A stretch of 64,000 nt of DNA from Actinomycetota bacterium (GTDB taxonomy: Bacteria; Actinomycetota; Acidimicrobiia; Spongiisociales; UBA11373): the NCBI GenBank assembly GCA_018821365.1, contig JAHJML010000174.1, positions 10,067-74,066 of the forward strand. Direction: 5' to 3'. Both the position numbers and the translations under genes were made by a program. Positions 1 to 64,000 of this stretch are shown here, piece by piece. Each line of letters opens with the position of its first letter. The first letter of the stretch is position 1. Under the pieces are notes generated by a model. It ran no database searches. It saw only the letters and a list, made by a program, of their open reading frames with translations, and was not told the origin of the DNA.

Positions 1-446
1 GGCGGGCCGGCCGTCTGCTGCTGGCCACCGTCCTCCAGATGACCCTGCCCGGTGCCCCCGGCCTGTACTACGGCGACGAGGTCGGGATGACCGGGGGCGA
101 GGAGCCCGCCTCGCGAGGCGCCTTCCCGTGGCACGACGAACCGTCGTGGAATCGAGACCAACTGGTTGCCGTCGGCGACCTCGGCGCTCTGCGCCGGGCG
201 CACCCGGCGCTTCGCTCCGGGGGGTTGCGCTTTCTGTGGCACGACCGGGATGCCATCGCATTCACTCGGGACTCGGGTGACGAACGGCTCCTGGTGGTGG
301 TCGACCGCCTCGGCGGCGGGCGGACCCTGACGGTGCCGATCTCGTCGGCGGCGCCCGCCGTGGTGTTCGGGCAGGCCGTCTGCCGGGGAGGCGACGGGAT
401 CGTCCTCGACATCGAACCCCCGGGCGCCGCCGTCGTCGCGCTGTGA
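1..446 (+). CDS. alpha-amylase family glycoside hydrolase (GH13), C-terminal part; 5-prime end lies upstream of window
   Basis: Frame open to window edge reads ...LLATVLQMTLPGAPGLYYGDEVGM..., the conserved GH13 signature, followed by a C-terminal beta-domain-like tail. Stop TGA at 444-446. Confidence 0.6.
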   Translation, partial: RAGRLLLATVLQMTLPGAPGLYYGDEVGMTGGEEPASRGAFPWHDEPSWNRDQLVAVGDLGALRRAHPALRSGGLRFLWHDRDAIAFTRDSGDERLLVVVDRLGGGRTLTVPISSAAPAVVFGQAVCRGGDGIVLDIEPPGAAVVAL

Positions 447-477
447 GTTCGATCCGCGCCGGGTACCCTGCCTCGTC

Positions 478-1173
478 GTGAAGAGAATCGTCTTGCTCCT
501 GGCCGTGCTGCTGGTGGCGGCCGCCTGTGGTGACGGCGCCCCCCCGGCGCCGGATGGGCCCTTCGACCTCGACGCCCTGATCGATGAGGCGGCGGTTGCG
601 ATGGGGGGACTGCAGTCGGCCCGGTTCACCATGGAGCGCAGCGGAGCCCCCGTCGAGGTAGCCGGCCTCGAGTTCGACTCGGCCGAAGGCCAGTATGCGG
701 CACCCGCCAGCGCCAGGGCGATCCTCCGGGTTCAGGCGGCGGGTCTCGCCGTCGAGGTGGGCACCATCGCCATCGAAGATCGGGTGTGGCTCACCAACCC
801 GCTGACCGGCGGATGGGAGGAGATCCCCGCCGGGTCCGGATTCAACATCGCGCTGATCTTCGACCCCCGGGTGGGGTGGGTCCCCCTGCTCACCGAGGAC
901 CTCAGCAACGTCGTCTACCAGGGGGTCGGCGACGCCGGTGATGGTGATCGCCACGTCATCCACGGCTCGATCGCGGCCTCTCGGGTCGAGTTCCTGACCG
1001 CCGGCCTGGTGGAGGCCCAATCTGTGGATGCCGACATCTGGATCCACCCCGCGACCGGGCACATCACCAGGGTCGAGTTCGAGACCACTCTGGAGGGGGC
1101 GGTCAGCCGGTGGGTGATCGAACTGTCGGAATTCGACCGGCCGGTGGCGATCGAGGCCCCGGACGGGGACTGA
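478..1173 (+). CDS. lprG: LppX/LprAFG-family lipoprotein (LprG-like)
   Basis: GTG start. Signal peptide with lipobox LVAAAC; about 230 aa, which is typical of the mycobacterial LprG/LppX fold family. Stop overlaps the start of the downstream MFS gene (TGATG), as in the lprG-p55 operon. Confidence 0.6.
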   Translation: MKRIVLLLAVLLVAAACGDGAPPAPDGPFDLDALIDEAAVAMGGLQSARFTMERSGAPVEVAGLEFDSAEGQYAAPASARAILRVQAAGLAVEVGTIAIEDRVWLTNPLTGGWEEIPAGSGFNIALIFDPRVGWVPLLTEDLSNVVYQGVGDAGDGDRHVIHGSIAASRVEFLTAGLVEAQSVDADIWIHPATGHITRVEFETTLEGAVSRWVIELSEFDRPVAIEAPDGD

Positions 1174-2687
1174 TGTCGAGACGATCCCCCTCGCCGGCCG
1201 CCGTCCTGGCGGTCGTCTCCTTCGGGGTCTTCATCGCTGCCGACGATCTGACGGTTGCGGCCACGATGCTGCGGCAGATCATCGGCGACCTCGGCATCCC
1301 CCTCCCCGAGGGCCTCGGTGATGCGGCTTGGATCGTCAACGCCTATCTGGTGGCCTACGTCGCGGTGATGCCGTTCATGGGCAGGCTCAGCGACGTGGTC
1401 GGCCGGCGGCGGGTCTTCACCGGTGCGTTGGCGGTGTTTCTGATCGGATCGATCTGGGTGGCGCAGACCGACACGCTCGGGTGGTTCATCGGCGGCCGGG
1501 TCCTGACGGCCATCGGCGGCGGGGCGATGGTGCCGGTGGCGCTGGCCGTGATCAGCGACGTCTACGAAGAGCGGAGGCGACCCGCTGCGCTGGGCGTCCT
1601 GGGTGCCGTCGACACCATCGGCTGGGTGTGGGGCCCGCTGTTCGGGGCCATGCTGGTGCGCTTCTTGGATTGGCGATGGCAGTTCCACTTGAACGTCCCC
1701 CTGGCTCTGATCGGGATGGCGGCGGCCTGGTGGGTCCTGCGGGAGCACGATCGGCCCTCCGAGAGGAGACGGATGGACTGGCCGGCGGCCGCCGCCCTGT
1801 CGGCCGCCCTGGTGGGGTTGAACGTGGCCCTCCTCAACACCGGCCAGATCTCCGGGGTCGGCGATCTCGCCGAGTTGGCCGACCTCACCGGTACCCGGTC
1901 GTTCCCGATGGTCCCCGTGATCGTGGCGTCGGCCGCCGCGCTGGGCCTGTTCCTGTGGCTCGAATTGCGCAGCAGGGACCCCCTCATCGACCTCCGTCTC
2001 TTCGCCCTCCCCAACGTGTCGGCGGCGCTGGCGATCAACTTTCTGGCGGGGGCGGTGCTGGTGGTGGCGATGGTGGACGTCCCGCTGTTCGTCAACCTGG
2101 TGGTCGAGACCGATCTCAAGGCGGCGGCGGTGACCAGCGGATGGGTCCTCAGCGCGCTGACGGCGGCGATGGCGGTCGCCGCCTATCTGGGAGGCCTGCT
2201 CACGGAATGGTCGTGGTACCGGCCGGTGATCATGACCGGCCTGGTGATGAGCGGCACCGGATTCGCCCTGATGGGCTGGCTGTGGAGCCCCGCCACCGGG
2301 CCGTGGGTGATGGCTGGGCATCTCGCCCTGCTGGGGGCCGGCTTCGGCCTGCTGACCGCACCGACGAACGCCGCGGTCGTCGACGCGGTCCCTGCGGAGC
2401 GGCGGGGGGTCGGCGGGGGCCTGGTGATCCTGGCCAGGCTGCTGGGACTGGCCGTCGGGCTGTCCGGCCTGACCGCATGGTTCCTGCACCGGTTCGAGGT
2501 CCTGCGCAGCACGCTCGACCTCCCACCGGCCTCGGACCCCGGTTACCGGGATGCTCTCGATGCGGCCAGGGCCTCGGTGACCGCCTCGGCCCTCGGGGAG
2601 ACCTTCGTGTTTGCCGCCGCCCTGGTGGTGGTGGCCGGGTTGGTGAGCCTGGGACTGCGGCGCCGGCCCTCCCGGATCACTTCCTGA
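1173..2687 (+). CDS. MFS drug:H+ antiporter (DHA2-like, 14-TMS; P55/Rv1410c-like)
   Basis: Protein MSRRSPSPAAVLAVVSFGVFIAADDLTVAATMLRQIIGDLG... has many TM segments and MFS motifs (GRLSDVVGRRRV). ATG 1173 overlaps the lprG stop. Confidence 0.8.
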   Translation: MSRRSPSPAAVLAVVSFGVFIAADDLTVAATMLRQIIGDLGIPLPEGLGDAAWIVNAYLVAYVAVMPFMGRLSDVVGRRRVFTGALAVFLIGSIWVAQTDTLGWFIGGRVLTAIGGGAMVPVALAVISDVYEERRRPAALGVLGAVDTIGWVWGPLFGAMLVRFLDWRWQFHLNVPLALIGMAAAWWVLREHDRPSERRRMDWPAAAALSAALVGLNVALLNTGQISGVGDLAELADLTGTRSFPMVPVIVASAAALGLFLWLELRSRDPLIDLRLFALPNVSAALAINFLAGAVLVVAMVDVPLFVNLVVETDLKAAAVTSGWVLSALTAAMAVAAYLGGLLTEWSWYRPVIMTGLVMSGTGFALMGWLWSPATGPWVMAGHLALLGAGFGLLTAPTNAAVVDAVPAERRGVGGGLVILARLLGLAVGLSGLTAWFLHRFEVLRSTLDLPPASDPGYRDALDAARASVTASALGETFVFAAALVVVAGLVSLGLRRRPSRITS

Positions 2688-3201
2688 CGGAGGTCGAGGA
2701 GCGGTAGCCGGACGGGGGTAGCCGGACCTGCTCGAAGGTCACGAACGCCCCCGGGTTCACGCTGTAGACGATCTGGAGAACCTTCTTCAGTTGGCGCCTC
2801 GGCACCACGCAGAGAGCGAGGCGGACGTCGCCCTGGAGTCCCTCCCCGTTGAGGACCGTGACGGCGAAGCCTTGCTCCCTGAGCGCCGGCGCCGACTGGG
2901 GGGATTCCACCGGCGCCACGATGCGGACGATCTTGGTGCCCATCGCCAGCCATCCCTCGATGGTCACGCCGAGGTAGGTCCCGGCCCCGAATCCGGCGGC
3001 AAACCCCACCATCAACACCGGGTCGTCGAGGTTCTTGAGGACCTGGCTGACCGCGAAGACCCACGTCAAGGACTCGACGAAGCCGACCAACCCGGCCTTC
3101 CACCCGTTGCCCCTGGTCAATAGGACGATCCGGATCGTGCCGAGCGACACGTCGACGAGTCGCAGGCCGAAGATCATGAGAGCGGAGAGGAAGACATCCA
3201 T
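2677..3201 (-). CDS. DUF2179/UPF0316-family small membrane protein
   Basis: 174 aa with two N-terminal TM helices and a C-terminal domain resembling DUF2179. Convergent with the MFS gene and overlaps it by 11 nt. Confidence 0.5.
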   Translation of the reverse strand: MDVFLSALMIFGLRLVDVSLGTIRIVLLTRGNGWKAGLVGFVESLTWVFAVSQVLKNLDDPVLMVGFAAGFGAGTYLGVTIEGWLAMGTKIVRIVAPVESPQSAPALREQGFAVTVLNGEGLQGDVRLALCVVPRRQLKKVLQIVYSVNPGAFVTFEQVRLPPSGYRSSTSVRK

Positions 3202-3399
3202 GGGCGCCCGAGTGTAGAACCGCTCCGGGCCGCCACGGTCCCCCGGCCCGTCCTCGCCATGGCCGGACCGAGGTCCGCTCTGAGTGAATCCGCAGTCCGA
3301 TGCCCGCGCTAGCGTGCGGGGACGCGCCGGGGGGTCCCGGCGTCAGAGGAGGGATCGCATGCTCTCGGTGGTACCCGGTCGACCTGGAGAGGGTCGGTC

Positions 3400-5440
<2,041 letters not shown>

Positions 5441-5448
<8 letters not shown>

Positions 5449-5842
5449 GCGGGCGCGCAAGATCGCTGCTTGGGTGGTCACCCTCGGTCTGGTGGCAACC
5501 GTGGTCTGGGGCTTCCTGGCCGGCGAACCGACGGAGAGCGACCGGGTGTTCGCCCTCGGCGCCCGCATCAAGTGCCCGGTATGCCAGGGGGAGTCGATCC
5601 AGGAGTCGCCGTCGGAGACCGCCATGGCGATGCTCGACGTGGTGGCCGAGAAGGTCGAGGCCGGGCAGACCGACGAGCAGATCCTCGAGTACTTCACCGA
5701 TCGATACGGGGACGGAATCCGCCTCGATCCGCGCTTCGAGTTCCGAACGATGCTGCTGTGGCTGCTGCCGGCCGCCGCGCTGATCGGGGGCGGGTTGATG
5801 ATCTGGAGCCGGCGCCGCCGGCCGGGAGAGGAACCGTCATGA
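5441..5842 (+). CDS. ccmH: cytochrome c-type biogenesis protein CcmH
   Basis: GTG start overlaps the ccmF TGA (GTGTCTGA). N-terminal TM; the LRCxxC-type motif RIKCPVCQGESI; C-terminal TM. Confidence 0.8.
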
Positions 5843-6657
5843 CCGATAGCGACGACATCCGCCGCCGGGCCCTCGAGGAGCGGGCGCGGCTCGCCCAACA
5901 GGACATCGAAGACCTGCGGCGCCAGGTCGACGAAGGCGAACTGGAGGAGGCCGATGCTGCCGCGCTCGAGGAGCGCTACCGGTCGGACCTCGATGCCGCC
6001 CGCACGAGCCTGGCCGGCATGCCGAAGCCCCGCAAGAGCGCTCCTCCCGCCACGGCGCCCAGCGCCGCCGGCGGAGCCACCGCCGCCGGCAAACCGAACC
6101 GCATCCCTCTGATCGTCGTCATCTCCGCCGCCGCCATGGTGGTGTTGACCATCGCCATCGTGGTGATGGCCACCAGCGGCAACGACGCCGAGACCACGAC
6201 CGACTCCGCGACGCCTCAGGCCGCAACCGGATCGCTGGCGGAGATGGAGGCGGCGGTCGCTTCCCAGCCGGACAACAACACCATGCGGCTGGCCCTGGCG
6301 GGCCTGTACTTCGAATCCGGCGACTACATGAACGCCATGAACCACTACTCGAGCGTGACCGCCAACGACCCGACGCCCCAGGACGCTGCGGTCGCCAACG
6401 CCAGGATCGGTTGGATGGCCTGGGCGGCGCTCGATGACCCGGAGACCGCGCTGTCGTTCCTTGATGCGGCGATCGCGCTCGACCCCACCTACGGCGAGGC
6501 GATCCTGTGGAAGGCCGTCGTGCTCCTCTACGGGATGGACGATGGAGCTGCGGCCGCCCCTCTCTTGGAGCAGGTGCTGGCCTTCCCGGACCTGCCCGAG
6601 GAGCTCAGGCCGGACATCCAGTCCATGCTCGACGAGGCCCGAGGAGGCGGCCAATGA
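5839..6657 (+). CDS. CcmI/CycH-like TPR protein (putative apocytochrome chaperone)
   Basis: ATG overlaps the ccmH stop (ATGA). Acidic coiled-coil N-terminus, one TM (IPLIVVISAAAMVVLTIAIVVMA), then TPR-like helical repeats (LALAGLYFESGDYMNAMNHY...). Placed between ccmH and ccmG. Confidence 0.45.
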   Translation: MTDSDDIRRRALEERARLAQQDIEDLRRQVDEGELEEADAAALEERYRSDLDAARTSLAGMPKPRKSAPPATAPSAAGGATAAGKPNRIPLIVVISAAAMVVLTIAIVVMATSGNDAETTTDSATPQAATGSLAEMEAAVASQPDNNTMRLALAGLYFESGDYMNAMNHYSSVTANDPTPQDAAVANARIGWMAWAALDDPETALSFLDAAIALDPTYGEAILWKAVVLLYGMDDGAAAAPLLEQVLAFPDLPEELRPDIQSMLDEARGGGQ

Positions 6658-7235
6658 CCGATGCTCAGCTCAAGGGCCGCCGGCCGATCTTCTGGATCTC
6701 GGTCGGCGCCGGCCTGGTCGCGTTGATCCTTCTGGCGGTTGCCCTCGCCGATGGGTTCGGGCGGGATCCCCGGGAGCCCGAGAACATCGCCAACCAGGGC
6801 GCCAAGATCGACATGACCAGGGTGCTGCCGTTGCTCGATGGGACGGGCGATGTGGCCTTCTCCGAACTGGAGGGGAAGATCATCGTGATCAACTTCTGGG
6901 CCTCCTACTGCATCCCGTGCCGGGCCGAGCATGAGGTGCTGACCACCGCATCGGAGCAGTATCGGGATCAGAACGTCCAGTTCCTCGGCATCGTCTTCCA
7001 CGACGACCCGGACGCCGCCCGTGACTTCCTCGACACCCTCGGCTGGGGCGACGGGTATCTCTACGCGGAGGATCCCGGGGCGCGGGCCACCGTGGACTTC
7101 GGGGTGTGGGGGGTACCGGAGACCTACTTCGTCGATGCCACCGGCACCATCGTCGACAAGCATTACGGAGCGATCACCCGCGACGACCTCATCCCCGTGC
7201 TCGAATCCATCCTGGCAGGCGACTCGGCCGGCTGA
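6654..7235 (+). CDS. ccmG: thiol:disulfide oxidoreductase CcmG/DsbE (TlpA/ResA family thioredoxin)
   Basis: ATG overlaps the ccmI stop (ATGA). N-terminal TM anchor; thioredoxin fold with active site WASYCIPC. Confidence 0.75.
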   Translation: MTDAQLKGRRPIFWISVGAGLVALILLAVALADGFGRDPREPENIANQGAKIDMTRVLPLLDGTGDVAFSELEGKIIVINFWASYCIPCRAEHEVLTTASEQYRDQNVQFLGIVFHDDPDAARDFLDTLGWGDGYLYAEDPGARATVDFGVWGVPETYFVDATGTIVDKHYGAITRDDLIPVLESILAGDSAG

Positions 7236-7257
7236 GCGGCGGGGATCTTTCTCCCGC

Positions 7258-7276
7258 TAGGGGACTTTTGGCCCTA
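7258..7276. promoter_or_regulatory. imperfect palindrome TAGGGGAC-TTTT-GGCCCTA, 55 nt upstream of the nonahaem cytochrome start (candidate operator, site a)
   Basis: Read directly. Same motif recurs at 9989-10006 and 17426-17443 upstream of two other multihaem cytochrome genes. Confidence 0.4.
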
Positions 7277-7331
7277 CGCGAAGTGCTCCCCCAGCGGCCA
7301 GAATGACCCCGGACGCTGCTGGGGAGACTGT

Positions 7332-8456
7332 GTGAAGGCGCAAAGAACTCACGTTTGGAGAGGATGGCGTCTCGTCGTCCTCGGGTGTGGCGCCGCCGCC
7401 GCGGCGCTGGTGCTGGTCGTGACGACGGGTTCGGCTTCTGCACAGGAGGAACAGGCCCCCCAGTTCGACAGCGAGTACTGCCTCGGTTGCCACGCCAACC
7501 CGGGAATGCAGACGACGCTGCCCTCCGGCGAGGTGCTCGACCTGACCTTCGATGTCGCCGCCCACGAGGCATCCGTCCACGGCCCCTACGACATCCCGTG
7601 TGTCCTGTGCCACACCGACGTCACCGGCTTCCCCCACGAACCGCTCGACGTGGCGGACCTGCGGGTCTGGACCCTCGAGCGAAACCAATCGTGCGCCAAC
7701 TGCCACGAGGACGAGGCGGAGAGCGCCCGGGACAACGTGCACGCCGCCGCGCTCGCCACCGGGGTGCGCGAGGCGGCGGTCTGCACCGACTGCCACGACG
7801 CCCACAATGCCCGCAAGCCGGTGGCGCACACGCCGGAGGTGGCCGAGACCTGCGGTGAGTGCCACGGCGAGATCTACCAGTTGTACGAGGGATCGGTCCA
7901 CGGCGAGGCACTCGCCACCGGTAATCGCGACGTTCCCACCTGCACCGACTGCCACGGGGTGCATGACGTCGGGGGTCCCAGCCAGTCAGAGTTCCACCTG
8001 TTCTCGCCGCAGATCTGCGCCGGGTGCCACCAGGACAAGGAGTTGATGGACCGCTACGGCGTCCGGGCCGACACCTTCGACACCTACATCGCCGATTTCC
8101 ACGGTGAGACGGTGGTGCTGTTCGAGGCGCTGGCGCCGGGTCAGGAGACCAACAAGCCGGTCTGCATCGACTGCCACGGGGTCCACAACATCCAGAGCGC
8201 CGACAATCCCGACAGCCAGACGTTCAAAGACAACATCCTCGGCACCTGCCAGCGCTGTCATCCCGATGCGTCGATCAACTTCCCCTCGGCATGGCTGGGC
8301 CACTACACCCCCTCGGCCGACAACGCCCTGCTGGTGTGGCTGGCCGGTTGGTTCTACAAGATCGTCATCCCGGTGACCATCGGCGGGATGCTCGGCTATG
8401 TCGTGCTGCTGAGCTTCAGGAGCAGGCGCTCCCGCAAGGAGGCCGCCCGTGGCTGA
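7332..8456 (+). CDS. nonahaem c-type cytochrome, signal peptide plus C-terminal TM anchor
   Basis: Nine CxxCH: CLGCH, CVLCH, CANCH, CTDCH, CGECH, CTDCH, CAGCH, CIDCH, CQRCH. N-terminal signal peptide and C-terminal hydrophobic helix. GTG start with GGGGAGA RBS. Confidence 0.85.
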   Translation: MKAQRTHVWRGWRLVVLGCGAAAAALVLVVTTGSASAQEEQAPQFDSEYCLGCHANPGMQTTLPSGEVLDLTFDVAAHEASVHGPYDIPCVLCHTDVTGFPHEPLDVADLRVWTLERNQSCANCHEDEAESARDNVHAAALATGVREAAVCTDCHDAHNARKPVAHTPEVAETCGECHGEIYQLYEGSVHGEALATGNRDVPTCTDCHGVHDVGGPSQSEFHLFSPQICAGCHQDKELMDRYGVRADTFDTYIADFHGETVVLFEALAPGQETNKPVCIDCHGVHNIQSADNPDSQTFKDNILGTCQRCHPDASINFPSAWLGHYTPSADNALLVWLAGWFYKIVIPVTIGGMLGYVVLLSFRSRRSRKEAARG

Positions 8457-9888
8457 TCGCTACCGCAGGTTCAACCTCTCGGATCGCCTCGAGCACGTTG
8501 CCCAGTTGACCGCCTTCACCGCACTGGCGGTCACCGGCTTGGTGCAGCGCTACTCGGAGGCCTGGCTGTCGCGGCGCCTCATCGACCTGCTTGGTGGCAT
8601 CGAGGCCGTCCGGATCATCCACCGAATCTTCGCCACGATCCTGATGGTGGCCGTCGTCTACCACCTGGGTGCGATCGGCTACCGCAAGTTCGTGCAGCGC
8701 CGCCCCAGGGAGATGCTCCCCACCAGCGCCGACATCCGGGCGGCCGCTCATTCGATGCGGTACCTGGCCGGCCGCGAGGCCGCCCCGCCTCTTCAGGGCC
8801 GTTTCACCTGGGAGGAGAAGGTCGAGTACTTCGCCCTCGTCTGGGGGACGTTCGTGATGATCGTGAGCGGTTTCCTGCTGTGGAACCCGATCGCCACCTC
8901 CAGGCTCCTCCCCGGGCAGTTCGTCCCGGCCGCCAAGGTGTTCCACAGCGGAGAAGCCCTGCTGGCCGTGCTGGCGGTGATCGTGTGGCACATGTACCAC
9001 GTCCACATCAGGCGCTTCAACACCTCGATGTTCACCGGATACATGAGCCGCCGGGACATGGCCCACGAGCACGCCCTGGAACTCGAGGCGATCGAAGCGG
9101 GCACCGCCTTCACGCCCCCGACCGACGATGCGTCTCGCCGCCGGGCCAAGATCTATCTGCCCGCCATCACCGGCGTGGCCGCCATCTTGCTGGGCGGCAT
9201 CTACCTGTTCGTCACCTTCGAGAACACCGCCATCGCCACCATCGATCCCCCCGAGCAGGTGGCCATCTATGCGCCGGTCGAGACCACCGGGACCACCGGG
9301 GCCACCGTGGTGACCACCACGACCCTCCCGGGTGCGACGACATCGACCACGACTCCGCTGGGAGCGTGGGAGGACACCATCGAGGCGATCTTCCGCACCC
9401 AGCGCTGCACGGATTGCCACGGCAACACCATGGCGCTGGGCGGCGTCGACCTCGCCACCTACGCTGGGGTGCTGGCCGTGGTCACTCCCGGTGATCCCGA
9501 CCGGAGCCCCCTGATCGTGCTGCAGGAGAAGGGGGCCCACCCGACGGTCCTCGACGACGGGCAACTGGCGCAGGTGCGGGCTTGGATCGCCGCCGGCGCC
9601 CTCGAGGCGCTGGGTGGCACTCCCCCGACGGGGGTGCCCGGCGGTGCGCCCGGTTGGGAAGACCCGATCTCCGGCTTGCTCGCTTCGTGCGGCTCGTGCC
9701 ACGGCGCTGCCAATCCGGCGGCGGGGCTCGACCTGACCAGCTACGAGGCTGCTCTCGCGGTGATCACTCCCGGGGACCCGGACGCCTCACGGCTCTACGT
9801 GGTCCAGGCCGCCGGGGGCCACCCGGGGCAGCTCAGCGAGGCCGACCTGGCCGTCCTCAGGGAGTGGATCGCGGCAGGCGCCCCGTAG
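8449..9888 (+). CDS. dihaem b-type membrane cytochrome (HydC/FdnI / Ni-Fe hydrogenase cytochrome-b family) fused to two c-haem domains of PSCyt1 type
   Basis: GTG start overlaps the upstream stop (GTGGCTGA). Four or five TM helices with His pairs (RIIHRIF, HMYHVH). A Thr-rich linker follows, then CTDCHGNTMALGGVDLATY... and CGSCHGAANPAAGLDLTSY..., i.e. CxxCHG-(x)n-GLDL[TS]SY modules. Confidence 0.8.
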   Translation: MADRYRRFNLSDRLEHVAQLTAFTALAVTGLVQRYSEAWLSRRLIDLLGGIEAVRIIHRIFATILMVAVVYHLGAIGYRKFVQRRPREMLPTSADIRAAAHSMRYLAGREAAPPLQGRFTWEEKVEYFALVWGTFVMIVSGFLLWNPIATSRLLPGQFVPAAKVFHSGEALLAVLAVIVWHMYHVHIRRFNTSMFTGYMSRRDMAHEHALELEAIEAGTAFTPPTDDASRRRAKIYLPAITGVAAILLGGIYLFVTFENTAIATIDPPEQVAIYAPVETTGTTGATVVTTTTLPGATTSTTTPLGAWEDTIEAIFRTQRCTDCHGNTMALGGVDLATYAGVLAVVTPGDPDRSPLIVLQEKGAHPTVLDDGQLAQVRAWIAAGALEALGGTPPTGVPGGAPGWEDPISGLLASCGSCHGAANPAAGLDLTSYEAALAVITPGDPDASRLYVVQAAGGHPGQLSEADLAVLREWIAAGAP

Positions 9889-9988
9889 CAGCCGGCCGGA
9901 TCCTTCGCGGCCGGTTGGAGTGGGCATCCCGGGTGCCGCGGTGGCTTCGATCGCGGCGGTCGCGCTCCCCGTGAGGCGTCCCTGACAA

Positions 9989-10006
9989 TAGGGCCAGAGG
10001 TCCCTA
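9989..10006. promoter_or_regulatory. imperfect palindrome TAGGGCC-AGAG-GTCCCTA, 55 nt upstream of the ImcH-like gene (site c; an extra GTCCCT half-site lies immediately upstream)
   Basis: Read directly. It is the reverse complement of the arrangement at sites a and b. Confidence 0.4.
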
Positions 10007-10061
10007 TGAGCGAGCACCTCCCATCTCCTAGCGTGGGTCCAGCACAGAGGGGAGACGTGAA

Positions 10062-11666
10062 GTGAGCGATCAGACGGACGACGGCATCGTCGAGGAACCC
10101 GCCGGCACCGACGGGATGAACCAGGTCCCGCCGACCGGGGCGCCGCCCGGCAAGGACGCCGACGGCCGTTCCCCCACGAACATCTTCACTTTCCCGATGA
10201 CGGCCATCGGGGGTGGCATGGTGCTCGCCGGTGTGGTCGCCTTCTTCGTTCTGATGCTGATCGACCTGACCAGCCAGACCGAGAACCCGTATCGGGCCAT
10301 CGTCACCTGGCTGGCGATCCCGGCGGTCATCACCCTTGGTCTCGTGATCGCAGTGATTGGGATCGTCGTCCGATCCCGGATGGCCCGGCGCCGCGGGGAG
10401 AGCATCCGATTCCTGCTGCGGATCGAGCCCTCCAACCCTCGCTACATGCGCAACCTGTGGCTGTTCCTCGGGTTGGCGGCCGTCCTGATCGTCCTGGTCG
10501 CCTACGGCGGCATACGTGCCTATGAGACCACCGAATCGGTCGCCTTCTGCGGAGAGGCGTGTCACGAGGTGATGGGGCCCCAGAACACCACCTACCTCGC
10601 ATCCGCCCACGCCAGGGTCCCCTGCACCGAGTGTCACATCGGCCCGGGACGGTCCTTCTGGGTCAAGTCCAAGCTCGACGGCATCCGCCAGGTGTGGAAG
10701 ACGATGACCAACACCTTCGACCGTCCGATCGCAACCCCGGTGACCAGTCTGCGCCCCGCCCAGGAGACCTGCGAGCACTGTCACTGGCCCGAGCAGTTCT
10801 ACGGGCAGCAGTTGGTGAACCTCAGCTACTACCGGAGCGACGAGGCCAACTCGCCGTGGACGATCAGCCTGCTGGTCAACGTGGGCGGCGGGAACCCCCG
10901 CACCGGTACCGCCGAGGGCATCCATTGGCACATGATCACCAACAACACCATCGAGTACATCGCCGTGGATCGCGATCGCCAGGAGATTCCGTGGGTGCGC
11001 CTCAACCGGGAGGACGGGACCCAGGTGGTGTACGCCGATCCGGACGCCGGCATCGGCCCCGACTCCCCCGGGGTCGAGGTCCGCACCTTCGACTGCATCG
11101 ACTGCCACAACCGGCCGAGCCACACGTTCGAGCCGCCGGCGACCGCCATCAACCTCCGCATCGCCCAGGGCAGCATCTCCCGGGACCTGCCGTTCATCCG
11201 CCGGGTGGGCCTCGACCTGCTCAACGCCGAATACCAGACCACCCCGGAGGCCAACGAGGCCATCCCGGCCGGCTTGGTGGCCTTCTACGCGGCGGAGTAC
11301 CCCGACGACGTAGAGGCGTTTCGGGCGGACATCGATCGGGCGGCAGAGGCACTGGTGAAGATCTACGACGGCAACTTCTTCCCCGAGATGAAGACCGACT
11401 ACCGGGTGCGGGTGAACAACCTGAGCCACTTCACCAACGACGGCTGCTTCCGGTGCCACAACACCGACCTCGTCTCCGACCAGGGCATCGGCATCGGCAC
11501 CGCCTGCGACACCTGCCACTCGATCGTGGCGCAGGGGCCCTCGGAGGACGTCAACGAGTTGCAGAGTGACCTGGGTGGCCTGGAGTTCGAGCACCCGGTC
11601 GACATTGGCGGCGTATGGGATCGTATCAAGTGCACCCAGTGCCACACCCCCGCTCAGGGGTACTGA
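10062..11666 (+). CDS. heptahaem NapC/NirT-family c-type cytochrome with two N-terminal TM helices (ImcH-like)
   Basis: Seven CxxCH: CGEACH, CTECH, CEHCH, CIDCH, CFRCH, CDTCH, CTQCH. N-terminal TM helices; the first two haems have NapC/NirT-like spacing. GTG start, RBS AGGGGAGA. Confidence 0.8.
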   Translation: MSDQTDDGIVEEPAGTDGMNQVPPTGAPPGKDADGRSPTNIFTFPMTAIGGGMVLAGVVAFFVLMLIDLTSQTENPYRAIVTWLAIPAVITLGLVIAVIGIVVRSRMARRRGESIRFLLRIEPSNPRYMRNLWLFLGLAAVLIVLVAYGGIRAYETTESVAFCGEACHEVMGPQNTTYLASAHARVPCTECHIGPGRSFWVKSKLDGIRQVWKTMTNTFDRPIATPVTSLRPAQETCEHCHWPEQFYGQQLVNLSYYRSDEANSPWTISLLVNVGGGNPRTGTAEGIHWHMITNNTIEYIAVDRDRQEIPWVRLNREDGTQVVYADPDAGIGPDSPGVEVRTFDCIDCHNRPSHTFEPPATAINLRIAQGSISRDLPFIRRVGLDLLNAEYQTTPEANEAIPAGLVAFYAAEYPDDVEAFRADIDRAAEALVKIYDGNFFPEMKTDYRVRVNNLSHFTNDGCFRCHNTDLVSDQGIGIGTACDTCHSIVAQGPSEDVNELQSDLGGLEFEHPVDIGGVWDRIKCTQCHTPAQGY

Positions 11667-11687
11667 TCGGCACCTAGCCGCCAACTC

Positions 11688-11724
11688 GAGAGGCCCCGGG
11701 TTCCCCCTCTACCCGGGGCCTCTC
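11688..11724. terminator. GC-rich hairpin (14-bp stem GAGAGGCCCCGGGT/ACCCGGGGCCTCTC, 9-nt loop) between convergent genes; candidate bidirectional terminator
   Basis: Perfect inverted repeat read directly. Lies between the stop of the ImcH-like gene (11666) and the stop of the bc-complex operon (11819). Confidence 0.5.
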
Positions 11725-11818
11725 TGCGCGGCATCCCGGGTGCACCGGGCTAACCCGGCAGCGGCTCGTCGACAACGACACCCGCCGGCGCCTGAGCGAG
11801 CCTGTGCGGCCGTGCCGC

Positions 11819-13912
11819 TCAGTTGTCGGGTGCCCCCTGGCGGATCCAGGCGAGGATCGCATCCACCTCGGTGGTCGGGAGGGACCCGGAGGGCGGCATG
11901 AACCCGCCTGTCCCGGTGCCGAGCAGCCATTGGCCGAGGAGGCTGTTCTCCGCATCGCCGGGGATGACCGCGGGTCCGCTGTTGCCGCTCGCCATCACCG
12001 ACTGGTACGACTCGGCCGACCATCCGCCGGACGCTCCGTGGCACGCCAGGCACTTCGACTGGAAGATGGGCAGCACGTCGCCCGAGAAGGACACCTCCGC
12101 AACCGGCCCGGGGGTGCCCGGTCCGCCCTGCAGCGAGCGGATCAACTCGACCAGTCCGGAGATCTGCTCGTCGGTGAGGATGTCCCCCCAGCCGATCATG
12201 GCGGTGGCCGGGTGGCCGAGGTCGATCGTCTCGAACAACTGGCTGTCGGAGTGGATCGCCTGCCACTCCGGAGATTGGAACGAAGGCCCGATCCCGCCCT
12301 CCCCGTCGGCGCCGTGGCATTGGGCACAGAACCCTGCGTAGATGTCGGCGACATCCACCAGCAACGGGGCCCGCTCGACCGCCGGCGGGAGCTCGACCGG
12401 AGGGTTGTCCTGCCAGGACCGGATGTAGGCGACGATCGCCCCCACCTCGTCGGCGTCCAGGGGGCCGCCGAAGGCCAGGCCGAAGGGTGACATCCCCGAG
12501 TCGGGCTGCCCCTGGGTGATGATGGCCCTGATGGTGATGTAGTCGCGGGTCACCAGGTACTGCTCGGTGCTGATCGGGCCGATCGTGAAGGATGGATCGA
12601 CCGGGCTGGCCCCTCCCTCCCCGAACTCGCCGTGGCACACCGTGCAGTGCTGCTCGAACAGGGTCTTTCCGAGCACGGCAGGCGAACCCTGGCTGGCCTC
12701 ATAGGCGTAGTCGGTCAGGGCGTCCAATTGCTCGGCGGTGAGCACGTCGCCCCAGACCGGCATCGTTTGGTGGGAACCACCCTTGACGATGATCTCGGTG
12801 GCGGCTTCCACCGACTCGGCCACCGGAACCCGGGTTCCGTGGCACACGGCGCAGTCGGCCTCGAAGAGGGCAGCACTCGAAGCGGGCGCCGTGTCGGGGG
12901 CCACCACGTAGGCGGCCAGAGCGGCGATGTCGGCATCGGGGAGGACTCCGCCCATCGCCGGCATCGTCAGATGCCCCCCACCCTTCTCGATGATCGCCAG
13001 CAACTCGTTGCGCGTTCCGGCGAACTGGGCGCTGTTGCCGTGACAGGCGGCGCAGTTGAGCACGAACAGACGGTGTCCGTCGGGTGCGATGAGGAAGTTG
13101 ACGAGGGCGGTCGCCGAACTCTCGTCGAGCGAGGGGAGGTCGAGGCCCGCGTGCGGTTCGAACTCCGAGCCGGGCTGGAGGGCCGCCCGGAGGGTGAGCG
13201 GTTGGGTGGCAGCCAGGCCGACCGCCTGGTGGCACCCCGAACAGGAGTCCTGGAACACGGCGCTGCCGTTGGGCGAGAGGACGAAGCCGACCAGGGCGTC
13301 GATCTCGTCTGAGGAAAGGTCGCCGCTCCAGGCCGGCATCCCCTCGTGGCCGCCCTGGGAGATCACGTCGCCGAGATTGACTCCGGCGGGAACGGCGATC
13401 GAGGTGCCGTGGCACCCCGAGCAGTTCTCGGTGTAGAGGAGGGCGACCGGGTCGCCGCCGGCGGCCTCGAGGGGCGGTTCCGCCGCCAGCAGCGCCTGCA
13501 CGGTGAGGCCCAGCACCCCGAGGAAGAGGAACACCACGAACCCGAGGACGATGGGACGCCCCCGGATGTTGCGGGTGCGGGATCGATCCAGCCATGGGAG
13601 TGCCGCCAGGATGAGGAGGATCGCCCCGGGCAGGATGATCACGCCGACAAACTCCAGGTTCCCCGGGAAGAACTTGAGCAACTGGAAGAGCCAGAGGAAG
13701 TACCACTCGGGCCGGGGTGTGAACGAGTCGTCGGACGGGTTGGCCTGGTCGCCCAGTTCGGCACCGATCACGGCGGAGAGCACCACCAACGCCACGAACA
13801 CCAGCAGGGAGACTATGGCGTCCTTGAACAGGGCGTTGGGGAAGAACGGGATGCCCCGCTTCTTGTCCTCCTGGTACTTCTCCAGGTAGTCACGCCTGTC
13901 CTGTTCCCGCAT
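11819..13912 (-). CDS. cytochrome b C-terminal domain (subunit IV / QcrC-like) fused to seven class-I cytochrome c domains
   Basis: N-terminus has three TM helices and the PEWY motif (PEWYFLWLFQLLKFFP) of cytochrome b / subunit IV. Then seven CxxCH (CSGCH x2, CAACH, CAVCH, CTVCH, CAQCH, CLACH), each followed about 40-60 aa later by a Met-Pro axial-ligand-like motif. Confidence 0.85.
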   Translation of the reverse strand: MREQDRRDYLEKYQEDKKRGIPFFPNALFKDAIVSLLVFVALVVLSAVIGAELGDQANPSDDSFTPRPEWYFLWLFQLLKFFPGNLEFVGVIILPGAILLILAALPWLDRSRTRNIRGRPIVLGFVVFLFLGVLGLTVQALLAAEPPLEAAGGDPVALLYTENCSGCHGTSIAVPAGVNLGDVISQGGHEGMPAWSGDLSSDEIDALVGFVLSPNGSAVFQDSCSGCHQAVGLAATQPLTLRAALQPGSEFEPHAGLDLPSLDESSATALVNFLIAPDGHRLFVLNCAACHGNSAQFAGTRNELLAIIEKGGGHLTMPAMGGVLPDADIAALAAYVVAPDTAPASSAALFEADCAVCHGTRVPVAESVEAATEIIVKGGSHQTMPVWGDVLTAEQLDALTDYAYEASQGSPAVLGKTLFEQHCTVCHGEFGEGGASPVDPSFTIGPISTEQYLVTRDYITIRAIITQGQPDSGMSPFGLAFGGPLDADEVGAIVAYIRSWQDNPPVELPPAVERAPLLVDVADIYAGFCAQCHGADGEGGIGPSFQSPEWQAIHSDSQLFETIDLGHPATAMIGWGDILTDEQISGLVELIRSLQGGPGTPGPVAEVSFSGDVLPIFQSKCLACHGASGGWSAESYQSVMASGNSGPAVIPGDAENSLLGQWLLGTGTGGFMPPSGSLPTTEVDAILAWIRQGAPDN

Positions 13913-13916
13913 ACGG

Positions 13917-14576
13917 CTACTCCCCCTTCTTGGGAGGCGCCGAGATGCCGTTGCGCACCACCAGGTAGAGGTGGAGGCCCACCAGGAGCAGCAGGATCGC
14001 CGGCAGCACCCACACGTGGATCCCGTAGAAGCGGGACAGGGTCACCGCGCTCAGGTCGTCCCCGCCCCTCGCCACCCGCAGCGCCCAGTCACCGATGAGC
14101 GGCGTCACCTCCAACATGCGGGTGCCCACCACGGTGGCCCAGTAGGCCTTCTGGTCCCAGGGAAGCAGGTACCCGGTGAACCCGAACGCCAGCGTCAGTA
14201 CCAGCAGCCCCACCCCCGACAGCCAGGTGATCTCCCGCGGGAACTTGTACGCCCCGTGGTAGATCACCCGCACCATGTGGAGCCCGACCAGCAGGACCAT
14301 GGCGCTGGCCCCCCAGTGGTGCATGCCCCGGATCAGCCACCCGGCGGTCAGGTCGTGGGAGATGAAGTCGACGGTGGCGTAGGCATCCTGGACACTGGGC
14401 ACGTAGTAGATGGTGAGGAGGATCCCGGTGATGATCTGATTGACCACCACGATCAAGGTGGCGCTGCCGAGGGTGTAGGCCCAGTTGACCTTGGGCACCT
14501 GGCGGAGGAACACCCCATCCCAGACGAGGCGCCACCCGGTTCGCTCATCCAGCCAGCCGCCGACCCGGTCGCTCAT
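13917..14576 (-). CDS. cytochrome b6 (N-terminal four-helix dihaem-b domain of a split cytochrome b)
   Basis: 219 aa with conserved His pairs in helices B and D (GMHHWGASAMV..HMVRVIYHG ... FYGIHVWVLP) and the TGYLLPWDQ motif. Confidence 0.9.
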   Translation of the reverse strand: MSDRVGGWLDERTGWRLVWDGVFLRQVPKVNWAYTLGSATLIVVVNQIITGILLTIYYVPSVQDAYATVDFISHDLTAGWLIRGMHHWGASAMVLLVGLHMVRVIYHGAYKFPREITWLSGVGLLVLTLAFGFTGYLLPWDQKAYWATVVGTRMLEVTPLIGDWALRVARGGDDLSAVTLSRFYGIHVWVLPAILLLLVGLHLYLVVRNGISAPPKKGE

Positions 14577-14577
14577 C

Positions 14578-15051
14578 TCACGCCTCCAGGCTCACGAAGA
14601 TCTGGCCGTCCTCCACCTTGACGGGGAACTCATCCAGACCCCTCGGCGGCGGGCCGGCGACCACCTGCCCGTCGACACTGAAGACGCCGTTGTGACAGGG
14701 GCAGAAGAACTCGTTCTGGTCGGCGACCCAGCGGACCCGGCACCCGAGGTGCGTGCAGACGTTGGAGAACCCCCTGAACTCGCGACCGTCGTGGGTGACG
14801 ACGTAGACGGCCACCTCCGCCTCGGTGGAGACCCATCCACTGGTCTTGGTGACCTTCGCCTTGAAGAGGGAGGGCGTTCCAATGTCGACTCGATCAGCGG
14901 CGCCGAGTACGATCCACTCCGCCTCGCCCGTCTTCTTCTTGGCCGGGCTCAGCACGTAGGCAACCCCCGGTACCGCCCAGCCGATCCCGATGGCGGCGGC
15001 AATGGCAACGGTGGCTCTACTGAGGAACTTCCGCCGGTCCATTGGTGCCAT
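14578..15051 (-). CDS. Rieske [2Fe-2S] iron-sulfur protein, Tat-exported
   Basis: Twin-arginine signal RRKFLSRATVAIAAA. Rieske boxes CTHLGC and CPCHNG. Confidence 0.9.
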   Translation of the reverse strand: MAPMDRRKFLSRATVAIAAAIGIGWAVPGVAYVLSPAKKKTGEAEWIVLGAADRVDIGTPSLFKAKVTKTSGWVSTEAEVAVYVVTHDGREFRGFSNVCTHLGCRVRWVADQNEFFCPCHNGVFSVDGQVVAGPPPRGLDEFPVKVEDGQIFVSLEA

Positions 15052-15190
15052 GGTGCTCGCCCTTCCCCGGAAACCCCGTCGTTCGGCATTCCTAGCGGAA
15101 AGCGTTCGGCGCGCCGTCCACCCGGGACGTTCGGACTCTAGCCAGCGCCTCTCACGTCCGCAGCCGTGTCGGAAAGGCGTCCGCCGGACG

Positions 15191-15223
15191 CCAAGGGGCC
15201 CGGGATGACCCCGGGCCCCTTGG
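15191..15223. terminator. GC-rich hairpin CCAAGGGGCCCGGG-atgac-CCCGGGCCCCTTGG downstream of the decahaem cytochrome gene
   Basis: 14-bp perfect stem read directly. Lies between the decahaem gene stop (15242) and the Rieske start (15051). No U-tract, as is common in high-GC genomes. Confidence 0.45.
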
Positions 15224-15241
15224 TCCTTGCGAGAGGTGCGA

Positions 15242-17362
15242 CTACGGCCGGGTGTAGCCGGTCACATCCCCACCGACGTTCTCGATCGAGTCGATCAGCA
15301 ACTGGATCACGTACTTGCCGTTGTGGGCGAATCCACCCGGATCCTTGACGGCGTACTGGTAGTTGTAGGCCGAGCCAAGCAGCGCCGGTGTCCACATGCC
15401 GAACGCCTCATCACCACTGAAGAAGTACGGATACCGGTTCGGGTCGTAGATCAGGTCCCCGAGGCCGTATGCCTCGGAATAGGCCTGGAGCGCTGCGTAG
15501 AGGTCAGCCCGGAGGGTGTCGATCTCTCCGTACAGTCCTTCGGCCGCGTCCCCGTCACCGTCGAAGTCGCCCTCGCTGATGCGGAACGCCATCGGGTCGT
15601 CGCTGCCGTGGCAGCCTGCGCACGACTCGACCTTGACCTCCAGGGTGTGGGACCCATGGCATTCGGTGCAGGTGTCGAAACCCTCGACATGGGCATTGCG
15701 ACCCGCGTACTCCTTGCCGGCGAACTGGAACCCGCCCTGCACCTCCCCTCCGAACAGGGTCGCCCCTGCTGGGAAGTAGTGCACGTTGCGGAACCGCAAA
15801 CCCTCGACGACGTCGTTGGGTCCGGCATCGCCGATGGCCGCATTGACGCTGACCGTGGACTCGCGTCCCTGGTGGCAGTTCATGCAGAGATTGCCGTCGG
15901 CGCTCCCGCTGTCGACCTCGAGCCCGCTCGGGAACTCGACTGGGCCTGCCTCGTGGCGAGTCCAGGTGGTGAAGTCGTTGTGGCAGGTCGAGCACAGGAA
16001 GCCGTTGCTGGGCTCCTGGCTGACGGTGACGCCCTCAGCGAGGAACAGCGGCAAGCCGGCTGCACTGTGGCACTTGGAGCACGACGCCGGCACCACTGCC
16101 GGGTCGTCCTCGTCCCAGTGGCGGAAGGCCTCCTCAGAGCCGGCGAAGTGCCCATGGTCGATGCGATGGGCCGCATCGACGGCGATCGGGCTGCTCAGCA
16201 CCGAGTTGAGGTCCTCGGTGGAGTCGCTCAGCAACTGGAGGATGTACTTGCCGCCGTGGGCGAACGCCCCCGGATCCTTCAAGGCCACCTGATAGTTGTA
16301 CGCCGCCCTCACGAGGCGCGGAGTCCAGGCCGGGTAGGCATTGCCGAAGTTGGCCTCGCCCTCGGTCACGGCCCCGTCGCCGTCGGTGTCGGCGAAGAAG
16401 TACGGATAGGTCAGACCGTCGTAGACAAGCCCGGTGCCCACGGTCTCGGAGGCATACGCCTGCATCGCCAGATACAGCGTGGCGGTCGCGCCCTCGATCT
16501 CGTAGTAGATGCCTTCGGCCAGGTCGCCGTCGCCGTCGTAATCGACCAGAGAGCCCATCATGCGGACGTTCTTCAGGTCGTCCGCCGAGGTCACTCCGAC
16601 GTGACACGTGGCGCATTCCTCGATCTTGAGTTCGAGGCTGTGCGGATTGTGGCAATCCACACAGGTCTCGTAACCCTCGATGTGGGTGAAGAAGGCGTCA
16701 TAGGTCCCGCCTTCGTACTGGTAGCCGCCCATCGCCTCGTTGCCGTACTTGGTGGCTGCGGCGGCAAAGTAGTGGATGTTGATGAACCCGAGATCTTCGC
16801 TGACTTCGTCGTCACCAACGCCGGCGGCGGTGATCGCCTCGTCCACCGTCACCTTGGATGCCCTGCCCTGGTGGCAGGTCATGCAACGAGCCTCTGCACC
16901 CAGGCCGGTCAGCTCGACACCGGATGGCATCGTCACGCTGTCCAGGGCCAGGGTGGCCGCGTTGTGACAGGTCGTACAGGTGATGGTCGTGTCGGGATCG
17001 TGGGCAGCGTCGACGACTCCGGCAGCGCTCCCGTCGGCGCCGACGAAGTCCTGGAAGCCGGTACCGACGTGGCACTTGGCACAGGACTCGGGCACGACCG
17101 CCGGGTCGTCCCCGTCCCAGTGTCGGAAGGCTTCGGCGTCGGCGGCATTGTGGGCAGACGCCTCCCATGCTGCGAGGAACGGGATCTCGACCGCAGGCTC
17201 CACCACCACGGGGACCGTGGTGGTGGTCGCCGGCGCCTCGGTGGTGGTCACCGGGGCGGCGGTCGTAGTCGTTCCTGCGTCGTCGCCGCTACAGGCGGCG
17301 ATGACCAGGGAGAGGGCTGCGAGCAGTGCGCCGATCGTCGACAGCCTGGATCGATGGGTCAT
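15242..17362 (-). CDS. decahaem c-type cytochrome lipoprotein with internal pentahaem duplication
   Basis: Lipobox LSLVIAACSG followed by a Thr-rich linker. Ten CxxCH: CAKCH, CTTCH, CMTCH, CVDCH, CATCH, CSKCH, CSTCH, CMNCH, CTECH, CAGCH. The two halves are clearly homologous (AFRHWDGDDPAVVPESCAKCH vs AFRHWDEDDPAVVPASCSKCH). Confidence 0.85.
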   Translation of the reverse strand: MTHRSRLSTIGALLAALSLVIAACSGDDAGTTTTAAPVTTTEAPATTTTVPVVVEPAVEIPFLAAWEASAHNAADAEAFRHWDGDDPAVVPESCAKCHVGTGFQDFVGADGSAAGVVDAAHDPDTTITCTTCHNAATLALDSVTMPSGVELTGLGAEARCMTCHQGRASKVTVDEAITAAGVGDDEVSEDLGFINIHYFAAAATKYGNEAMGGYQYEGGTYDAFFTHIEGYETCVDCHNPHSLELKIEECATCHVGVTSADDLKNVRMMGSLVDYDGDGDLAEGIYYEIEGATATLYLAMQAYASETVGTGLVYDGLTYPYFFADTDGDGAVTEGEANFGNAYPAWTPRLVRAAYNYQVALKDPGAFAHGGKYILQLLSDSTEDLNSVLSSPIAVDAAHRIDHGHFAGSEEAFRHWDEDDPAVVPASCSKCHSAAGLPLFLAEGVTVSQEPSNGFLCSTCHNDFTTWTRHEAGPVEFPSGLEVDSGSADGNLCMNCHQGRESTVSVNAAIGDAGPNDVVEGLRFRNVHYFPAGATLFGGEVQGGFQFAGKEYAGRNAHVEGFDTCTECHGSHTLEVKVESCAGCHGSDDPMAFRISEGDFDGDGDAAEGLYGEIDTLRADLYAALQAYSEAYGLGDLIYDPNRYPYFFSGDEAFGMWTPALLGSAYNYQYAVKDPGGFAHNGKYVIQLLIDSIENVGGDVTGYTRP

Positions 17363-17425
17363 GTCACTCCTCCCGCAAGGTGCGGCTAACTACCCGATAT
17401 CCTTGCAGCCCCGCATGCCGCCGCT

Positions 17426-17443
17426 TAGGGACTTTCGGCCCTA
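17426..17443. promoter_or_regulatory. imperfect palindrome TAGGGAC-TTTC-GGCCCTA, 63 nt upstream of the decahaem cytochrome start (site b); also 182 nt upstream of the divergent PQQ dehydrogenase gene
   Basis: Read directly; near-identical to site a. Confidence 0.4.
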
Positions 17444-17625
17444 ATCGACCGGGTGTCGGATTCGCCGGTTCCGGCAGGGCATCGGCCGATCGGCATCGTG
17501 CTGGTGGAGCCCAGGGTTGCCTCCGCGGCGGAACCCGTGGCCGGGTCGATCTCGCGGTGGGGGCGCACCACCAACCGGGAGTCGACGCGGCGTCGTGACG
17601 GCTTCCCTGGCATCATGAGGCCTCC

Positions 17626-18990
17626 ATGACCGTCCGTCCCCCCACTCGCCGGCCCGAAGAGCGCTTCCCGGGATTCCTCTTCACCCCCGCCAATCGTCCG
17701 TTCACATTGATCCTGGTCGTTGCCGTGGCTGTCCTGGCAGGCTATCTGCTGGTGGGAGGCGACTCGGGATCGACGGCTGCCCCCTCCTCGACCACGGTCG
17801 CCGGGCCGGCGACCAGCACCGCCGAGACGGATTCCACCGCCGGGACCACCCAGGATGCCACCACCACCTCACCGACGGTCGCTCAATCGGGAGTCACCGA
17901 GGCGGCCGACATCCCGCTGCAGGGTCTGGCGCTGGAGACCGTGGCACGGGGGTTCACCTTCCCGGTCTACGCAACCTCGCCGCCCGGCGACGGGAGGGTG
18001 TTCGTTGTGGAACGGGCCGGCCTCATCCGCATCGTCGATCCCGGCGGGAGTGTGCTGCCGAACCCCTTCCTCGACATAAGCGACCGCATCGACAGCGCCA
18101 GCGGTATCGAGTTGGGCCTCCTCGGCCTCGCCTTCCACCCTCAGTACGCCGCCAACGGGCGTTTCTTCGTCTACTACTCGGATCTGAACGCCGACTCGGT
18201 GGTCGCCGAGTTCTCGACGAGCGCCGACCCGAACCTGGCCGATCCGGATTCCGAGCAGGAGATACTGTTCGTGGATCAGGTTCGCCTCCGCCACCGCGGT
18301 GGCATGCTGCTCTTCGGACCCGACGGCTACCTCTACATCGGCCTCGGCGACGGCACCGACCACAACGTGAACCCGCAGAACCTCGAGACCCTGCCGGGCA
18401 GCATCCTCCGCATCGACATCGACGGCGGGGATCCCTATGCGATCCCCGCCACCAACCCCTTCGCATCGGCCGAGGGCAGGCCGGAGATCTGGGCGTACGG
18501 GTTCCGCAATCCGTGGCGGTTCTCCATCGACCCCGTGAGCGGCCGCCTCTACGTCGGAGATGTCGGTGAGGAGTCGTGGGAGGAGATCGATTCCGTCGCT
18601 CTCTCCAACTCGGGGAGCAACTTCGGGTGGCCGCTCATGGAGGGGTCCACCTGCTTCACCGACGCCGAGTGCGGGAGCCGGACCGATCTGGTCCGGCCGA
18701 TCCTGCAGTACCCCCACGAAGGAGACCAGTGCGCGGTCACCGGCGGCTACGTCTACCGGGGGTCGGCGATCCCCGAGATGGTGGGGCACTACTTCTACGC
18801 CGACTGGTGCGCCGGGTGGATCCATTCGTTCCTCTACGACGGCGAGAACGTCACGCTGCCCCAGGATTGGTCGGTCTCGATCGGAACCGACCACGGGTCG
18901 ATCGCCTCGTTCGGCCTCGATGGTGCCGGTGAGTTGCTGGTGGTCACTTCCGACACCGGTGACATCTTCCGGGTGGTCGCGGCCCGTTGA
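17626..18990 (+). CDS. PQQ-dependent sugar (glucose/sorbosone) dehydrogenase family beta-propeller, membrane-anchored
   Basis: N-terminal TM, Ser/Thr-rich linker, then a sGDH-like propeller (GFTFPVYATSPPGDGRVFVVERAGLIRIV..., GFRNPWRFSID). Confidence 0.7.
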   Translation: MTVRPPTRRPEERFPGFLFTPANRPFTLILVVAVAVLAGYLLVGGDSGSTAAPSSTTVAGPATSTAETDSTAGTTQDATTTSPTVAQSGVTEAADIPLQGLALETVARGFTFPVYATSPPGDGRVFVVERAGLIRIVDPGGSVLPNPFLDISDRIDSASGIELGLLGLAFHPQYAANGRFFVYYSDLNADSVVAEFSTSADPNLADPDSEQEILFVDQVRLRHRGGMLLFGPDGYLYIGLGDGTDHNVNPQNLETLPGSILRIDIDGGDPYAIPATNPFASAEGRPEIWAYGFRNPWRFSIDPVSGRLYVGDVGEESWEEIDSVALSNSGSNFGWPLMEGSTCFTDAECGSRTDLVRPILQYPHEGDQCAVTGGYVYRGSAIPEMVGHYFYADWCAGWIHSFLYDGENVTLPQDWSVSIGTDHGSIASFGLDGAGELLVVTSDTGDIFRVVAAR

Positions 18991-20303
18991 TGTCCGGCGG
19001 CGCCTCCCTTCGTCTGATCGGCGACTACGTCGCCCCGATGGACGAGGCACTCTCCGTCCACTCCCCGGGGTTCGTCGATGTCACCGACGGGCGGGTCGCC
19101 GCCTGCGGACCGCTGTCGGGCGCACCCCTGCCTCCCGACGGTGCGGTGGTCTCCAACGTCGGTGGACTGGTGATGCCGGGGATGATCAACGGCCACGCCC
19201 ACTCTGCGATGACGGTGCTGCGGGGTGCCGGGGAAGGGTTGCCGTTGGAGCGGTGGCTCTCGGAGGTCGTATGGCCCCGGGAGGGCCGCCTCGATCCCGA
19301 CGATGTCGAGGTCGGCATGATGATCGGCGCCGCCGAGATGCTCCGCAACGGGGTCACCACCTCCAACGAGATGTACTTCTTCCCCGAAGCGGTGGCCGCC
19401 GGCGTCGCGCGGGCGGGGATGAGGGCCATCGTCGGTATCGCCATCATCGAGGGTTTGGCGCGTTTCGGGACCCCCGAAGCGCAATTGGAGGCCGGCGTGG
19501 CCTTGCGCGAGCGGACCCTGGGCAACCCACTCGTCGAGATCGCCCTCGGGCCCCATTCGGGCTACAACCTCGGCGACGACACGCTCCGGAGCATCCGCGA
19601 CGAGGCCATCGCCCGGGACATGCTGATCCACATCCATGTCGCCGAGACCCCCACGGAAGGGGATGCGGTGACCGCCCGCACCGGCCGGACCGTGCCGGAG
19701 CACCTCGACGATCTCGGCCTCCTCGATGCCAGGGTGCTGGCGGCGCACGGCGTGTGGCTGACCGAGTCCGACATGCGGTTGTTCGCCGCTCGCGGCGTCG
19801 GGGTCGCCCACTGCCCCGGATCGAACGGGAAACTGGCGTCGGGGATCGCCCCCGTGAGATCGATGCGGGCGGCGGGGGTGCCGGTGGCGGTGTCGACCGA
19901 CGGACCCGCCTCCAACGACAACCTCGACGTGCTCGAGGAGGCCCGCCTCGCGCTGCTCTTCGCCCGGTTGCGCGATGGGGACGCCGCGGCACTCGGGGTG
20001 TCCGACGCGCTCCACATGATCACCCGTGAAGCCGCCGCCGCCCTCGGGCGGAACGATCTGGGATCGCTGGAGGAGGGGCGAGCCGCCGATGTCATCCGGA
20101 TCGACCTGGATCGGCCGGAATACGAACCGATTCGCTCCCCCTCCGATGTCCTCGGCCTGCTGGTATGGGCGGGTTCGAGTCGGGACGTGACCGACGTGTG
20201 GGTGGCTGGAGAGCACGTGGTTGATTCCGGGGTGGTCACGACGCTCCCCCTGGACGACATCCGGGCCGCCGGGCGCCGGATCGCCGACCGCATCGCGGGC
20301 TGA
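18987..20303 (+). CDS. metal-dependent amidohydrolase (MTA/SAH deaminase MtaD-like / chlorohydrolase family)
   Basis: ATGA overlap with the upstream stop. Motifs GMINGHAHS, HIHVAET, GVAHCP, STDGPASN. Confidence 0.7.
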   Translation: MMSGGASLRLIGDYVAPMDEALSVHSPGFVDVTDGRVAACGPLSGAPLPPDGAVVSNVGGLVMPGMINGHAHSAMTVLRGAGEGLPLERWLSEVVWPREGRLDPDDVEVGMMIGAAEMLRNGVTTSNEMYFFPEAVAAGVARAGMRAIVGIAIIEGLARFGTPEAQLEAGVALRERTLGNPLVEIALGPHSGYNLGDDTLRSIRDEAIARDMLIHIHVAETPTEGDAVTARTGRTVPEHLDDLGLLDARVLAAHGVWLTESDMRLFAARGVGVAHCPGSNGKLASGIAPVRSMRAAGVPVAVSTDGPASNDNLDVLEEARLALLFARLRDGDAAALGVSDALHMITREAAAALGRNDLGSLEEGRAADVIRIDLDRPEYEPIRSPSDVLGLLVWAGSSRDVTDVWVAGEHVVDSGVVTTLPLDDIRAAGRRIADRIAG

Positions 20304-20371
20304 CCGGGCCGGGGCCGCTGCCCGGGGGGCCCGCACCGGCCGCCCGCCACCGGATCGGGCATACTCCGGCC

Positions 20372-21310
20372 ATGGGTCCCCGGCTGCGCCCCTATCGCGA
20401 CGAGACCGACTATCAGGCCATGCGGGCCCTGCTCCAGGAGGCACTGGTCGCCAATGGCCTCCGGCAGTTCTCCTGGCACGTGAGCCGCCTCGACTACTGG
20501 CGCTGGCACGTGGTGCCCATCGTGGAGGCATTCCACGGATTCGAGGACCAGGTGCTCCTGTGGGAGGAGGGAGACGGACTGGTTGGGTTCGTGGTCCCGG
20601 ATGGCCCCGGCGAGGCTTACCTCAACGTGCTCCCGTGGGCTGCGTCGGCCGGCCTCGATCGGGAGATGCTGGCGGCCGCCGAAGATCACTTGGCCCTCGA
20701 GACCGGCGATGTCCGGCGCATCGTGGCCTGGTCGGATTCCGGCGATCTGCGGCGCCGGGGCGTTCTCACCGCTGCCGGATACGCCCGGCGGGGAGCGGCG
20801 GAGCGTCAGGGCCGCTGCCGGCCATCGCCACAGCCGCTCAGACCGCCACTGCCGCCCGGATTCGCGGTGAGGGCAGTCCGGGTCCCCGACGATCTGGAGG
20901 CCCGCTCGTGGGCTTCCTGGCGGGCCTTTCACCCCAATGACGCCGACGACCGGTATCAGGGCGCCGACTGGTACCTGCCCAACATCACGGCACAACCTCT
21001 CTACCGGCCCGACCTGGACCTGGTGGTGGCGGCCCCCGACGGCCGAGTCGCCTCATTCACGACGATCTGGCTCGACGAGAGAACCAACACCGCCTGTTTC
21101 GAACCGGTCGGCACCGCTCCCGAGTTCCAGCGCCGCGGCTTGGCGATGGCCTTGCTGGCGGAGGGCCTCGCCCGCCTGGCCGCCCTCGGCGTGGAGCGAG
21201 CCTTCGTGGGGGGCTACCGCGAGGCGGCCTGCAGCCTGTACGCCGCCGCCGGGTTCATCGATGCCGATTGGTCCGTACCGTGGCTCAAGGAGTGGGCTCC
21301 GGGCGGGTAG
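20372..21310 (+). CDS. GNAT-family N-acetyltransferase
   Basis: C-terminal acetyl-CoA binding motif QRRGLAMALLAEGLARLAALG. Confidence 0.6.
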   Translation: MGPRLRPYRDETDYQAMRALLQEALVANGLRQFSWHVSRLDYWRWHVVPIVEAFHGFEDQVLLWEEGDGLVGFVVPDGPGEAYLNVLPWAASAGLDREMLAAAEDHLALETGDVRRIVAWSDSGDLRRRGVLTAAGYARRGAAERQGRCRPSPQPLRPPLPPGFAVRAVRVPDDLEARSWASWRAFHPNDADDRYQGADWYLPNITAQPLYRPDLDLVVAAPDGRVASFTTIWLDERTNTACFEPVGTAPEFQRRGLAMALLAEGLARLAALGVERAFVGGYREAACSLYAAAGFIDADWSVPWLKEWAPGG

Positions 21311-21333
21311 GAGCCCACGCCGGGCCCCCGCTC

Positions 21334-22092
21334 TCACCAGAGGAAGGGGATCAGCGCCTTGCGGTCGGCGGGGTAGTCGGGGAAGGTCGCCCGGTACCAC
21401 CTGCGATTGGCGAATGCCCGCGGACCGATGTTGGCCGCCGTGAAGAGCGCAAAGGCCAGGCCGGCCGGCGACCAGGTGGCGAGTGCGTAGCCGAACCACT
21501 CGATGATCTCACCGAAGTAGTTGGGACTGGTGATGCGATCGAACAGCCAGCCACTCGGGATCCGGTAGCCGGTCTCCCCCGGCTTGCGGAGCCCGATCAG
21601 CATCGTGTCCGCCCGATGGTTGATCGCCGAGCCGACGCCAAAGACCGCAGCACCCAGCAGGAAGCGGGGGTCCCAGAGCCACGAGGTCTCGTACTCGCCG
21701 AAATGGGAGATCCAGCGCGCCACCACATAGACGTTGAGGACGTTGAACACGAACGCCATGGCGGCGATCACCAGTGGGATCCGCTTGCCCCGCTCCCGCA
21801 GTCGGAAGGGGAACACCAGCGTGCGATGGAGGTAGTGGAACAGCCACATGCTGCCCAGCACGATCGGTGCCACCTGCCAGGCGCGCTCCCCGAGGGCGTA
21901 GACCGCCATGAACAGCACCACCGAGGGTGACTCCATCAGCACCCACCCGAGCCGGCTCGGGATGGTCGGCCCCCACCCGGTTCGCTGGTGGCGCCCGTAG
22001 GGGGCCGTCACGAACAGGAGAGCCGTGAAGGCGGCTGCTGCGAACCCGATCTCGGTCCAGATGGCGGCGGCGTGGAGGGTGCTCTCAGCCAT
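21334..22092 (-). CDS. 3-oxo-5-alpha-steroid 4-dehydrogenase / DUF1295 family membrane protein
   Basis: C-terminal motif SGWLFDRITSPNYFGEIIEWFGYAL. Start placed at MAESTL to avoid a long overlap with the upstream gene; the track ORF extends to 22209. Confidence 0.55.
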   Translation of the reverse strand: MAESTLHAAAIWTEIGFAAAAFTALLFVTAPYGRHQRTGWGPTIPSRLGWVLMESPSVVLFMAVYALGERAWQVAPIVLGSMWLFHYLHRTLVFPFRLRERGKRIPLVIAAMAFVFNVLNVYVVARWISHFGEYETSWLWDPRFLLGAAVFGVGSAINHRADTMLIGLRKPGETGYRIPSGWLFDRITSPNYFGEIIEWFGYALATWSPAGLAFALFTAANIGPRAFANRRWYRATFPDYPADRKALIPFLW

Positions 22093-23074
22093 GGGCGGCA
22101 TCGAACCAGTCGTAGAGGTCCCGGACCGTCTCTTCGATCGGACGAACCGAGAACCCCAGGTCGCGTTCTGCCAGTCCGTGATCGATACGGCTCGACAATC
22201 CCAGTGCATCCAGGGACTCGGAGGTGTAGAGCGGCTCCACTCCCCGGATCCTGGCGGCGGCTGCGATGAACGGCAGCCCGAGCCGGGCCGTCCAGATCGG
22301 GAGCACGATGCGGGGCGGCCGCACCCCGGTGGCCTTTGCGGCGATCGCCGCCAGTTCGCCGACCGAGAGGTACCGTCCGCCCAGCAGGTAGCTCTGCCCG
22401 CTCTTGCCCCGCCGGGCGGCCCCGATCAGGCCGGCCGCCACGTCCCTGACATCCACGAAGTCGAAACCGCCCCGAACCAGGCTCGGGAGGGTGCGGGCCC
22501 GGAGGCGCAGGAAGAACCGCCCCATCCGCGACGGCTCCCGGTCGTGAGGCCCGATCACGCTGGTGGGATGCACGATGACGGCATCCAATCCCGATGCGAC
22601 GACCTCCCGCACCGCCCGCTCCCCATTGGCCTTGGACCGGTCGTAGGCGGCGTGGAGGGGAGAATCGGAGGGAACCCGGGGGGACGACTCGTCGATCACG
22701 CCGCCGCCGATCGACAGGTCGAACGCATGGATCGACGAGCAGTGCACGAAGCGGCCAACGCCGGCCTCCAGGGCAGCCACCGCCGCGTTGGCGGCCCCCT
22801 CGACGTTCACCCGGCGGACCGTCCCGGTCGGGTCTCCGGTGATGGAGATGACCGCCGCCAGGTGGTACACCACGTCCGCCCCCCGGAACGCCTCCACCAG
22901 GCCGCCGCGATCGAGCACGTCCCCCCGGACCACTTCGACGCCGAGGCCCTCGAAGGCGTCGAGGTTGCGATGGGCGACCGCCCGCACCGTGGTCCCCTCG
23001 TCGAGGAGCGCCGCCATGAGGCCGGCGCCGAGATGTCCGGAGGCTCCGGTGACCACCGCCCTCATGCCGCCCAC
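22085..23074 (-). CDS. NAD-dependent epimerase/dehydratase (extended SDR)
   Basis: GTG start; Rossmann motif VVTGASGHLG; YxxxK (YDRSK). Confidence 0.75.
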   Translation of the reverse strand: MGGMRAVVTGASGHLGAGLMAALLDEGTTVRAVAHRNLDAFEGLGVEVVRGDVLDRGGLVEAFRGADVVYHLAAVISITGDPTGTVRRVNVEGAANAAVAALEAGVGRFVHCSSIHAFDLSIGGGVIDESSPRVPSDSPLHAAYDRSKANGERAVREVVASGLDAVIVHPTSVIGPHDREPSRMGRFFLRLRARTLPSLVRGGFDFVDVRDVAAGLIGAARRGKSGQSYLLGGRYLSVGELAAIAAKATGVRPPRIVLPIWTARLGLPFIAAAARIRGVEPLYTSESLDALGLSSRIDHGLAERDLGFSVRPIEETVRDLYDWFDAAHG

Positions 23075-23377
23075 TCCTCGATACGATCGAGCGCCGACTC
23101 TACCGGGGGGCGGGGCCGGGGCAGCGGGCCTCCGGAGGTTCCGGGATCACCATCCGCGGCGGAATCGGGCTGAGGCCGGCTCACCGGGAGAAGTAGTGGA
23201 GCCCGATCCACAACCAACCGGCGAGGACGGCCACCCGGCCCGAGGCGGTTCGCATCCCCCGGGTGACCAGGGCCCCGAAACTCGGAATGCGGGAGCGCCG
23301 CCGGCGGCTGAGCGCCTCCAGCAGCAGCATGGCGACCGCCAGCCCGGCCCAGATGAGGATGGTGATCTGGCGGTTGC

Positions 23378-24040
23378 TCATCGCTCCACCAGCCACCAAC
23401 CGGCCAACATCCAGAGCGTGAGGGCGATCGCCCGGCTGGGATGTCCGATCACGACCTCGTCGAAGAGGGTGCTCAGGGTGGGGTGATCGAACGAGCCCTC
23501 CAGGCGGGAGGGCTGCAGCAGGAAGTTGACCAACTCGAACACCCCCAGCGCCAGCAGCACTCCGATCCAGAGACCGGCACCTCCGGGATCCAACCGCTCG
23601 GCCGGCGCCTCCCTCCACCGGGTCCGCGAGGCCACTACCAGACCGGTGATGCCGGGGACCAGGATCGCCACGGTCACCGGCCAGGTGTGGCGCTGCAGCC
23701 CGCCGGCCACCACCCCGAAGGCCAGGGCGACCGGGAGGGCGATCCGCCAGCGCCGCCCCCCACGCCGCCGGACTTCCACCCCGGCGGTCTCGACGGCCGC
23801 CCCGGCCCGCGGTGGGACGACCACCACTCCCACGCCGGCCCCGGCGAGCACGAGGCCGTGGATCGGATTGCCGGAGATCCCGTTGAAGAAGCCGGCCAGC
23901 ACCAGGATGCCCACCACGGGGTCGAGCGCCCGGCCCACCCAGGAAGATGCCCGGTCGGAAGGGGGCGCTGCGGAGCCCGGCCGTTCGGCGAGGGTCTTCT
24001 CGTTCATGGGCAGGGATTCTGGCACGCTCCCCGCCGGCAC
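23378..24040 (-). CDS. hypothetical polytopic membrane protein
   Basis: Best of the overlapping frames: hydrophobic helices and no Arg-rich junk. The rival frame 23181-24068 is Arg/Gly-rich. Confidence 0.35.
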   Translation of the reverse strand: MPAGSVPESLPMNEKTLAERPGSAAPPSDRASSWVGRALDPVVGILVLAGFFNGISGNPIHGLVLAGAGVGVVVVPPRAGAAVETAGVEVRRRGGRRWRIALPVALAFGVVAGGLQRHTWPVTVAILVPGITGLVVASRTRWREAPAERLDPGGAGLWIGVLLALGVFELVNFLLQPSRLEGSFDHPTLSTLFDEVVIGHPSRAIALTLWMLAGWWLVER

Positions 24041-24064
24041 ACCAGGGCCGGGCCTGCCACCCGG

Positions 24065-27019
24065 TCAACCCGGCGGCCGCTCCGGGACCAGTTGGATCTG
24101 GATGTAGTCGTCGAGCAGAATCAGTTCCCGGGCCAATGCACCCAGATCGAGAACGGTTGCCTCCTTGGCCCGCTCCTCTTCCGCAAAGATGTCCCCGGGG
24201 TCCTCCGCCGGCCGGAGCAGGTAGAAGATCAGCAGTTCGACGAGGCTCTCATTGCTGAACAGTTCCGATTGGCGGACCAGTTGTTCCTGGGCGATCTGCA
24301 ATTGGCCGGCCGTCGGCCCGTGGTCCCGCAGATCGGTGAGATCGGCGATCACCTCGGCGGCGATCGTGTCGAGATCGTCGGGGTCGGCGCTGATCGTGAC
24401 CGACAGTTCGATCGAAGGCGCCGGGTCGTCGACGACCCGAACCGAGGTCGACGGTGAGTACGTGGCAGAGAGTTGCTCGCGAATCCGCTCGGTGAGCCGC
24501 TGCCGGATCACCAGGTCGAGCAGATCGGCCTCCACCCTGGTGACCGGATCGAGGTCCAGAGCTACCTCCCACAGCAGCGACAGTTGGCCCAACTCCCCGG
24601 CGCCCGACTCGACCGTGAGCTCTGCGATGCCGGCCGCCCGATCGGTGCGGACGTCCTGGTAGGTCTCGCCGCTGCCACCGGAGGGGAGTGAGCCCAGGTA
24701 CCGTTGCGCCAGGTCGGCGGCGGCCGCCGGGTCGAAATCTCCGGTCAGCACGAACACGAAGTCGGCTGCGTCGGCAAACCGCTCCCGGAAGATCTCCAAA
24801 CCCCGGCCGAGATCGAAGGCATCGAGGTCTTCGGGTGAGGGCACCGGGAGGAAGCGGGGGTCGCTCCCGAACCGAGCATCGGCGATCGCCGTGGCGACGG
24901 CGAGGTCGGGGCTGGAGGTGGGGTCCTCGGCGTAGGGCCTGATCTCGTCGATGACGATGCCGAGCCCGATCTCGTCCGCTCTCGGCTGCGTCATGTACAG
25001 GTGGACCAGTTGGAAGAGGGTCTCCAGTTCGCCGGTTGCCCCCCTGGCGAAGATCCCCTCGGTGGTCTCGTCGATGTAGGGCCACACCGAGACGATCCGG
25101 CCGCTCAGGAATCGATCCAGGGCCAACTGGTCGTGCTCCCCCACCCCGCTGACGGTGACCACGTCGCCGATCGTCTGGGCCTCCACGGCGTCCTCCACCG
25201 GCAGTAGCGACCATCCCCCGAAGCTCTCCGCCCCCATCACCACCACGTTCTCGACGATGGTGGTCGGGAACAGGATCACCCGGACTCCGTTGTCCAGGGT
25301 GAGGATGTCGAGGCTGGTGGATGGCAGCGGTTCGGTGCTCCGGATGGCGGCAGGCTCCGGCGCATCCATCAACTGCTCGAAGGTCTCGGTGGTGTCGATG
25401 CGAGGTTCGAGGTTCGCCGACCTCACCCGCTCCAGGATGGCGGCGAGACCGGCCTCGGTGGGCAGATCGGCGGCGTCGTCCTGGGGCCCGACCACGATGA
25501 CCAGCGGCTCGGTCGATTGGATGGCGGCCCGGAAGGTGGCGGTCACCTGATCGACCGTCATCTCGTCGAGCAAGCGCCGCTGGAGGTCGGCCCACGCTGC
25601 GGCGGCATCGATGGGAGCACCACCGAGGTCGTGCTCCACGTAGCGGTCGGCGTACTCGGCGTCCTGGGTGGTGCCGCTTCGCTCGAACTCGAGTTCGACC
25701 CGACTGCGCACGTCGCGGACGGCCCGGTCGAGCTCCTCCCGGCCGAAACCGTGGAGGAGGGCGCGTTCCACCTCTCCGAGGAGCGCCTCGGCGGTGGCCG
25801 CCAGCTCACCGGGCTCGGCGGAGGCCGCCAGGCCGGGGCTGCGTTGGGTGCGGACCAGTGGGTTGGCGGCCGGCGCCGGGTCGAAGTAGGGGGTGCCGCC
25901 CCGGAGAGCGTCCTCCTGCAGCCTGGTCACCAGCATGTCCCACCCCAGAGCGAGTGCCATCTCCTGCCGCAGGGTGCCCACCGTGCCCTGCGGCAGGGCG
26001 GGCATCGGGTAGTTCAACTCGACGAACGATTGCCGGAACTCGGGGTCGGGCAGGATGAAGAACGCCGGGTCGGCGGCCGGCGGCGTGGAGAGGTCGGGCG
26101 GGGGCGGACCCTGCCGGGCGGGGATGTCGCCGAAGATCGACACGATGAGGCCCTCGACCTCCTCCACGTCGAAGTCGCCGACGGCCACGACGGCCATGTT
26201 GTCGGGCCGGTACCACGCCTCGTAGAAGGCCGCCAGTGCCTCCCGGGTGGTGGCTTCGAGGACGTCGGGGCCGGCCAGGGTGTCCTGCCCCTCATACGGC
26301 GTCCCCTGCAGCAGCCTGTCGATGACCCCCTCGAAGTACCGGCCGCTGAAGCTCTGCGAGCGGAGCCGCCACTCCTCGACAAGGACGCCGCGTTCGAGGT
26401 CGACCTCGACGGGGTCGATGGTGGCGGCGGCCGCCCACTCCCGCAGGACGTCGAGGCCGGTCGGCAGCAACTCGGCTCGATCGGTCGGCAAGGTGAGCTC
26501 GTAGACCGTCTCCTCCCAATTGGTGTAGGCGTTGATGTCGGGGCCGAACTCGGAGCCGAACCCCTGCAGCACCCGGATGAGGTCGTTGGCCGGGTACTTG
26601 GCGGTGCCGTTGAAGAGCATGTGCTCGACGAAGTGGGCGGCCCCGCTCTGGCCGGCTCCCTCCTGCACCGATCCGGCCCGCACGACTAGGCGCAGTTGCG
26701 CCCGTGCCCCCGGCCGGTCGTTGGCCCTGATGTAGTAGGTGAGGCCGTTGTCCAGGGCGCCGATGGTGACGCCGGGGTCGATCGTGATCACATCGGCGTC
26801 GTCGGCGTAGACCGGGATCTCGCCGATCGGGCGGGGAGCCATCGTCGTGACCGCAACGGCCGTGGTGGTGGTGGTCTCGCCCGCCGTCGAGGTGGTCGAA
26901 GGAAGGCTCGCCGTAGAGGCCGGCTCCGCCGATGGCGACGTGCACCCGGCGGCGGCCAGGGCGGCCACCAGCAAGCAGATCCTGGCCCTGTTGGCAGCCG
27001 CCTTCGGTCGTGCCCGCAT
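24065..27019 (-). CDS. M16-family zinc metallopeptidase (insulinase/pitrilysin-like), lipoprotein
   Basis: Inverted zinc motif HFVEHMLFNGT (HxxEH). Lipobox ICLLVAALAAAGC; two M16 halves. Start trimmed to ATG 27019 because the track ORF ran into the tRNA. Confidence 0.8.
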   Translation of the reverse strand: MRARPKAAANRARICLLVAALAAAGCTSPSAEPASTASLPSTTSTAGETTTTTAVAVTTMAPRPIGEIPVYADDADVITIDPGVTIGALDNGLTYYIRANDRPGARAQLRLVVRAGSVQEGAGQSGAAHFVEHMLFNGTAKYPANDLIRVLQGFGSEFGPDINAYTNWEETVYELTLPTDRAELLPTGLDVLREWAAAATIDPVEVDLERGVLVEEWRLRSQSFSGRYFEGVIDRLLQGTPYEGQDTLAGPDVLEATTREALAAFYEAWYRPDNMAVVAVGDFDVEEVEGLIVSIFGDIPARQGPPPPDLSTPPAADPAFFILPDPEFRQSFVELNYPMPALPQGTVGTLRQEMALALGWDMLVTRLQEDALRGGTPYFDPAPAANPLVRTQRSPGLAASAEPGELAATAEALLGEVERALLHGFGREELDRAVRDVRSRVELEFERSGTTQDAEYADRYVEHDLGGAPIDAAAAWADLQRRLLDEMTVDQVTATFRAAIQSTEPLVIVVGPQDDAADLPTEAGLAAILERVRSANLEPRIDTTETFEQLMDAPEPAAIRSTEPLPSTSLDILTLDNGVRVILFPTTIVENVVVMGAESFGGWSLLPVEDAVEAQTIGDVVTVSGVGEHDQLALDRFLSGRIVSVWPYIDETTEGIFARGATGELETLFQLVHLYMTQPRADEIGLGIVIDEIRPYAEDPTSSPDLAVATAIADARFGSDPRFLPVPSPEDLDAFDLGRGLEIFRERFADAADFVFVLTGDFDPAAAADLAQRYLGSLPSGGSGETYQDVRTDRAAGIAELTVESGAGELGQLSLLWEVALDLDPVTRVEADLLDLVIRQRLTERIREQLSATYSPSTSVRVVDDPAPSIELSVTISADPDDLDTIAAEVIADLTDLRDHGPTAGQLQIAQEQLVRQSELFSNESLVELLIFYLLRPAEDPGDIFAEEERAKEATVLDLGALARELILLDDYIQIQLVPERPPG

Positions 27020-27124
27020 GCGCCCTCCCGGCGGCCTCGGCTCGTTGGCCGGGATACTAGGCGGAGGGCCTCGGCCTGACGGAAGCGTATGCCCGGCAGG
27101 CTCGTGTCGGCCATGGGCTCGCGA

Positions 27125-27152
27125 GAAGACCCCCTCGCCGAAGGGGGTCTTC
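27125..27152. terminator. perfect hairpin GAAGACCCCC-tcgccgaa-GGGGGTCTTC immediately downstream (minus strand) of tRNA-Leu(GAG)
   Basis: 10-bp perfect stem read directly. Confidence 0.4.
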
Positions 27153-27155
27153 CGT

Positions 27156-27241
27156 GTCGGAGGGGGGACTCGAACCCCCACGCCCGTTATTAGGGCACTA
27201 GGCCCTCAACCTAGCGCGTCTACCAATTCCGCCACTCCGAC
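27156..27241 (-). tRNA. tRNA-Leu (anticodon GAG), type II with long variable arm
   Basis: Reverse complement reads GTCGGAGTGGCGGAATTGGTAGACGCGCTAGGTTGAGGGCCTAG...GGGGGTTCGAGTCCCCCCTCCGACA. Anticodon loop TTGAGGG; GTTCGAGTCC T-loop. Confidence 0.85.
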
Positions 27242-27285
27242 GCGGCGGGGCAGTATACCGCCGCACATGGGGGGTCTCGCGGGCG

Positions 27286-28335
27286 CTATGCCCGCCCGAC
27301 GACCTCGAATTCACGGTCGACCAGGTAGCAGGAGACGAAGTGGCCGGGCCGCTTCTCCTCGAGCATCGGGTGGTCTCTGATGTCGCACACGCCGTCCTTG
27401 GCGATGGGGCATCGCGGCCGGAACCGGCACTCCGGCAGAGGGTTGATCGACTTGGTGATGCCGCCCTTGATGCGCACCTCGGGCCGCACGTAGCTCGGGT
27501 CCGGCACCGGCACCGCAGACAACAACGCCTGGGTGTAGGGGTGCATGGGGTTGCTGAGCAACTCCTCGGTCTCGGCGAGTTCGACGATCTTGCCCAGGTA
27601 CATCACCGCGATCCGGGTGCACATGTACCTGGCGACCGCCAGGTCGTGGGTGATGTACAGGTAGGACACCCCGAGACGCTCGGCCAGTTTCAGCATCAGG
27701 TCCATGATCGAGATGCGGATGCTGACGTCGAGCATCGAGGTCGGTTCGTCGGCGACCACGAAATCGGGATCGAGCACCAGTGCCCGGGCGATCGCCACCC
27801 GCTGCCGCTGCCCTCCCGACAACTCGTGGGGGAACCGGAACATGAACGATTCGGGCGGCGTCAAGCCCACCAGACGCAGCAACTCGCCGACCCGTTCCTC
27901 ACGATCGGTGACCCGGCCGATCCCCTGCACCTTGAGCGGTTCGGCGACGGTATCGAACACCGTCCGCCGGGGGTTCATCGACTCGTAGGGGTCCTGGAAG
28001 ATCATCTGGACTTCGGAGCGGAACTCCTTCATGTACTCCCGAGGCAGATGGGCGATGTCCATGACGGTGCCGTCGTCGTTGAGCAAAATCCGGCCGCTCG
28101 TGGCCGAGGCCAGTTTCACCAGCAACCTGCCGGTCGTGGTCTTCCCGCACCCCGACTCCCCCACCAGCGCCAGGCTCTCGCCGGGTGCGATCTCGAAGTT
28201 GATCCCGTCCACGGCGTGCACGAAGTCGGTCGCCTTGCGGAATGCGCTCTTGGCGACCGGGAAGAGCTTCTCGAGGTTCTCGACCTTGACGCGGGCCCCG
28301 CCCGTGTCGAGGATCTCGTGGGGCGTCTCAGCCAT
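27286..28335 (-). CDS. ABC transporter ATP-binding protein (oligopeptide/dipeptide OppF/DppF type)
   Basis: Walker A GESGCGKTT, signature LSGGQRQRV, C-terminal Opp extension. Start ATG at 28333-28335 overlaps the upstream stop (TGATG). Confidence 0.85.
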   Translation of the reverse strand: MAETPHEILDTGGARVKVENLEKLFPVAKSAFRKATDFVHAVDGINFEIAPGESLALVGESGCGKTTTGRLLVKLASATSGRILLNDDGTVMDIAHLPREYMKEFRSEVQMIFQDPYESMNPRRTVFDTVAEPLKVQGIGRVTDREERVGELLRLVGLTPPESFMFRFPHELSGGQRQRVAIARALVLDPDFVVADEPTSMLDVSIRISIMDLMLKLAERLGVSYLYITHDLAVARYMCTRIAVMYLGKIVELAETEELLSNPMHPYTQALLSAVPVPDPSYVRPEVRIKGGITKSINPLPECRFRPRCPIAKDGVCDIRDHPMLEEKRPGHFVSCYLVDREFEVVGRA

Positions 28336-29387
28336 CAGCCCTCCTCCGCAGCGATCTCGGAGATCCCGACTGGGACCTGCTCGTAGTTCCAGCACGCCAC
28401 CATGTGGCCGTCACCGATGTCGGTCTCCGGCGGTTCCTCGTTGCTGCATTGCTCAGTGGCGAACGGGCAGCGGGGATGGAACCGGCATCCGCTCGGCGGG
28501 ACCATCAAGTTGGGCGGTTCGCCTTCGAGCGGCGCCAGCTTGCGGCGCGGCCCGGTGATCGACGGGGTCGACGACAGCAGCAGCCAGGCGTAAGGATGCC
28601 GGGGCCGGTGGAAGATCTGCTCGGTGGAGCCGTACTCGACGATCTTGCCGGCGTACATCACGCCGGTGTGCTCGGTGACCTGGGCGATCACCGCGATGTC
28701 GTGGGAGATGTAGATGATGCTCATCCCCAACTCGGTTTGGATCTTCTTGAGCTCCTTGAGGATCTGGTCCTGCACGATCACGTCGAGGGCGGTGGTCGGC
28801 TCGTCGGCGATGATCAGCTGCGGGTTGCAGGAGAGTGCCATGGCGATGGTGGCCCGCTGCCGCATGCCGCCCGAGAACTCGTGGGGGTAGCGATCCATCG
28901 CTTCCTCGGGGAGGCCGACCAGTTCGAACAACTCGGCGATCCGCTGCCGCACCTGGGCGGTGGTGAGCTTCTCCGGCCAATGCAGGTCCAGTGCCTCACG
29001 GATCTGGTCGCCGATCCGGTACACCGGGTTCCAGGCGTTCATGGCGCCCTGGAAGACCATCGAGATGTCGGCCCAGCGGTGCTTGCGCATCTCCTCTTCG
29101 CTGAGGTCGAGCAGGTTGAGCCCGCCGAGGAGGATCTCGCCCTCCACGATGTCGGCGTTCGACGCCTGCAGGCGCAGCAGCGTGAGGGCCACCGACGTCT
29201 TGCCGCAGCCCGACTCCCCCACCAGGCCCAGCGACGAACCACGCTGCAGGGTCAGTGAGACGTCCTTGACGGCAGAGACCCGCCCCTCCTTGGTCTGGTA
29301 GTCCATGGTGAGGTGCTTGATCTCGAGGAGCGTCTCGCCGGGCCGGACCTCTCCGCCTTCGGTCTGGGTGTCGTGTCTCATTGTCAT
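28335..29387 (-). CDS. ABC transporter ATP-binding protein (OppD/DppD type)
   Basis: Walker A GESGCGKTS, signature FSGGMRQRA. Confidence 0.85.
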   Translation of the reverse strand: MTMRHDTQTEGGEVRPGETLLEIKHLTMDYQTKEGRVSAVKDVSLTLQRGSSLGLVGESGCGKTSVALTLLRLQASNADIVEGEILLGGLNLLDLSEEEMRKHRWADISMVFQGAMNAWNPVYRIGDQIREALDLHWPEKLTTAQVRQRIAELFELVGLPEEAMDRYPHEFSGGMRQRATIAMALSCNPQLIIADEPTTALDVIVQDQILKELKKIQTELGMSIIYISHDIAVIAQVTEHTGVMYAGKIVEYGSTEQIFHRPRHPYAWLLLSSTPSITGPRRKLAPLEGEPPNLMVPPSGCRFHPRCPFATEQCSNEEPPETDIGDGHMVACWNYEQVPVGISEIAAEEG

Positions 29388-29403
29388 TGGCTAGATCCTC
29401 GGG

Positions 29404-30489
29404 TCAGCGGACTCGGAGCCTCGGATTGATCACCTCGTCCATGCCGCGGCCCACCAGGAAGAAGGCCGCCGCCAGCATGGTCACCGCCAGGCCTGCGGGG
29501 AACAGCAGCCACCAGTAGTGGGTCCCCGACAGCAGGTAGCCCTGGCTGTGGGCGGTGAAGATCATGATCCCCCAACTCATCTGGACGTTCATCAGACCCA
29601 GGAACGACAGCGTTGCTTCCAGAGCGATCGCTTCGGTGACCGTGAACATCATGTAGAGGAACGACAGAGGGAGCACGTTGGGGACGATGTGCCGCAGGAT
29701 GATGTGGCGATTGCTGCCCCCGGCGACCCGGGCCGCATCGACGAACGGCTTGACCGACACCCCCAGCGCCGACGACTTGAGCACGATGGCGGTTCCCCCG
29801 AAACCCGAGAGGACTCCGATCAGCATGCCGAGTAATGGCAGAGTCAGGTTGAAGAGGGCGCCGACCACGATCAGGACCGGGATCAGCGGCACCAGCAGGA
29901 TCAGGTCGGCGAACCGCATCAGGACGTTGTCGATCCACCCTCCGTAGTACGCCGCCACCGACCCCACCGTGGTGGCGATCAGCACGCTCATGAAGGCGGC
30001 AATGGCGCCCATGGCGAAGGCGGCCCTGGTGCTGTACATCAATTGGGAGAGGATGTCGCGTCCCAAGGGATCGGTGCCCAGCCAGTGGCCCTTCGACGGT
30101 GGGGCGGGCTGCTGGGGGATGGTGACGATGTCACCTTCTTCGACGAAGGGATTCTGCATCAGCCGGGCGGTGGCCAGGTCCATCTCGGAGGCCGGATCCT
30201 GCACCTCGGCCACGACGGTGTACTCCGCCACGGGTGCGTCGTAACCCTGCACCGGGTCGTAGATAGCGGGGTCCCACACCCTGGACATCAGGATGGGGTG
30301 GAGGATGCCGAGGAGGGCGAACAGCACGATGATGCCGAGACCGATCAGGCCGATCTTGTTGGCGACGAACATCTTCCAGTTGCGCCCGAAGCTGCGACGG
30401 GCCAACCGCAGCCGGATCCGCCACAACGGCTCCTGGACCAGTGGCCCGCCGGTGGACTGCTCCGGCTCCAGGTCGATTCGCTCGGTCAC
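29404..30489 (-). CDS. ABC transporter permease (OppC/DppC type)
   Basis: Six-TM BPD-transporter family member with an N-terminal extension. Confidence 0.85.
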   Translation of the reverse strand: MTERIDLEPEQSTGGPLVQEPLWRIRLRLARRSFGRNWKMFVANKIGLIGLGIIVLFALLGILHPILMSRVWDPAIYDPVQGYDAPVAEYTVVAEVQDPASEMDLATARLMQNPFVEEGDIVTIPQQPAPPSKGHWLGTDPLGRDILSQLMYSTRAAFAMGAIAAFMSVLIATTVGSVAAYYGGWIDNVLMRFADLILLVPLIPVLIVVGALFNLTLPLLGMLIGVLSGFGGTAIVLKSSALGVSVKPFVDAARVAGGSNRHIILRHIVPNVLPLSFLYMMFTVTEAIALEATLSFLGLMNVQMSWGIMIFTAHSQGYLLSGTHYWWLLFPAGLAVTMLAAAFFLVGRGMDEVINPRLRVR

Positions 30490-30511
30490 GATCGGGTCCT
30501 CCTCTCGATCA

Positions 30512-31690
30512 TCAGTAGCGAATGCGCGGATCGAGGTACGCGTACAGGATGTCGGCGACGAGGTGCCCGATCAGCGCCAGAGCGGCGATGACCGACAGCC
30601 CTCCCATCGCCAGCGGGATGTCTTCCAGGATCACCGCGTTGTACAGCAGCAACCCGACCCCCGGCCAGGAGAAGACGGTCTCGGTGATGATCCCGCCCCC
30701 GATCACGAACGCCAGCGCCAGCACCAGCGAGGTGACCACCGGCAGGAGGGCGTTGCGGGCGGCGTGGCGGTCCCGGATCACCTTCTCGGGAAGGCCCTTG
30801 GCCCGGGCCGTGAGGATGTAGTCCTCCCGGAGCGTCTCCAGCATGGCGCTGCGGGTCAGCAGCATGATGCCCGCAAAGGCCACCAAGGCCAGTGTCATCA
30901 CCGGCAGCAGGGTGTGGTGGAGGATGTCGAGGGCGTACTTGCCCATGGCCGAGAAGAAGAAGTAGATGAAGGGGAAGACCACCCCGAGCAGGAAGGCGAT
31001 GTTGCGCACCCGGATGGCCTGGCGAATCTCCAGGCGCTGCTTTGCGATCACGGTGGCTACGGCGGCGACCAGCATCGAGAGGACGGCCACCAGGATCATC
31101 CGCAGGAAGACCTGATTGGTGGTGAATGGTGATCCCAGCCAATCCGACACGTCGATGAACTTGTTGATCGGGAAGACCCGGATGCCGGTCACGTTGGAGA
31201 GCGTGAACCCGAAGGTCCAGATCATCAGCAGGGCAAACCACGGATAGAACACCGTGTAGAGGCCGACACCCCCCAGTGTCAGCAAGTACTCGCTCATCTT
31301 CCCCCTCCGCCAGGCCAGCACCTTCCCGGTCACGAAGCCCAGGTAGTAGGCCAGCAGGGTGGCCGAGAGGAAGAGCACGATCGTGCGGGGCAGCGCATCG
31401 AAGATCAGCTTGGTCACGGGCGTCGGGTACTGGGAGAGGCTGTTGCCCAGGTTGCCGGTGAAGAAGTTCTTCATGTAGGCCAGGTAGCGAGAGAACAGCG
31501 GCATGTCGAGGCCGAGGCGGGCGGCGAGTCGGGCCTTTTCCTCCGGTGGGATGTCCGGGTTCCCGATGTACTGCTGTGACAGGTCGCCCGGCTGCGCCTC
31601 GAGCAGGAAGAAGAGCACCGTCAGGAAGATCACGAACAGCAGGAGCATCTGGACACTTCGCTTCGAGATGAAGATGAACAACTTGAGCAT
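30512..31690 (-). CDS. ABC transporter permease (OppB/DppB type)
   Basis: BPD-transporter family permease; conserved EAA-like region ...TARAKGLPE.... Confidence 0.85.
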   Translation of the reverse strand: MLKLFIFISKRSVQMLLLFVIFLTVLFFLLEAQPGDLSQQYIGNPDIPPEEKARLAARLGLDMPLFSRYLAYMKNFFTGNLGNSLSQYPTPVTKLIFDALPRTIVLFLSATLLAYYLGFVTGKVLAWRRGKMSEYLLTLGGVGLYTVFYPWFALLMIWTFGFTLSNVTGIRVFPINKFIDVSDWLGSPFTTNQVFLRMILVAVLSMLVAAVATVIAKQRLEIRQAIRVRNIAFLLGVVFPFIYFFFSAMGKYALDILHHTLLPVMTLALVAFAGIMLLTRSAMLETLREDYILTARAKGLPEKVIRDRHAARNALLPVVTSLVLALAFVIGGGIITETVFSWPGVGLLLYNAVILEDIPLAMGGLSVIAALALIGHLVADILYAYLDPRIRY

Positions 31691-31881
31691 GTGTCTCTCC
31701 GTTGCTGCGGCCGCGGCCAGGCGGCGATGCTAACAGACCGAAGGCGGCTGCCATCCCGCCGGGGCACGGTCGGCCGGCCCGCCACGGCCCCTCCTACCAC
31801 CTACCTGCCGGGGACGCGAGAGGGGCGGGCCCTGAGGCCCGCCCCTCTCCGCGATGTGTCTCGCTTTGTGGCTGTGCTGCC

Positions 31882-34059
31882 TTAGGAGGCGGCTGCCACC
31901 AGGCCCGGGAATCCATTACCGAACTGGATACCGGACAGGGTATTCGTGAACGGGTACTGAATCGTGGCCGAGCGATAGGCCTCGATGATGCCCGTATCGA
32001 ACAGCAAGATGTAGGGCTTCTGCGTGAACAGAATCTCTTCCATCTGCCACATGATGTCGTAGGCCTCTTCGAAGGTCTTGGCGGCGTTGAACTCCTCGAC
32101 GAGGGCGTTGAACTCCGGGTCGTTGAACCCGGTGTTGTTGTTGCCGTCGTTGATGAGGGTGTCGTTCTTGCCGGCCCAGAAGGACTCGTGGTAGGTCGGG
32201 AGCGCCGGGTTGCCCAGGCTCCAACCGAGCATGAACATGTCGAAGTCGAGGTTGCCCTCGTCATCGGGCACGAACACTGCATTCACGAGGACGTTGAAGT
32301 CCGTCGGGTACGCCGTGGCGTTGAACCCGAGGTCCTTGGCGGCCTGCGCCACGAACAGTGAGAACGTCGCCCGCAGCGGGTCATACCCGGGTCCGGGCGC
32401 CAGGATGGTGATCTCCTGGACCGGAGCGCCGTCGAGCATGATGCCCTTGCCGGGGACGATCGCATTGTCGGCGAAGCCCGGCTCCTGGCCCTCGGGCCAG
32501 CTGAACCCGTCTGCCATCAGCGCCGAGACGGCGGCATGGAGGCGAGCCTCGGTGCCGGTTGCCGTGTAGGCCACGTCGTCTTCGGTGCCGAGCTCTTCGT
32601 CCTCGCCTGCTTCCATGAACGGCGTGCCGTCGTAGCGGGTGTCCAGCGCGAGATCGGTGATCTCGGCCTGCCACGCATCGGCCAACTCGGCGTTGTACCA
32701 GCTGGTGTTGCCTTCTGGCACGGTCGCGTAGAGCGGGAACGCCACACCCTGCAGCACGCTGCCGGTGATGTATTCCTTGTCGATCATGAACGCCAACGCA
32801 TCCCGGAAGCCCTGGCGGGCCATCGGGTCGCGGCGCATGTTGAAGGCCAGGTACCGGAAGCCGTTCGTCGCGTTGACGATCGGCGTCAGGTTGGCATCGC
32901 CGGTGATCTGGTCGAGCAAGCCACGCTGGAGGCCCAGCGGGTTGTACAGGTAGTCCACCTCGCCGGCCTTGAGGGCCAGCACGGCGGCGCTCTGGTCGCC
33001 GTACAGCTCGAAGGTCTGGTCACCGATGAACGGGCCGGTCGTGAAGTCCACTCCACCGGAGGAGACTGCACGGCCGTTGTCGTAGTAGTCCAGGTTGCCC
33101 ACGGACTCCGCAAAGGCACCGGCCTCGCGTGCGAAGAAGATCGTGGGGCCGCCGGACGCATCACCTGCGCCGGAAGCGGCATACAGAACCTCGGCCGGGT
33201 CCTCGGATGCCTTGGCATCCTCGGCGACCGCCTGCCAGGCAGCCTTCGACATGACCGGAGCCACGCCGACGCTGTAGGGCCAGATGGCCAGGCCGGGATC
33301 CTTGTTCCACGTGAACTTGACCGTGAAGTCGTCGACGGCCGTGACGCCGATCAGACCCAGCGCATCGCTGAACTCGCCGGTCGCTTCGTCGGTCTGCGCC
33401 CACTGGTAGCTGGCGACCCAGTTGCCGCCCAGGGCGAACTGGCAGACGGTGTCCGCCGTAAACACGACATCGTGCGCCGTGATCGGCGTGCCATCGCTCC
33501 ACGTGACGTCGGTCCGCATCGGGACGGTGACGGAGAACCCGTCGCCGTCGGCTGCGGCAACGCCCGGATCATCCGAAGTGGCCAGGTCGTTGGTGAGATC
33601 CAGGCCCGGCAGGTTGGTGCCGAACAGGGCGGGCTTGGTCGGGCCGAGCAGGTAGGCGTTCCACACCGTGCTCTGCGGGTCCATGTAGGCCCAGTAGTTG
33701 TCGGTCGTCGTGTCCTGGAAAATGCCGGTGCGATACACCGTGCCGCCCGCCGCCGCATACGCCGGTGGCGCATAGGCCGTGGTGTCGTACGGCGTATCAG
33801 GCTGACACGCATTCACATACACGATTTCCGGGAGAGCCTCGGTGGTCGTCGTCTCCTCCACGGCCGTCGTCGTCGGGGCCTCGGTGGGTTCCGTGCCTTC
33901 CGTCGTCGTTGGGGCTTCGGTGGGTTCCGTGCCCTCCGTGGTGGTCGTCGCTGCCGTTGCCGCGGTCGTCCCGGTATCGTCGTCGCTGCACGCCGAGACC
34001 ACCATCGCCAGCGCGGCGAAGATGACCATCAGGCGCAGCACCCGATTCCGTTTGTTCAT
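31882..34059 (-). CDS. ABC transporter substrate-binding lipoprotein (family 5, peptide/nickel/oligosaccharide type)
   Basis: Lipobox MVVSACSDDD. Thr/Pro-rich tandem-repeat linker (TTTEGTEPTEAPTTTEGTEPTEAPTTT). Large SBP_bac_5-like body. Confidence 0.8.
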   Translation of the reverse strand: MNKRNRVLRLMVIFAALAMVVSACSDDDTGTTAATAATTTTEGTEPTEAPTTTEGTEPTEAPTTTAVEETTTTEALPEIVYVNACQPDTPYDTTAYAPPAYAAAGGTVYRTGIFQDTTTDNYWAYMDPQSTVWNAYLLGPTKPALFGTNLPGLDLTNDLATSDDPGVAAADGDGFSVTVPMRTDVTWSDGTPITAHDVVFTADTVCQFALGGNWVASYQWAQTDEATGEFSDALGLIGVTAVDDFTVKFTWNKDPGLAIWPYSVGVAPVMSKAAWQAVAEDAKASEDPAEVLYAASGAGDASGGPTIFFAREAGAFAESVGNLDYYDNGRAVSSGGVDFTTGPFIGDQTFELYGDQSAAVLALKAGEVDYLYNPLGLQRGLLDQITGDANLTPIVNATNGFRYLAFNMRRDPMARQGFRDALAFMIDKEYITGSVLQGVAFPLYATVPEGNTSWYNAELADAWQAEITDLALDTRYDGTPFMEAGEDEELGTEDDVAYTATGTEARLHAAVSALMADGFSWPEGQEPGFADNAIVPGKGIMLDGAPVQEITILAPGPGYDPLRATFSLFVAQAAKDLGFNATAYPTDFNVLVNAVFVPDDEGNLDFDMFMLGWSLGNPALPTYHESFWAGKNDTLINDGNNNTGFNDPEFNALVEEFNAAKTFEEAYDIMWQMEEILFTQKPYILLFDTGIIEAYRSATIQYPFTNTLSGIQFGNGFPGLVAAAS

Positions 34060-34092
34060 GAACGAACTCCTCTATTGGTCGACGAAGCTGCT

Positions 34093-34106
34093 CGTTTCCC
34101 GCCCTG
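34093..34106. terminator. perfect 14-nt palindrome CCCTGACGTCAGGG immediately downstream of secG
   Basis: Read directly; possible terminator stem or protein-binding palindrome. Confidence 0.3.
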
Positions 34107-34109
34107 ACG

Positions 34110-34367
34110 TCAGGGGGCCAAGACCCACGCAAGCGTAATGGTCGTGACCGCAAACATGATGGCGACGAAAACCGTCAGTCGATCGAGATTTCGTTCGACC
34201 ACTGTGGACCCCGAGAGGCCACCACCAGGCCCCATCCCTCCTCCGAACGCGTCGGACAACCCACCACCGCGACCCGCATGCAAGAGGATCAGGGCAATGA
34301 GCGAGAGAGACAGGATGATGTGCACAGTGATGACGGTCGCGTCAACGATCCGTTCCAAAGCGAGCAC
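34110..34367 (-). CDS. secG: preprotein translocase subunit SecG
   Basis: 85 aa with two TM helices and a Gly-rich loop (MLALERIVDATVITVHIILSLSLIALILLHAGRGGGLSDAFGGG). Confidence 0.8.
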   Translation of the reverse strand: MLALERIVDATVITVHIILSLSLIALILLHAGRGGGLSDAFGGGMGPGGGLSGSTVVERNLDRLTVFVAIMFAVTTITLAWVLAP

Positions 34368-34489
34368 CTTTCGCGTCTTACTCCCGTTCGCCGGAGCGAG
34401 CGGTTACCGAAGTATGGAGGCGAAGCGCCGCCATAGCAAGTCGTCCCTGCCAGAACCTGGGGATCGAGTCGGAGGGCGGTCCGGGCCCC

Positions 34490-35236
34490 TCAGGCCTTGG
34501 CCTGGTCGGCGACCGCCTTGGCGGCGGCGGCGGCCACCTCGGGGTCGCCGAGGTAGTAGTGATCAGTAGGAGCGAGGTCTCCGTCCAACTCGTAGACGAG
34601 GGGAATTCCGGTTGGGATGTTCAGCGAGGTGATCTCCTCGTTGGAGACGCCGTCGAGGTGCTTGACCAGTGCCCGCAGGCTGTTGCCGTGGGCGGCGATC
34701 AGCACCCGCCTCCCCGAGCGGATCGCCGGCACCACCGCGTCGTGCCAGAAGGGGAGCATCCGATCCACCACCAGGGCCAGGCTCTCGGTGCCGGGGAGCA
34801 GGTCCGGAGTCAGGTCGGCGTAGCGGGGGTCGTGGCCGGGATGGCGCGGATCGTCACGGGCCAGCGGCGGCGGGGAGATGTCGTAGGAGCGGCGCCAGAC
34901 CTGCACCTGCTCGTCTCCGTGGCGGCCCGCCGTCTCGGCTTTGTTGAGGCCCTGCAGGGCTCCGTAGTGGCGCTCGTTGAGGCGCCAGTGCTTGACCACC
35001 GGGATCCACAGGCGGTCCATCGTGGCCAGGGTCAGGTGCAGGGTGAGGATCGCCCGCTTGAGCACGGAGGTGAATGCGATGTCGAAGCCGTAGCCGCCGG
35101 CCAGCAGTTCGGTGCCCGCCGCCACCGCTTCGGCCTCGCCCTGGGGGGTCAGCCCCACATCGGTCCATCCGGTGAATCGGTTCTCGAGGTTCCACTCGCT
35201 CTGGCCGTGGCGCAGCAGCACCAGTTGGGTCGTCAT
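34490..35236 (-). CDS. gpmA: 2,3-bisphosphoglycerate-dependent phosphoglycerate mutase
   Basis: [12 protein letters not shown] and RLNERHYG motifs. Start set at ATG 35234-35236 ([11 protein letters not shown]). Confidence 0.85.
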
Positions 35237-35285
35237 CGGAGCCTCCGCTCGTGTCGGGCCGACGCTAGCGCCCCGGCGGCCCGCC

Positions 35286-37070
35286 TCAACCCGTCGGCGG
35301 CCGCCAGGTCTCGATGTTCCACAACTCGCTCCCTGCCGGATTGGCCGCGATCCCGCTGACGCGGTCCGACCAGAACACCGCACCGGACTCCCCGCTGATC
35401 ATCAACGGGATCAGCACCACCTGGGAAGCCAGCAGACCCTCCGCCTCGATCAGCAGTCGGTCGATCTCGGCCGGGTCGATGGTGGCGTGGAGCTCGTCGA
35501 CGATCTCCGCGTAGCGCCGGGTCGCCCGGTTGGCCACCAGCGAGTCCACCGTCCCCCACCGGAAGAAGTTGTTCCCGACGAACGGCAGCCCCTCGGGATC
35601 GAACAACTCGATGAAGGCCACTGCTCCGCTGCGGCCCGGGTTGCCCTCGAACCTCCAGGTGGCCACGTCCCAGGTTCCGTTGTCGAGGGTCGTCCCGAAG
35701 AAGAGCGCTGAGTCCTCCAACTGGAGTTCGGCGCCGATGCCGGCCTGGTTCAGCATCACCACGATGTCCCCGGCCATCGCCACCGTGGCGGCGCTGTCCG
35801 ACGAGGTCGTGATGACCAGACGCGGCCCTCCCCCCGCAAAGAGATCCCGGCCGATGTTGGTCCCCAGCGTGTAGAGAAGTCCGGCGGTCTCCCCGGTGTC
35901 GAAGTCGTGCACCGTCCACGGGTCTTTCGCCAGATCGGGCAGGTACGTCCGCAGTGCCGAGTACAGCGGCGAGGTGCCCCGCCCCTCCGCCAGCGCGCTG
36001 CGGTCGATGGCGTGCGCCACCGCCTCCCGGTAGCGGAGGTAGCCGTTGAGCGATTCGGCGTTGCGATTCCCCGGGCCGAACTGGAAGTTGATCTGCTCCC
36101 ATGCCATCCCGGCCGCCGAGACGATCACGGCGCCTTCCCGCTCCAGGTCGAGGTAATCGGCGGACACCTCGGGAGGGAACTCCATGAGCGCCATCTCCAG
36201 ATCCTGCACCTGGAATGCCCGCAGCAGACGGGGGTCCGGCTCCCCCGATGGCTCGAAGAACCGGAACACGAGCCGGTCGAACACAGGAAGCCGGTCGCCG
36301 GAGGCCGTATCGACCTTCCAGTAGTTGTCGTTGCGCTGCAGGGCCAGGTACTGGCCGGGTTGGTAGGCCTGGAGTTCGAACGGACCCCCCGACACCCACG
36401 GGGTCTGGTTCCAGTCGACGGCGAAGTCGGATCCCTCCACGGCGTGGGCGGGGATGATGAGATCGAAGAGCAGTTCCACCGACGGGTCGATGTCCATCCG
36501 GAAGGTCAGTTGGCGACCCGCGGCCCGCACCGAGCCGGGCACGATCTTGGCGTAGCGGGCCCTCAGGTCACTCCGGATGGGAAGGGACGGATCCGTCACC
36601 GTGGCCACCGTGAAGGCCAGGTCGGCCGCGGTGATGTCGATACCGTCGGCCCATTGCGCGGCGGGATCGACCCGCACCGTCACATCCATGGTGCCGTTGC
36701 CGTTCACCACCAGGCCGCCGTTGGCCAGGGTCGGGATCGACTCGAGCACGTCGGGCACCGGCTGCCGAGTGGCCGGGTCGATGTCGTAGCCGGTGGCGAA
36801 GAAGGCCGGTGCCAGCAGGTCGAGGACGGCGGTGTCCGGCCCGTCGAGAAACGGGTTGAGGGTGCGGGGCGCGGCGTGGTCGCCGACGCCCACCACCAGT
36901 TCGGTGGCGCCCTCGGCCGGTGCGCCCACGCTGGTGGTGGTGGGGCTGATCGCTTCGGTGGTCGTGCTCGACGGCACGATGCCGGGGGCGGGCGCGCACG
37001 ACCACACGGCCATGGCGAGCACGACCGGAAGCCACACCACGGGTGGAGGCGCTCTCATCGACCCAAACAT
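35286..37070 (-). CDS. ABC transporter substrate-binding lipoprotein (family 5), orphan
   Basis: Lipobox AVWSCAP. SBP_bac_5-like. No cognate permease genes adjacent. Confidence 0.7.
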
Positions 37071-37116
37071 CGGCGCCGTCCCGGGGCTACCGGAGCGATT
37101 CCCCGGCTGCCGTCGG

Positions 37117-37884
37117 CTACACCCAGTACCGGACCAGCGCCGCCATCTGGTCGGGGTCCAGCGAGGCGCCCCCCACCAGTCCCCCGTCGATGTCGCGCTT
37201 GGCCATCAGGCCGGCGACGTTGCCGGGGTTGACCGAACCCCCGTAGAGGACCCGGGTGCGATCGGCGGCGTCCCCCCACTGTGACCTCACCTGCTCGCGG
37301 AGGTATCCGCAGGCGGCGGCGGCGGTATCGGCGTCGGCGGTGCGTCCGGTGCCGATGGCCCAGATCGGCTCGTAGGCGACCACCAGACCCCCGACGGTGG
37401 CCTCGTCGAGGCCGCCGAGCGCAGCCTGCAACTGGCCCCCGATCACCTGCTCGGTGACCTCCTGCTCACGCTGCTCGAGCGTCTCGCCGACGCAGACGAT
37501 CGGGGTCATCCCCTCGCCGAGCACGGCGCGCAACTTGGCGGCCACGACGGCATCGTCCTCGCCGAACAACTGGCGCCGCTCGCTGTGGCCAACGATGACG
37601 TAGCTCACCCCGAGCTTGGCGAGCATCCCCGGAGACACCTCTCCGGTGTAGGCGCCGCCGCTCTCCCAATGGACGTTCTGGGCTCCCAGTTTGATGCGGA
37701 GGTAGTCGGCCTCGATGACCGTCTGCACCGACCGGAGCGAGGTGAACGGAGGGCACACCAGCACGTCGACCCGGTCGTAGTCGGAGGGGTCGAGCCGGTA
37801 CCCGAGTTTCTGCACCATCTGGATCGCCTCCAGATGCGTGGCGTTCATCTTCCAGTTGCCTGCGATCAGATCCTTACGAGCCAT
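37117..37884 (-). CDS. tpiA: triosephosphate isomerase
   Basis: MARKDLIAGNWKMN... and the VAYEPIWAIGTG active-site region. Start ATG 37882-37884; overlaps the pgk end by 11 nt. Confidence 0.9.
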   Translation of the reverse strand: MARKDLIAGNWKMNATHLEAIQMVQKLGYRLDPSDYDRVDVLVCPPFTSLRSVQTVIEADYLRIKLGAQNVHWESGGAYTGEVSPGMLAKLGVSYVIVGHSERRQLFGEDDAVVAAKLRAVLGEGMTPIVCVGETLEQREQEVTEQVIGGQLQAALGGLDEATVGGLVVAYEPIWAIGTGRTADADTAAAACGYLREQVRSQWGDAADRTRVLYGGSVNPGNVAGLMAKRDIDGGLVGGASLDPDQMAALVRYWV

Positions 37885-39061
37885 CGGCCCACCTCTCCAG
37901 TGCTTCCAGTCCGGGGAGCGTCCCGCCCTCCAGCATTTCCAGTCCCGCTCCCCCGCCGGTCGACAGATGCGACACCGCCGACTCGAGCCCGAAGGCCCGC
38001 AGCGCCGCCACGCTGTCTCCACCACCTGCGGCGGTGAACCCCGGGCAGGCGCCCACCGCCTGGGCCACCCTTCGGGTCCCTTCTGCAAACGGCTCCCACT
38101 CGAACACTCCCATCGGGCCGTTCCAGAACACGGTGTCCGATCCGCCGATCACGGCCGCAAACCGCTCGGCGGTAGCCGGGCCGATGTCGAGGCCCATGGT
38201 CCCGTCGGGGATCGATGTCGCCGCCACCACCCGATGCGGGGTGTCTGCCGCAAACGAATCGCCGATGACGATGTCGCTCGGCAGCACCAGTCGCCCGCCG
38301 TCGGGACCCTCCATCACGTCCCGGATCTCATCGAGCATGCCCTCCTCCACGAGGGAGTCGCCCACTGGGTAGCCATCGGCCATCAGCAGCGTGAAGCACA
38401 TGGCTCCACCGATCAGCATGGCGTCCACCTTGGGGAGCAGCGCCCGGATCACTCCGAGTTTGTCGGAGACCTTGGCGCCTCCCAGGATCACCACGTACGG
38501 ATGATCGGGTTCGTCGAGCAGCCTGCGGAACGCCAGCGCCTCCGCCGCCAGCAGCCGCCCGGCCGCCGATGGGAGCCGTTCGGCGACCCCGACCGTGGAG
38601 GCGTGAGCGCGGTGGGCGGTGCCGAAGGCATCCAGCACGAAGAGGTCCGCCAGGCCGGCCAGCCGATCGGCCAGCGCCGGGTCGTTGGCCTTCTCGCCGG
38701 CCTCGAAGCGGGTGTTCTCGATCACCACCACCTCACCGGGCGCAGCTGCCGCCACGGCGGCGCTCGAAAGCGGCCCGGCCACATCCTCGGCGAAGGAGAC
38801 GGGAAAGCCCCCCAGCTCACCCAGCAGGGCGGCCACCGGGGCCAGCGAGAGGCCGGCGGTGGGGCCCGAAGGCCGGCCCAGGTGGCTGCAGACGACCACC
38901 CGCGCCCCGCCGTCGATCAGCTCCCTGATGGTGGGGAGGCTGGCCCTGATCCGGAAGTCGTCGCCCACCCGGCCGTCGGTAAGGGGGACATTGAGATCGG
39001 CCCGCACCAGCACGGTCTTGCCGGCGACGTCGAGGTCGTCGAGGGTCAGGAAACGGCTCAC
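37874..39061 (-). CDS. pgk: phosphoglycerate kinase
   Basis: 395 aa; conserved N-terminal LVRADLNVPL, ...GGAK..., ...STGGGA.... Confidence 0.9.
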   Translation of the reverse strand: MSRFLTLDDLDVAGKTVLVRADLNVPLTDGRVGDDFRIRASLPTIRELIDGGARVVVCSHLGRPSGPTAGLSLAPVAALLGELGGFPVSFAEDVAGPLSSAAVAAAAPGEVVVIENTRFEAGEKANDPALADRLAGLADLFVLDAFGTAHRAHASTVGVAERLPSAAGRLLAAEALAFRRLLDEPDHPYVVILGGAKVSDKLGVIRALLPKVDAMLIGGAMCFTLLMADGYPVGDSLVEEGMLDEIRDVMEGPDGGRLVLPSDIVIGDSFAADTPHRVVAATSIPDGTMGLDIGPATAERFAAVIGGSDTVFWNGPMGVFEWEPFAEGTRRVAQAVGACPGFTAAGGGDSVAALRAFGLESAVSHLSTGGGAGLEMLEGGTLPGLEALERWADGS

Positions 39062-39086
39062 AGGTCCTCCGCGGAATCGGCCTCCG

Positions 39087-40046
39087 TCACGCTAGCCGCC
39101 GCAGCACCGCTCCCAGCCGGGCCGGATCGTGCTGCGGCCACGCCGCCCCCGGATCGGCCAGTTCGGCGCTCTCGACCCGGCACCCGAGCGCCGTCTCGTC
39201 GACCTCCACCCGCTGCAACCCGGCCGGCACCTCCAGGGGGCCGTGGTGCCCGACCACGACGTCGGGGCGTCGCAGCCCGGTCCGCTCGACGAGCGCCGCC
39301 ACATGCGCGGCGGCGTCCATGCCGAGGGTCTCACCGTCCTGGGTGATCAGGTTGCACACGTACACCAGGCCCGCCGCCGAAGCGTTGACCGCCTCGACCA
39401 CTCCCGGGACGACCAGCACCGCCGCCAGCGAGGTGTAGAGGCTGCCGGGACCGATGACGATTTGCTCGGCGGAACCGATGGCGGCCAACGCCGCCCGGGT
39501 GGCCGTCACCGCCGGGGTCACCCGCAGATCCTCGATGCTTCCCCGCGACCGCGAGATGGCCGCCTGACCCGACACCGCCTTCCCGTCGATGACTGCTTCG
39601 AGGACGAGCGGCTCCGACGCCACCGGCACCACCGCCCCCCGGGCGCCCATCAGCCTCCCCATGGTGTTGAGCGCCTCTTCCAGGCCCCCCGACATCTCGG
39701 CGAAGGCAGCGAGCACCAGGTTGCCGAGGGAGTGCCCGGCTACGTCGCCGTGTTCGAAGCGGTGCTCCATCACCCGGCGCCACAGGGACCCTCCCGGGCT
39801 CAGGGCCAGCAGGGCGCGGCGGGTGTCGCCCGGCGGCGGGATCCCCAGCCCCGGCACCAGTCTGCCCGAAGATCCACCGTCGTCGGCGACGCTGACGACG
39901 GCGGTGATGGTCTCGCCATACTCCTGGATCGCCATCAACGCCTGCGCCAGTCCGTGCCCACCGCCGAGGGCAACCACCCGGAGGCCGCCGATGTCCAACT
40001 CCAACTCCTCCAGGAGGGGGTCGACGATGGTCTCGAACTCGCTCAA
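39087..40046 (-). CDS. YvcK/CofD-family gluconeogenesis factor (UPF0052)
   Basis: RVVALGGGHG and VSVADDGGSSGRL motifs. Proposed TTG start overlaps the rapZ stop (TTGA); the track ORF extends to 40151. Confidence 0.7.
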   Translation of the reverse strand: MSEFETIVDPLLEELELDIGGLRVVALGGGHGLAQALMAIQEYGETITAVVSVADDGGSSGRLVPGLGIPPPGDTRRALLALSPGGSLWRRVMEHRFEHGDVAGHSLGNLVLAAFAEMSGGLEEALNTMGRLMGARGAVVPVASEPLVLEAVIDGKAVSGQAAISRSRGSIEDLRVTPAVTATRAALAAIGSAEQIVIGPGSLYTSLAAVLVVPGVVEAVNASAAGLVYVCNLITQDGETLGMDAAAHVAALVERTGLRRPDVVVGHHGPLEVPAGLQRVEVDETALGCRVESAELADPGAAWPQHDPARLGAVLRRLA

Positions 40047-40888
40047 CGCTCGATGTCCCGATGGGTCACCGACACCGGCACGGCCCGCTCCCGCAGCCAT
40101 GCCCCGAGTTGCTCGGCGATGGCCACCGATCGATGGTGGCCCCCGGTACACCCGACCGCCACGGTGAAGTAGGCCTTGCCCTCCGCTTCGTACCTGGGCA
40201 GCAGGAAGTCCAGCATGTCGCAGACCCGGTCCACGAAGGCGGGGGTGTCCGGTTGGCCGGCCACGTAGTCGGCGACCGGTCCGTCGAGCCCGGTCAGGTC
40301 GCGCAGCGCCGGGACCCAGTGCGGGTTGGGGAGAAAGCGGGCGTCGAGCACCATGTCGGCTTCCTGGGGCACTCCGTGCTTGAACCCGAACGACAGCACC
40401 GACACCCGCATCGGCCGCACCATCTGGCGGTCCCCGAACGCCCCCTGCACGGTGGAACGGAGGTCGTGGACGCTTCTGCCGCCGGTGTCGAGCACGAGGT
40501 CGGCCCGATCCCTCAATCCGTCGAGCGCCGCCCGTTCCGCAGCGATCGACGAGGAGAGGGTCGGCATGTCCACCGGATGGGGCCGCCGGCTCTCCTGGAA
40601 CCGCTTCACGAGGATGTCGTCGGCAGCGTCGAGGAACAGGACCCTGACCGGCACGCCCGTCGCCGCCAACTCGTCGAGTGCCCCCTCGAGCGACTCGAAG
40701 TTCAGCCCGCCGCGGGTGTCCACGACGAACGCCAACAGGTCGTGCCGATTGTCATCCCACTCGACGGCCTCTCCGATCAGACCCGCCGGAAGGTTGTCGA
40801 TGACGAAGAAGCCGAGATCCTCGAGGGCGTTCGATGCCGTCGATCGCCCTGCCCCGCTCATCCCGGTGATCACGACCAGTTCAGGCAC
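40043..40888 (-). CDS. rapZ: RNase adapter protein RapZ (YvcJ family P-loop NTPase)
   Basis: Walker A GMSGAGRS at the N-terminus; conserved C-terminal CTGGHHRSV. Confidence 0.85.
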   Translation of the reverse strand: MPELVVITGMSGAGRSTASNALEDLGFFVIDNLPAGLIGEAVEWDDNRHDLLAFVVDTRGGLNFESLEGALDELAATGVPVRVLFLDAADDILVKRFQESRRPHPVDMPTLSSSIAAERAALDGLRDRADLVLDTGGRSVHDLRSTVQGAFGDRQMVRPMRVSVLSFGFKHGVPQEADMVLDARFLPNPHWVPALRDLTGLDGPVADYVAGQPDTPAFVDRVCDMLDFLLPRYEAEGKAYFTVAVGCTGGHHRSVAIAEQLGAWLRERAVPVSVTHRDIER

Positions 40889-41047
40889 GCCCGTCCTCCA
40901 GGAGATGTTCCTTCACCACTCTTCGTCCTCCCCAGGATGGTAGGGCCGCTTCCTGCTCGCCCCCACGATGGCAGGCGCCGTCCCGGGAAGGGAGCCTCTC
41001 TGAGATCGACGGAGGTGCCGCCGGCCCCCGGGTCGGCGGCCGGCCCA

Positions 41048-42901
41048 TCATCGGCTGCGGCCCGCAGCGGGCGCCGCACCGTGGAGGGCCGCTTGTAGAG
41101 CCGCGGCCACCCCGGCCGGAACCACCGAGGCCAACTCCGCTTGGGAGGCCTCCCGCATCTTCGCCAGCGACCCGAACCGCCGCAACAGCGCCTTCTTGCG
41201 GGCCGGGCCGACCCCGGGCACGTCGTCGAGGATCGAGTCGACCATCCGCTTGCCGCGCAGGCTGCGGTGGTACTGATTGGCGAAGCGGTGGGCCTCGTCC
41301 CGCACCCTCTGCAGCAGGTGGAGCGCCTCTTCGCCGCGGGGGATTCGCACCGGATCGGGCCGGCCGGGCAGGTAGACCTCCTCCATCCGCTTCGCCAGGC
41401 CGGCGATCGGGATGTCCAACCCCAACTCGTCGACGACCTTGACGGCCCGCGACACCTGGCCGACCCCGCCGTCGACGAGCAGCAGCGACGGGGGGTAGGA
41501 GAACCTGCCCCGCTCCTCGACCGGCAGATCCCGCTCGACCAGGTAGGCCGTCAGTCTCCGCCGCAGCACCTCTTCCATGGAGGCGAAGTCGTCCTGCCCC
41601 TCGACGTCCCTTATCTTGAAACGGCGATAGTGGTTGCGCCGCGGCAGGCCGTCCTCGAGGACCACCATCGATGCGACGGTGGACCGCCCCCCGATGGTGG
41701 CGATGTCGTAGGCCTCGATCCGCAGCGGTGGTTCCGGAAGGTCGAGGCTGTCCTGCAAGCTCCGCAACGCCCGGGCCCTGGCGTTGTGGTCGGATTGTCG
41801 CCGCAACCGATGCCGGGCGAAGGTCTCCCCGGCATTGGCGCGGGCCGTCTCCATCAGGCGCCGCTTCGCTCCCCGCTGCGGCACCCGCAGTGAGACCGCC
41901 GTCCCCCGCCGCGCCTCCAGCCACTCCGTCCAGAGCCGCGGTTCCTCGGGGAGCGTCTCCACCAGTACCTCCGGCGGGGGCCGCTCCGACCCGTAGCGCT
42001 GCAGGAGCATCCGGCCCACCAGTTCGCCGCTGCTGACGTCTTCCACCTTGTCGACCACCGTGGCGATCCGCCCGGTCACCCGGCCCTTCTGGATGGTGAG
42101 CATCACCGTGGCGGCCTCCAGGTCGTCCTCCTCGATGGCGATGAGGTCGAAGTCGTCGGCTCGTTCGGACGCCACCTCCTGGCGCGCCAGTGCCTTCTCC
42201 ACCGAGAGGAGTTGATCCCGGAACCGGGCGGCCTGCTCGAACTCCAGGGCGTCGGACGCCTCCTGCATCCGGGTGCGCAATTGGCGGGCCACCGGGTCGC
42301 CGTCGCCGGTGAGGAACGCCGCCAGGCCGTCGAGGTGGGCCTGGTAATCGGCGGGGTCGACCTCCCCCACGCAGGGGCCAGAGCATCGCTCGATGTGGAA
42401 CAGCAGGCAGGGGCGGCCCTGCGCCTGGTGCCGTTTCATCTTGGAGTTGGTGCAGGTGCGGATCGGGAAGGTTCGCAGCAGCAGATCGAGCGTCTGCCGG
42501 ATGGCGTAGGCATGGGCATAGGGGCCGAAGTACTGGGTGCCCTTGCGCCGCTTGCCGCGCATCACCGTCGCCCGCGGCCACTCCTCTCCCCTGGTGATGG
42601 CGAGGAATGGGAAGCTCTTGTCGTCCCGCAGGCGGATGTTGAAGCGGGGTTGGTGCTTCTGGATGAGGGTGTATTCGAGATGGATGGCCTCGACCTCGTT
42701 GTCGGTGACGATCCACTCCACCGCATCGGCCGTCTCGACCATGTTGAGGGTGCGGGCGGCGAGGTCGACCCCGAAGTAGTTGGCCACCCGCTTGCGCAGC
42801 GACTTGGCCTTGCCGACGTACAGCACCGCGCCGTGCCGATCGCGGAACAGGTAGACGCCCGGCCGATCGGGAATCTCAGAAGGAGCGGGGCGCTGCACCA
42901 T
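41048..42901 (-). CDS. uvrC: excinuclease ABC subunit C
   Basis: GIY-YIG N-terminus (PGVYLFRDRHGAVLYVGKAKSLRKR), UvrC family core, C-terminal HhH. Start ATG at 42899-42901. Confidence 0.9.
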   Translation of the reverse strand: MVQRPAPSEIPDRPGVYLFRDRHGAVLYVGKAKSLRKRVANYFGVDLAARTLNMVETADAVEWIVTDNEVEAIHLEYTLIQKHQPRFNIRLRDDKSFPFLAITRGEEWPRATVMRGKRRKGTQYFGPYAHAYAIRQTLDLLLRTFPIRTCTNSKMKRHQAQGRPCLLFHIERCSGPCVGEVDPADYQAHLDGLAAFLTGDGDPVARQLRTRMQEASDALEFEQAARFRDQLLSVEKALARQEVASERADDFDLIAIEEDDLEAATVMLTIQKGRVTGRIATVVDKVEDVSSGELVGRMLLQRYGSERPPPEVLVETLPEEPRLWTEWLEARRGTAVSLRVPQRGAKRRLMETARANAGETFARHRLRRQSDHNARARALRSLQDSLDLPEPPLRIEAYDIATIGGRSTVASMVVLEDGLPRRNHYRRFKIRDVEGQDDFASMEEVLRRRLTAYLVERDLPVEERGRFSYPPSLLLVDGGVGQVSRAVKVVDELGLDIPIAGLAKRMEEVYLPGRPDPVRIPRGEEALHLLQRVRDEAHRFANQYHRSLRGKRMVDSILDDVPGVGPARKKALLRRFGSLAKMREASQAELASVVPAGVAAALQAALHGAAPAAGRSR

Positions 42902-42933
42902 GGGCGCCGAGTGTATCGGGGGACCCCGGCGGC

Positions 42934-43638
42934 TCAGGCACGGCGCTGCCACCGCAAGCCGAGCAATCGGGGGATGCCCCGCTGCAGAGCCAGCAATGGG
43001 TCGCGCCCCGCCTGGGCGTCACCGACTCCTGCTTCGACCACTTGCTGCAGCGACCACCCGGCCCCCGCCGCCGCATTCAGCAGAGCCCCCATCGACCGGT
43101 GGTGGAAGGTCACCTCGCCCTCGGCGGCCGGTTCGGAGGTCGCACCCGATCCGAGGTAGTCGCCCCACCTCCAGAGGATCTCCCCGTCGTCGGCGTCGAA
43201 TACCGGCGCCGAACCGGGCGCCGTCATCATCGGGTGGTTGAGCACGGCCGCCAACCCCCCGCCGGGCCGCACCACCCGCCGGCAGGCCTCGAACAAGGGG
43301 CGTACCTCGCCGAGGTGCTCGAGGACCAGCACGGCATATGCCCCATCCAGTGAGTCGTCCCGCAGCCAATCGAGATCGGGCAGCCGGGCCACGACGGCCG
43401 GCCCATCGACACCGGCCCGCCGCGCCAGGGTGAGGGAGACGTCGCACCCCACCACGGAGGCGCCTTTCGCCGACAGGGCCCGCATCGTCTGCCCCTCGCC
43501 GCACCCCATGTCCAGCCACCGCTCCCCCGCCACCGGGTCGACGACGGCGCAGGCCATCGGGATCACCTGCTCGAGGTAGGCGGGATCGCCGGCCACCTCC
43601 CCGAGCCACCAGGCGGCCAGGTCGTCGCCCCAGGTCAC
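42934..43638 (-). CDS. class I SAM-dependent methyltransferase
   Basis: Motif [10 protein letters not shown] and the post-I region [10 protein letters not shown]...VVRPGG. Proposed GTG start at 43636-43638 overlaps the uvrA stop (GTGA). The 5-prime half of the track ORF is an out-of-frame overlap with uvrA. Confidence 0.55.
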
Positions 43639-46514
43639 CTTGCCATCATCTCCCGCAGGAACTTGCCGGTATAGGACTCGGGCACCGCCGCCACCGACTC
43701 CGGGGTGCCGGTCGCCACGATGCGCCCCCCTTCGTCGCCGCCCTCGGGTCCCAGGTCGATGACCCAATCCGCCGACTTGATCACGTCCAGGTTGTGCTCG
43801 ATGACCACGATGGTGTTGCCGGCATCCACCAGCCGCTGCAGCACCCCGAGCAGCTTGTGGACGTCCTCGAAGTGCAGGCCGGTGGTCGGCTCGTCGAGGA
43901 TGTAGAAGGTTCGCCCGGTGGCCCGCTTCCCCAACTCCCCGGCGAGCTTGACCCGCTGCGCCTCGCCGCCCGAGAGTGTGGGGGCGGGCTGGCCGAGCTT
44001 GATGTATCCCAGGCCGACATCGCCCAGGGTCTGCAGCACCCTTACGATCGGTGGTTGGTTCTCGAAGAACGTGATCGCCTCCGCCACCGACATCCCCAGG
44101 ACATCGGCGATCGAATGGCCCTTCCACAGGATCTCGAGCGTCTCCCGGTTGTAGCGGCGCCCCTTGCACTGCTCGCAGGGGATGTAGATGTCGGGGAGGA
44201 AGTGCATCTCGATCTTGATCTGCCCGTCGCCCTTGCAGGCCTCACAGCGCCCCCCGGCCACGTTGAACGAGAAGCGGCCCGGCTTGTAGCCGCGCATCCT
44301 CGCATCGGGTGTCGAGGCGAACAGGGTGCGAATCCGGTCGAAGAGCTTGGTGTAGGTGGCCGCATTCGAACGGGGGGTCCGCCCGATCGGCGATTGGTCG
44401 ATGTTGATGGCCTTGTCGATGAGGTCGAGGCCCTCGATCTCCTTGTGGAGCCCGGGGAGCGCCCGGCTCCCGTAGACATGGGCCGCCAGCGCCTTGGAGA
44501 GGATCTCCTCCACCAGGGTCGACTTGCCGCTGCCGGACACACCGGTGACCGCGATGAAGAGGCCCATCGGGAACTCGACATCCAGGTCCTTGAGGTTGTT
44601 CTCGGCGGCCCCCCGCACCACCACCGCACGCCCGTCGGCCCGGCGCCGCCGCCTCGGAACCGGGATGCTCCGGATGCCGCTCAGGTACTGGCCGGTGATC
44701 GAGGACTCTTCGGCCATGATGGCATCCAGGCCTCCCTCGGCCACGATGCGGCCCCCGTGCTCCCCGGCGCCCGGCCCGATGTCGACGATGTGGTCGGCGA
44801 TCCGGATGGTCTCCTCGTCGTGTTCGACCACCACCACGGTGTTGCCGAGGTCGCGCAGCCGGATCAACGTCTCGATGAGCCGCTGGTTGTCGCGCTGGTG
44901 GAGGCCGATGGAGGGCTCGTCGAGGATGTAGAGCACCCCCACCAGGCCGGACCCGATCTGGGTGGCGAGCCGGATCCGCTGCGCTTCGCCTCCCGCCAGG
45001 GTGGCGGCGCTGCGGCTGAGGGTCAGGTAGTCGAGCCCGACATCCAGCAGGAAGCGGAGCCGGGCTTGGATCTCCTTGAGGACGGCGGCGGCGATCCTCG
45101 CCTGCCGATCGTCGAGTTCCACCCGGTCGAGGAACTCACTCGCCTTGCGGAGCGATTGCGACGACACCTGGTGGATGTTGAGGCCCCCGATCTCCACGGC
45201 CAGCGCCACCGGGTTGAGGCGGGCGCCCTCGCAGGTCTCGCAGGGCACCTGGCGCATGTACTGCTGGTAGAACTCGCGGGCCCCGTCTCCGTCGGCGTTC
45301 TCGTGGCGCCGCACCAGCCAGGGGACCAGGCCCTCGTAGGTGGTCTGGTAGCGGCGTTCCTTGCCGAAGCGATTGGTGTAGGTGACGGTGATCGGCTCGG
45401 TGCCGGTGCCCTCCAGCACCAGGTCCTGGTGCTGCTTGGGCATCCTGGAGAACGGCCGATCGAGGTCCAACCCGTGCTTGGCGGCTACTCCTTCGAGCAT
45501 CCGGCTGTAGTAGGTCGCCCGGTGCCGGCCTCCCCAGGGGATGATCGCCCCTTCGCTGATCGCCTTGTCCGGATTCGGGATCGCCAGCCGCCAGTCGACC
45601 TGGAACCGGGTGCCGATGCCGTTGCAGGCGGCGCAGGCCCCGTAGGGGTTGTTGAACGAGAAGTTGCGAGGTTGCAGTTCCTCGAAGGAGATGCCGCAGT
45701 GGTCGCAGGCGAAGTGCTGGCTGAAGGTGAGGGGGGCCTCGCCCTCGACATCGATCACGGCCACCCCGTCGGCGAGTCGGAGCGCCGTCTCGAGCGAATC
45801 GGTGAGCCGCCGTTCGATCCCGTCCTTGCGGACCAGGCGGTCGACGATCACATCGATGCTGTGCTGGTAGTAGCGGTCGAGGCGGATCTCCTCGGCCAGG
45901 TCGCGGACCTCGCCGTCGATCCGAGCCCGGGAGAAGCCCTCCCGGCTCAACTCCTTGAGCAGGGACTCGTACTCTCCCTTGCGCCCCCTGACCACCGGGG
46001 CCAGCACCTGGAATCGGGCACCATCTGGCAACTCCAGGATCCGGTCGACGATCTGCTGCGGGGTCTGACGGGCCACCACCCTGCCGCACTGGGGGCAGTG
46101 CGGGATACCGGCCCTGGCGTACAGCAGGCGCAGGTAGTCGTGGATCTCGGTGACGGTGCCCACGGTGGATCTCGGGTTGCGGCTCGCCGTCTTCTGATCG
46201 ATCGAGATCGCCGGAGAGAGCCCCTCGATGAAGTCGACATCTGGCTTCTCCATCTGCCCGAGGAACTGCCTGGCGTAGGCGGAGAGGCTCTCGACGTAGC
46301 GCCGCTGGCCTTCGGCGTAGATCGTGTCGAACGCCAGGCTCGACTTCCCCGATCCCGAGAGCCCGGTGAACACGATGAGCCGGTCGCGCGGCAACTCCAG
46401 AGACACATTCTTGAGGTTGTGTTCCCTGGCACCCCGGATGACGATGCTGTCGCTGGCCACGCCCGTCCTCGGCTCGAGCGGCCGCATCATACCGGGGGCC
46501 TGTGACGGAATCAC
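43635..46514 (-). CDS. uvrA: excinuclease ABC subunit A
   Basis: Two ABC ATPase modules ([12 protein letters not shown]..., [11 protein letters not shown]...), zinc-finger cysteine clusters, [12 protein letters not shown]-terminus. Confidence 0.9.
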
Positions 46515-46603
46515 CAGGGTGTGGTTCGGTCCCCGTCGGCTCGACGGCGGCCATCTCGGGAGCGGCGCGCCCCCAGCCCGGGACCCGGCCTACACTCCCG
46601 CTC

Positions 46604-46798
46604 ATGTTCAGACAGATCGGAACCGGCGAGATCATCCTGATCGTGGTCGTGCTCGTGTTCTTGTTCGGGGCCAAGAAGCTCCCCGAGTTGGCCCGCTCGC
46701 TCGGCAGGTCGGTCAAGGAACTCCGCGGCGGGCTCAAAGAAGGCCTCGAGGAAGGCCCCGGGGGCGGCCTCGACAACGAACTGGACGAGGACACCTAG
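46604..46798 (+). CDS. tatA: twin-arginine translocase subunit TatA/E
   Basis: MFRQIGTGEIILIVVVLVFLFGAKKLPELARSLGRSVKELRGG. ATG at 46604; the upstream part of the track ORF is not coding. Confidence 0.8.
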   Translation: MFRQIGTGEIILIVVVLVFLFGAKKLPELARSLGRSVKELRGGLKEGLEEGPGGGLDNELDEDT

Positions 46799-46810
46799 GC
46801 CGCCGACTCG

Positions 46811-48823
46811 CTAGCGGGCCGCCTCTGACATCTCCCGCAACTCCCGGCGCAACTCGTTGACCTCGTCGCGCAGCCGGGCGGCGTATTCGAACCGCAACTC
46901 CCGGGCTGCCTGGCGCATCTCCTCTTCGAGGCTCTGCACCAGCCGCTGCAGGTCGTCGAACGGCATGTCGATCTTCTGGCGCTCGGACACCTCCCGGCGA
47001 CGCCGCTCGACCCCGGGCGCCTCGGCGGTGTGCAGCAGTTCGAGGATGTCGGAGATCTTCTTGCGGATGGTCTGGGGGTCGATGCCGTGCTTCTCGTTGT
47101 GGATCACCTGGAGCGCCCGGCGCCGATTGGTCTCGTTGAGCGCCGCCTGCATCGACCTCGTGACGTTGTCGGCGTACATGACCACCTGGCCGTCGACGTT
47201 GCGCGACGCCCTGCCGATCGTCTGGATGAGGCTCGTCTCCGATCGGAGAAAGCCCTCCTTGTCGGCGTCGAGGATGGCCACCAGGCCGACCTCGGGGAGG
47301 TCGAGGCCCTCCCGGAGCAGGTTGATCCCCACCAGCACGTCGAACTCCCCCAGCCTGAGGTCCCGCAGGATCTGGACCCGCTCCAGCGTGTCGATCTCGG
47401 AGTGGAGGTAGCGGCACCGCACTCCCATCTCCAGCAGGTAGTCGGAGAGGTCCTCGGCCATCTTCTTGGTGAGGGTGGTGACCAGCACCCGCTGGTCGGC
47501 CTCGGCGCGGGCCCGGATCTCCCCGAGGAGGTCGTCGATCTGCCCGCGGGTCGGCTTGACGATGACCTCGGGATCGACCAGGCCGGTGGGGCGGATGATC
47601 TGCTCGACCACGGTCGTCGAGTGCTCGATCTCCCACTTGGATGGGGTGGCCGACAGGAACACTGCCTGGCCGACCCGCTCGTTCCACTCCTCGAAGCGCA
47701 GCGGCCGGTTGTCAGCGGCCGAAGGGAGTCGGAACCCGTGGTCGATCAGTACGTCCTTGCGGCTCCGGTCGCCGAGGTACTGGCCGTGGATCTGGGGGAT
47801 GGTCACGTGGCTCTCGTCGACCACGGTGAGGTAATCGTCGGGGAAGTAGTCGAGCAGGGTGTAGGGGGGCTCCCCCGGCTCCCGCCCATCGAGGTGCCGG
47901 CTGTAGTTCTCGATGCCGTTGCAGTACCCGACCTCCCGCATCATCTCGAGGTCGTAGCTGGTGCGCATTCGGAGCCGCTGCGCCTCGAGCAACCGGTTCG
48001 CCTCCTCCAGATCGGCGAGCCGGTCGGCCAACTCCTCCTCGATGCCGGCCTGGGCCTGCAGCATCCGTTCGGCGGTCGCCACGTAGTGGGTCGCCGGGTA
48101 CACGAACAACTCGGGGAGGTCGCGGATGACCTCGCCGGTCACCGGGTTCATCTCGACGATCCGCTCGACCTCGTCGCCGAAGTACTCCACCCGCATCACG
48201 GTCTCGCCGTAGGCGGGGAACACCTCCAGAGTGTCGCCCCTCACCCGGAACTTGCCCCGAATGACGTTGATCTCGTTGCGTTCGTACTTGATGTCGACGA
48301 GGCGGCGAATGGCATGGTCGAGGGGGAACTCGACGCCGGCGACCAGTCGGAGCAGCTGGCCCTCGTACTGCTCGGGGGAACCCAGCCCGTAGATCGCCGA
48401 CACCGAGGCGACGATGATGACATCCCGCCTGGTGAGAAGGGCGGCGGTCGCCGAGTGCCGGAGCCGGTCGATTTCGTCGTTGACGGTGGCGTCCTTCTCG
48501 ATGTAGGTGTCGCTCTGGGGGATGTAGGCCTCGGGCTGGTAGTAGTCGTAGTACGAGACGAAGTACTCGACACGGTTCTCGGGGAAGAACTGGCGGAACT
48601 CGTTGGCCAGTTGCGCCCCCAGCGCCTTGTTGGGCGCCAATACCAGGGTGGGGCGCTGCACCCGCTCGATCAGCCAGGCGATCGTCGCCGACTTGCCGGA
48701 CCCGGTGATGCCGAGCAGGGTCTGGAAGCGATCCCCCTTCTCGATCCCAGCCGCCAGCGCCTCGATGGCCGCCGGCTGGTCACCGGCGGGTGAGTAGTCC
48801 GAATGGACCTTGAACGGCTGCAT
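46811..48823 (-). CDS. uvrB: excinuclease ABC subunit B
   Basis: [21 protein letters not shown]-terminus, helicase motifs, C-terminal UVR domain. ATG at 48821-48823. Confidence 0.85.
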
Positions 48824-48856
48824 CCCGAACACGATACCCGGGGGGTGTGACGGAGA

Positions 48857-49444
48857 TCAGCCCGGCGGGCGTCCCACCAGCGCCGTCCATACCCGCCGGC
48901 ATTCGGCGGCCAACTCGTCGGGGCCGCCGCTGTTGTCGATGACGTGGTCGGCCAGCGCCAGCCACTCGCCGCGCCGCGGTTGGACCGCCATTCGGCCGGC
49001 GATCTCCTCCGGTTCCATGCCGCGCAGCCTCAGTCGGAAGATCCGCAGGTCCTCGGGGGCATCGACCACGATCCGGGGCCAGCCCTCGCCGAGGACGTCG
49101 ATCGGCAACGGCACCTCCACCAGGATCAGGGGTGCCTCGCCGGCCGCTTCCACCTCGGATGCCACCACCCTGGCGATGGCCGGGTGGGTGATGGCTTCGA
49201 GTTCGAGCAGGCCGCCCGGCTCGGAGAAGACCAATCGCCCGAGTGCCCCCCGATCGATCACCCCGCCGACTACCGCCTCCGGCCAACGGGCGGCGACCGC
49301 CGCCTCGGCCTCCCCTCCGGGTGCGAGCACCAGGTGGCCCGCCGCGTCCGCCGACACCACCGCAGCACCGAGTGACACGAAGACCGCGCTTGCAGTGGAC
49401 TTTCCGGAACCGATGCCCCCACTGAGGAGGGCGTGTGCCGTCAT
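48857..49444 (-). CDS. coaE: dephospho-CoA kinase
   Basis: P-loop LSGGIGSGKST; about 195 aa. Confidence 0.8.
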   Translation of the reverse strand: MTAHALLSGGIGSGKSTASAVFVSLGAAVVSADAAGHLVLAPGGEAEAAVAARWPEAVVGGVIDRGALGRLVFSEPGGLLELEAITHPAIARVVASEVEAAGEAPLILVEVPLPIDVLGEGWPRIVVDAPEDLRIFRLRLRGMEPEEIAGRMAVQPRRGEWLALADHVIDNSGGPDELAAECRRVWTALVGRPPG

Positions 49445-49466
49445 ACCGGGACGTTACCGGCCCGGA

Positions 49467-51146
49467 TCAGCGGGGAAGGAACAACTCGGCCAGGGTGTAG
49501 AACGCCTTGGCCACCCGGGAGCGGGGGCTGAAGGTCACCGCCGGCACTCCCTCGTTGACCGACTGGGGAATCAACCGGTCGGATGGGATCGAGGCCGCCA
49601 CCTTCTCCCCGAGCGCCCGTTCCAGTTCGGCGAGGTCGAGACGCGCCTTGCTGTTGGCCCGGTTGACCGTGAGGTGGACCTTCCCGGTGTCGAAGCCGAT
49701 CGCCCGCAGCGTGTCGAGGGCGATCTTGGCGTTCTTGACGCTGGGCAAGTCCATGTCGACGACCAGCAAGACGTCGTCGGAGTGCTCGAGAAGCGTGATG
49801 AGGCCGTCGTCGAAGATCGGGGCGGTGTCCACCACCACGAAGGAGTACATCCCCCGCAGCATCTCGACCACCCGCACGACGTCCTTGGGCCCGATCTTGT
49901 CGGCACCCGCCGGCACCAGCGGCGCCGGCATCACCCGGAGCCCCGAGTCGTGGCGCAGCAGGATGGCATCGAGGCGGGGCTCCGTCAGTTCGTCGATGAT
50001 GGCGGCGGCGTCGACGATGGTTCGGGACGGATCGATCTGAAGCATCAGGGCCACGTCGCCGAACTGGAGATCGGCGTCGACGATGACCACCTTGTCCTCT
50101 CCGAGTCGCTCGGTGAGCGCGGCCGCCAGGTTGGTGGCGGTGATCGTCTTGCCGGACCCGCCCTTGCCGGCCATCACCGTGATCACCCGGCCCCCGCCGG
50201 GCCTTCGATGGGCCAGGGGAACCTCGACGGCAGCCACCTGCGGGATCGACATCGGGGCTGCCATGCCGGGCATCGGCGGCGGGGTGGCCGGCATCGGCGG
50301 CGCCTCAACCAGAAGCTCCGGCGGCGGGGGCGGGCTCGGGAGCATGGGAGGGGCAAACGGCACATCCTGGACCGGCACCGAGGGCTCGGCTACGGCCGCC
50401 GGCGGCGCTATGAGTTCCGGTGGAGCCGCAATCGGCATGTCGAGGGGGGCCGGAGCGGGCGGCGCCGGGATCGGAGCCGCCTGGGGCGCCGCCGGGGCCG
50501 CCGCGGCGATCTCATCGGCGAAGATCGCTTCGGTGCCGGAACCCGACGAGAAGCTCTCGAAGGTGGCTTGCGGCGCCGTGAAGGCGCCGAAGGCGGGCGG
50601 GGCCGGGGTCGTTATGGCCGGTGTGGCTGGGAACTGGTCGGGGAGGCTCCGGGTCGGAGGCGGCTCGGGGGCGGTGGCGGCGCCCGGCTCCTCGATCGGG
50701 TCCATGGAGACGTGTGGATGGCCGGCGGGCGGCGCCGCGCTCGCCAAGACCACCGGGACCGAACGCGCCTCGTCGAGGGCATCGGTGCGGCTCAGCACCT
50801 CCCCGAGCTTGCGGGTCGACAGCGGTGCATCGATGACGTCGGCGAATCCGGAGCGCAACGCCATGCGGAGCACCCGGTTGGTCGGCACGTCGGCAACCAG
50901 AACGGTCAGGAGGGTGCGATCGGCCTCGCGCAGCACGGCGGCCGCGGCGACCCCCGGCTCGGTTCCGAAACTCGGGCCCACCAGGGCCAGATCGAAGCGG
51001 CCACCCTCGGCGATGGCTGCCGCCTCCTCCATCGAGCGCGCCCCCACGATGCGATCGTCCGGCAGCATGGCCGTCAGGGCGTCGGCGAACCCCAGGTCGG
51101 GGTCGACGACGAGAACCAGGCGGCCCTGGGGGGACCCGGCGGTCAT
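49467..51146 (-). CDS. ParA/MinD-type ATPase with N-terminal receiver-like domain and long Pro-rich linker (Ssd/CpaE/TadZ-like)
   Basis: N-terminal approx 120 aa REC-like (LVLVVDPD...). Pro/Ala-rich low-complexity residues approx 150-330. C-terminal deviant Walker A VMAGKGGSGKT and a MinD/ParA body. Confidence 0.65.
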   Translation of the reverse strand: MTAGSPQGRLVLVVDPDLGFADALTAMLPDDRIVGARSMEEAAAIAEGGRFDLALVGPSFGTEPGVAAAAVLREADRTLLTVLVADVPTNRVLRMALRSGFADVIDAPLSTRKLGEVLSRTDALDEARSVPVVLASAAPPAGHPHVSMDPIEEPGAATAPEPPPTRSLPDQFPATPAITTPAPPAFGAFTAPQATFESFSSGSGTEAIFADEIAAAAPAAPQAAPIPAPPAPAPLDMPIAAPPELIAPPAAVAEPSVPVQDVPFAPPMLPSPPPPPELLVEAPPMPATPPPMPGMAAPMSIPQVAAVEVPLAHRRPGGGRVITVMAGKGGSGKTITATNLAAALTERLGEDKVVIVDADLQFGDVALMLQIDPSRTIVDAAAIIDELTEPRLDAILLRHDSGLRVMPAPLVPAGADKIGPKDVVRVVEMLRGMYSFVVVDTAPIFDDGLITLLEHSDDVLLVVDMDLPSVKNAKIALDTLRAIGFDTGKVHLTVNRANSKARLDLAELERALGEKVAASIPSDRLIPQSVNEGVPAVTFSPRSRVAKAFYTLAELFLPR

Positions 51147-51262
51147 GCTCTCCTGCCTTCTTCGGACGTTGCTCGACGGCGCGGTGCGCCGTCACGGAGA
51201 GCGTCGGTCCGGAAAGCAGGCTGCTTGAGGGTTTCGGGGCGGTCGGCCGTGCCGGCGAGCGG

Positions 51263-52951
51263 CTACTTGCGGCCGATCCCCTTCTCCTTCAGTTCCGCCA
51301 GGATCGCTTCGAGGTCGGCGGTGATCGGCGGCTCGTCGAGGCGCTCGGGCTTGGCGTCCTCGCGCTCGAACTCCTTGCGCTGGCGCCGCGGCGGGCCGCT
51401 CCGCTCCTCGCCGGCCCACTGCTGGCGATCCTCCCACTCGGGGGATGCCTGCTTGATGGACAGGCTGATGCGGCGGCGGTTCACGTCGATCTCGGTGATC
51501 TTCACCTTGACCTGCTGTCCCAGCGAGAGCTCCAACTCGGGGCTCTCGACGTGGTGCATGGCGATCTCCGAGACGTGCACCAGGCCTTCGACACCGTCGG
51601 TGACGGCCACGAACGCCCCGAACGGGACCGTCTTGGTCACCTCGCCGTCGACGACGGACCCCACTCCGTTCGACTCGGCGAACGACTCCCAGGGGTCGTC
51701 CCGGGTCTGTCGGATCGACAGCGAGATGCGCTCCCGCTCCCGATCGACCTCGAGCACCTTGACGTTGACCTCGTCGCCCACCGAGACGACCTCGGAAGGA
51801 TGGCTGACGTGCTGCCACGACAACTCCGATACGTGGACCAGGCCGTCCATCCCGCCCAGGTCCACGAAGGCCCCGAAGTTGACCACCGAGGACACCACCC
51901 CGGACCGCATCTCGTCCGGCTGCAGGCCGTCGAGGAACTCCTGGCGCTGGTCGGCCTGGGCCTCTTCGAGGTGGGCCCGACGGGACAGCACGACGTTGTT
52001 GCGGTTCTTGTCCAACTCGATGACCTTGGCCTCGAGCTTCTCACCGATGAAGGGATGCAGGTCGCGGACCCGCCGCAGATCCACCAGCGAGGCGGGCAGG
52101 AACCCCCGCAGGCCGATGTCCACGATGAGGCCGCCCTTGACCACCTCGATGACCTGACCGGTCACCGTCCCGCCCTCGTTCATGATCTGCTCGATGCGGC
52201 CCCAGGCGCGCTCGTACTGGGCGCGCTTCTTGGAGAGGATGAGGCGGCCTTCGGCATCCTCCATCTGCAGGACGAGGGCTTCGATCTCCTCGCCCACACT
52301 GACGATCTCCGCCGGGTTGACCGAATTGCGGATCGACAACTCGTTGCCGGGGATGACACCCTCGGATTTGAAGCCGATGTCGACGAGCACCTCGTCCGGA
52401 TCGACCCTGACGACGGTGCCGGTGACGATGCTGCCCTCGGAGAACTCGATGACGGTCTTCTCGACCGCCGCCGCGAAGTCCGCCTCGGAGAGGTCGCCGG
52501 CCAGGTCGCCGAGATCGGCCAATCCGTCTGCCGGCCTGGGCGCGATCGGCGCCTCCTGGCGCATGATCGTCGCCGAGGTGGTGGGCTCGGGGAGCACCGT
52601 CGGCTTGCGAACCGGCTTCTCGGCCGGCGGAGCGGCTTCCTCGGCCGCAGCCACCGCCTCCTCGATCGGGGCGTCCACCGCAGGAGCAGGCTCCTCGGCG
52701 GGGGCTTCCGCGGCAGGCTCAGCAACCGCCTCCTCGATGGGGGCGTCCGCCACAGGAGCGGGCTCCTCGGCGGGGGCTTCCGCCGCGGGAGCGTCGACCG
52801 CTTCCTCAGCAGGTGCCGCCTCCTTCTCGGGGTCGGATTCGGCTGCTTCTGGGGCCGTCGGCTCGATGGCTTCCGGCATCGCCTCGTCCGTGGTTGCTTC
52901 CGGCTCCTGGCCTTCTGCGTCCACAGGCGCGTTCGTCGTGTCTTCGGTCAT
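51263..52951 (-). CDS. rpsA: 30S ribosomal protein S1 with approx 140-aa acidic Ala/Pro/Glu-rich N-terminal extension
   Basis: Four or more S1 domains (GSIVTGTVVRVD..., GTVTGQVIEV..., GVVSSVVNFGAFVDLGG...). Start chosen at ATG 52949-52951 (MTEDTTN). The extension contains two copies of an approx 23-aa repeat. Confidence 0.85.
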   Translation of the reverse strand: MTEDTTNAPVDAEGQEPEATTDEAMPEAIEPTAPEAAESDPEKEAAPAEEAVDAPAAEAPAEEPAPVADAPIEEAVAEPAAEAPAEEPAPAVDAPIEEAVAAAEEAAPPAEKPVRKPTVLPEPTTSATIMRQEAPIAPRPADGLADLGDLAGDLSEADFAAAVEKTVIEFSEGSIVTGTVVRVDPDEVLVDIGFKSEGVIPGNELSIRNSVNPAEIVSVGEEIEALVLQMEDAEGRLILSKKRAQYERAWGRIEQIMNEGGTVTGQVIEVVKGGLIVDIGLRGFLPASLVDLRRVRDLHPFIGEKLEAKVIELDKNRNNVVLSRRAHLEEAQADQRQEFLDGLQPDEMRSGVVSSVVNFGAFVDLGGMDGLVHVSELSWQHVSHPSEVVSVGDEVNVKVLEVDRERERISLSIRQTRDDPWESFAESNGVGSVVDGEVTKTVPFGAFVAVTDGVEGLVHVSEIAMHHVESPELELSLGQQVKVKITEIDVNRRRISLSIKQASPEWEDRQQWAGEERSGPPRRQRKEFEREDAKPERLDEPPITADLEAILAELKEKGIGRK

Positions 52952-53039
52952 GGGTATGGAGTGTCTCCTCAATGGAAGCTCTTCGGCACGCGACCGAAGG
53001 CGCCGGAACGATACCACAGGGGTTTGGCGTCGCGACCGG

Positions 53040-55667
53040 TCAGCCCTTGGCGTCCCCCAGCGTGCGCCCGGTGGCGATATCGACCAGCAGCGGGACCTCG
53101 AGGACCGAAACCCCCTCCATGACCTCCCTGACCAGGGCCTCGGCCCGCTCCATCTCCCCCTCCGGCACCTCGAAAACCAGTTCGTCGTGCACCTGCAGCA
53201 GCATGGCGGTTGCCATCCACTCCCCGGTCAGTCTGACATCGAGTTCGATCATCGCCTGCTTGATGATGTCGGCGGCGGCTCCCTGGATCGGGGCGTTGAG
53301 CGCCATCCGCTCGCCGGCCTGCCGAATCCGGTAGTTGCCGGAGGCCAGTTCGGGCAGGTAGCGGCGCCGCCCCATCAGGGTGGTGGTGTAGCCGTCGTGA
53401 CGGGCTCGCTCCACGATCCCCTCCATGAACGCCTGCACCTGGGGGAACTGGGCGAAGTAGGCGTCCATGTGCGCCTGGGCCTCCTCGGTCGAGATCTCGA
53501 GGCGCTGGGCCAGGCCGTAGGCCTCCATCCCGTACAACAGGCCGAAGTTGATGGTCTTGGCCCGCCGCCGCAGATCGGGATCGACCGCCTCCGGATCGGC
53601 CCCGAACACCCGGGCCGCAGTGGCGGAGTGGATGTCCCCGCCGGTTCGGAAGGCTTCGAGCAGCCCGGGGTCCCCGCTGAGGTGCGCCAGTATCCGCAAC
53701 TCGATCTGGCTGTAGTCGGCGACCAGGAACCGGTGGCCCTCGTCGGCGACGAAGGCCCGGCGGATGGTCCGCCCTTCCTCGGTGCGGATCGGGATGTTCT
53801 GCATGTTGGGCCGTTCGCTCGACAGCCGGCCGGTCGCCGCCCCGGTCTGGTTGAACACGCAGTGGATCCGGCCGTCCCGGCCGATCAAGGGAATCAGTCC
53901 GTCGACATAGGTAGAGCGCAGTTTCTCGAGCGCCCGGTACTCGAGAAGGTGATCGACCACCGGGTGCTCCGATGCGAGCTTCTGGAGAACCGACGCATCC
54001 GTGGAGGGTGCTCCCTTGGGGGTCTTCTTGAGGACCGGGAGCGCCAGTTTGTCGTAGAGGATCTCTCTCAACTGCAGGCTCGAGTTGATGTTGAAGGGCT
54101 CGCCGGCGGCCTGGTAGATCCGGGCTTCCAGCCCGGCGAGGCGATCCCGCAGGCTCTCCCCCAGTTCTACCAGGTACTGGCGGTCGACCCCGATCCCGGC
54201 TTCCTCCATCCGGGCCAGCACCCGCACCAGCGGAAGCTCCAACTCACGCAAGACCGTGGCACCGCCCCTGGCCTCCAGTTGCTCGGTGAGCGGCTCCACC
54301 AGGCGGGCCACCGCCGTCGCCCTGCGGGCGGCCCCCTCCAGGTCCGGCCCCGCGCCCCCGAAGTCCAGCGTCCCCTGAGCGCCCCCCGCCTTCTGGTCGG
54401 CCGACGGGCCGATCTCCAACCCCAGCACCGTCCCCGCCAGTTCGGCCAGATCGGGGGCCCGCTCGGCCGGGTTGATGACGTACCCGGCCAGCGAGGTGTC
54501 GAACTCCAGGCCGTCGAAGTCCAGGTCCATCTCGAACAGCGCCCGTACCAGTGGCTTGGCATCGTGGAGGATCTTGGGGACTGCCGGGTCGGCGAACGCC
54601 GCCTCGAGCGGTCCGAAGTGCTCGGCCGGGACGAAGGAAGCCTCTCCTTCGTCCCCTGCGATCATCACCCCGATCAGGGCCTCGTGGTCCCACACCGGCT
54701 CCATGACCAGGGGGCCGGCCGCCAACTCGGCGAGCCGCCGAGGGTCGCGGACCGTGGCGACCTCGACGTCGATCGCCTCGTCCGCCTGTGGCGCCCCGGC
54801 CCCGCCGATCTCCTGGAGCCGCTGCCACAAGGTCTTGAAGGCCAGGCCGTTGAAGACCTCACGGACTTGGGCGGCGTCCCATTCCTCGAGGCGGAAGGAC
54901 TCGATATCGTCGTCCAGCGGCACCGAGTCGACCAGGTAGGTGAGGCGGCGGTTGAGGAACACCTGCTCCCTGGCCGCCTCCAGGCTCTCGCGGAGGCGGG
55001 GGGTCTGGTCCTCGAGATGCTCGTAGATCCCGTCGAGATCGCCGTACTCGGACACCAGTTTGGTGGCGGTCTTCTCTCCCACCCCGGGCACCCCGGGCAG
55101 GTTGTCGCTGGAGTCTCCCCGCAGCGCCGCATAGTCGGGGTACTGGTCGGGCCGAATGCCGTACTTCTTCTGGATGTAGGCGGCATCGGCGGCGACGTTG
55201 TCGCTGATCCCCCGCAGGGTGTAGATCACGGTGACCCGGTCGTCGATCAGTTGGAAGGCATCCCGGTCGCCGGTCACCACCAGCACGTCCCACCCCGCCT
55301 CGGCCGCCCGCTTCGCCAGGGTGCAGATGATGTCGTCGGCCTCGTACCCGGGAGCCTGCAGTTGGGCGAACCGCAGTGCGTCGGCCACCTCCCGGATCAG
55401 CGGGACCTGGCTGCGGAACAGATCGGGGGCCGCCCTCCGGTTGGCCTTGTACTCCTCGAAGGCTTCGCTGCGGAAGGTGGCCTCCGGGGTGTCCCAGGCG
55501 ACCGCCAGCGCGTCCGGGTGCTCGTCCCCGAGCAGTTTGATCACCATGGAGGTGAACCCGAAGACCGCATTGGTCACCTGGCCCGCTGGCGTCGCCAGAT
55601 CGGTCGGCAGGGCGTAGAACGCCCGATAGGCGAGGCTGTATCCGTCGAGGAGGGCGAGCGTCGGCAT
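53040..55667 (-). CDS. polA: DNA polymerase I
   Basis: 875 aa: 5-3 exonuclease N-terminus (MPTLALLDGYSLAYRAFYAL), polymerase motifs (RRRAKTINFGLLYG..., QVHDELVFE). Confidence 0.9.
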   Translation of the reverse strand: MPTLALLDGYSLAYRAFYALPTDLATPAGQVTNAVFGFTSMVIKLLGDEHPDALAVAWDTPEATFRSEAFEEYKANRRAAPDLFRSQVPLIREVADALRFAQLQAPGYEADDIICTLAKRAAEAGWDVLVVTGDRDAFQLIDDRVTVIYTLRGISDNVAADAAYIQKKYGIRPDQYPDYAALRGDSSDNLPGVPGVGEKTATKLVSEYGDLDGIYEHLEDQTPRLRESLEAAREQVFLNRRLTYLVDSVPLDDDIESFRLEEWDAAQVREVFNGLAFKTLWQRLQEIGGAGAPQADEAIDVEVATVRDPRRLAELAAGPLVMEPVWDHEALIGVMIAGDEGEASFVPAEHFGPLEAAFADPAVPKILHDAKPLVRALFEMDLDFDGLEFDTSLAGYVINPAERAPDLAELAGTVLGLEIGPSADQKAGGAQGTLDFGGAGPDLEGAARRATAVARLVEPLTEQLEARGGATVLRELELPLVRVLARMEEAGIGVDRQYLVELGESLRDRLAGLEARIYQAAGEPFNINSSLQLREILYDKLALPVLKKTPKGAPSTDASVLQKLASEHPVVDHLLEYRALEKLRSTYVDGLIPLIGRDGRIHCVFNQTGAATGRLSSERPNMQNIPIRTEEGRTIRRAFVADEGHRFLVADYSQIELRILAHLSGDPGLLEAFRTGGDIHSATAARVFGADPEAVDPDLRRRAKTINFGLLYGMEAYGLAQRLEISTEEAQAHMDAYFAQFPQVQAFMEGIVERARHDGYTTTLMGRRRYLPELASGNYRIRQAGERMALNAPIQGAAADIIKQAMIELDVRLTGEWMATAMLLQVHDELVFEVPEGEMERAEALVREVMEGVSVLEVPLLVDIATGRTLGDAKG

Positions 55668-55697
55668 GGCGGCGATCTTAGGTCGTGGGCGCCGGGT

Positions 55698-55970
55698 TCA
55701 CCCGAGCCGTTCGAGCAGGCGCTCCCGCTTCGCCTCCAGGCGGGCGCGCCTCGACTGCAGGCCGGCCAGCGTCGTACGGAACCGGGCGACATCGCCGGCC
55801 GTCATCCGGGCGTCGTCCCGCTCCAGTGGCCCGCCCACCGCAGCATCCCGGCGGGCGTCGTCGTCGAGGTGCTCCAGCATCCCCAGTTCGCCCTCGGTGA
55901 GCCGCTCCTCGGCCCGCAGCCGATCGATCTCCTCGTTGAGGCGGAACAGGCGATCGTGGATGCGGCTCAT
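55698..55970 (-). CDS. hypothetical small coiled-coil protein
   Basis: MSRIHDRLFRLNEEIDRLRAEERLTEGELGMLEHL...; start placed at ATG 55968-55970 so it does not overlap the tRNA. No recognisable family. Confidence 0.3.
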   Translation of the reverse strand: MSRIHDRLFRLNEEIDRLRAEERLTEGELGMLEHLDDDARRDAAVGGPLERDDARMTAGDVARFRTTLAGLQSRRARLEAKRERLLERLG

Positions 55971-56003
55971 GGTGGTGCCCGGCGCGGATATCATCCTGGC
56001 TGC

Positions 56004-56089
56004 GCCGGGATGGCGGAATGGTAGACGCGACGGACTCAAAATCCGTTGAGCTCACGCTCGTGGGGGTTCGACTCCCCCTCCCGGTACCA
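56004..56089 (+). tRNA. tRNA-Leu (anticodon CAA), type II, CCA encoded
   Basis: GCCGGGATGGCGGAATGGTAGACGCGACGGACTCAAAATCCGTTGAGCTCACGCTCGTGGGGGTTCGACTCCCCCTCCCGGTACCA. Anticodon loop CTCAAAA. Confidence 0.85.
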
Positions 56090-56430
56090 GCGGGGCGCGG
56101 CTTGGTGTTACTGCAGATGCTTCGACGCGGTTGGCGCTCCGGAAATGGAGGGTTCCCGCGTCGGAGCGGCTCCAAGTACCAACCGGTCCGCCCCACGGCA
56201 AGGGGGTAGGGTTCGACTCCCCCTCCCGGTACCAGCGGGGCGCGGCTTGGTGTTACTGCAGATGCTTCGACGCGGTTGGCGCTCCTGAAATGGAGGGTTC
56301 CCGCGTCGGGCTGGCTCCAAGTACCAACCGGTCCGCCCCACAGCAAGGGGGTCGGGTTCGAGTCCCCCTCCCGGTACTAGCGGGGCGCCGCTTGGTGCCA
56401 CTGAAGGTTCTTGCACGCGATTGACCGTCA
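56090..56430 (+). repeat. tandem array of two 145-nt units plus a diverged partial third; each unit ends in a 26-nt copy of the tRNA-Leu(CAA) 3-prime end (att-like core)
   Basis: Unit 1 56090-56234 and unit 2 56235-56379 are about 95% identical. Both end ...GGGTTCGA(C/G)TCCCCCTCCCGGTAC(C/T)A. Unit 3 diverges after about 25 nt. Confidence 0.75.
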
Positions 56431-56550
56431 CCCGGATCGCGATGCTCCGTCAGGCGGTGGCGATCGTGCTCCTGCTCGTGGTGCGCTCGATCATGGGGAG
56501 GCGGCGCAAGGCCTGAGGGCGAGGCACGGCCGCTTTCAGCCGACCTCGCT

Positions 56551-57084
56551 ATGCTTCGGTTTCGAAGGGTAGACCTGATGTCGCCGAGGCGGCTCATTGT
56601 CGGGATCGTTGCCCTGCTCGTGTCAGGGTGCGGGGCTGCCGCTCAACCCCAGCCCGGGGTCCGCTTCGTGGCAATACTGCCCGTTCCTGTCGACCAGGCG
56701 TCGCGGGCGGTGCTCACCTTCGACATCTCCGATGACGGCAGGCTCATCGAGTACCTGCTCCTCGATCTCACCGATCTCGAATGTGCCACCGTTGGCGCCG
56801 AGCGCTCGAACTTCGTGCAACTCGTCGACGCACCGATCGAGGCCGGACGGTTCACCGTTGAGAGCTCGGGCGTCGGGGTGCTCAGCGGACAATTCGTGTC
56901 CCCGACCCATGCCCGCGGCGAGGTGACGCTGCACATCGACACGCTCGGGGCGCTCACCAACTTCATCATCCACGACCCGGACGCCTCGTGCGACCTGGGC
57001 ACCTACCAATGGGAGGCCGAGGCTGCCGGCGAGGCGCCGTCGATGCCGACGGCGCCCTCCCTGCCCTCCGAGGTCGTGCCGTAG
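56551..57084 (+). CDS. hypothetical lipoprotein
   Basis: Lipobox LLVSGCGAAAQ. Likely start at the internal ATG approx 56578. Confidence 0.45.
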   Translation: MLRFRRVDLMSPRRLIVGIVALLVSGCGAAAQPQPGVRFVAILPVPVDQASRAVLTFDISDDGRLIEYLLLDLTDLECATVGAERSNFVQLVDAPIEAGRFTVESSGVGVLSGQFVSPTHARGEVTLHIDTLGALTNFIIHDPDASCDLGTYQWEAEAAGEAPSMPTAPSLPSEVVP

Positions 57085-57507
57085 GGCGTCGCCGGTGCCC
57101 GGGCTACCTCTTCACACACATGTCGTCGGCAGAGCACCACCGCCAGTGGAACGGTGCCACGATGCCCCGGTCAGTTCCTTTCTCGAAGGAGACACAGATG
57201 ATCACCCGGTCGAGTCCCAGATTGGCGATTCCCCGTTGACCAGCGGGCAGATCACGGAAGCATCCTGCGTGGCCACCGTAGAACGTGGCGCTCGGCGGTC
57301 TCGTCACGGTTCCTCCGGCCGAGGACGCACGGTCGACGACTCGGTCGACTTCGTCGCTTGAGCGCACGTTGTGAGCGAGCGCCAGGGGTCCCGAGGGGGC
57401 GTTGATGTGACCATCCCCTGGGCCCCCCTGGGCCAGCGTGCAGGAAGGTCATCGGAGGTCGAGAGCACACCGGAAGCTCTCATCTGAGTCTGTCCGGGGA
57501 GGGCGTG

Positions 57508-58053
57508 TCAGGCTGGCCGCAGTGTCACCTCCCAGCTGCAGTTGTCCACGTACTCTGAGGAAGGTCCAGTGGGTTCAGTGACTAGCCGAAACTCATCGGA
57601 AGGCAAGACGTCGGACACCAGCTCTTGCGTGTCGGACACGCTGCCGGGGTCATCAGGGGCGGAGTAGGTGAGCCACCAGTAGACGTCCTCAGGGCCGAAG
57701 GCACTGCTCTTCTCAATCCTGACAACCATTGCGCACGAGCCGTCGTCGATGTAGCTGGCGGTCGCCTCGACGATGTAGCGGTTGGATGGCCCCGGTAGGG
57801 GGAAGGGTTCTGAGGTGAAGGCACCGGTGCCGGAGAGGTGCACGGCTCCCTCCGCAAGGGTGGTGGTGCCCAGCGTGGTCGTTGTAGGTGGTGGTTCAGT
57901 TGTGGTTGTGGGCTGTGTTTCGGTCGTGGTCGCCTGACTACCGGTGGTGATCGAGGTGGATGCCCCAGTGGTAGTGAGGGTGCCCCCGTCGTCGCCACAG
58001 GCAGTGAGCATGAGAGACACCAGTGTGAGGACGAGGGCCGCTCGGGTCCGCAT
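57508..58053 (-). CDS. hypothetical lipoprotein with Thr-rich linker
   Basis: Lipobox LMLTACGDD followed by T-rich low complexity, then a globular domain. Lower GC than the window average. Confidence 0.5.
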   Translation of the reverse strand: MRTRAALVLTLVSLMLTACGDDGGTLTTTGASTSITTGSQATTTETQPTTTTEPPPTTTTLGTTTLAEGAVHLSGTGAFTSEPFPLPGPSNRYIVEATASYIDDGSCAMVVRIEKSSAFGPEDVYWWLTYSAPDDPGSVSDTQELVSDVLPSDEFRLVTEPTGPSSEYVDNCSWEVTLRPA

Positions 58054-58274
58054 GTCAAGCCTCCCCCTGGCGTTGTGATAGCAGGATACCCGGCGTGTGG
58101 TCTTCTTTGACTTGTCCGGACAAACGCGACTCGCCGCGGTGAACGGTCAAGCTGCCCCGTCAGCCGAGGGTGAGCGGCAGCGAGAAGTCGACTCTGGTGA
58201 AGTGTCCGCAGGGATCCTGAGGGACCGTTTCACGTACCCCGTCTGAGGATCAGTCTGAACCACCGGCCCGGCAG

Positions 58275-58706
58275 GTGGAGTTGGAGTACCTTGAGGGAGA
58301 GCAATTGGAGGTGTGTGTCACGCCCAAGACATGGTCGGCCATACTGATTGGGCTCGGTGTCACGGTTCTCACCTTCGTGATCCTTAGAGCATTCAGCGAC
58401 GACTTCTTGAGGGTGAGAGACGGCGGTAACTTCCGCCTCAGCCTTGTCTGGATGGTGATCCTGGGGTTTGGTATCGGTGGCGCGGCGCTGGCAGGAGTGA
58501 GGTATCACCCGCTCGTCGCGGCCGTCCCGGCAGTCCTCCTATTGGCCCTCTACGTTCCGGTCTTCAAGGATCTGATGGCTCCGAGTTGGTACCCGGAGTG
58601 GGTCAGGGCTGGGGTGTTGCCCGCGTTCAGTCCGGTGCCGTTCACGATCATTGGCGTGCTCGGCTTTTCGAGCCTGTGGTCGGCCTGGAATCGATGGCGC
58701 GACTGA
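58275..58706 (+). CDS. hypothetical four-TM membrane protein
   Basis: Hydrophobic helices and coherent lower-GC codon usage. Confidence 0.4.
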   Translation: MELEYLEGEQLEVCVTPKTWSAILIGLGVTVLTFVILRAFSDDFLRVRDGGNFRLSLVWMVILGFGIGGAALAGVRYHPLVAAVPAVLLLALYVPVFKDLMAPSWYPEWVRAGVLPAFSPVPFTIIGVLGFSSLWSAWNRWRD

Positions 58707-59245
58707 TGCCGTGCCAGCATCACGTCATCTGGGTCCTCCATTCCTGAAGGCAGCGGAAGCGGTCGTCTTACGGGGGTCGTCAGGGTCCGAGGACCACCGC
58801 CGTCCCCTCGGCCGGCGTGCCCTTACCAGATGGGTGAGAGGCTGAATCGAATTGCAGTGAACTTCTGACAGAGGTGCCGAGGGGCCCCTGACCCAACAGC
58901 ACCCTGGGGTGACGATTCCTCATCAGCTGCCCGCGCTGGTGAGAAGCGTCAGAGAGTCCGGCCCCCGGTCCTCCGAGCCACCCCCCACCTCCAGGCCGCA
59001 CTGCAATCCGCAGCGGGCGGTGCAACCAGTGGCCAAAGCCGGGGCCGACTTGCCTCCTGGTTGGCGATCGATGCTTGTTGAGCCCCAGAGGGGAGCCGCT
59101 CCGCCACTCGCGGCGGCCGACGTCACCTGCTCGGCCTATCGGCGTAGGGTGTGGGGATAGAAGATCTGGGGCCTGCTGCCCTGAGGCTTCCAAGCAGTTG
59201 GTTCCCGGATTGCAGCCAGCATCAGTGATGCGAAGGGAGAGCGAA

Positions 59246-64000: not shown

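Follow-up and report, generated by a model that had tools for sequence, protein, structure and literature searches.

A CpaE/TadZ-family ATPase gene as the sole survivor of a Tad locus between rpsA and coaE in a clade of Acidimicrobiia

Most sampled Acidimicrobiia carry a complete Tad locus between rpsA and coaE. In the clade to which the window belongs (i.e., the whole 64-kb stretch of DNA analyzed here), cpaE is the sole survivor of this cluster at the rpsA-coaE site. As judged from its sequence and location, the surviving gene is an ortholog of cpaE/tadZ, and its substitution pattern indicates purifying selection, with the ATP-binding and hydrolysis residues and the pseudo-receiver domain kept. 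In aligned proteins, the clade-wide novelties comprise an acidic linker of 108 to 543 amino acids (aa), the loss of a basic-Trp-Phe tail, and accelerated substitution with three changes flanking the P-loop. We favor, with moderate confidence, the explanation that a CpaE/TadZ ring subunit was exapted as a stand-alone, ATP-dependent dimerizing scaffold or positioning protein.

The 559-aa open reading frame (ORF) of the original prediction proved to be real and intact, although its strand had to be corrected to minus (Table 1). A pseudogene had been considered, but no frameshift was found in this ORF. Both alternative frames across the linker are interrupted by stops, and the GC3 of the gene (0.89 overall; N-terminal domain, 0.88; linker, 0.85; ATPase domain, 0.93) is typical for real genes of the window. 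The protein is 100% identical to one deposited from an NCBI MAG, where it is labeled merely as an "AAA family ATPase," and a protein database search returned hundreds of homologs. Pfam, AlphaFold2, and an N-domain profile agree with the predicted architecture, i.e., a receiver-like domain, a Pro-rich linker, and a MinD/CpaE-type ATPase domain. Of the Pfam matches anticipated, those of the ATPase domain (ParA and CbiA) were recovered along with AAA_31, whereas that of the N-terminal domain to Response_reg (PF00072; E = 0.011; 16.4 bits) fell below the cut-off of 30.2. The linker is as unusual as supposed, given a typical CpaE family length of 380 to 420 aa compared with 559 aa here.

TABLE 1 Positions in the window of the orphan cpaE gene, its parts, and its neighbors
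Feature	Position	Strand	Remarks
polA	53040..55667	-	
rpsA (ribosomal protein S1)	51263..53017	-	Maximal ORF, start likely Met23 = 52951; left-hand border of former tad locus
rpsA-to-gene spacer	51147..51262	-	116 bp; carries purine-rich, SD-like AGGAG (51150-51154) upstream of the gene's ATG
Whole gene, orphan CpaE/TadZ-family protein	49467..51146	-	559 aa + stop codon; intact ATG-to-stop ORF
Atypical (pseudo-)receiver domain, aa 9-128	50763..51122	-	AlphaFold2 (beta/alpha)5 fold, pLDDT >90
Disordered acidic Pro/Ala-rich linker, aa 129-318 (190 aa)	50193..50762	-	27% P, 22% A, net charge -13
Hydrophobic island VPVVLAS, aa 130-136	50739..50759	-	Directly after receiver-like domain; degenerate copy of family motif [D]-V-V-[VF]-E
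Composite motif ELLVEA-PPMPATPPP, aa 277-291	50274..50318	-	Acidic/hydrophobic stretch, then PPxPxxPPP; conserved
MinD/ParA-type ATPase domain, aa 319-559	49470..50192	-	Pfam AAA_31, ParA, CbiA; ends LFLPR
Deviant Walker A AGKGGSGKT, aa 326-334	50145..50171	-	Signature Lys328, Lys333
coaE (dephospho-CoA kinase)	48857..49444	-	Pfam CoaE, E = 5e-31; starts 22 bp downstream of gene; right-hand border of former tad locus
uvrB	46811..48832	-	
tatA	46604..46798	+	Between uvrB and uvrA
uvrA	43635..46514	-	

The minus-strand gene order in the window is polA, rpsA, the gene, coaE, uvrB, and uvrA, which places the gene between rpsA and coaE, as predicted. The rpsA product contains four Pfam S1 domains (NCBIfam S1, E = 9e-174); next door to the gene, rpsA likewise has an acidic Ala/Pro-rich extension. 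The spacer between rpsA and the gene is mostly conserved in the closest relative (L001), and only the window and L001 are clearly alike here; when aligned with it, the rpsA-rcpC spacers found in tad-bearing relatives showed no recognizable homology. Because the gaps are only 22 bp (to coaE) and 24 bp, an operon can be proposed in which the gene is probably cotranscribed with coaE and uvrB. A promoter/terminator consensus scan of both strands (48700 to 53200) gave no match; the lack of terminator-like sites and the 22-bp and 24-bp gaps are compatible with cotranscription. No candidate partner emerged from Pfam scans of 20 further ORFs of the window, which encode housekeeping or unrelated functions only (e.g., pgk, a peptide ABC transporter, an M16 peptidase, a WD40 protein, and ParE).

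The rpsA-coaE junction looks very different in relatives. Loci from about 70 Acidimicrobiia species have the order polA-rpsA-rcpC-cpaE-cpaF-tadB-tadC-(flp)-RR-HK-coaE-uvrB. In these tad-bearing relatives, rcpC comes after rpsA, the cpaE product measures about 390 to 400 aa, and coaE lies 7 to 10 kb downstream of cpaE, past cpaF-tadBC-flp-RR-HK; tadE/tadG are located upstream of polA in some of these genomes. Orphan-type loci have the order polA-rpsA-X-coaE-uvrB in 12 of 12 distinct loci, as recovered by a search that was seeded on the gene itself, that retained the best 80 of 541 loci, and that would miss clade members without the gene. Members of the orphan clade are represented by GCA_001767695.1 (RBG_16_68_21), JAJCYA01, JACRIT01, VGBK01, JBFELU01, DATECY01, JBBTKD01, JAHLKU01, GCA_041572755.1, and a 745-kb ENA contig (ERZ25039602 contig_27569). 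Searches of the 64-kb window (tblastn, E ≤ 1e-5) with RcpC, CpaF, TadB, TadC, Flp, TadE, TadG, RR, and HK of a relative returned no match, and tblastn detected no tad genes flanking the orphan loci (roughly ±8 to 10 kb). The orphan gene thus adjoins none of the tad/cpa locus genes (RcpC, CpaF, TadB, TadC, Flp, TadE, and TadG) in the window or in these flanks. Three blocks are absent around it without remnants, namely, tadE/tadG (upstream of polA in some relatives), rcpC, and cpaF through HK; with losses on either flank of cpaE, no fewer than two separate deletions must be assumed.

Orthology is supported by the shared rpsA-coaE site (about 70 species), by the nesting of the clade among tad-bearing genomes, and by the alignment of long and short forms, which align over the full length of both domains with 47 to 50% identity. 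The original prediction had described the gene as inserted into the conserved polA-rpsA-coaE-uvrB block with no tad genes nearby. The absence of tad genes was confirmed and the gene does sit in the block, but as the remnant of a whole Tad locus that is general at this junction in Acidimicrobiia, not as a lone insertion. That the gene sits beside essential genes is best accounted for as a product of history rather than as a functional link with rpsA or coaE, and the suggestion that the protein could be a positioning factor is plausible.

The orphan CpaE proteins form one bipartition (500 of 500 bootstraps), and the genomes encoding them are monophyletic in trees of polA (196 of 200) and uvrB (200 of 200). 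In the polA tree, the orphan clade is nested inside the tad-bearing lineages, beside L007 (the trees were built by neighbor joining and midpoint rooted, without an outgroup). The clade is old, with ATPase identities among its members as low as 61%. At equal polA distances (0.3 to 0.5), the CpaE distance was 0.40 between tad-linked proteins, 0.60 between orphan proteins, and 0.92 between the two groups, which are separated by 10 fixed differences and a long stem branch.

The linker of the window protein has no predicted secondary structure (AlphaFold2 pLDDT, 35 to 77). Linkers measure 108 to 543 aa in 84 long-form database relatives, compared with 3 to 9 aa in 24 short CpaE-type proteins (about 355 to 403 aa in total) and 3 to 14 aa in tad-context cpaE loci. 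Their length is bimodal among the 84 long and 24 short forms, with no intermediates, and the long-form linker is 10-fold to 100-fold longer than that of tad-linked CpaE. Across the long forms, linker sequence is poorly conserved and linker length highly variable. The linker dN/dS relative to L001 was 0.52, a value for which the low-complexity alignment is uncertain and dS is near saturation. Tandem repeats in the linker DNA were just 9- to 17-bp units in 2.1 to 2.4 copies, and the repeat search gave no sign of recent slippage expansion. Linker growth could have been largely neutral, in that a genome with 68 to 70% GC favors Pro and Ala codons.

Given that a MAFFT alignment of the 84 linkers chiefly aligned prolines, shuffle-controlled motif counts were used instead. 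The motif PP.P..PP was present in the final 50 linker residues of 41 of the 84 long forms (3.4 expected; maximum of 9 in 200 shuffles), where it lies 18 to 48 aa upstream of the ATPase domain. A reduced-alphabet pattern (hehhhe) was detected in the linkers of 20 long forms (0.6 expected), and [VI][VI][VILF][ED] in the initial 25 linker residues of 32 (0.6 expected). Enrichment over shuffles was thus 12-fold to 50-fold. In the window protein, pLDDT shows a local rise to 73 to 77 at the composite motif (aa 277 to 291).

The linker is not the only altered part. The C terminus (...AELFLPR) stops right behind the last ATPase helix, and the protein thus lacks the basic-aromatic tail of CpaE. Of the 24 short forms, 17 carry a basic-Trp-hydrophobic tail (RRWF/RSWFGG type); none of the 84 long forms does. 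For Caulobacter CpaE, an amphipathic or basic-aromatic C-terminal tail that associates with the membrane has been described (PMC13170226). Around the Walker A motif, three clade-specific changes are fixed (S326A, P327G, and A331S).

With the gene still under selection and a long Pro-rich spacer gained, its present job is probably something other than pilus assembly. Under the exaptation that we favor, the role as a dimer ring around the CpaF motor would have been abandoned, and the protein would act as a free-standing ParA/MinD-type switch. Binding of ATP would produce a sandwich dimer via the signature Lys328, and the pseudo-receiver domains may engage in contacts of higher order or with landmarks, as has been suggested for TadZ/CpaE. 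Once the tight geometry of the Tad machine was lifted, the linker would have been free to grow, and it may now serve both as a spacer and as a region where a partner or cargo docks, perhaps at the cell envelope or the division site. Docking would occur through the conserved linker motifs (i.e., the VVxE-like island and the acidic-hydrophobic stretch with PPxPxxPPP), and the location between rpsA and coaE would be a historical leftover. A bolder proposal, which we regard as possible rather than probable, is that throughout this clade of uncultured Acidimicrobiia a Tad motor ring subunit became an autonomous ParA/MinD-type organizer after pilus loss, with its function residing in the new 100- to 540-aa linker with docking motifs, e.g., as a hub or tether at the pole or the septum.

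The protein could instead still be an assembly factor of a Tad pilus (or of another type IV filament or secretion system), acting in trans on a machine whose genes lie at another site of the genome, with its own gene neighborhood merely rearranged. Dispersed tad genes are known in other bacteria, e.g., Bdellovibrio (bioRxiv 10.64898/2026.07.08.737194), and our tad search covered 64 kb here and, in relatives, flanking stretches no longer than 10 kb; it would also fit that the two CpaE/TadZ domains and the full set of catalytic residues are retained under purifying selection. We nevertheless consider this reading unlikely, as the tadE/tadG, rcpC, and cpaF-through-HK blocks are all missing around the gene without remnants, and as the tail loss, the much longer linker, the P-loop-flanking substitutions, and the long stem point to altered constraints, not to the same ring-around-CpaF role. 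The absence of a second cpaE-like match from an orphan genome among the best 80 of 541 loci argues weakly in the same direction. If a tad locus exists elsewhere in these genomes, the finding reduces to an unusual split-locus CpaE variant.

The ATPase domain matches Pfam AAA_31, ParA, and CbiA over aa 319 to 555 (E = 1e-10 to 1e-12). As in CpaE/TadZ, it combines a MinD/ParA fold with a deviant Walker A of the KGGxGK[ST] type (KGGSGKT, aa 328 to 334); the presence of the signature lysine predicts ATP-dependent dimerization. Its best sequence matches in the PDB were 3ea0 and MinD (1g3q/1ion), and a Foldseek search with the model gave TM scores of 0.89 to 3ea0 and 0.8 to 0.84 to MinD. The top 50 chains of the full-model Foldseek search against the PDB were of the MinD/ParA type only, with no TadZ/CpaE chain; the link to CpaE is based on the N-domain profile and synteny, not on Foldseek. 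Among curated NCBIfam models, MinD ranked best (TIGR01968, 84.9 bits versus a cut-off of 212.9; TIGR01969 [minD_arch], 94.4 bits versus 201.75), followed by Ssd/CpaE_hom_Actino (TIGR03815, 59.5 bits versus 154.45, limited to aa 313 to 549); ParA (NF041546) scored 50.3 bits versus 180. Membership in MinD, ParA, and Ssd was rejected, as all of the scores were under the curated cut-offs. It had been envisaged that the insertion might be universal in the lineage and annotated, for example, as Ssd; it is present in all 12 orphan-type loci of the gene-seeded search, but it is not annotated as Ssd.

These similarities bear on one particular form of the stand-alone positioning role, namely, a division-site (septum) regulator like mycobacterial Ssd or MinD, which we consider improbable. 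The model ranking and the nearest solved folds (MinD and MinD-like proteins) would agree with it, and overexpression of Ssd, a CpaE homolog, blocks mycobacterial septation (PMC3095998). The scores are, however, far under the cut-offs, the MinD-type C-terminal membrane-targeting tail is missing from the window protein, and no tested cell-division gene is adjacent (in a scan without a specific search for minC, minE, or ftsZ). Nothing in these results favors the septum over any other cargo.

The folded domains are the conserved parts of the protein. Relative to L001, dN/dS was 0.15 for the receiver-like domain and 0.085 for the ATPase domain. About 40 alignment columns are invariant, all catalytic residues among them; across 96 sequences, this holds for K328, G330, G332, and K333, for the switch I residues D357 and D359, and for D440 of Walker B. 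An intact ORF was seen in the window, in every one of the 12 distinct orphan loci, and across 84 database clusters. The loss of all partner genes at the locus, together with a poorly conserved linker of very variable length, might suggest a decaying, functionless remnant of the tad locus, in which the linker is junk in an emerging pseudogene; the intact frames and low dN/dS values (0.085 to 0.15), the invariant columns, and the age of the clade effectively refute this reading and make it highly improbable.

The N-terminal domain resembles an atypical receiver without a phospho-acceptor Asp, as in CpaE/TadZ. The best PDB matches of its family profile were the CpaE N-domains 4dad and 4dn6 (E = 3e-11), followed by true response regulators and then by TadZ 4lda (E = 0.004). 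The position of the phospho-acceptor Asp is filled by Gly57-Pro58 (in 96 sequences, G57 is invariant and P58 is conserved in at least 90%), and that of the conserved receiver Lys, as read from the sequence, by Ala107. A genuine two-component response regulator, in which phosphorylation controls a MinD-like output domain, is suggested by the receiver-like fold, the weak Response_reg matches here and in homologs, and the HK/RR pair encoded in the locus of tad-bearing relatives, but it was rejected and retains a negligible probability, as both the acceptor Asp and the Lys are missing, the Pfam score is below the cut-off, the nearest structures are atypical CpaE receiver domains, and the adjacent HK/RR pair has been deleted in the orphan clade.

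CpaE/TadZ proteins have been seen as devoted to the Tad pilus machine, and the septation claim for the actinobacterial homolog Ssd has stayed isolated. The orphan clade constitutes a natural experiment, in which the tad genes on either side were removed while cpaE was long retained under purifying selection and remodeled. That cpaE was kept and remodeled without neighboring tad genes argues for a pilus-independent function, either held before or acquired. If the autonomous-organizer proposal is true, the clade would provide direct natural evidence of a Tad-independent cellular function for CpaE/TadZ/Ssd proteins. The case also pinpoints the sequence features that changed with the shift (i.e., the new disordered linker and the lost tail), and it suggests that, once an architectural constraint is released, a 5-aa linker can become a disordered region of 100 to 540 aa. 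Furthermore, a location among essential housekeeping genes can be the fossil of a deleted operon and not a functional clue.

Among known systems, MinD, FlhG, FleN, and the Chlorobium ParA-family protein 3ea0 share the ATPase fold (TM, 0.8 to 0.89). Unlike this group, the window protein adds an N-terminal pseudo-receiver and a long linker, scores below the MinD cut-offs, and lacks a C-terminal membrane-targeting helix; general scans of the neighboring genes yielded no MinC/MinE-type partner. Ssd (Rv3660c of Mycobacterium tuberculosis; TIGR03815) is likewise an actinobacterial CpaE homolog with a proposed nonpilus role, but the window protein is a nonmember by score and matches it in the ATPase domain only. 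The Ssd gene is presumably still within a tad-like locus. Septum regulation has been proposed as the role of Ssd beyond pilus assembly (PMC3095998). TadZA of Bdellovibrio bacteriovorus joins a TadZ without the receiver-like domain to the TadA motor in one fusion protein that continues to serve a Tad machine, and a polar hub protein is bound there by TadZ together with the linker (bioRxiv 10.64898/2026.07.08.737194). Both proteins show a TadZ architecture remodeled around a flexible linker; unlike TadZA, the window protein keeps the receiver-like domain, has an internal linker, and is encoded at a locus from which the motor gene has disappeared. TadZ/CpaE proteins localize to the pole and are required to assemble or position the Tad machine (PMC11407121). 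The window protein differs from them in having no adjacent tad genes (in the 64-kb window), a linker of about 190 aa (clade, 108 to 543 aa) instead of 3 to 14 aa, no basic-aromatic tail, three P-loop-flanking substitutions, and a long stem branch. It nevertheless shares with Caulobacter CpaE and Aggregatibacter TadZ (N-domains 4dad, 4dn6, and 4lda) the combination of an atypical receiver without a phospho-acceptor and a deviant-Walker-A ATPase, and with the tad-linked cpaE of sister lineages an end-to-end identity of 47 to 50% and the identical chromosomal site.

The gene between rpsA and coaE (the ORF) is a remnant of a Tad locus that one whole clade has kept and remodeled. This partly supports and substantially reframes the original prediction of a ParA/MinD-type ATPase, possibly a positioning factor, inserted into the polA-rpsA-coaE-uvrB block. 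The predicted gene is real: it starts with ATG, encodes 559 aa without interruption, follows an SD-like purine-rich AGGAG, and has GC3 values (0.88, 0.85, and 0.93 for its parts) similar to those of other genes in this window (68 to 70% GC), with stops within the linker in both alternative reading frames. Intergenic gaps are 116 bp (rpsA-ORF), 22 bp (ORF-coaE), and 24 bp (coaE-uvrB), and a scan around rpsA-ORF-coaE found no sigma-70-like or terminator-like sites. As had been noticed, tad genes are absent nearby: tblastn with reference proteins gave no match to any tad component in the 64-kb window, and Pfam scans of 20 other window ORFs returned unrelated genes only.

Features of the window and of the split Tad region in relatives
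Feature	Coordinates	Strand	Position
polA	55667-53040	-	first in minus-strand order
rpsA	53017-51263	-	after polA
72-bp tandem repeat	52647-52807		in S1 extension
AGGAG	51150-51154		ahead of ORF start
ORF	49467-51146	-	after rpsA
coaE	49444-48857	-	after ORF
uvrB	48832-46811	-	after coaE
tatA-like gene	46604-46798	+	between uvrB and uvrA
uvrA	46514-43635	-	after uvrB
Small protein	55698-56039	-	directly upstream of polA
WD40-repeat protein	60296-62329	+	upstream of polA
ParE-toxin-like ORF	63008-63526	+	upstream of polA
Split Tad region	L007 1-2395 and 7027-15476		also L027, L035, L037, L039, L042, L071, L072

Relatives carry a TatA_B_E-family gene at the place of the tatA-like gene. The small protein (~90 aa; coiled-coil-like in appearance; no Pfam match) is common to orphan (long linker, no adjoining tad genes) and tad-bearing relatives, with 57% identity to positions 2396-2671 of the tad-bearing locus L007. 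Because relatives carry trpA and nadE where the window has the WD40-repeat (677 aa) and ParE-like genes, a local rearrangement or insertion is suggested there.

The predicted architecture of receiver-like domain, Pro-rich linker, and ATPase was borne out. Pfam models AAA_31, ParA, and CbiA matched aa 320 to 554 (E, 1e-10 to 1e-12), and the top NCBIfam models for the ATPase were archaeal MinD (94 bits), bacterial MinD (85), and Ssd/CpaE_hom_Actino (59.5), all far under their cut-offs; Response_reg was sub-threshold on the N-terminal domain (16.4 bits; E, 0.011). An AlphaFold2 model built with a 96-sequence alignment contained a (beta/alpha)5 domain (aa 10 to 128) and a MinD-like domain (aa 319 to 555), each with a pLDDT of >90, linked by 190 residues without secondary structure (pLDDT, 35 to 77). 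By superposition, the closest solved folds to the ATPase domain are the Chlorobium ParA-family protein 3ea0 (TM, 0.89), MinD, FleN, and FlhG. Across 96 relatives, no variation occurs in its deviant Walker A (KGGSGKT, signature Lys328 and Lys333), its switch I residues Asp357 and Asp359, or its Walker B Asp440. The N-domain profile best matched the solved CpaE N-domains 4dad and 4dn6 (E, 3e-11), after which genuine response regulators ranked; TadZ 4lda had an E of 0.004. Invariant Gly57, then Pro58, occupies the phospho-acceptor site, and the domain is therefore a pseudo-receiver (REC).

The linker (27% Pro, 22% Ala; net charge, -13) belongs to a class that is poorly conserved in sequence, yet never shorter than 108 aa and invariably acidic and Pro/Ala-rich. 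Among the database matches, linker length is strictly bimodal, i.e., 108 to 543 aa (84 proteins; ATPase at least 61% identical to that of the window, one at 58%) versus 3 to 9 aa (24 proteins; at most 59%), with none between. Relative to shuffled sequences, two motifs were enriched in the 84 long forms: [VI][VI][VILF][DE] directly C-terminal to the receiver-like domain (32 of 84; 0.6 expected), and PP.P..PP, 18 to 48 aa ahead of the ATPase and often preceded by an acidic-hydrophobic stretch (41 of 84; 3.4 expected). The window copy of the latter is ELLVEAPPMPATPPP (aa 277 to 291), where pLDDT rises to 73 to 77. Two subclade-specific motifs just ahead of the ATPase, PVDLERVGLLPADG (P0011, P0020, and P0024) and VVVIHPE..PPLRAG (P0042, P0049, and P0059), are conserved in long-linker relatives and absent from the window protein. 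The linker DNA shows no sign of recent tandem duplication; the GC-rich genome may favor Pro/Ala-rich growth. The neighboring rpsA likewise encodes, at its N terminus, an acidic extension rich in Ala, Pro, and Glu, which contains a 72-bp tandem repeat (2.2 copies; 84 to 92% matches). This extension occupies ~160 aa ahead of the first S1 domain of ribosomal protein S1; the curated S1 model match begins at aa 177, and S1 length among relatives is 426 to 540 aa.

An identical protein, named "AAA family ATPase," has been deposited from an NCBI MAG. About 85 further 90%-identity clusters (468 to 922 aa; mostly labeled Acidimicrobiia) share the architecture under generic names only (such as "AAA family ATPase" or "MinD-like ATPase"), and many relatives of ~390 to 400 aa are labeled "pilus assembly protein CpaE." A search of 1.84 billion cluster representatives showed the CpaE family to be large (856 at E<=1e-30; typically 380 to 420 aa), with the long two-domain forms as a small group heading the list. 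Sporadic CpaE-like proteins with late-starting ATPases outside that group, i.e., P0163 (689 aa), P0129 (490 aa), P0214 (514 aa), and P0221 (473 aa), suggest that the N terminus or linker expanded independently in further lineages.

Across 89 loci (context look-ups plus the best 80 of 541 loci from a GTDB species-genome scan), classed by tblastn with reference proteins, two gene-content states share one rpsA-coaE site. Some 70 species have polA-rpsA-rcpC-cpaE-cpaF-tadB-tadC-(...)-flp-RR-HK-coaE-uvrB, with a cpaE linker of 3 to 14 aa and, in some genomes, additional tadE/tadG upstream of polA. The window and 15 further loci (L002, L003, and L006 duplicate L001 and L005) have only the ORF between rpsA and coaE, with a linker of 163 to 281 aa and no tad gene within the flanks. 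The predicted position between rpsA and coaE thus stands, but not the idea of a lone insertion, since so many species hold a Tad locus there. In some tad-bearing Acidimicrobiia, the split Tad region encloses the housekeeping genes polA and rpsA, with tadE/tadG upstream of polA and both rcpC-cpaE-cpaF-tadBC-flp and a LuxR-type RR/HisKA_3 kinase pair downstream of rpsA.

In an NJ tree of CpaE (362 shared REC and ATPase columns), the 12 nonredundant orphan proteins formed a single bipartition (500/500 bootstraps), and their genomes formed one clade in polA (196/200) and uvrB (200/200) trees. Midpoint rooting of the polA tree nested this clade within tad-bearing lineages, next to L007; the outermost Microthrix-like and Iamia-like genomes are likewise tad-bearing. 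The simplest history is an ancestral Tad locus at this site, of which one clade, on its stem, lost all but cpaE. At least two deletions spared cpaE, given that it is preceded by rcpC and followed by cpaF through HK; tadE/tadG, where once upstream of polA, were also lost.

A frameshifted pseudogene is contradicted by the uninterrupted frame and by low dN/dS in the folded domains: against the closest relative, L001, values were 0.15 (REC), 0.085 (ATPase), and 0.52 (aligned linker part), more distant pairs being near saturation. The REC-to-ATPase frame is intact in every orphan-type locus that could be so assembled, and as far as sequence can tell, the surviving cpaE is functional. At equal polA divergence (0.3 to 0.5), CpaE-domain distances were 0.40 (tad-tad), 0.60 (orphan-orphan), and 0.92 (orphan-tad), which indicates a burst of change along the orphan stem, followed by somewhat relaxed or altered constraint. 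The two groups have different fixed residues at ten positions, three of which (S326A, P327G, and A331S) flank the P-loop. A C-terminal tail ending RRWF or RSWFGG marks 17 of the 24 short forms and is missing from all 84 long forms; this tail is similar to the last part of the E. coli MinD membrane-targeting sequence, a similarity that serves as a lead only.

In Caulobacter, cryo-tomography and modeling place six CpaE dimers in a ring around the CpaF motor, with an amphipathic C-terminal helix at the membrane and REC-REC contacts joining the dimers (PMC13170226). TadZ/CpaE proteins localize to the pole and are required for machine positioning or assembly (PMC11407121). The orphan form retains both modules, as required for ATP-dependent dimerization and REC-mediated contacts; its tail and gene neighbors have been lost, and its modules are set apart by a long, flexible, motif-bearing spacer. 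Orthology, neighbor loss, selection, the derived features, and the folds are established by the data; from them we infer that the protein stands on its own as a switch or scaffold of the ParA/MinD type, which would dimerize, act independently of any pilus, and dock a partner on its linker or REC domain. The leading alternative has the protein still working for a Tad or other type IV filament system whose genes lie elsewhere in the genome; the DNA covered for tad genes comprised 64 kb of the window genome and, in relatives, flanking stretches no longer than 10 kb.

Membership in the Ssd, MinD, ParA, and response-regulator families was rejected, as the curated cut-offs of each were not reached. 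The original prediction had named a lineage-wide and annotated insertion (for example, as Ssd) as counting against it; the arrangement recurs in all 12 distinct orphan-type loci, from a search seeded with the gene itself, but it carries no Ssd annotation. The tad-related literature searched contained no mention of Acidimicrobiia and described no orphaned long-linker CpaE. By orthology, the ORF is a cpaE/tadZ descendant, which differs from canonical CpaE in having shed the locus context, the C-terminal tail, and the compact architecture.

Follow-up and report, generated by a model that had tools for sequence, protein, structure and literature searches.

Downstream of the tRNA-Leu(CAA) gene of a genome from the Acidimicrobiia lies a tandem array of 145-nt units, each of which has a copy of the tRNA's 3' end as its last part. 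We lean towards reading this array as a tandemly duplicated module of the tRNA's native 3' trailer, which has been inherited in a small clade of Acidimicrobiia, has gained and lost copies by unequal recombination and is probably transcribed together with the tRNA.

The array is located in a stretch of 64,000 nt from an Actinomycetota bacterium (GCA_018821365.1, JAHJML010000174.1:10067-74066), which is referred to as the window and whose positions are counted from its first letter. The host was placed in the Acidimicrobiia via relatives found by polA, and the closest genomes show 81–88% protein identity. Tandem Repeats Finder reported a tandem array at 56064–56397 with a period of 145, 2.3 copies and 95% matches. 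The 26-mer GGGTTCGACTCCCCCTCCCGGTACCA was found in three places: at 56064 inside the tRNA, at 56209 as an exact copy and at 56354 with 2 mismatches. No match to this 26-mer occurred in shuffled sequence (0/100 shuffles) and 0 are expected by chance. Together with the calls of ARAGORN and Rfam these results confirm a first-pass annotation of the same DNA in its description of a tRNA-Leu(CAA) followed by tandem 145-nt units bearing the tRNA 3' end. Its statement that every unit ends in the exact 3' end holds for unit 1 (26/26), whereas unit 2 carries two changes. The array and its surroundings on the tRNA side are composed as follows:

55989–55994, plus strand: conserved -10-like hexamer TATCAT, about 10 nt upstream of where the mature tRNA begins (5' end), putative tRNA promoter
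56004–56089, plus strand: tRNA-Leu(CAA), a class II tRNA with encoded CCA (ARAGORN; Rfam RF00005, 59.7 bits)
56064–56089, plus strand: core copy 0, T stem to CCA, within the tRNA (26-mer search)
56090–56234, plus strand: unit 1 (U1), 145 nt, made up of trailer, structured spacer and core copy (R1 covariance model 139 bits; MFE -78.1 kcal/mol, z -3.3)
56209–56234, plus strand: core copy 1, 26/26 compared to the tRNA 3' end (26-mer search)
56235–56379, plus strand: unit 2 (U2), 145 nt, 8 differences from U1, local hairpin broken (AGC to GCT)
56354–56379, plus strand: core copy 2, 24/26 (T-loop C to G; CCA to CTA)
56380–56486, plus strand: incomplete or degenerate third unit that probably represents the ancestral trailer (weak R1 match, 16.5 bits, E 0.14)

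The 26-mer takes in the last 3 nt of the T-stem 5' strand, then the T loop and the T-stem 3' strand, followed by the acceptor 3' strand, discriminator and CCA; within this 26-nt core, identity to the tRNA runs from T-stem position 51 to CCA. In the core copy at 56354 the T loop reads GAGT (C to G) and ACTA is found in place of ACCA. U1 and U2 differ at 8 positions and are 96% identical outside the core, and the unit body between the cores measures 119 nt and is non-coding. The start of the third unit at 56380 matches the unit start in 35 of the first 45 bases (78%) and diverges thereafter. A -10-like hexamer, GATATCAT, GATAGCAT or GATATGAT, occupies the same position upstream of the tRNA in the window and in the relatives L002, L085, L093, L091 and L001. 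The hexamer at 55989–55994 was not called in a consensus promoter scan of the window; we infer that TATCAT is a promoter element of the tRNA. Since no terminator-like site was found between the tRNA and the units in a scan of the window, that is, none separates the tRNA from unit 1, we also infer that transcription continues into the units, which would thus form the 3' trailer of the precursor tRNA; any RNA product would likewise be a prediction from the sequence.

Behind the same tRNA, units homologous to those of the window are present in four other species, listed here with their polA identity:

L002, polA 82%: one intact and one decayed unit after the tRNA
L085/L087, polA 86%: units measuring 146 and 204 nt, in which decayed cores are nested
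L093, polA 81%: two units, then the beginning of a third
L094, polA 81%: contig ends 53 nt into unit 1

A covariance model (R1) was built from seven units and run over 44 sources. Full-length matches were limited to the window, L002, L085/L087, L093 and L094, with none beyond the units used to build the model. The same design at the same tRNA, with unrelated unit sequence (104, 204 and 168 nt), was found in L007 and L018. Across families unit length ranges from 104 to 204 nt and there is no coding capacity; the units are without integrase or foreign DNA. In L004 the same tRNA is followed by an 83-nt tandem repeat without tRNA-end copies. Among the sequences compared, a copy of the own 3' end within 500 nt was present at 7 of 43 tRNA-Leu(CAA) loci versus 1 of 143 other tRNAs. 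L001 (polA 83% identical) lacks an array, which is therefore dispensable. The difference between L086 and L085/L087 is due to an IS insertion, not to an excision.

In all families (window, L002, L085, L093, L007 and L018) the left edge of the identity to the tRNA falls at G51–T54 (T-stem 51–54). For random breakpoints, the chance of three independent families falling within one 4-nt window of an 85-nt gene is about 0.002. Since three families share this 4-nt breakpoint window, the sequences suggest that exchange takes place preferentially at the T loop. Classical integrase scars would likewise have their breakpoint fixed there.

The sequence that follows each core carries the argument further. 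Under tandem duplication each core should be followed by a copy of the trailer. This is not expected of an integrated element, whose own arm would follow the proximal core, leaving the native trailer behind the distal one only. A copy of the tRNA's own trailer is present after every core, the most distal included: the trailer after the cores matches that of the tRNA itself at 35/45 positions in the window, 31/43 in L085, 57/60 in L018, 30/40 in L093 and 26/41 in L002. The first-pass annotation had taken the units for scars of repeated integration and excision. The 119-nt bodies are not foreign and the own trailer follows every core including the last, so that this part of the annotation is not upheld. 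As judged from the sequence context, the att-scar reading is right in part, with respect to the nature and position of the core, and probably wrong about what lies between the cores.

Unit-to-unit identity reaches 96% in the window versus about 65% within L002 and within L093. Unit 1 of L002 and unit 1 of L093 share 79% identity, with 75% at fourfold sites of polA in the same genomes; their ancestor therefore already had two diverged units. The unit pair of the window represents a recent duplication, unlike the pairs of L002 and L093. The T-loop base at position 59 is variable: the window tRNA and those of L002 and L085 have C, A or T there, and the adjacent cores carry the same base. The distal core of the window and both cores of L093 carry G at this position, and the GAGT allele of core copy 2 in the window is the allele of the tRNA genes in L091 and L001. 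This distribution of alleles indicates that the cores are homogenized against the tRNA gene, though incompletely. Unit 1 of L085 equals unit 2 minus 58 nt with the deletion junction between the invariant block (see below) and a decayed core, and the block therefore does recombine with cores.

We propose that the duplicated module consists of the native trailer, a structured spacer (a 13-bp helix around a 14-nt block and a small hairpin) and a tRNA copy from position 51 to CCA. The first duplication would have arisen when the T loop of the tRNA recombined unequally with a similar site located about 120–145 nt downstream on the sister copy. GGGTTC, a hexamer also present at the T-stem/T-loop junction, is part of the block. 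The exchange would duplicate trailer plus spacer and create a new core at the junction, and it might be catalyzed by a T-loop-specific integrase acting in trans or proceed by microhomology slippage. Later changes of copy number in either direction would occur via unequal recombination between the 23–26-nt cores, which would explain why the units of the window are so much more alike than those of L002 and L093, and why cores usually carry the resident T-loop allele. The proximal unit may have a role in termination or 3' processing, or may be released as a stable RNA as is the case for E. coli RtT, an RNA encoded by one repeat unit according to PMC3318445, which cites Bosl and Kersten 1991.

According to a different explanation the array is a stack of att-site scars: elements targeting the T loop would have integrated repeatedly and lost their interiors, leaving permuted attP arms, and a segment of 7.1 kb next to the array would be the latest of them, now degraded. 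We consider this unlikely, although several observations speak for it. The T loop is where class II tyrosine integrases carry out their crossover, and the cores correspond to such an att core in position and length. The attP core of mycobacteriophage Ms6 likewise comprises 26 bases of identity, running from the T stem via the T loop to tRNA-Ala's 3' end in an actinobacterium (PMC1762012); in the array, however, neither an integrase nor an element lies between the repeats and each core is followed by the native trailer, not by an element arm. The view of the repeat as an integrase core, put forward in the first-pass annotation, agrees with these data in position and size, but no integrase was detected at 56.4–64 kb in Pfam scans of all sizeable ORFs. 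Nor did Pfam scans, replaced in part by ORF inspection only, yield a tyrosine or serine recombinase in the variable regions of relatives that were checked. The left boundary is common to three unrelated unit families. Viral contigs bear partial 3' copies of this tRNA, starting from the anticodon loop in L096, L098, L102, L110, L115 and L116 and reaching from the T stem to the 3' end in L097, where no integrase was found in the adjoining ORFs tested. In L048 a core copy is located 3.4 kb away with a Fic/DOC gene in between. Similar stacking is seen in the CIMEs of streptococci, which are flanked by att sites and lack a recombinase. In the tycheposon islands of Prochlorococcus, repeated integration is documented to have left partial tRNAs, with stacked direct copies of the tRNA 3' end beside an intact gene and a hypervariable region (bioRxiv 10.1101/2020.12.28.424599), and stacked copies of the tmRNA 3' end are known for the ssrA islands of Dehalococcoides (PMC3146451). 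The repeats of these island systems bound kilobases of cargo and integrase remnants, whereas those of the array bound 119 nt of conserved, native-like non-coding sequence.

The neighborhood of the array bears on the same question. Throughout the Acidimicrobiia the gene order is trpA-nadE-(orf145)-tRNA-Leu(CAA)-small ORF-polA. In many genomes 15–94 nt separate the tRNA 3' end from nadE, in others as much as 1.5 kb, and the locus is therefore a variable spot. In the window the flanking features are:

53040–55667, minus strand: polA (DNA polymerase I), 875-aa ORF, anchor for finding relatives
55698–55970, minus strand: small90, 90-aa coiled-coil ORF divergent from the tRNA, adjoining the tRNA throughout Acidimicrobiia (tblastn synteny)
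56490–63619, no strand assigned: lineage-specific segment of about 7.1 kb from the array to orf145, left boundary approximate
63620–64000, minus strand: orf145 homologue, which flanks the array in relatives and runs off the window end (tblastn, 68% identity to L085 orf145)

The polA relatives are 55–88% identical and have the Pfam 5'-3' exonuclease and DNA_pol_A domains; small90 matched no Pfam family above cut-off. Homology of the window to L085 starts again at 63619, and in L085 the 7.1-kb segment is absent and the array abuts orf145. Judging from these limits of homology about 7.1 kb (roughly 56.49–63.62 kb) is therefore extra in the window. The GC content of the segment is 0.61–0.67 versus 0.65–0.74 upstream. 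It contains two lipoprotein-like ORFs, a membrane ORF, orphan ORFs, a WD40 protein (60296–62329) and a ParE toxin domain at the end of the ORF at 63008–63526 (Pfam), and no homologues of its ORFs were found in the relatives' loci compared. A lineage-specific segment of low GC content with a ParE toxin adjoining the array speaks for the att-scar explanation and supports the first-pass annotation to this extent; a significant distal core bounding the segment was not found. The best candidates match at 18–19 of 26 positions, a level that other places in the window reach as well. The stretch at 63563–63586 (14/24) was considered as a decayed distal core and dropped, as matches of a similar level are common in the window. 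The 7.1-kb insertion itself is genuine, but the present data do not allow it to be linked with the repeats.

Further evidence also argues against att scars. The sequence after the proximal cores is homologous to the native trailer after the last core, which an element arm should not be, and the short units lack coding capacity. Unit similarity tracks host relatedness (L002–L093 0.79 versus 0.75 at fourfold sites), which fits vertical descent. Relatives with identical repeats but no island, a case envisaged in the first-pass annotation, exist in spirit only: the array of L085 stands without an island, and its units are homologous to those of the window at about 60% identity. The unit body is unmatched in phage and plasmid collections and in viral contigs. 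A search of the unit against the phage collection gave one short chance match and against the plasmid collection nothing, and in IMG/VR the block-plus-hairpin pattern matched nothing but phage coding sequences. A metagenome scan for block plus core returned as its sole match a genuine tRNA-Leu(CAA) with a GGTTCCCGC leader, and no further units.

The body of the unit includes the trailer, the block and AGTACCAA. The conserved elements within the units are located as follows:

56092–56108, plus strand: 5' strand of the long-range helix in unit 1, beginning 2 nt past the tRNA CCA (alignment A2 columns 6–22, which pair with 97–110)
56146–56159, plus strand: invariant block TGGAGGGTTCCCGC in unit 1
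56150–56173, plus strand: local hairpin GGG..CCGC-loop-GCGG..TCC, overlapping the block
56181–56194, plus strand: 3' strand of the long-range helix in unit 1
56291–56304, plus strand: invariant block in unit 2

The block, with the family form TGGA[G/C][G/A]GTTCCCGC, is invariant in 12 of 14 columns across 7 units from 4 species versus 17% of columns elsewhere in the unit body, and is confined to the units in the window and the relatives' loci compared. RNAalifold pairs the first 19 nt after the tRNA with a segment about 90 nt further on. In the resulting 13-bp helix 88% of cells are paired and 5 pairs are changed on both sides. Pair 66/89 of the hairpin is G-C in 3 units, C-G in 3 and broken in 1. 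Taken together, helix and hairpin (20 pairs) show 88.6% paired cells versus 80% for shuffled and 38–48% for slid controls, with 6 pairs changed on both sides. Their covariation amounts to 0.336 versus 0.188 for shuffled (0/500 shuffles reach it) and 0.05–0.15 for slid controls, in a set of 7 units from 4 species from which the structure itself was derived. G-U pairs compared to A-C cells number only about 15 to 7, a ratio that does not settle the transcribed strand. The long hairpin of the window unit is stable (-78.1 kcal/mol, z -3.3), but its relatives range from z -1.8 to +1.7, so that it is not conserved. The same applies to the minihelix (ACCGG...CCGGT) of the first-pass annotation, which can be drawn in the window and is not conserved in the homologous units of relatives. 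Of its suggestion that relatives might reveal the units as a conserved structured RNA, the conserved block and some covariation remain.

Unit bodies align between genomes at z 7–10, at a polA fourfold identity of 0.47–0.53, which is near saturation. The S1-ParA intergenic spacer of the same genomes, used as a control, shows an identity of 0.60–0.74 at z 7–13 and is as conserved as the unit bodies. Strong purifying selection on the whole unit is withdrawn as the spacer is equally conserved, and we claim sequence constraint for the 14-nt block alone, as suggested by its alignment. Two further candidates were rejected. Pairing of the block with CCCTCC of the core as an acceptor-like stem was predicted by folding the 3' 93 nt alone, and GGACGG variants break it uncompensated. 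On its minus strand the block contains GGAAC, considered as a -35 element of the ECF-sigma type, but no conserved -10 element was seen by eye. Rfam families matching the units were not found, even at E of 10 or less.

These data also have to be weighed against the explanation that the unit is a selected structured ncRNA, or a terminator or processing module, whose tRNA-end copy is functional and whose duplication is incidental. The block is invariant despite near-saturated fourfold sites, compensatory changes in helix and hairpin exceed both shuffled and slid controls, and the helix begins 2 nt behind the CCA. Proximal units are better kept than distal ones: the hairpin is broken in U2 of the window and of L093, and the core is decayed in U2 of L002. 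The processing of E. coli RtT from one such unit, according to the paper cited above, provides a precedent. On the other hand, the overall fold is not conserved, the independent sequences are few, conservation is no higher than that of an ordinary intergenic spacer and there is no match in Rfam. L001 lacks the array, the proximal unit of L085 has lost the block by the 58-nt deletion, and the pairing between block and core is broken without compensation. We therefore regard a selected RNA module as rather improbable as an account of the array as a whole. By analogy with RtT, one specific form of an RNA product may be named, though we hold it to be doubtful: the proximal unit would be an RNA of a new family cut from the tRNA-Leu(CAA) precursor, in which the mimic of the tRNA 3' end and TGGAGGGTTCCCGC set the ends or bind a factor. 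If this were true, selection would keep the array in the clade, and RNAs from tRNA-tail repeats would have arisen independently in Proteobacteria and Actinomycetota.

In the units of the window, the ATG of the block opens Arg-rich ORFs, which are 47 and 44 aa long. No conserved ORF, including a tpr-like one, was found in the units; the ATG of the block is CTG in L002 and L093 and open frames differ by species.

That the units are decayed tandem whole tRNA-Leu genes, of which the 3' end alone is still recognizable, is very improbable. By eye, the unit resembles the 5' part of the tRNA (CCGGAAATGG versus CCGGGATGG), and a hairpin stands just upstream of each core at the place of the variable arm. 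Local alignment of the unit body to its own tRNA is, however, no better than shuffled (p 0.32–0.97 in four species), the units draw no match from ARAGORN or from the Rfam tRNA model, even with E values up to 10, and the T-stem 5' strand is not kept; pseudo-tRNAs are largely refuted. An assembly artefact of the metagenome-assembled genome can practically be discarded: contigs of relatives break at or near the tRNA (L003, L088, L089, L091 and L118), which marks the region as hard to assemble, but the units differ at 8 positions and homologous arrays are present in independent NCBI and JGI assemblies (L002, L085 and L087 from different samples, and L093). The JGI samples 3300033143–3300033155 are the source of L085–L089.

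As a trailer duplication the array resembles the repeats behind a tRNA-Tyr gene of E. coli. In MG1655, tyrV is followed by three 178-bp units, each of which ends in the last 19 nt of tRNA-Tyr and then the same trailer, with the T loop as the starting point of the identity to the tRNA. The Rfam model RF00391 (RtT; rttR; tpr) detects four units at 133–137 bits in E. coli, the fourth between tyrT and tyrV. Both systems share the order of a tRNA and tandem units, a copy of the 3' terminus (19 nt in E. coli versus 23–26 nt in Acidimicrobiia) that starts in the T arm, and the same trailer behind it. They differ in the tRNA (Leu-CAA, not Tyr), the phylum, the unit (145 nt versus 178 bp) and the core length, and they are not homologous in sequence or structure: RF00391 gives nothing here at E of 10 or less. 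The E. coli unit encodes the small basic ORF tpr, whereas no conserved tpr-like ORF is present in the array. Processing to a stable RNA is known for RtT and may apply to the array of Acidimicrobiia. We take the array to be an analogue, not a homologue, of E. coli RtT.

To our knowledge, the tyrT/RtT repeats of E. coli have been an isolated curiosity for decades, with unclear origin and function. The comparison of the sequences indicates that an RtT-like architecture evolved separately beside a different tRNA, in a phylum that is distant and uncultivated. The unrelated unit families number at least three and are all broken at the T-stem/T-loop junction, which suggests a general process in which the T loop acts as a hot spot that seeds duplication of the 3' flank. 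For genome annotation this means that stacks of partial tRNA 3' ends do not always mark past integration, and island finders using tRNA fragments could be misled. If the units are processed to RNA, they would constitute a second family of tRNA-tail RNAs and offer a comparative handle on the function of RtT.

Partial copies of tRNA-Leu(CAA) that begin at the anticodon loop and reach the 3' end were found on six viral contigs from IMG/VR (L096, L098, L102, L110, L115 and L116), and from their sequence these copies look like class I attP sites. On a further viral contig, L097 (GC 0.64), the copy is limited to the T stem through the 3' end (4748-4770), and none of the neighbouring ORFs tested there matched an integrase.

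Among the relatives, L048 carries a copy of the tRNA 3' end of 24 nt with 2 mismatches at a distance of 3.37 kb downstream of the tRNA (L048 sites 6186-6209 and 9555-9642). A gene of the Fic/DOC family lies between the tRNA and this copy, no integrase was found in the same interval, and the stretch may represent a small degraded island. In the window the following features concern the second tRNA, the lineage-specific 7.1-kb segment located beyond the array of 145-nt units and the variable region 3' of tRNA-Leu(CAA), the latter also in the relative L018:

Window 27154-27241, minus strand: tRNA-Leu(GAG), the second tRNA of the window
Window 57508-58053, minus strand: Thr-rich secreted or lipoprotein-like ORF in the variable region
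L018 8373-9311, minus strand: Thr-rich secreted or lipoprotein-like ORF in the variable region
Window 60024-60049, plus strand: degenerate match to the 26-nt core of the tRNA 3' end (18/26, near chance level for the window), including CCCCTCCCGGCAC, inside an ORF of the 7.1-kb segment
Window 61532-61557, plus strand: degenerate core match (19/26, likewise near chance level), inside the WD40 gene of the segment
Window 63008-63526, plus strand: ORF at the distal edge of the segment, its C-terminal part matching ParE-type toxins (PF05016, E 1.8e-09)

The two degenerate matches are the best found for the core in the 7.1-kb segment. No antitoxin was identified for the ParE-domain ORF, and no copy of the tRNA-Leu(GAG) 3' end was present near that gene. 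Lipoprotein-like ORFs also occur downstream of the tRNA in the variable region of L007 and L026; homology among those of the window, L018, L007 and L026 was not detected.

A different tandem repeat is located just 3' of tRNA-Leu(CAA) in L004 (9217-9481; 83 nt, 3.2 copies, 85% matches), which is devoid of tRNA-end copies and contains the palindrome GGGGCCCCAACCCC. The same palindrome is present within unit 2 of L007, whose units are of unrelated sequence but share the design of the window array. Unit 1 of L007 and the RtT repeat unit of E. coli have the 14-mer CCCGAAGGGCGAAG in common just 5' of the tRNA-end copy, perhaps by coincidence or convergence, and in both the site has the look of a variable-arm-like hairpin. 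In L001 (9563-9647) and L017 (9608-9691) tRNA-Leu(CAA) is flipped together with its -10-like leader relative to polA and the small coiled-coil ORF. L001 has no repeat array, its tRNA trailer being still similar to the unit start and the CCCGC-loop-GCGG hairpin.

The array of L086 is interrupted at about 3050-3090 by an IS3-family element (rve transposase), which is inserted into the first extra core exactly in the T loop, between ggttcg and tggagttgaccc, whereas L085 and L087 lack the element. All three contigs encode the same polA protein, and their comparison indicates that the array is heterogeneous within one population. The contigs of L003, L088, L089, L091 and L118 end at or inside the 3' end of tRNA-Leu(CAA), and that of L094 ends 53 nt past it. 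Such breaks are expected if repeats or strain variants disrupt assembly, so that arrays may be commoner than the assemblies reveal.
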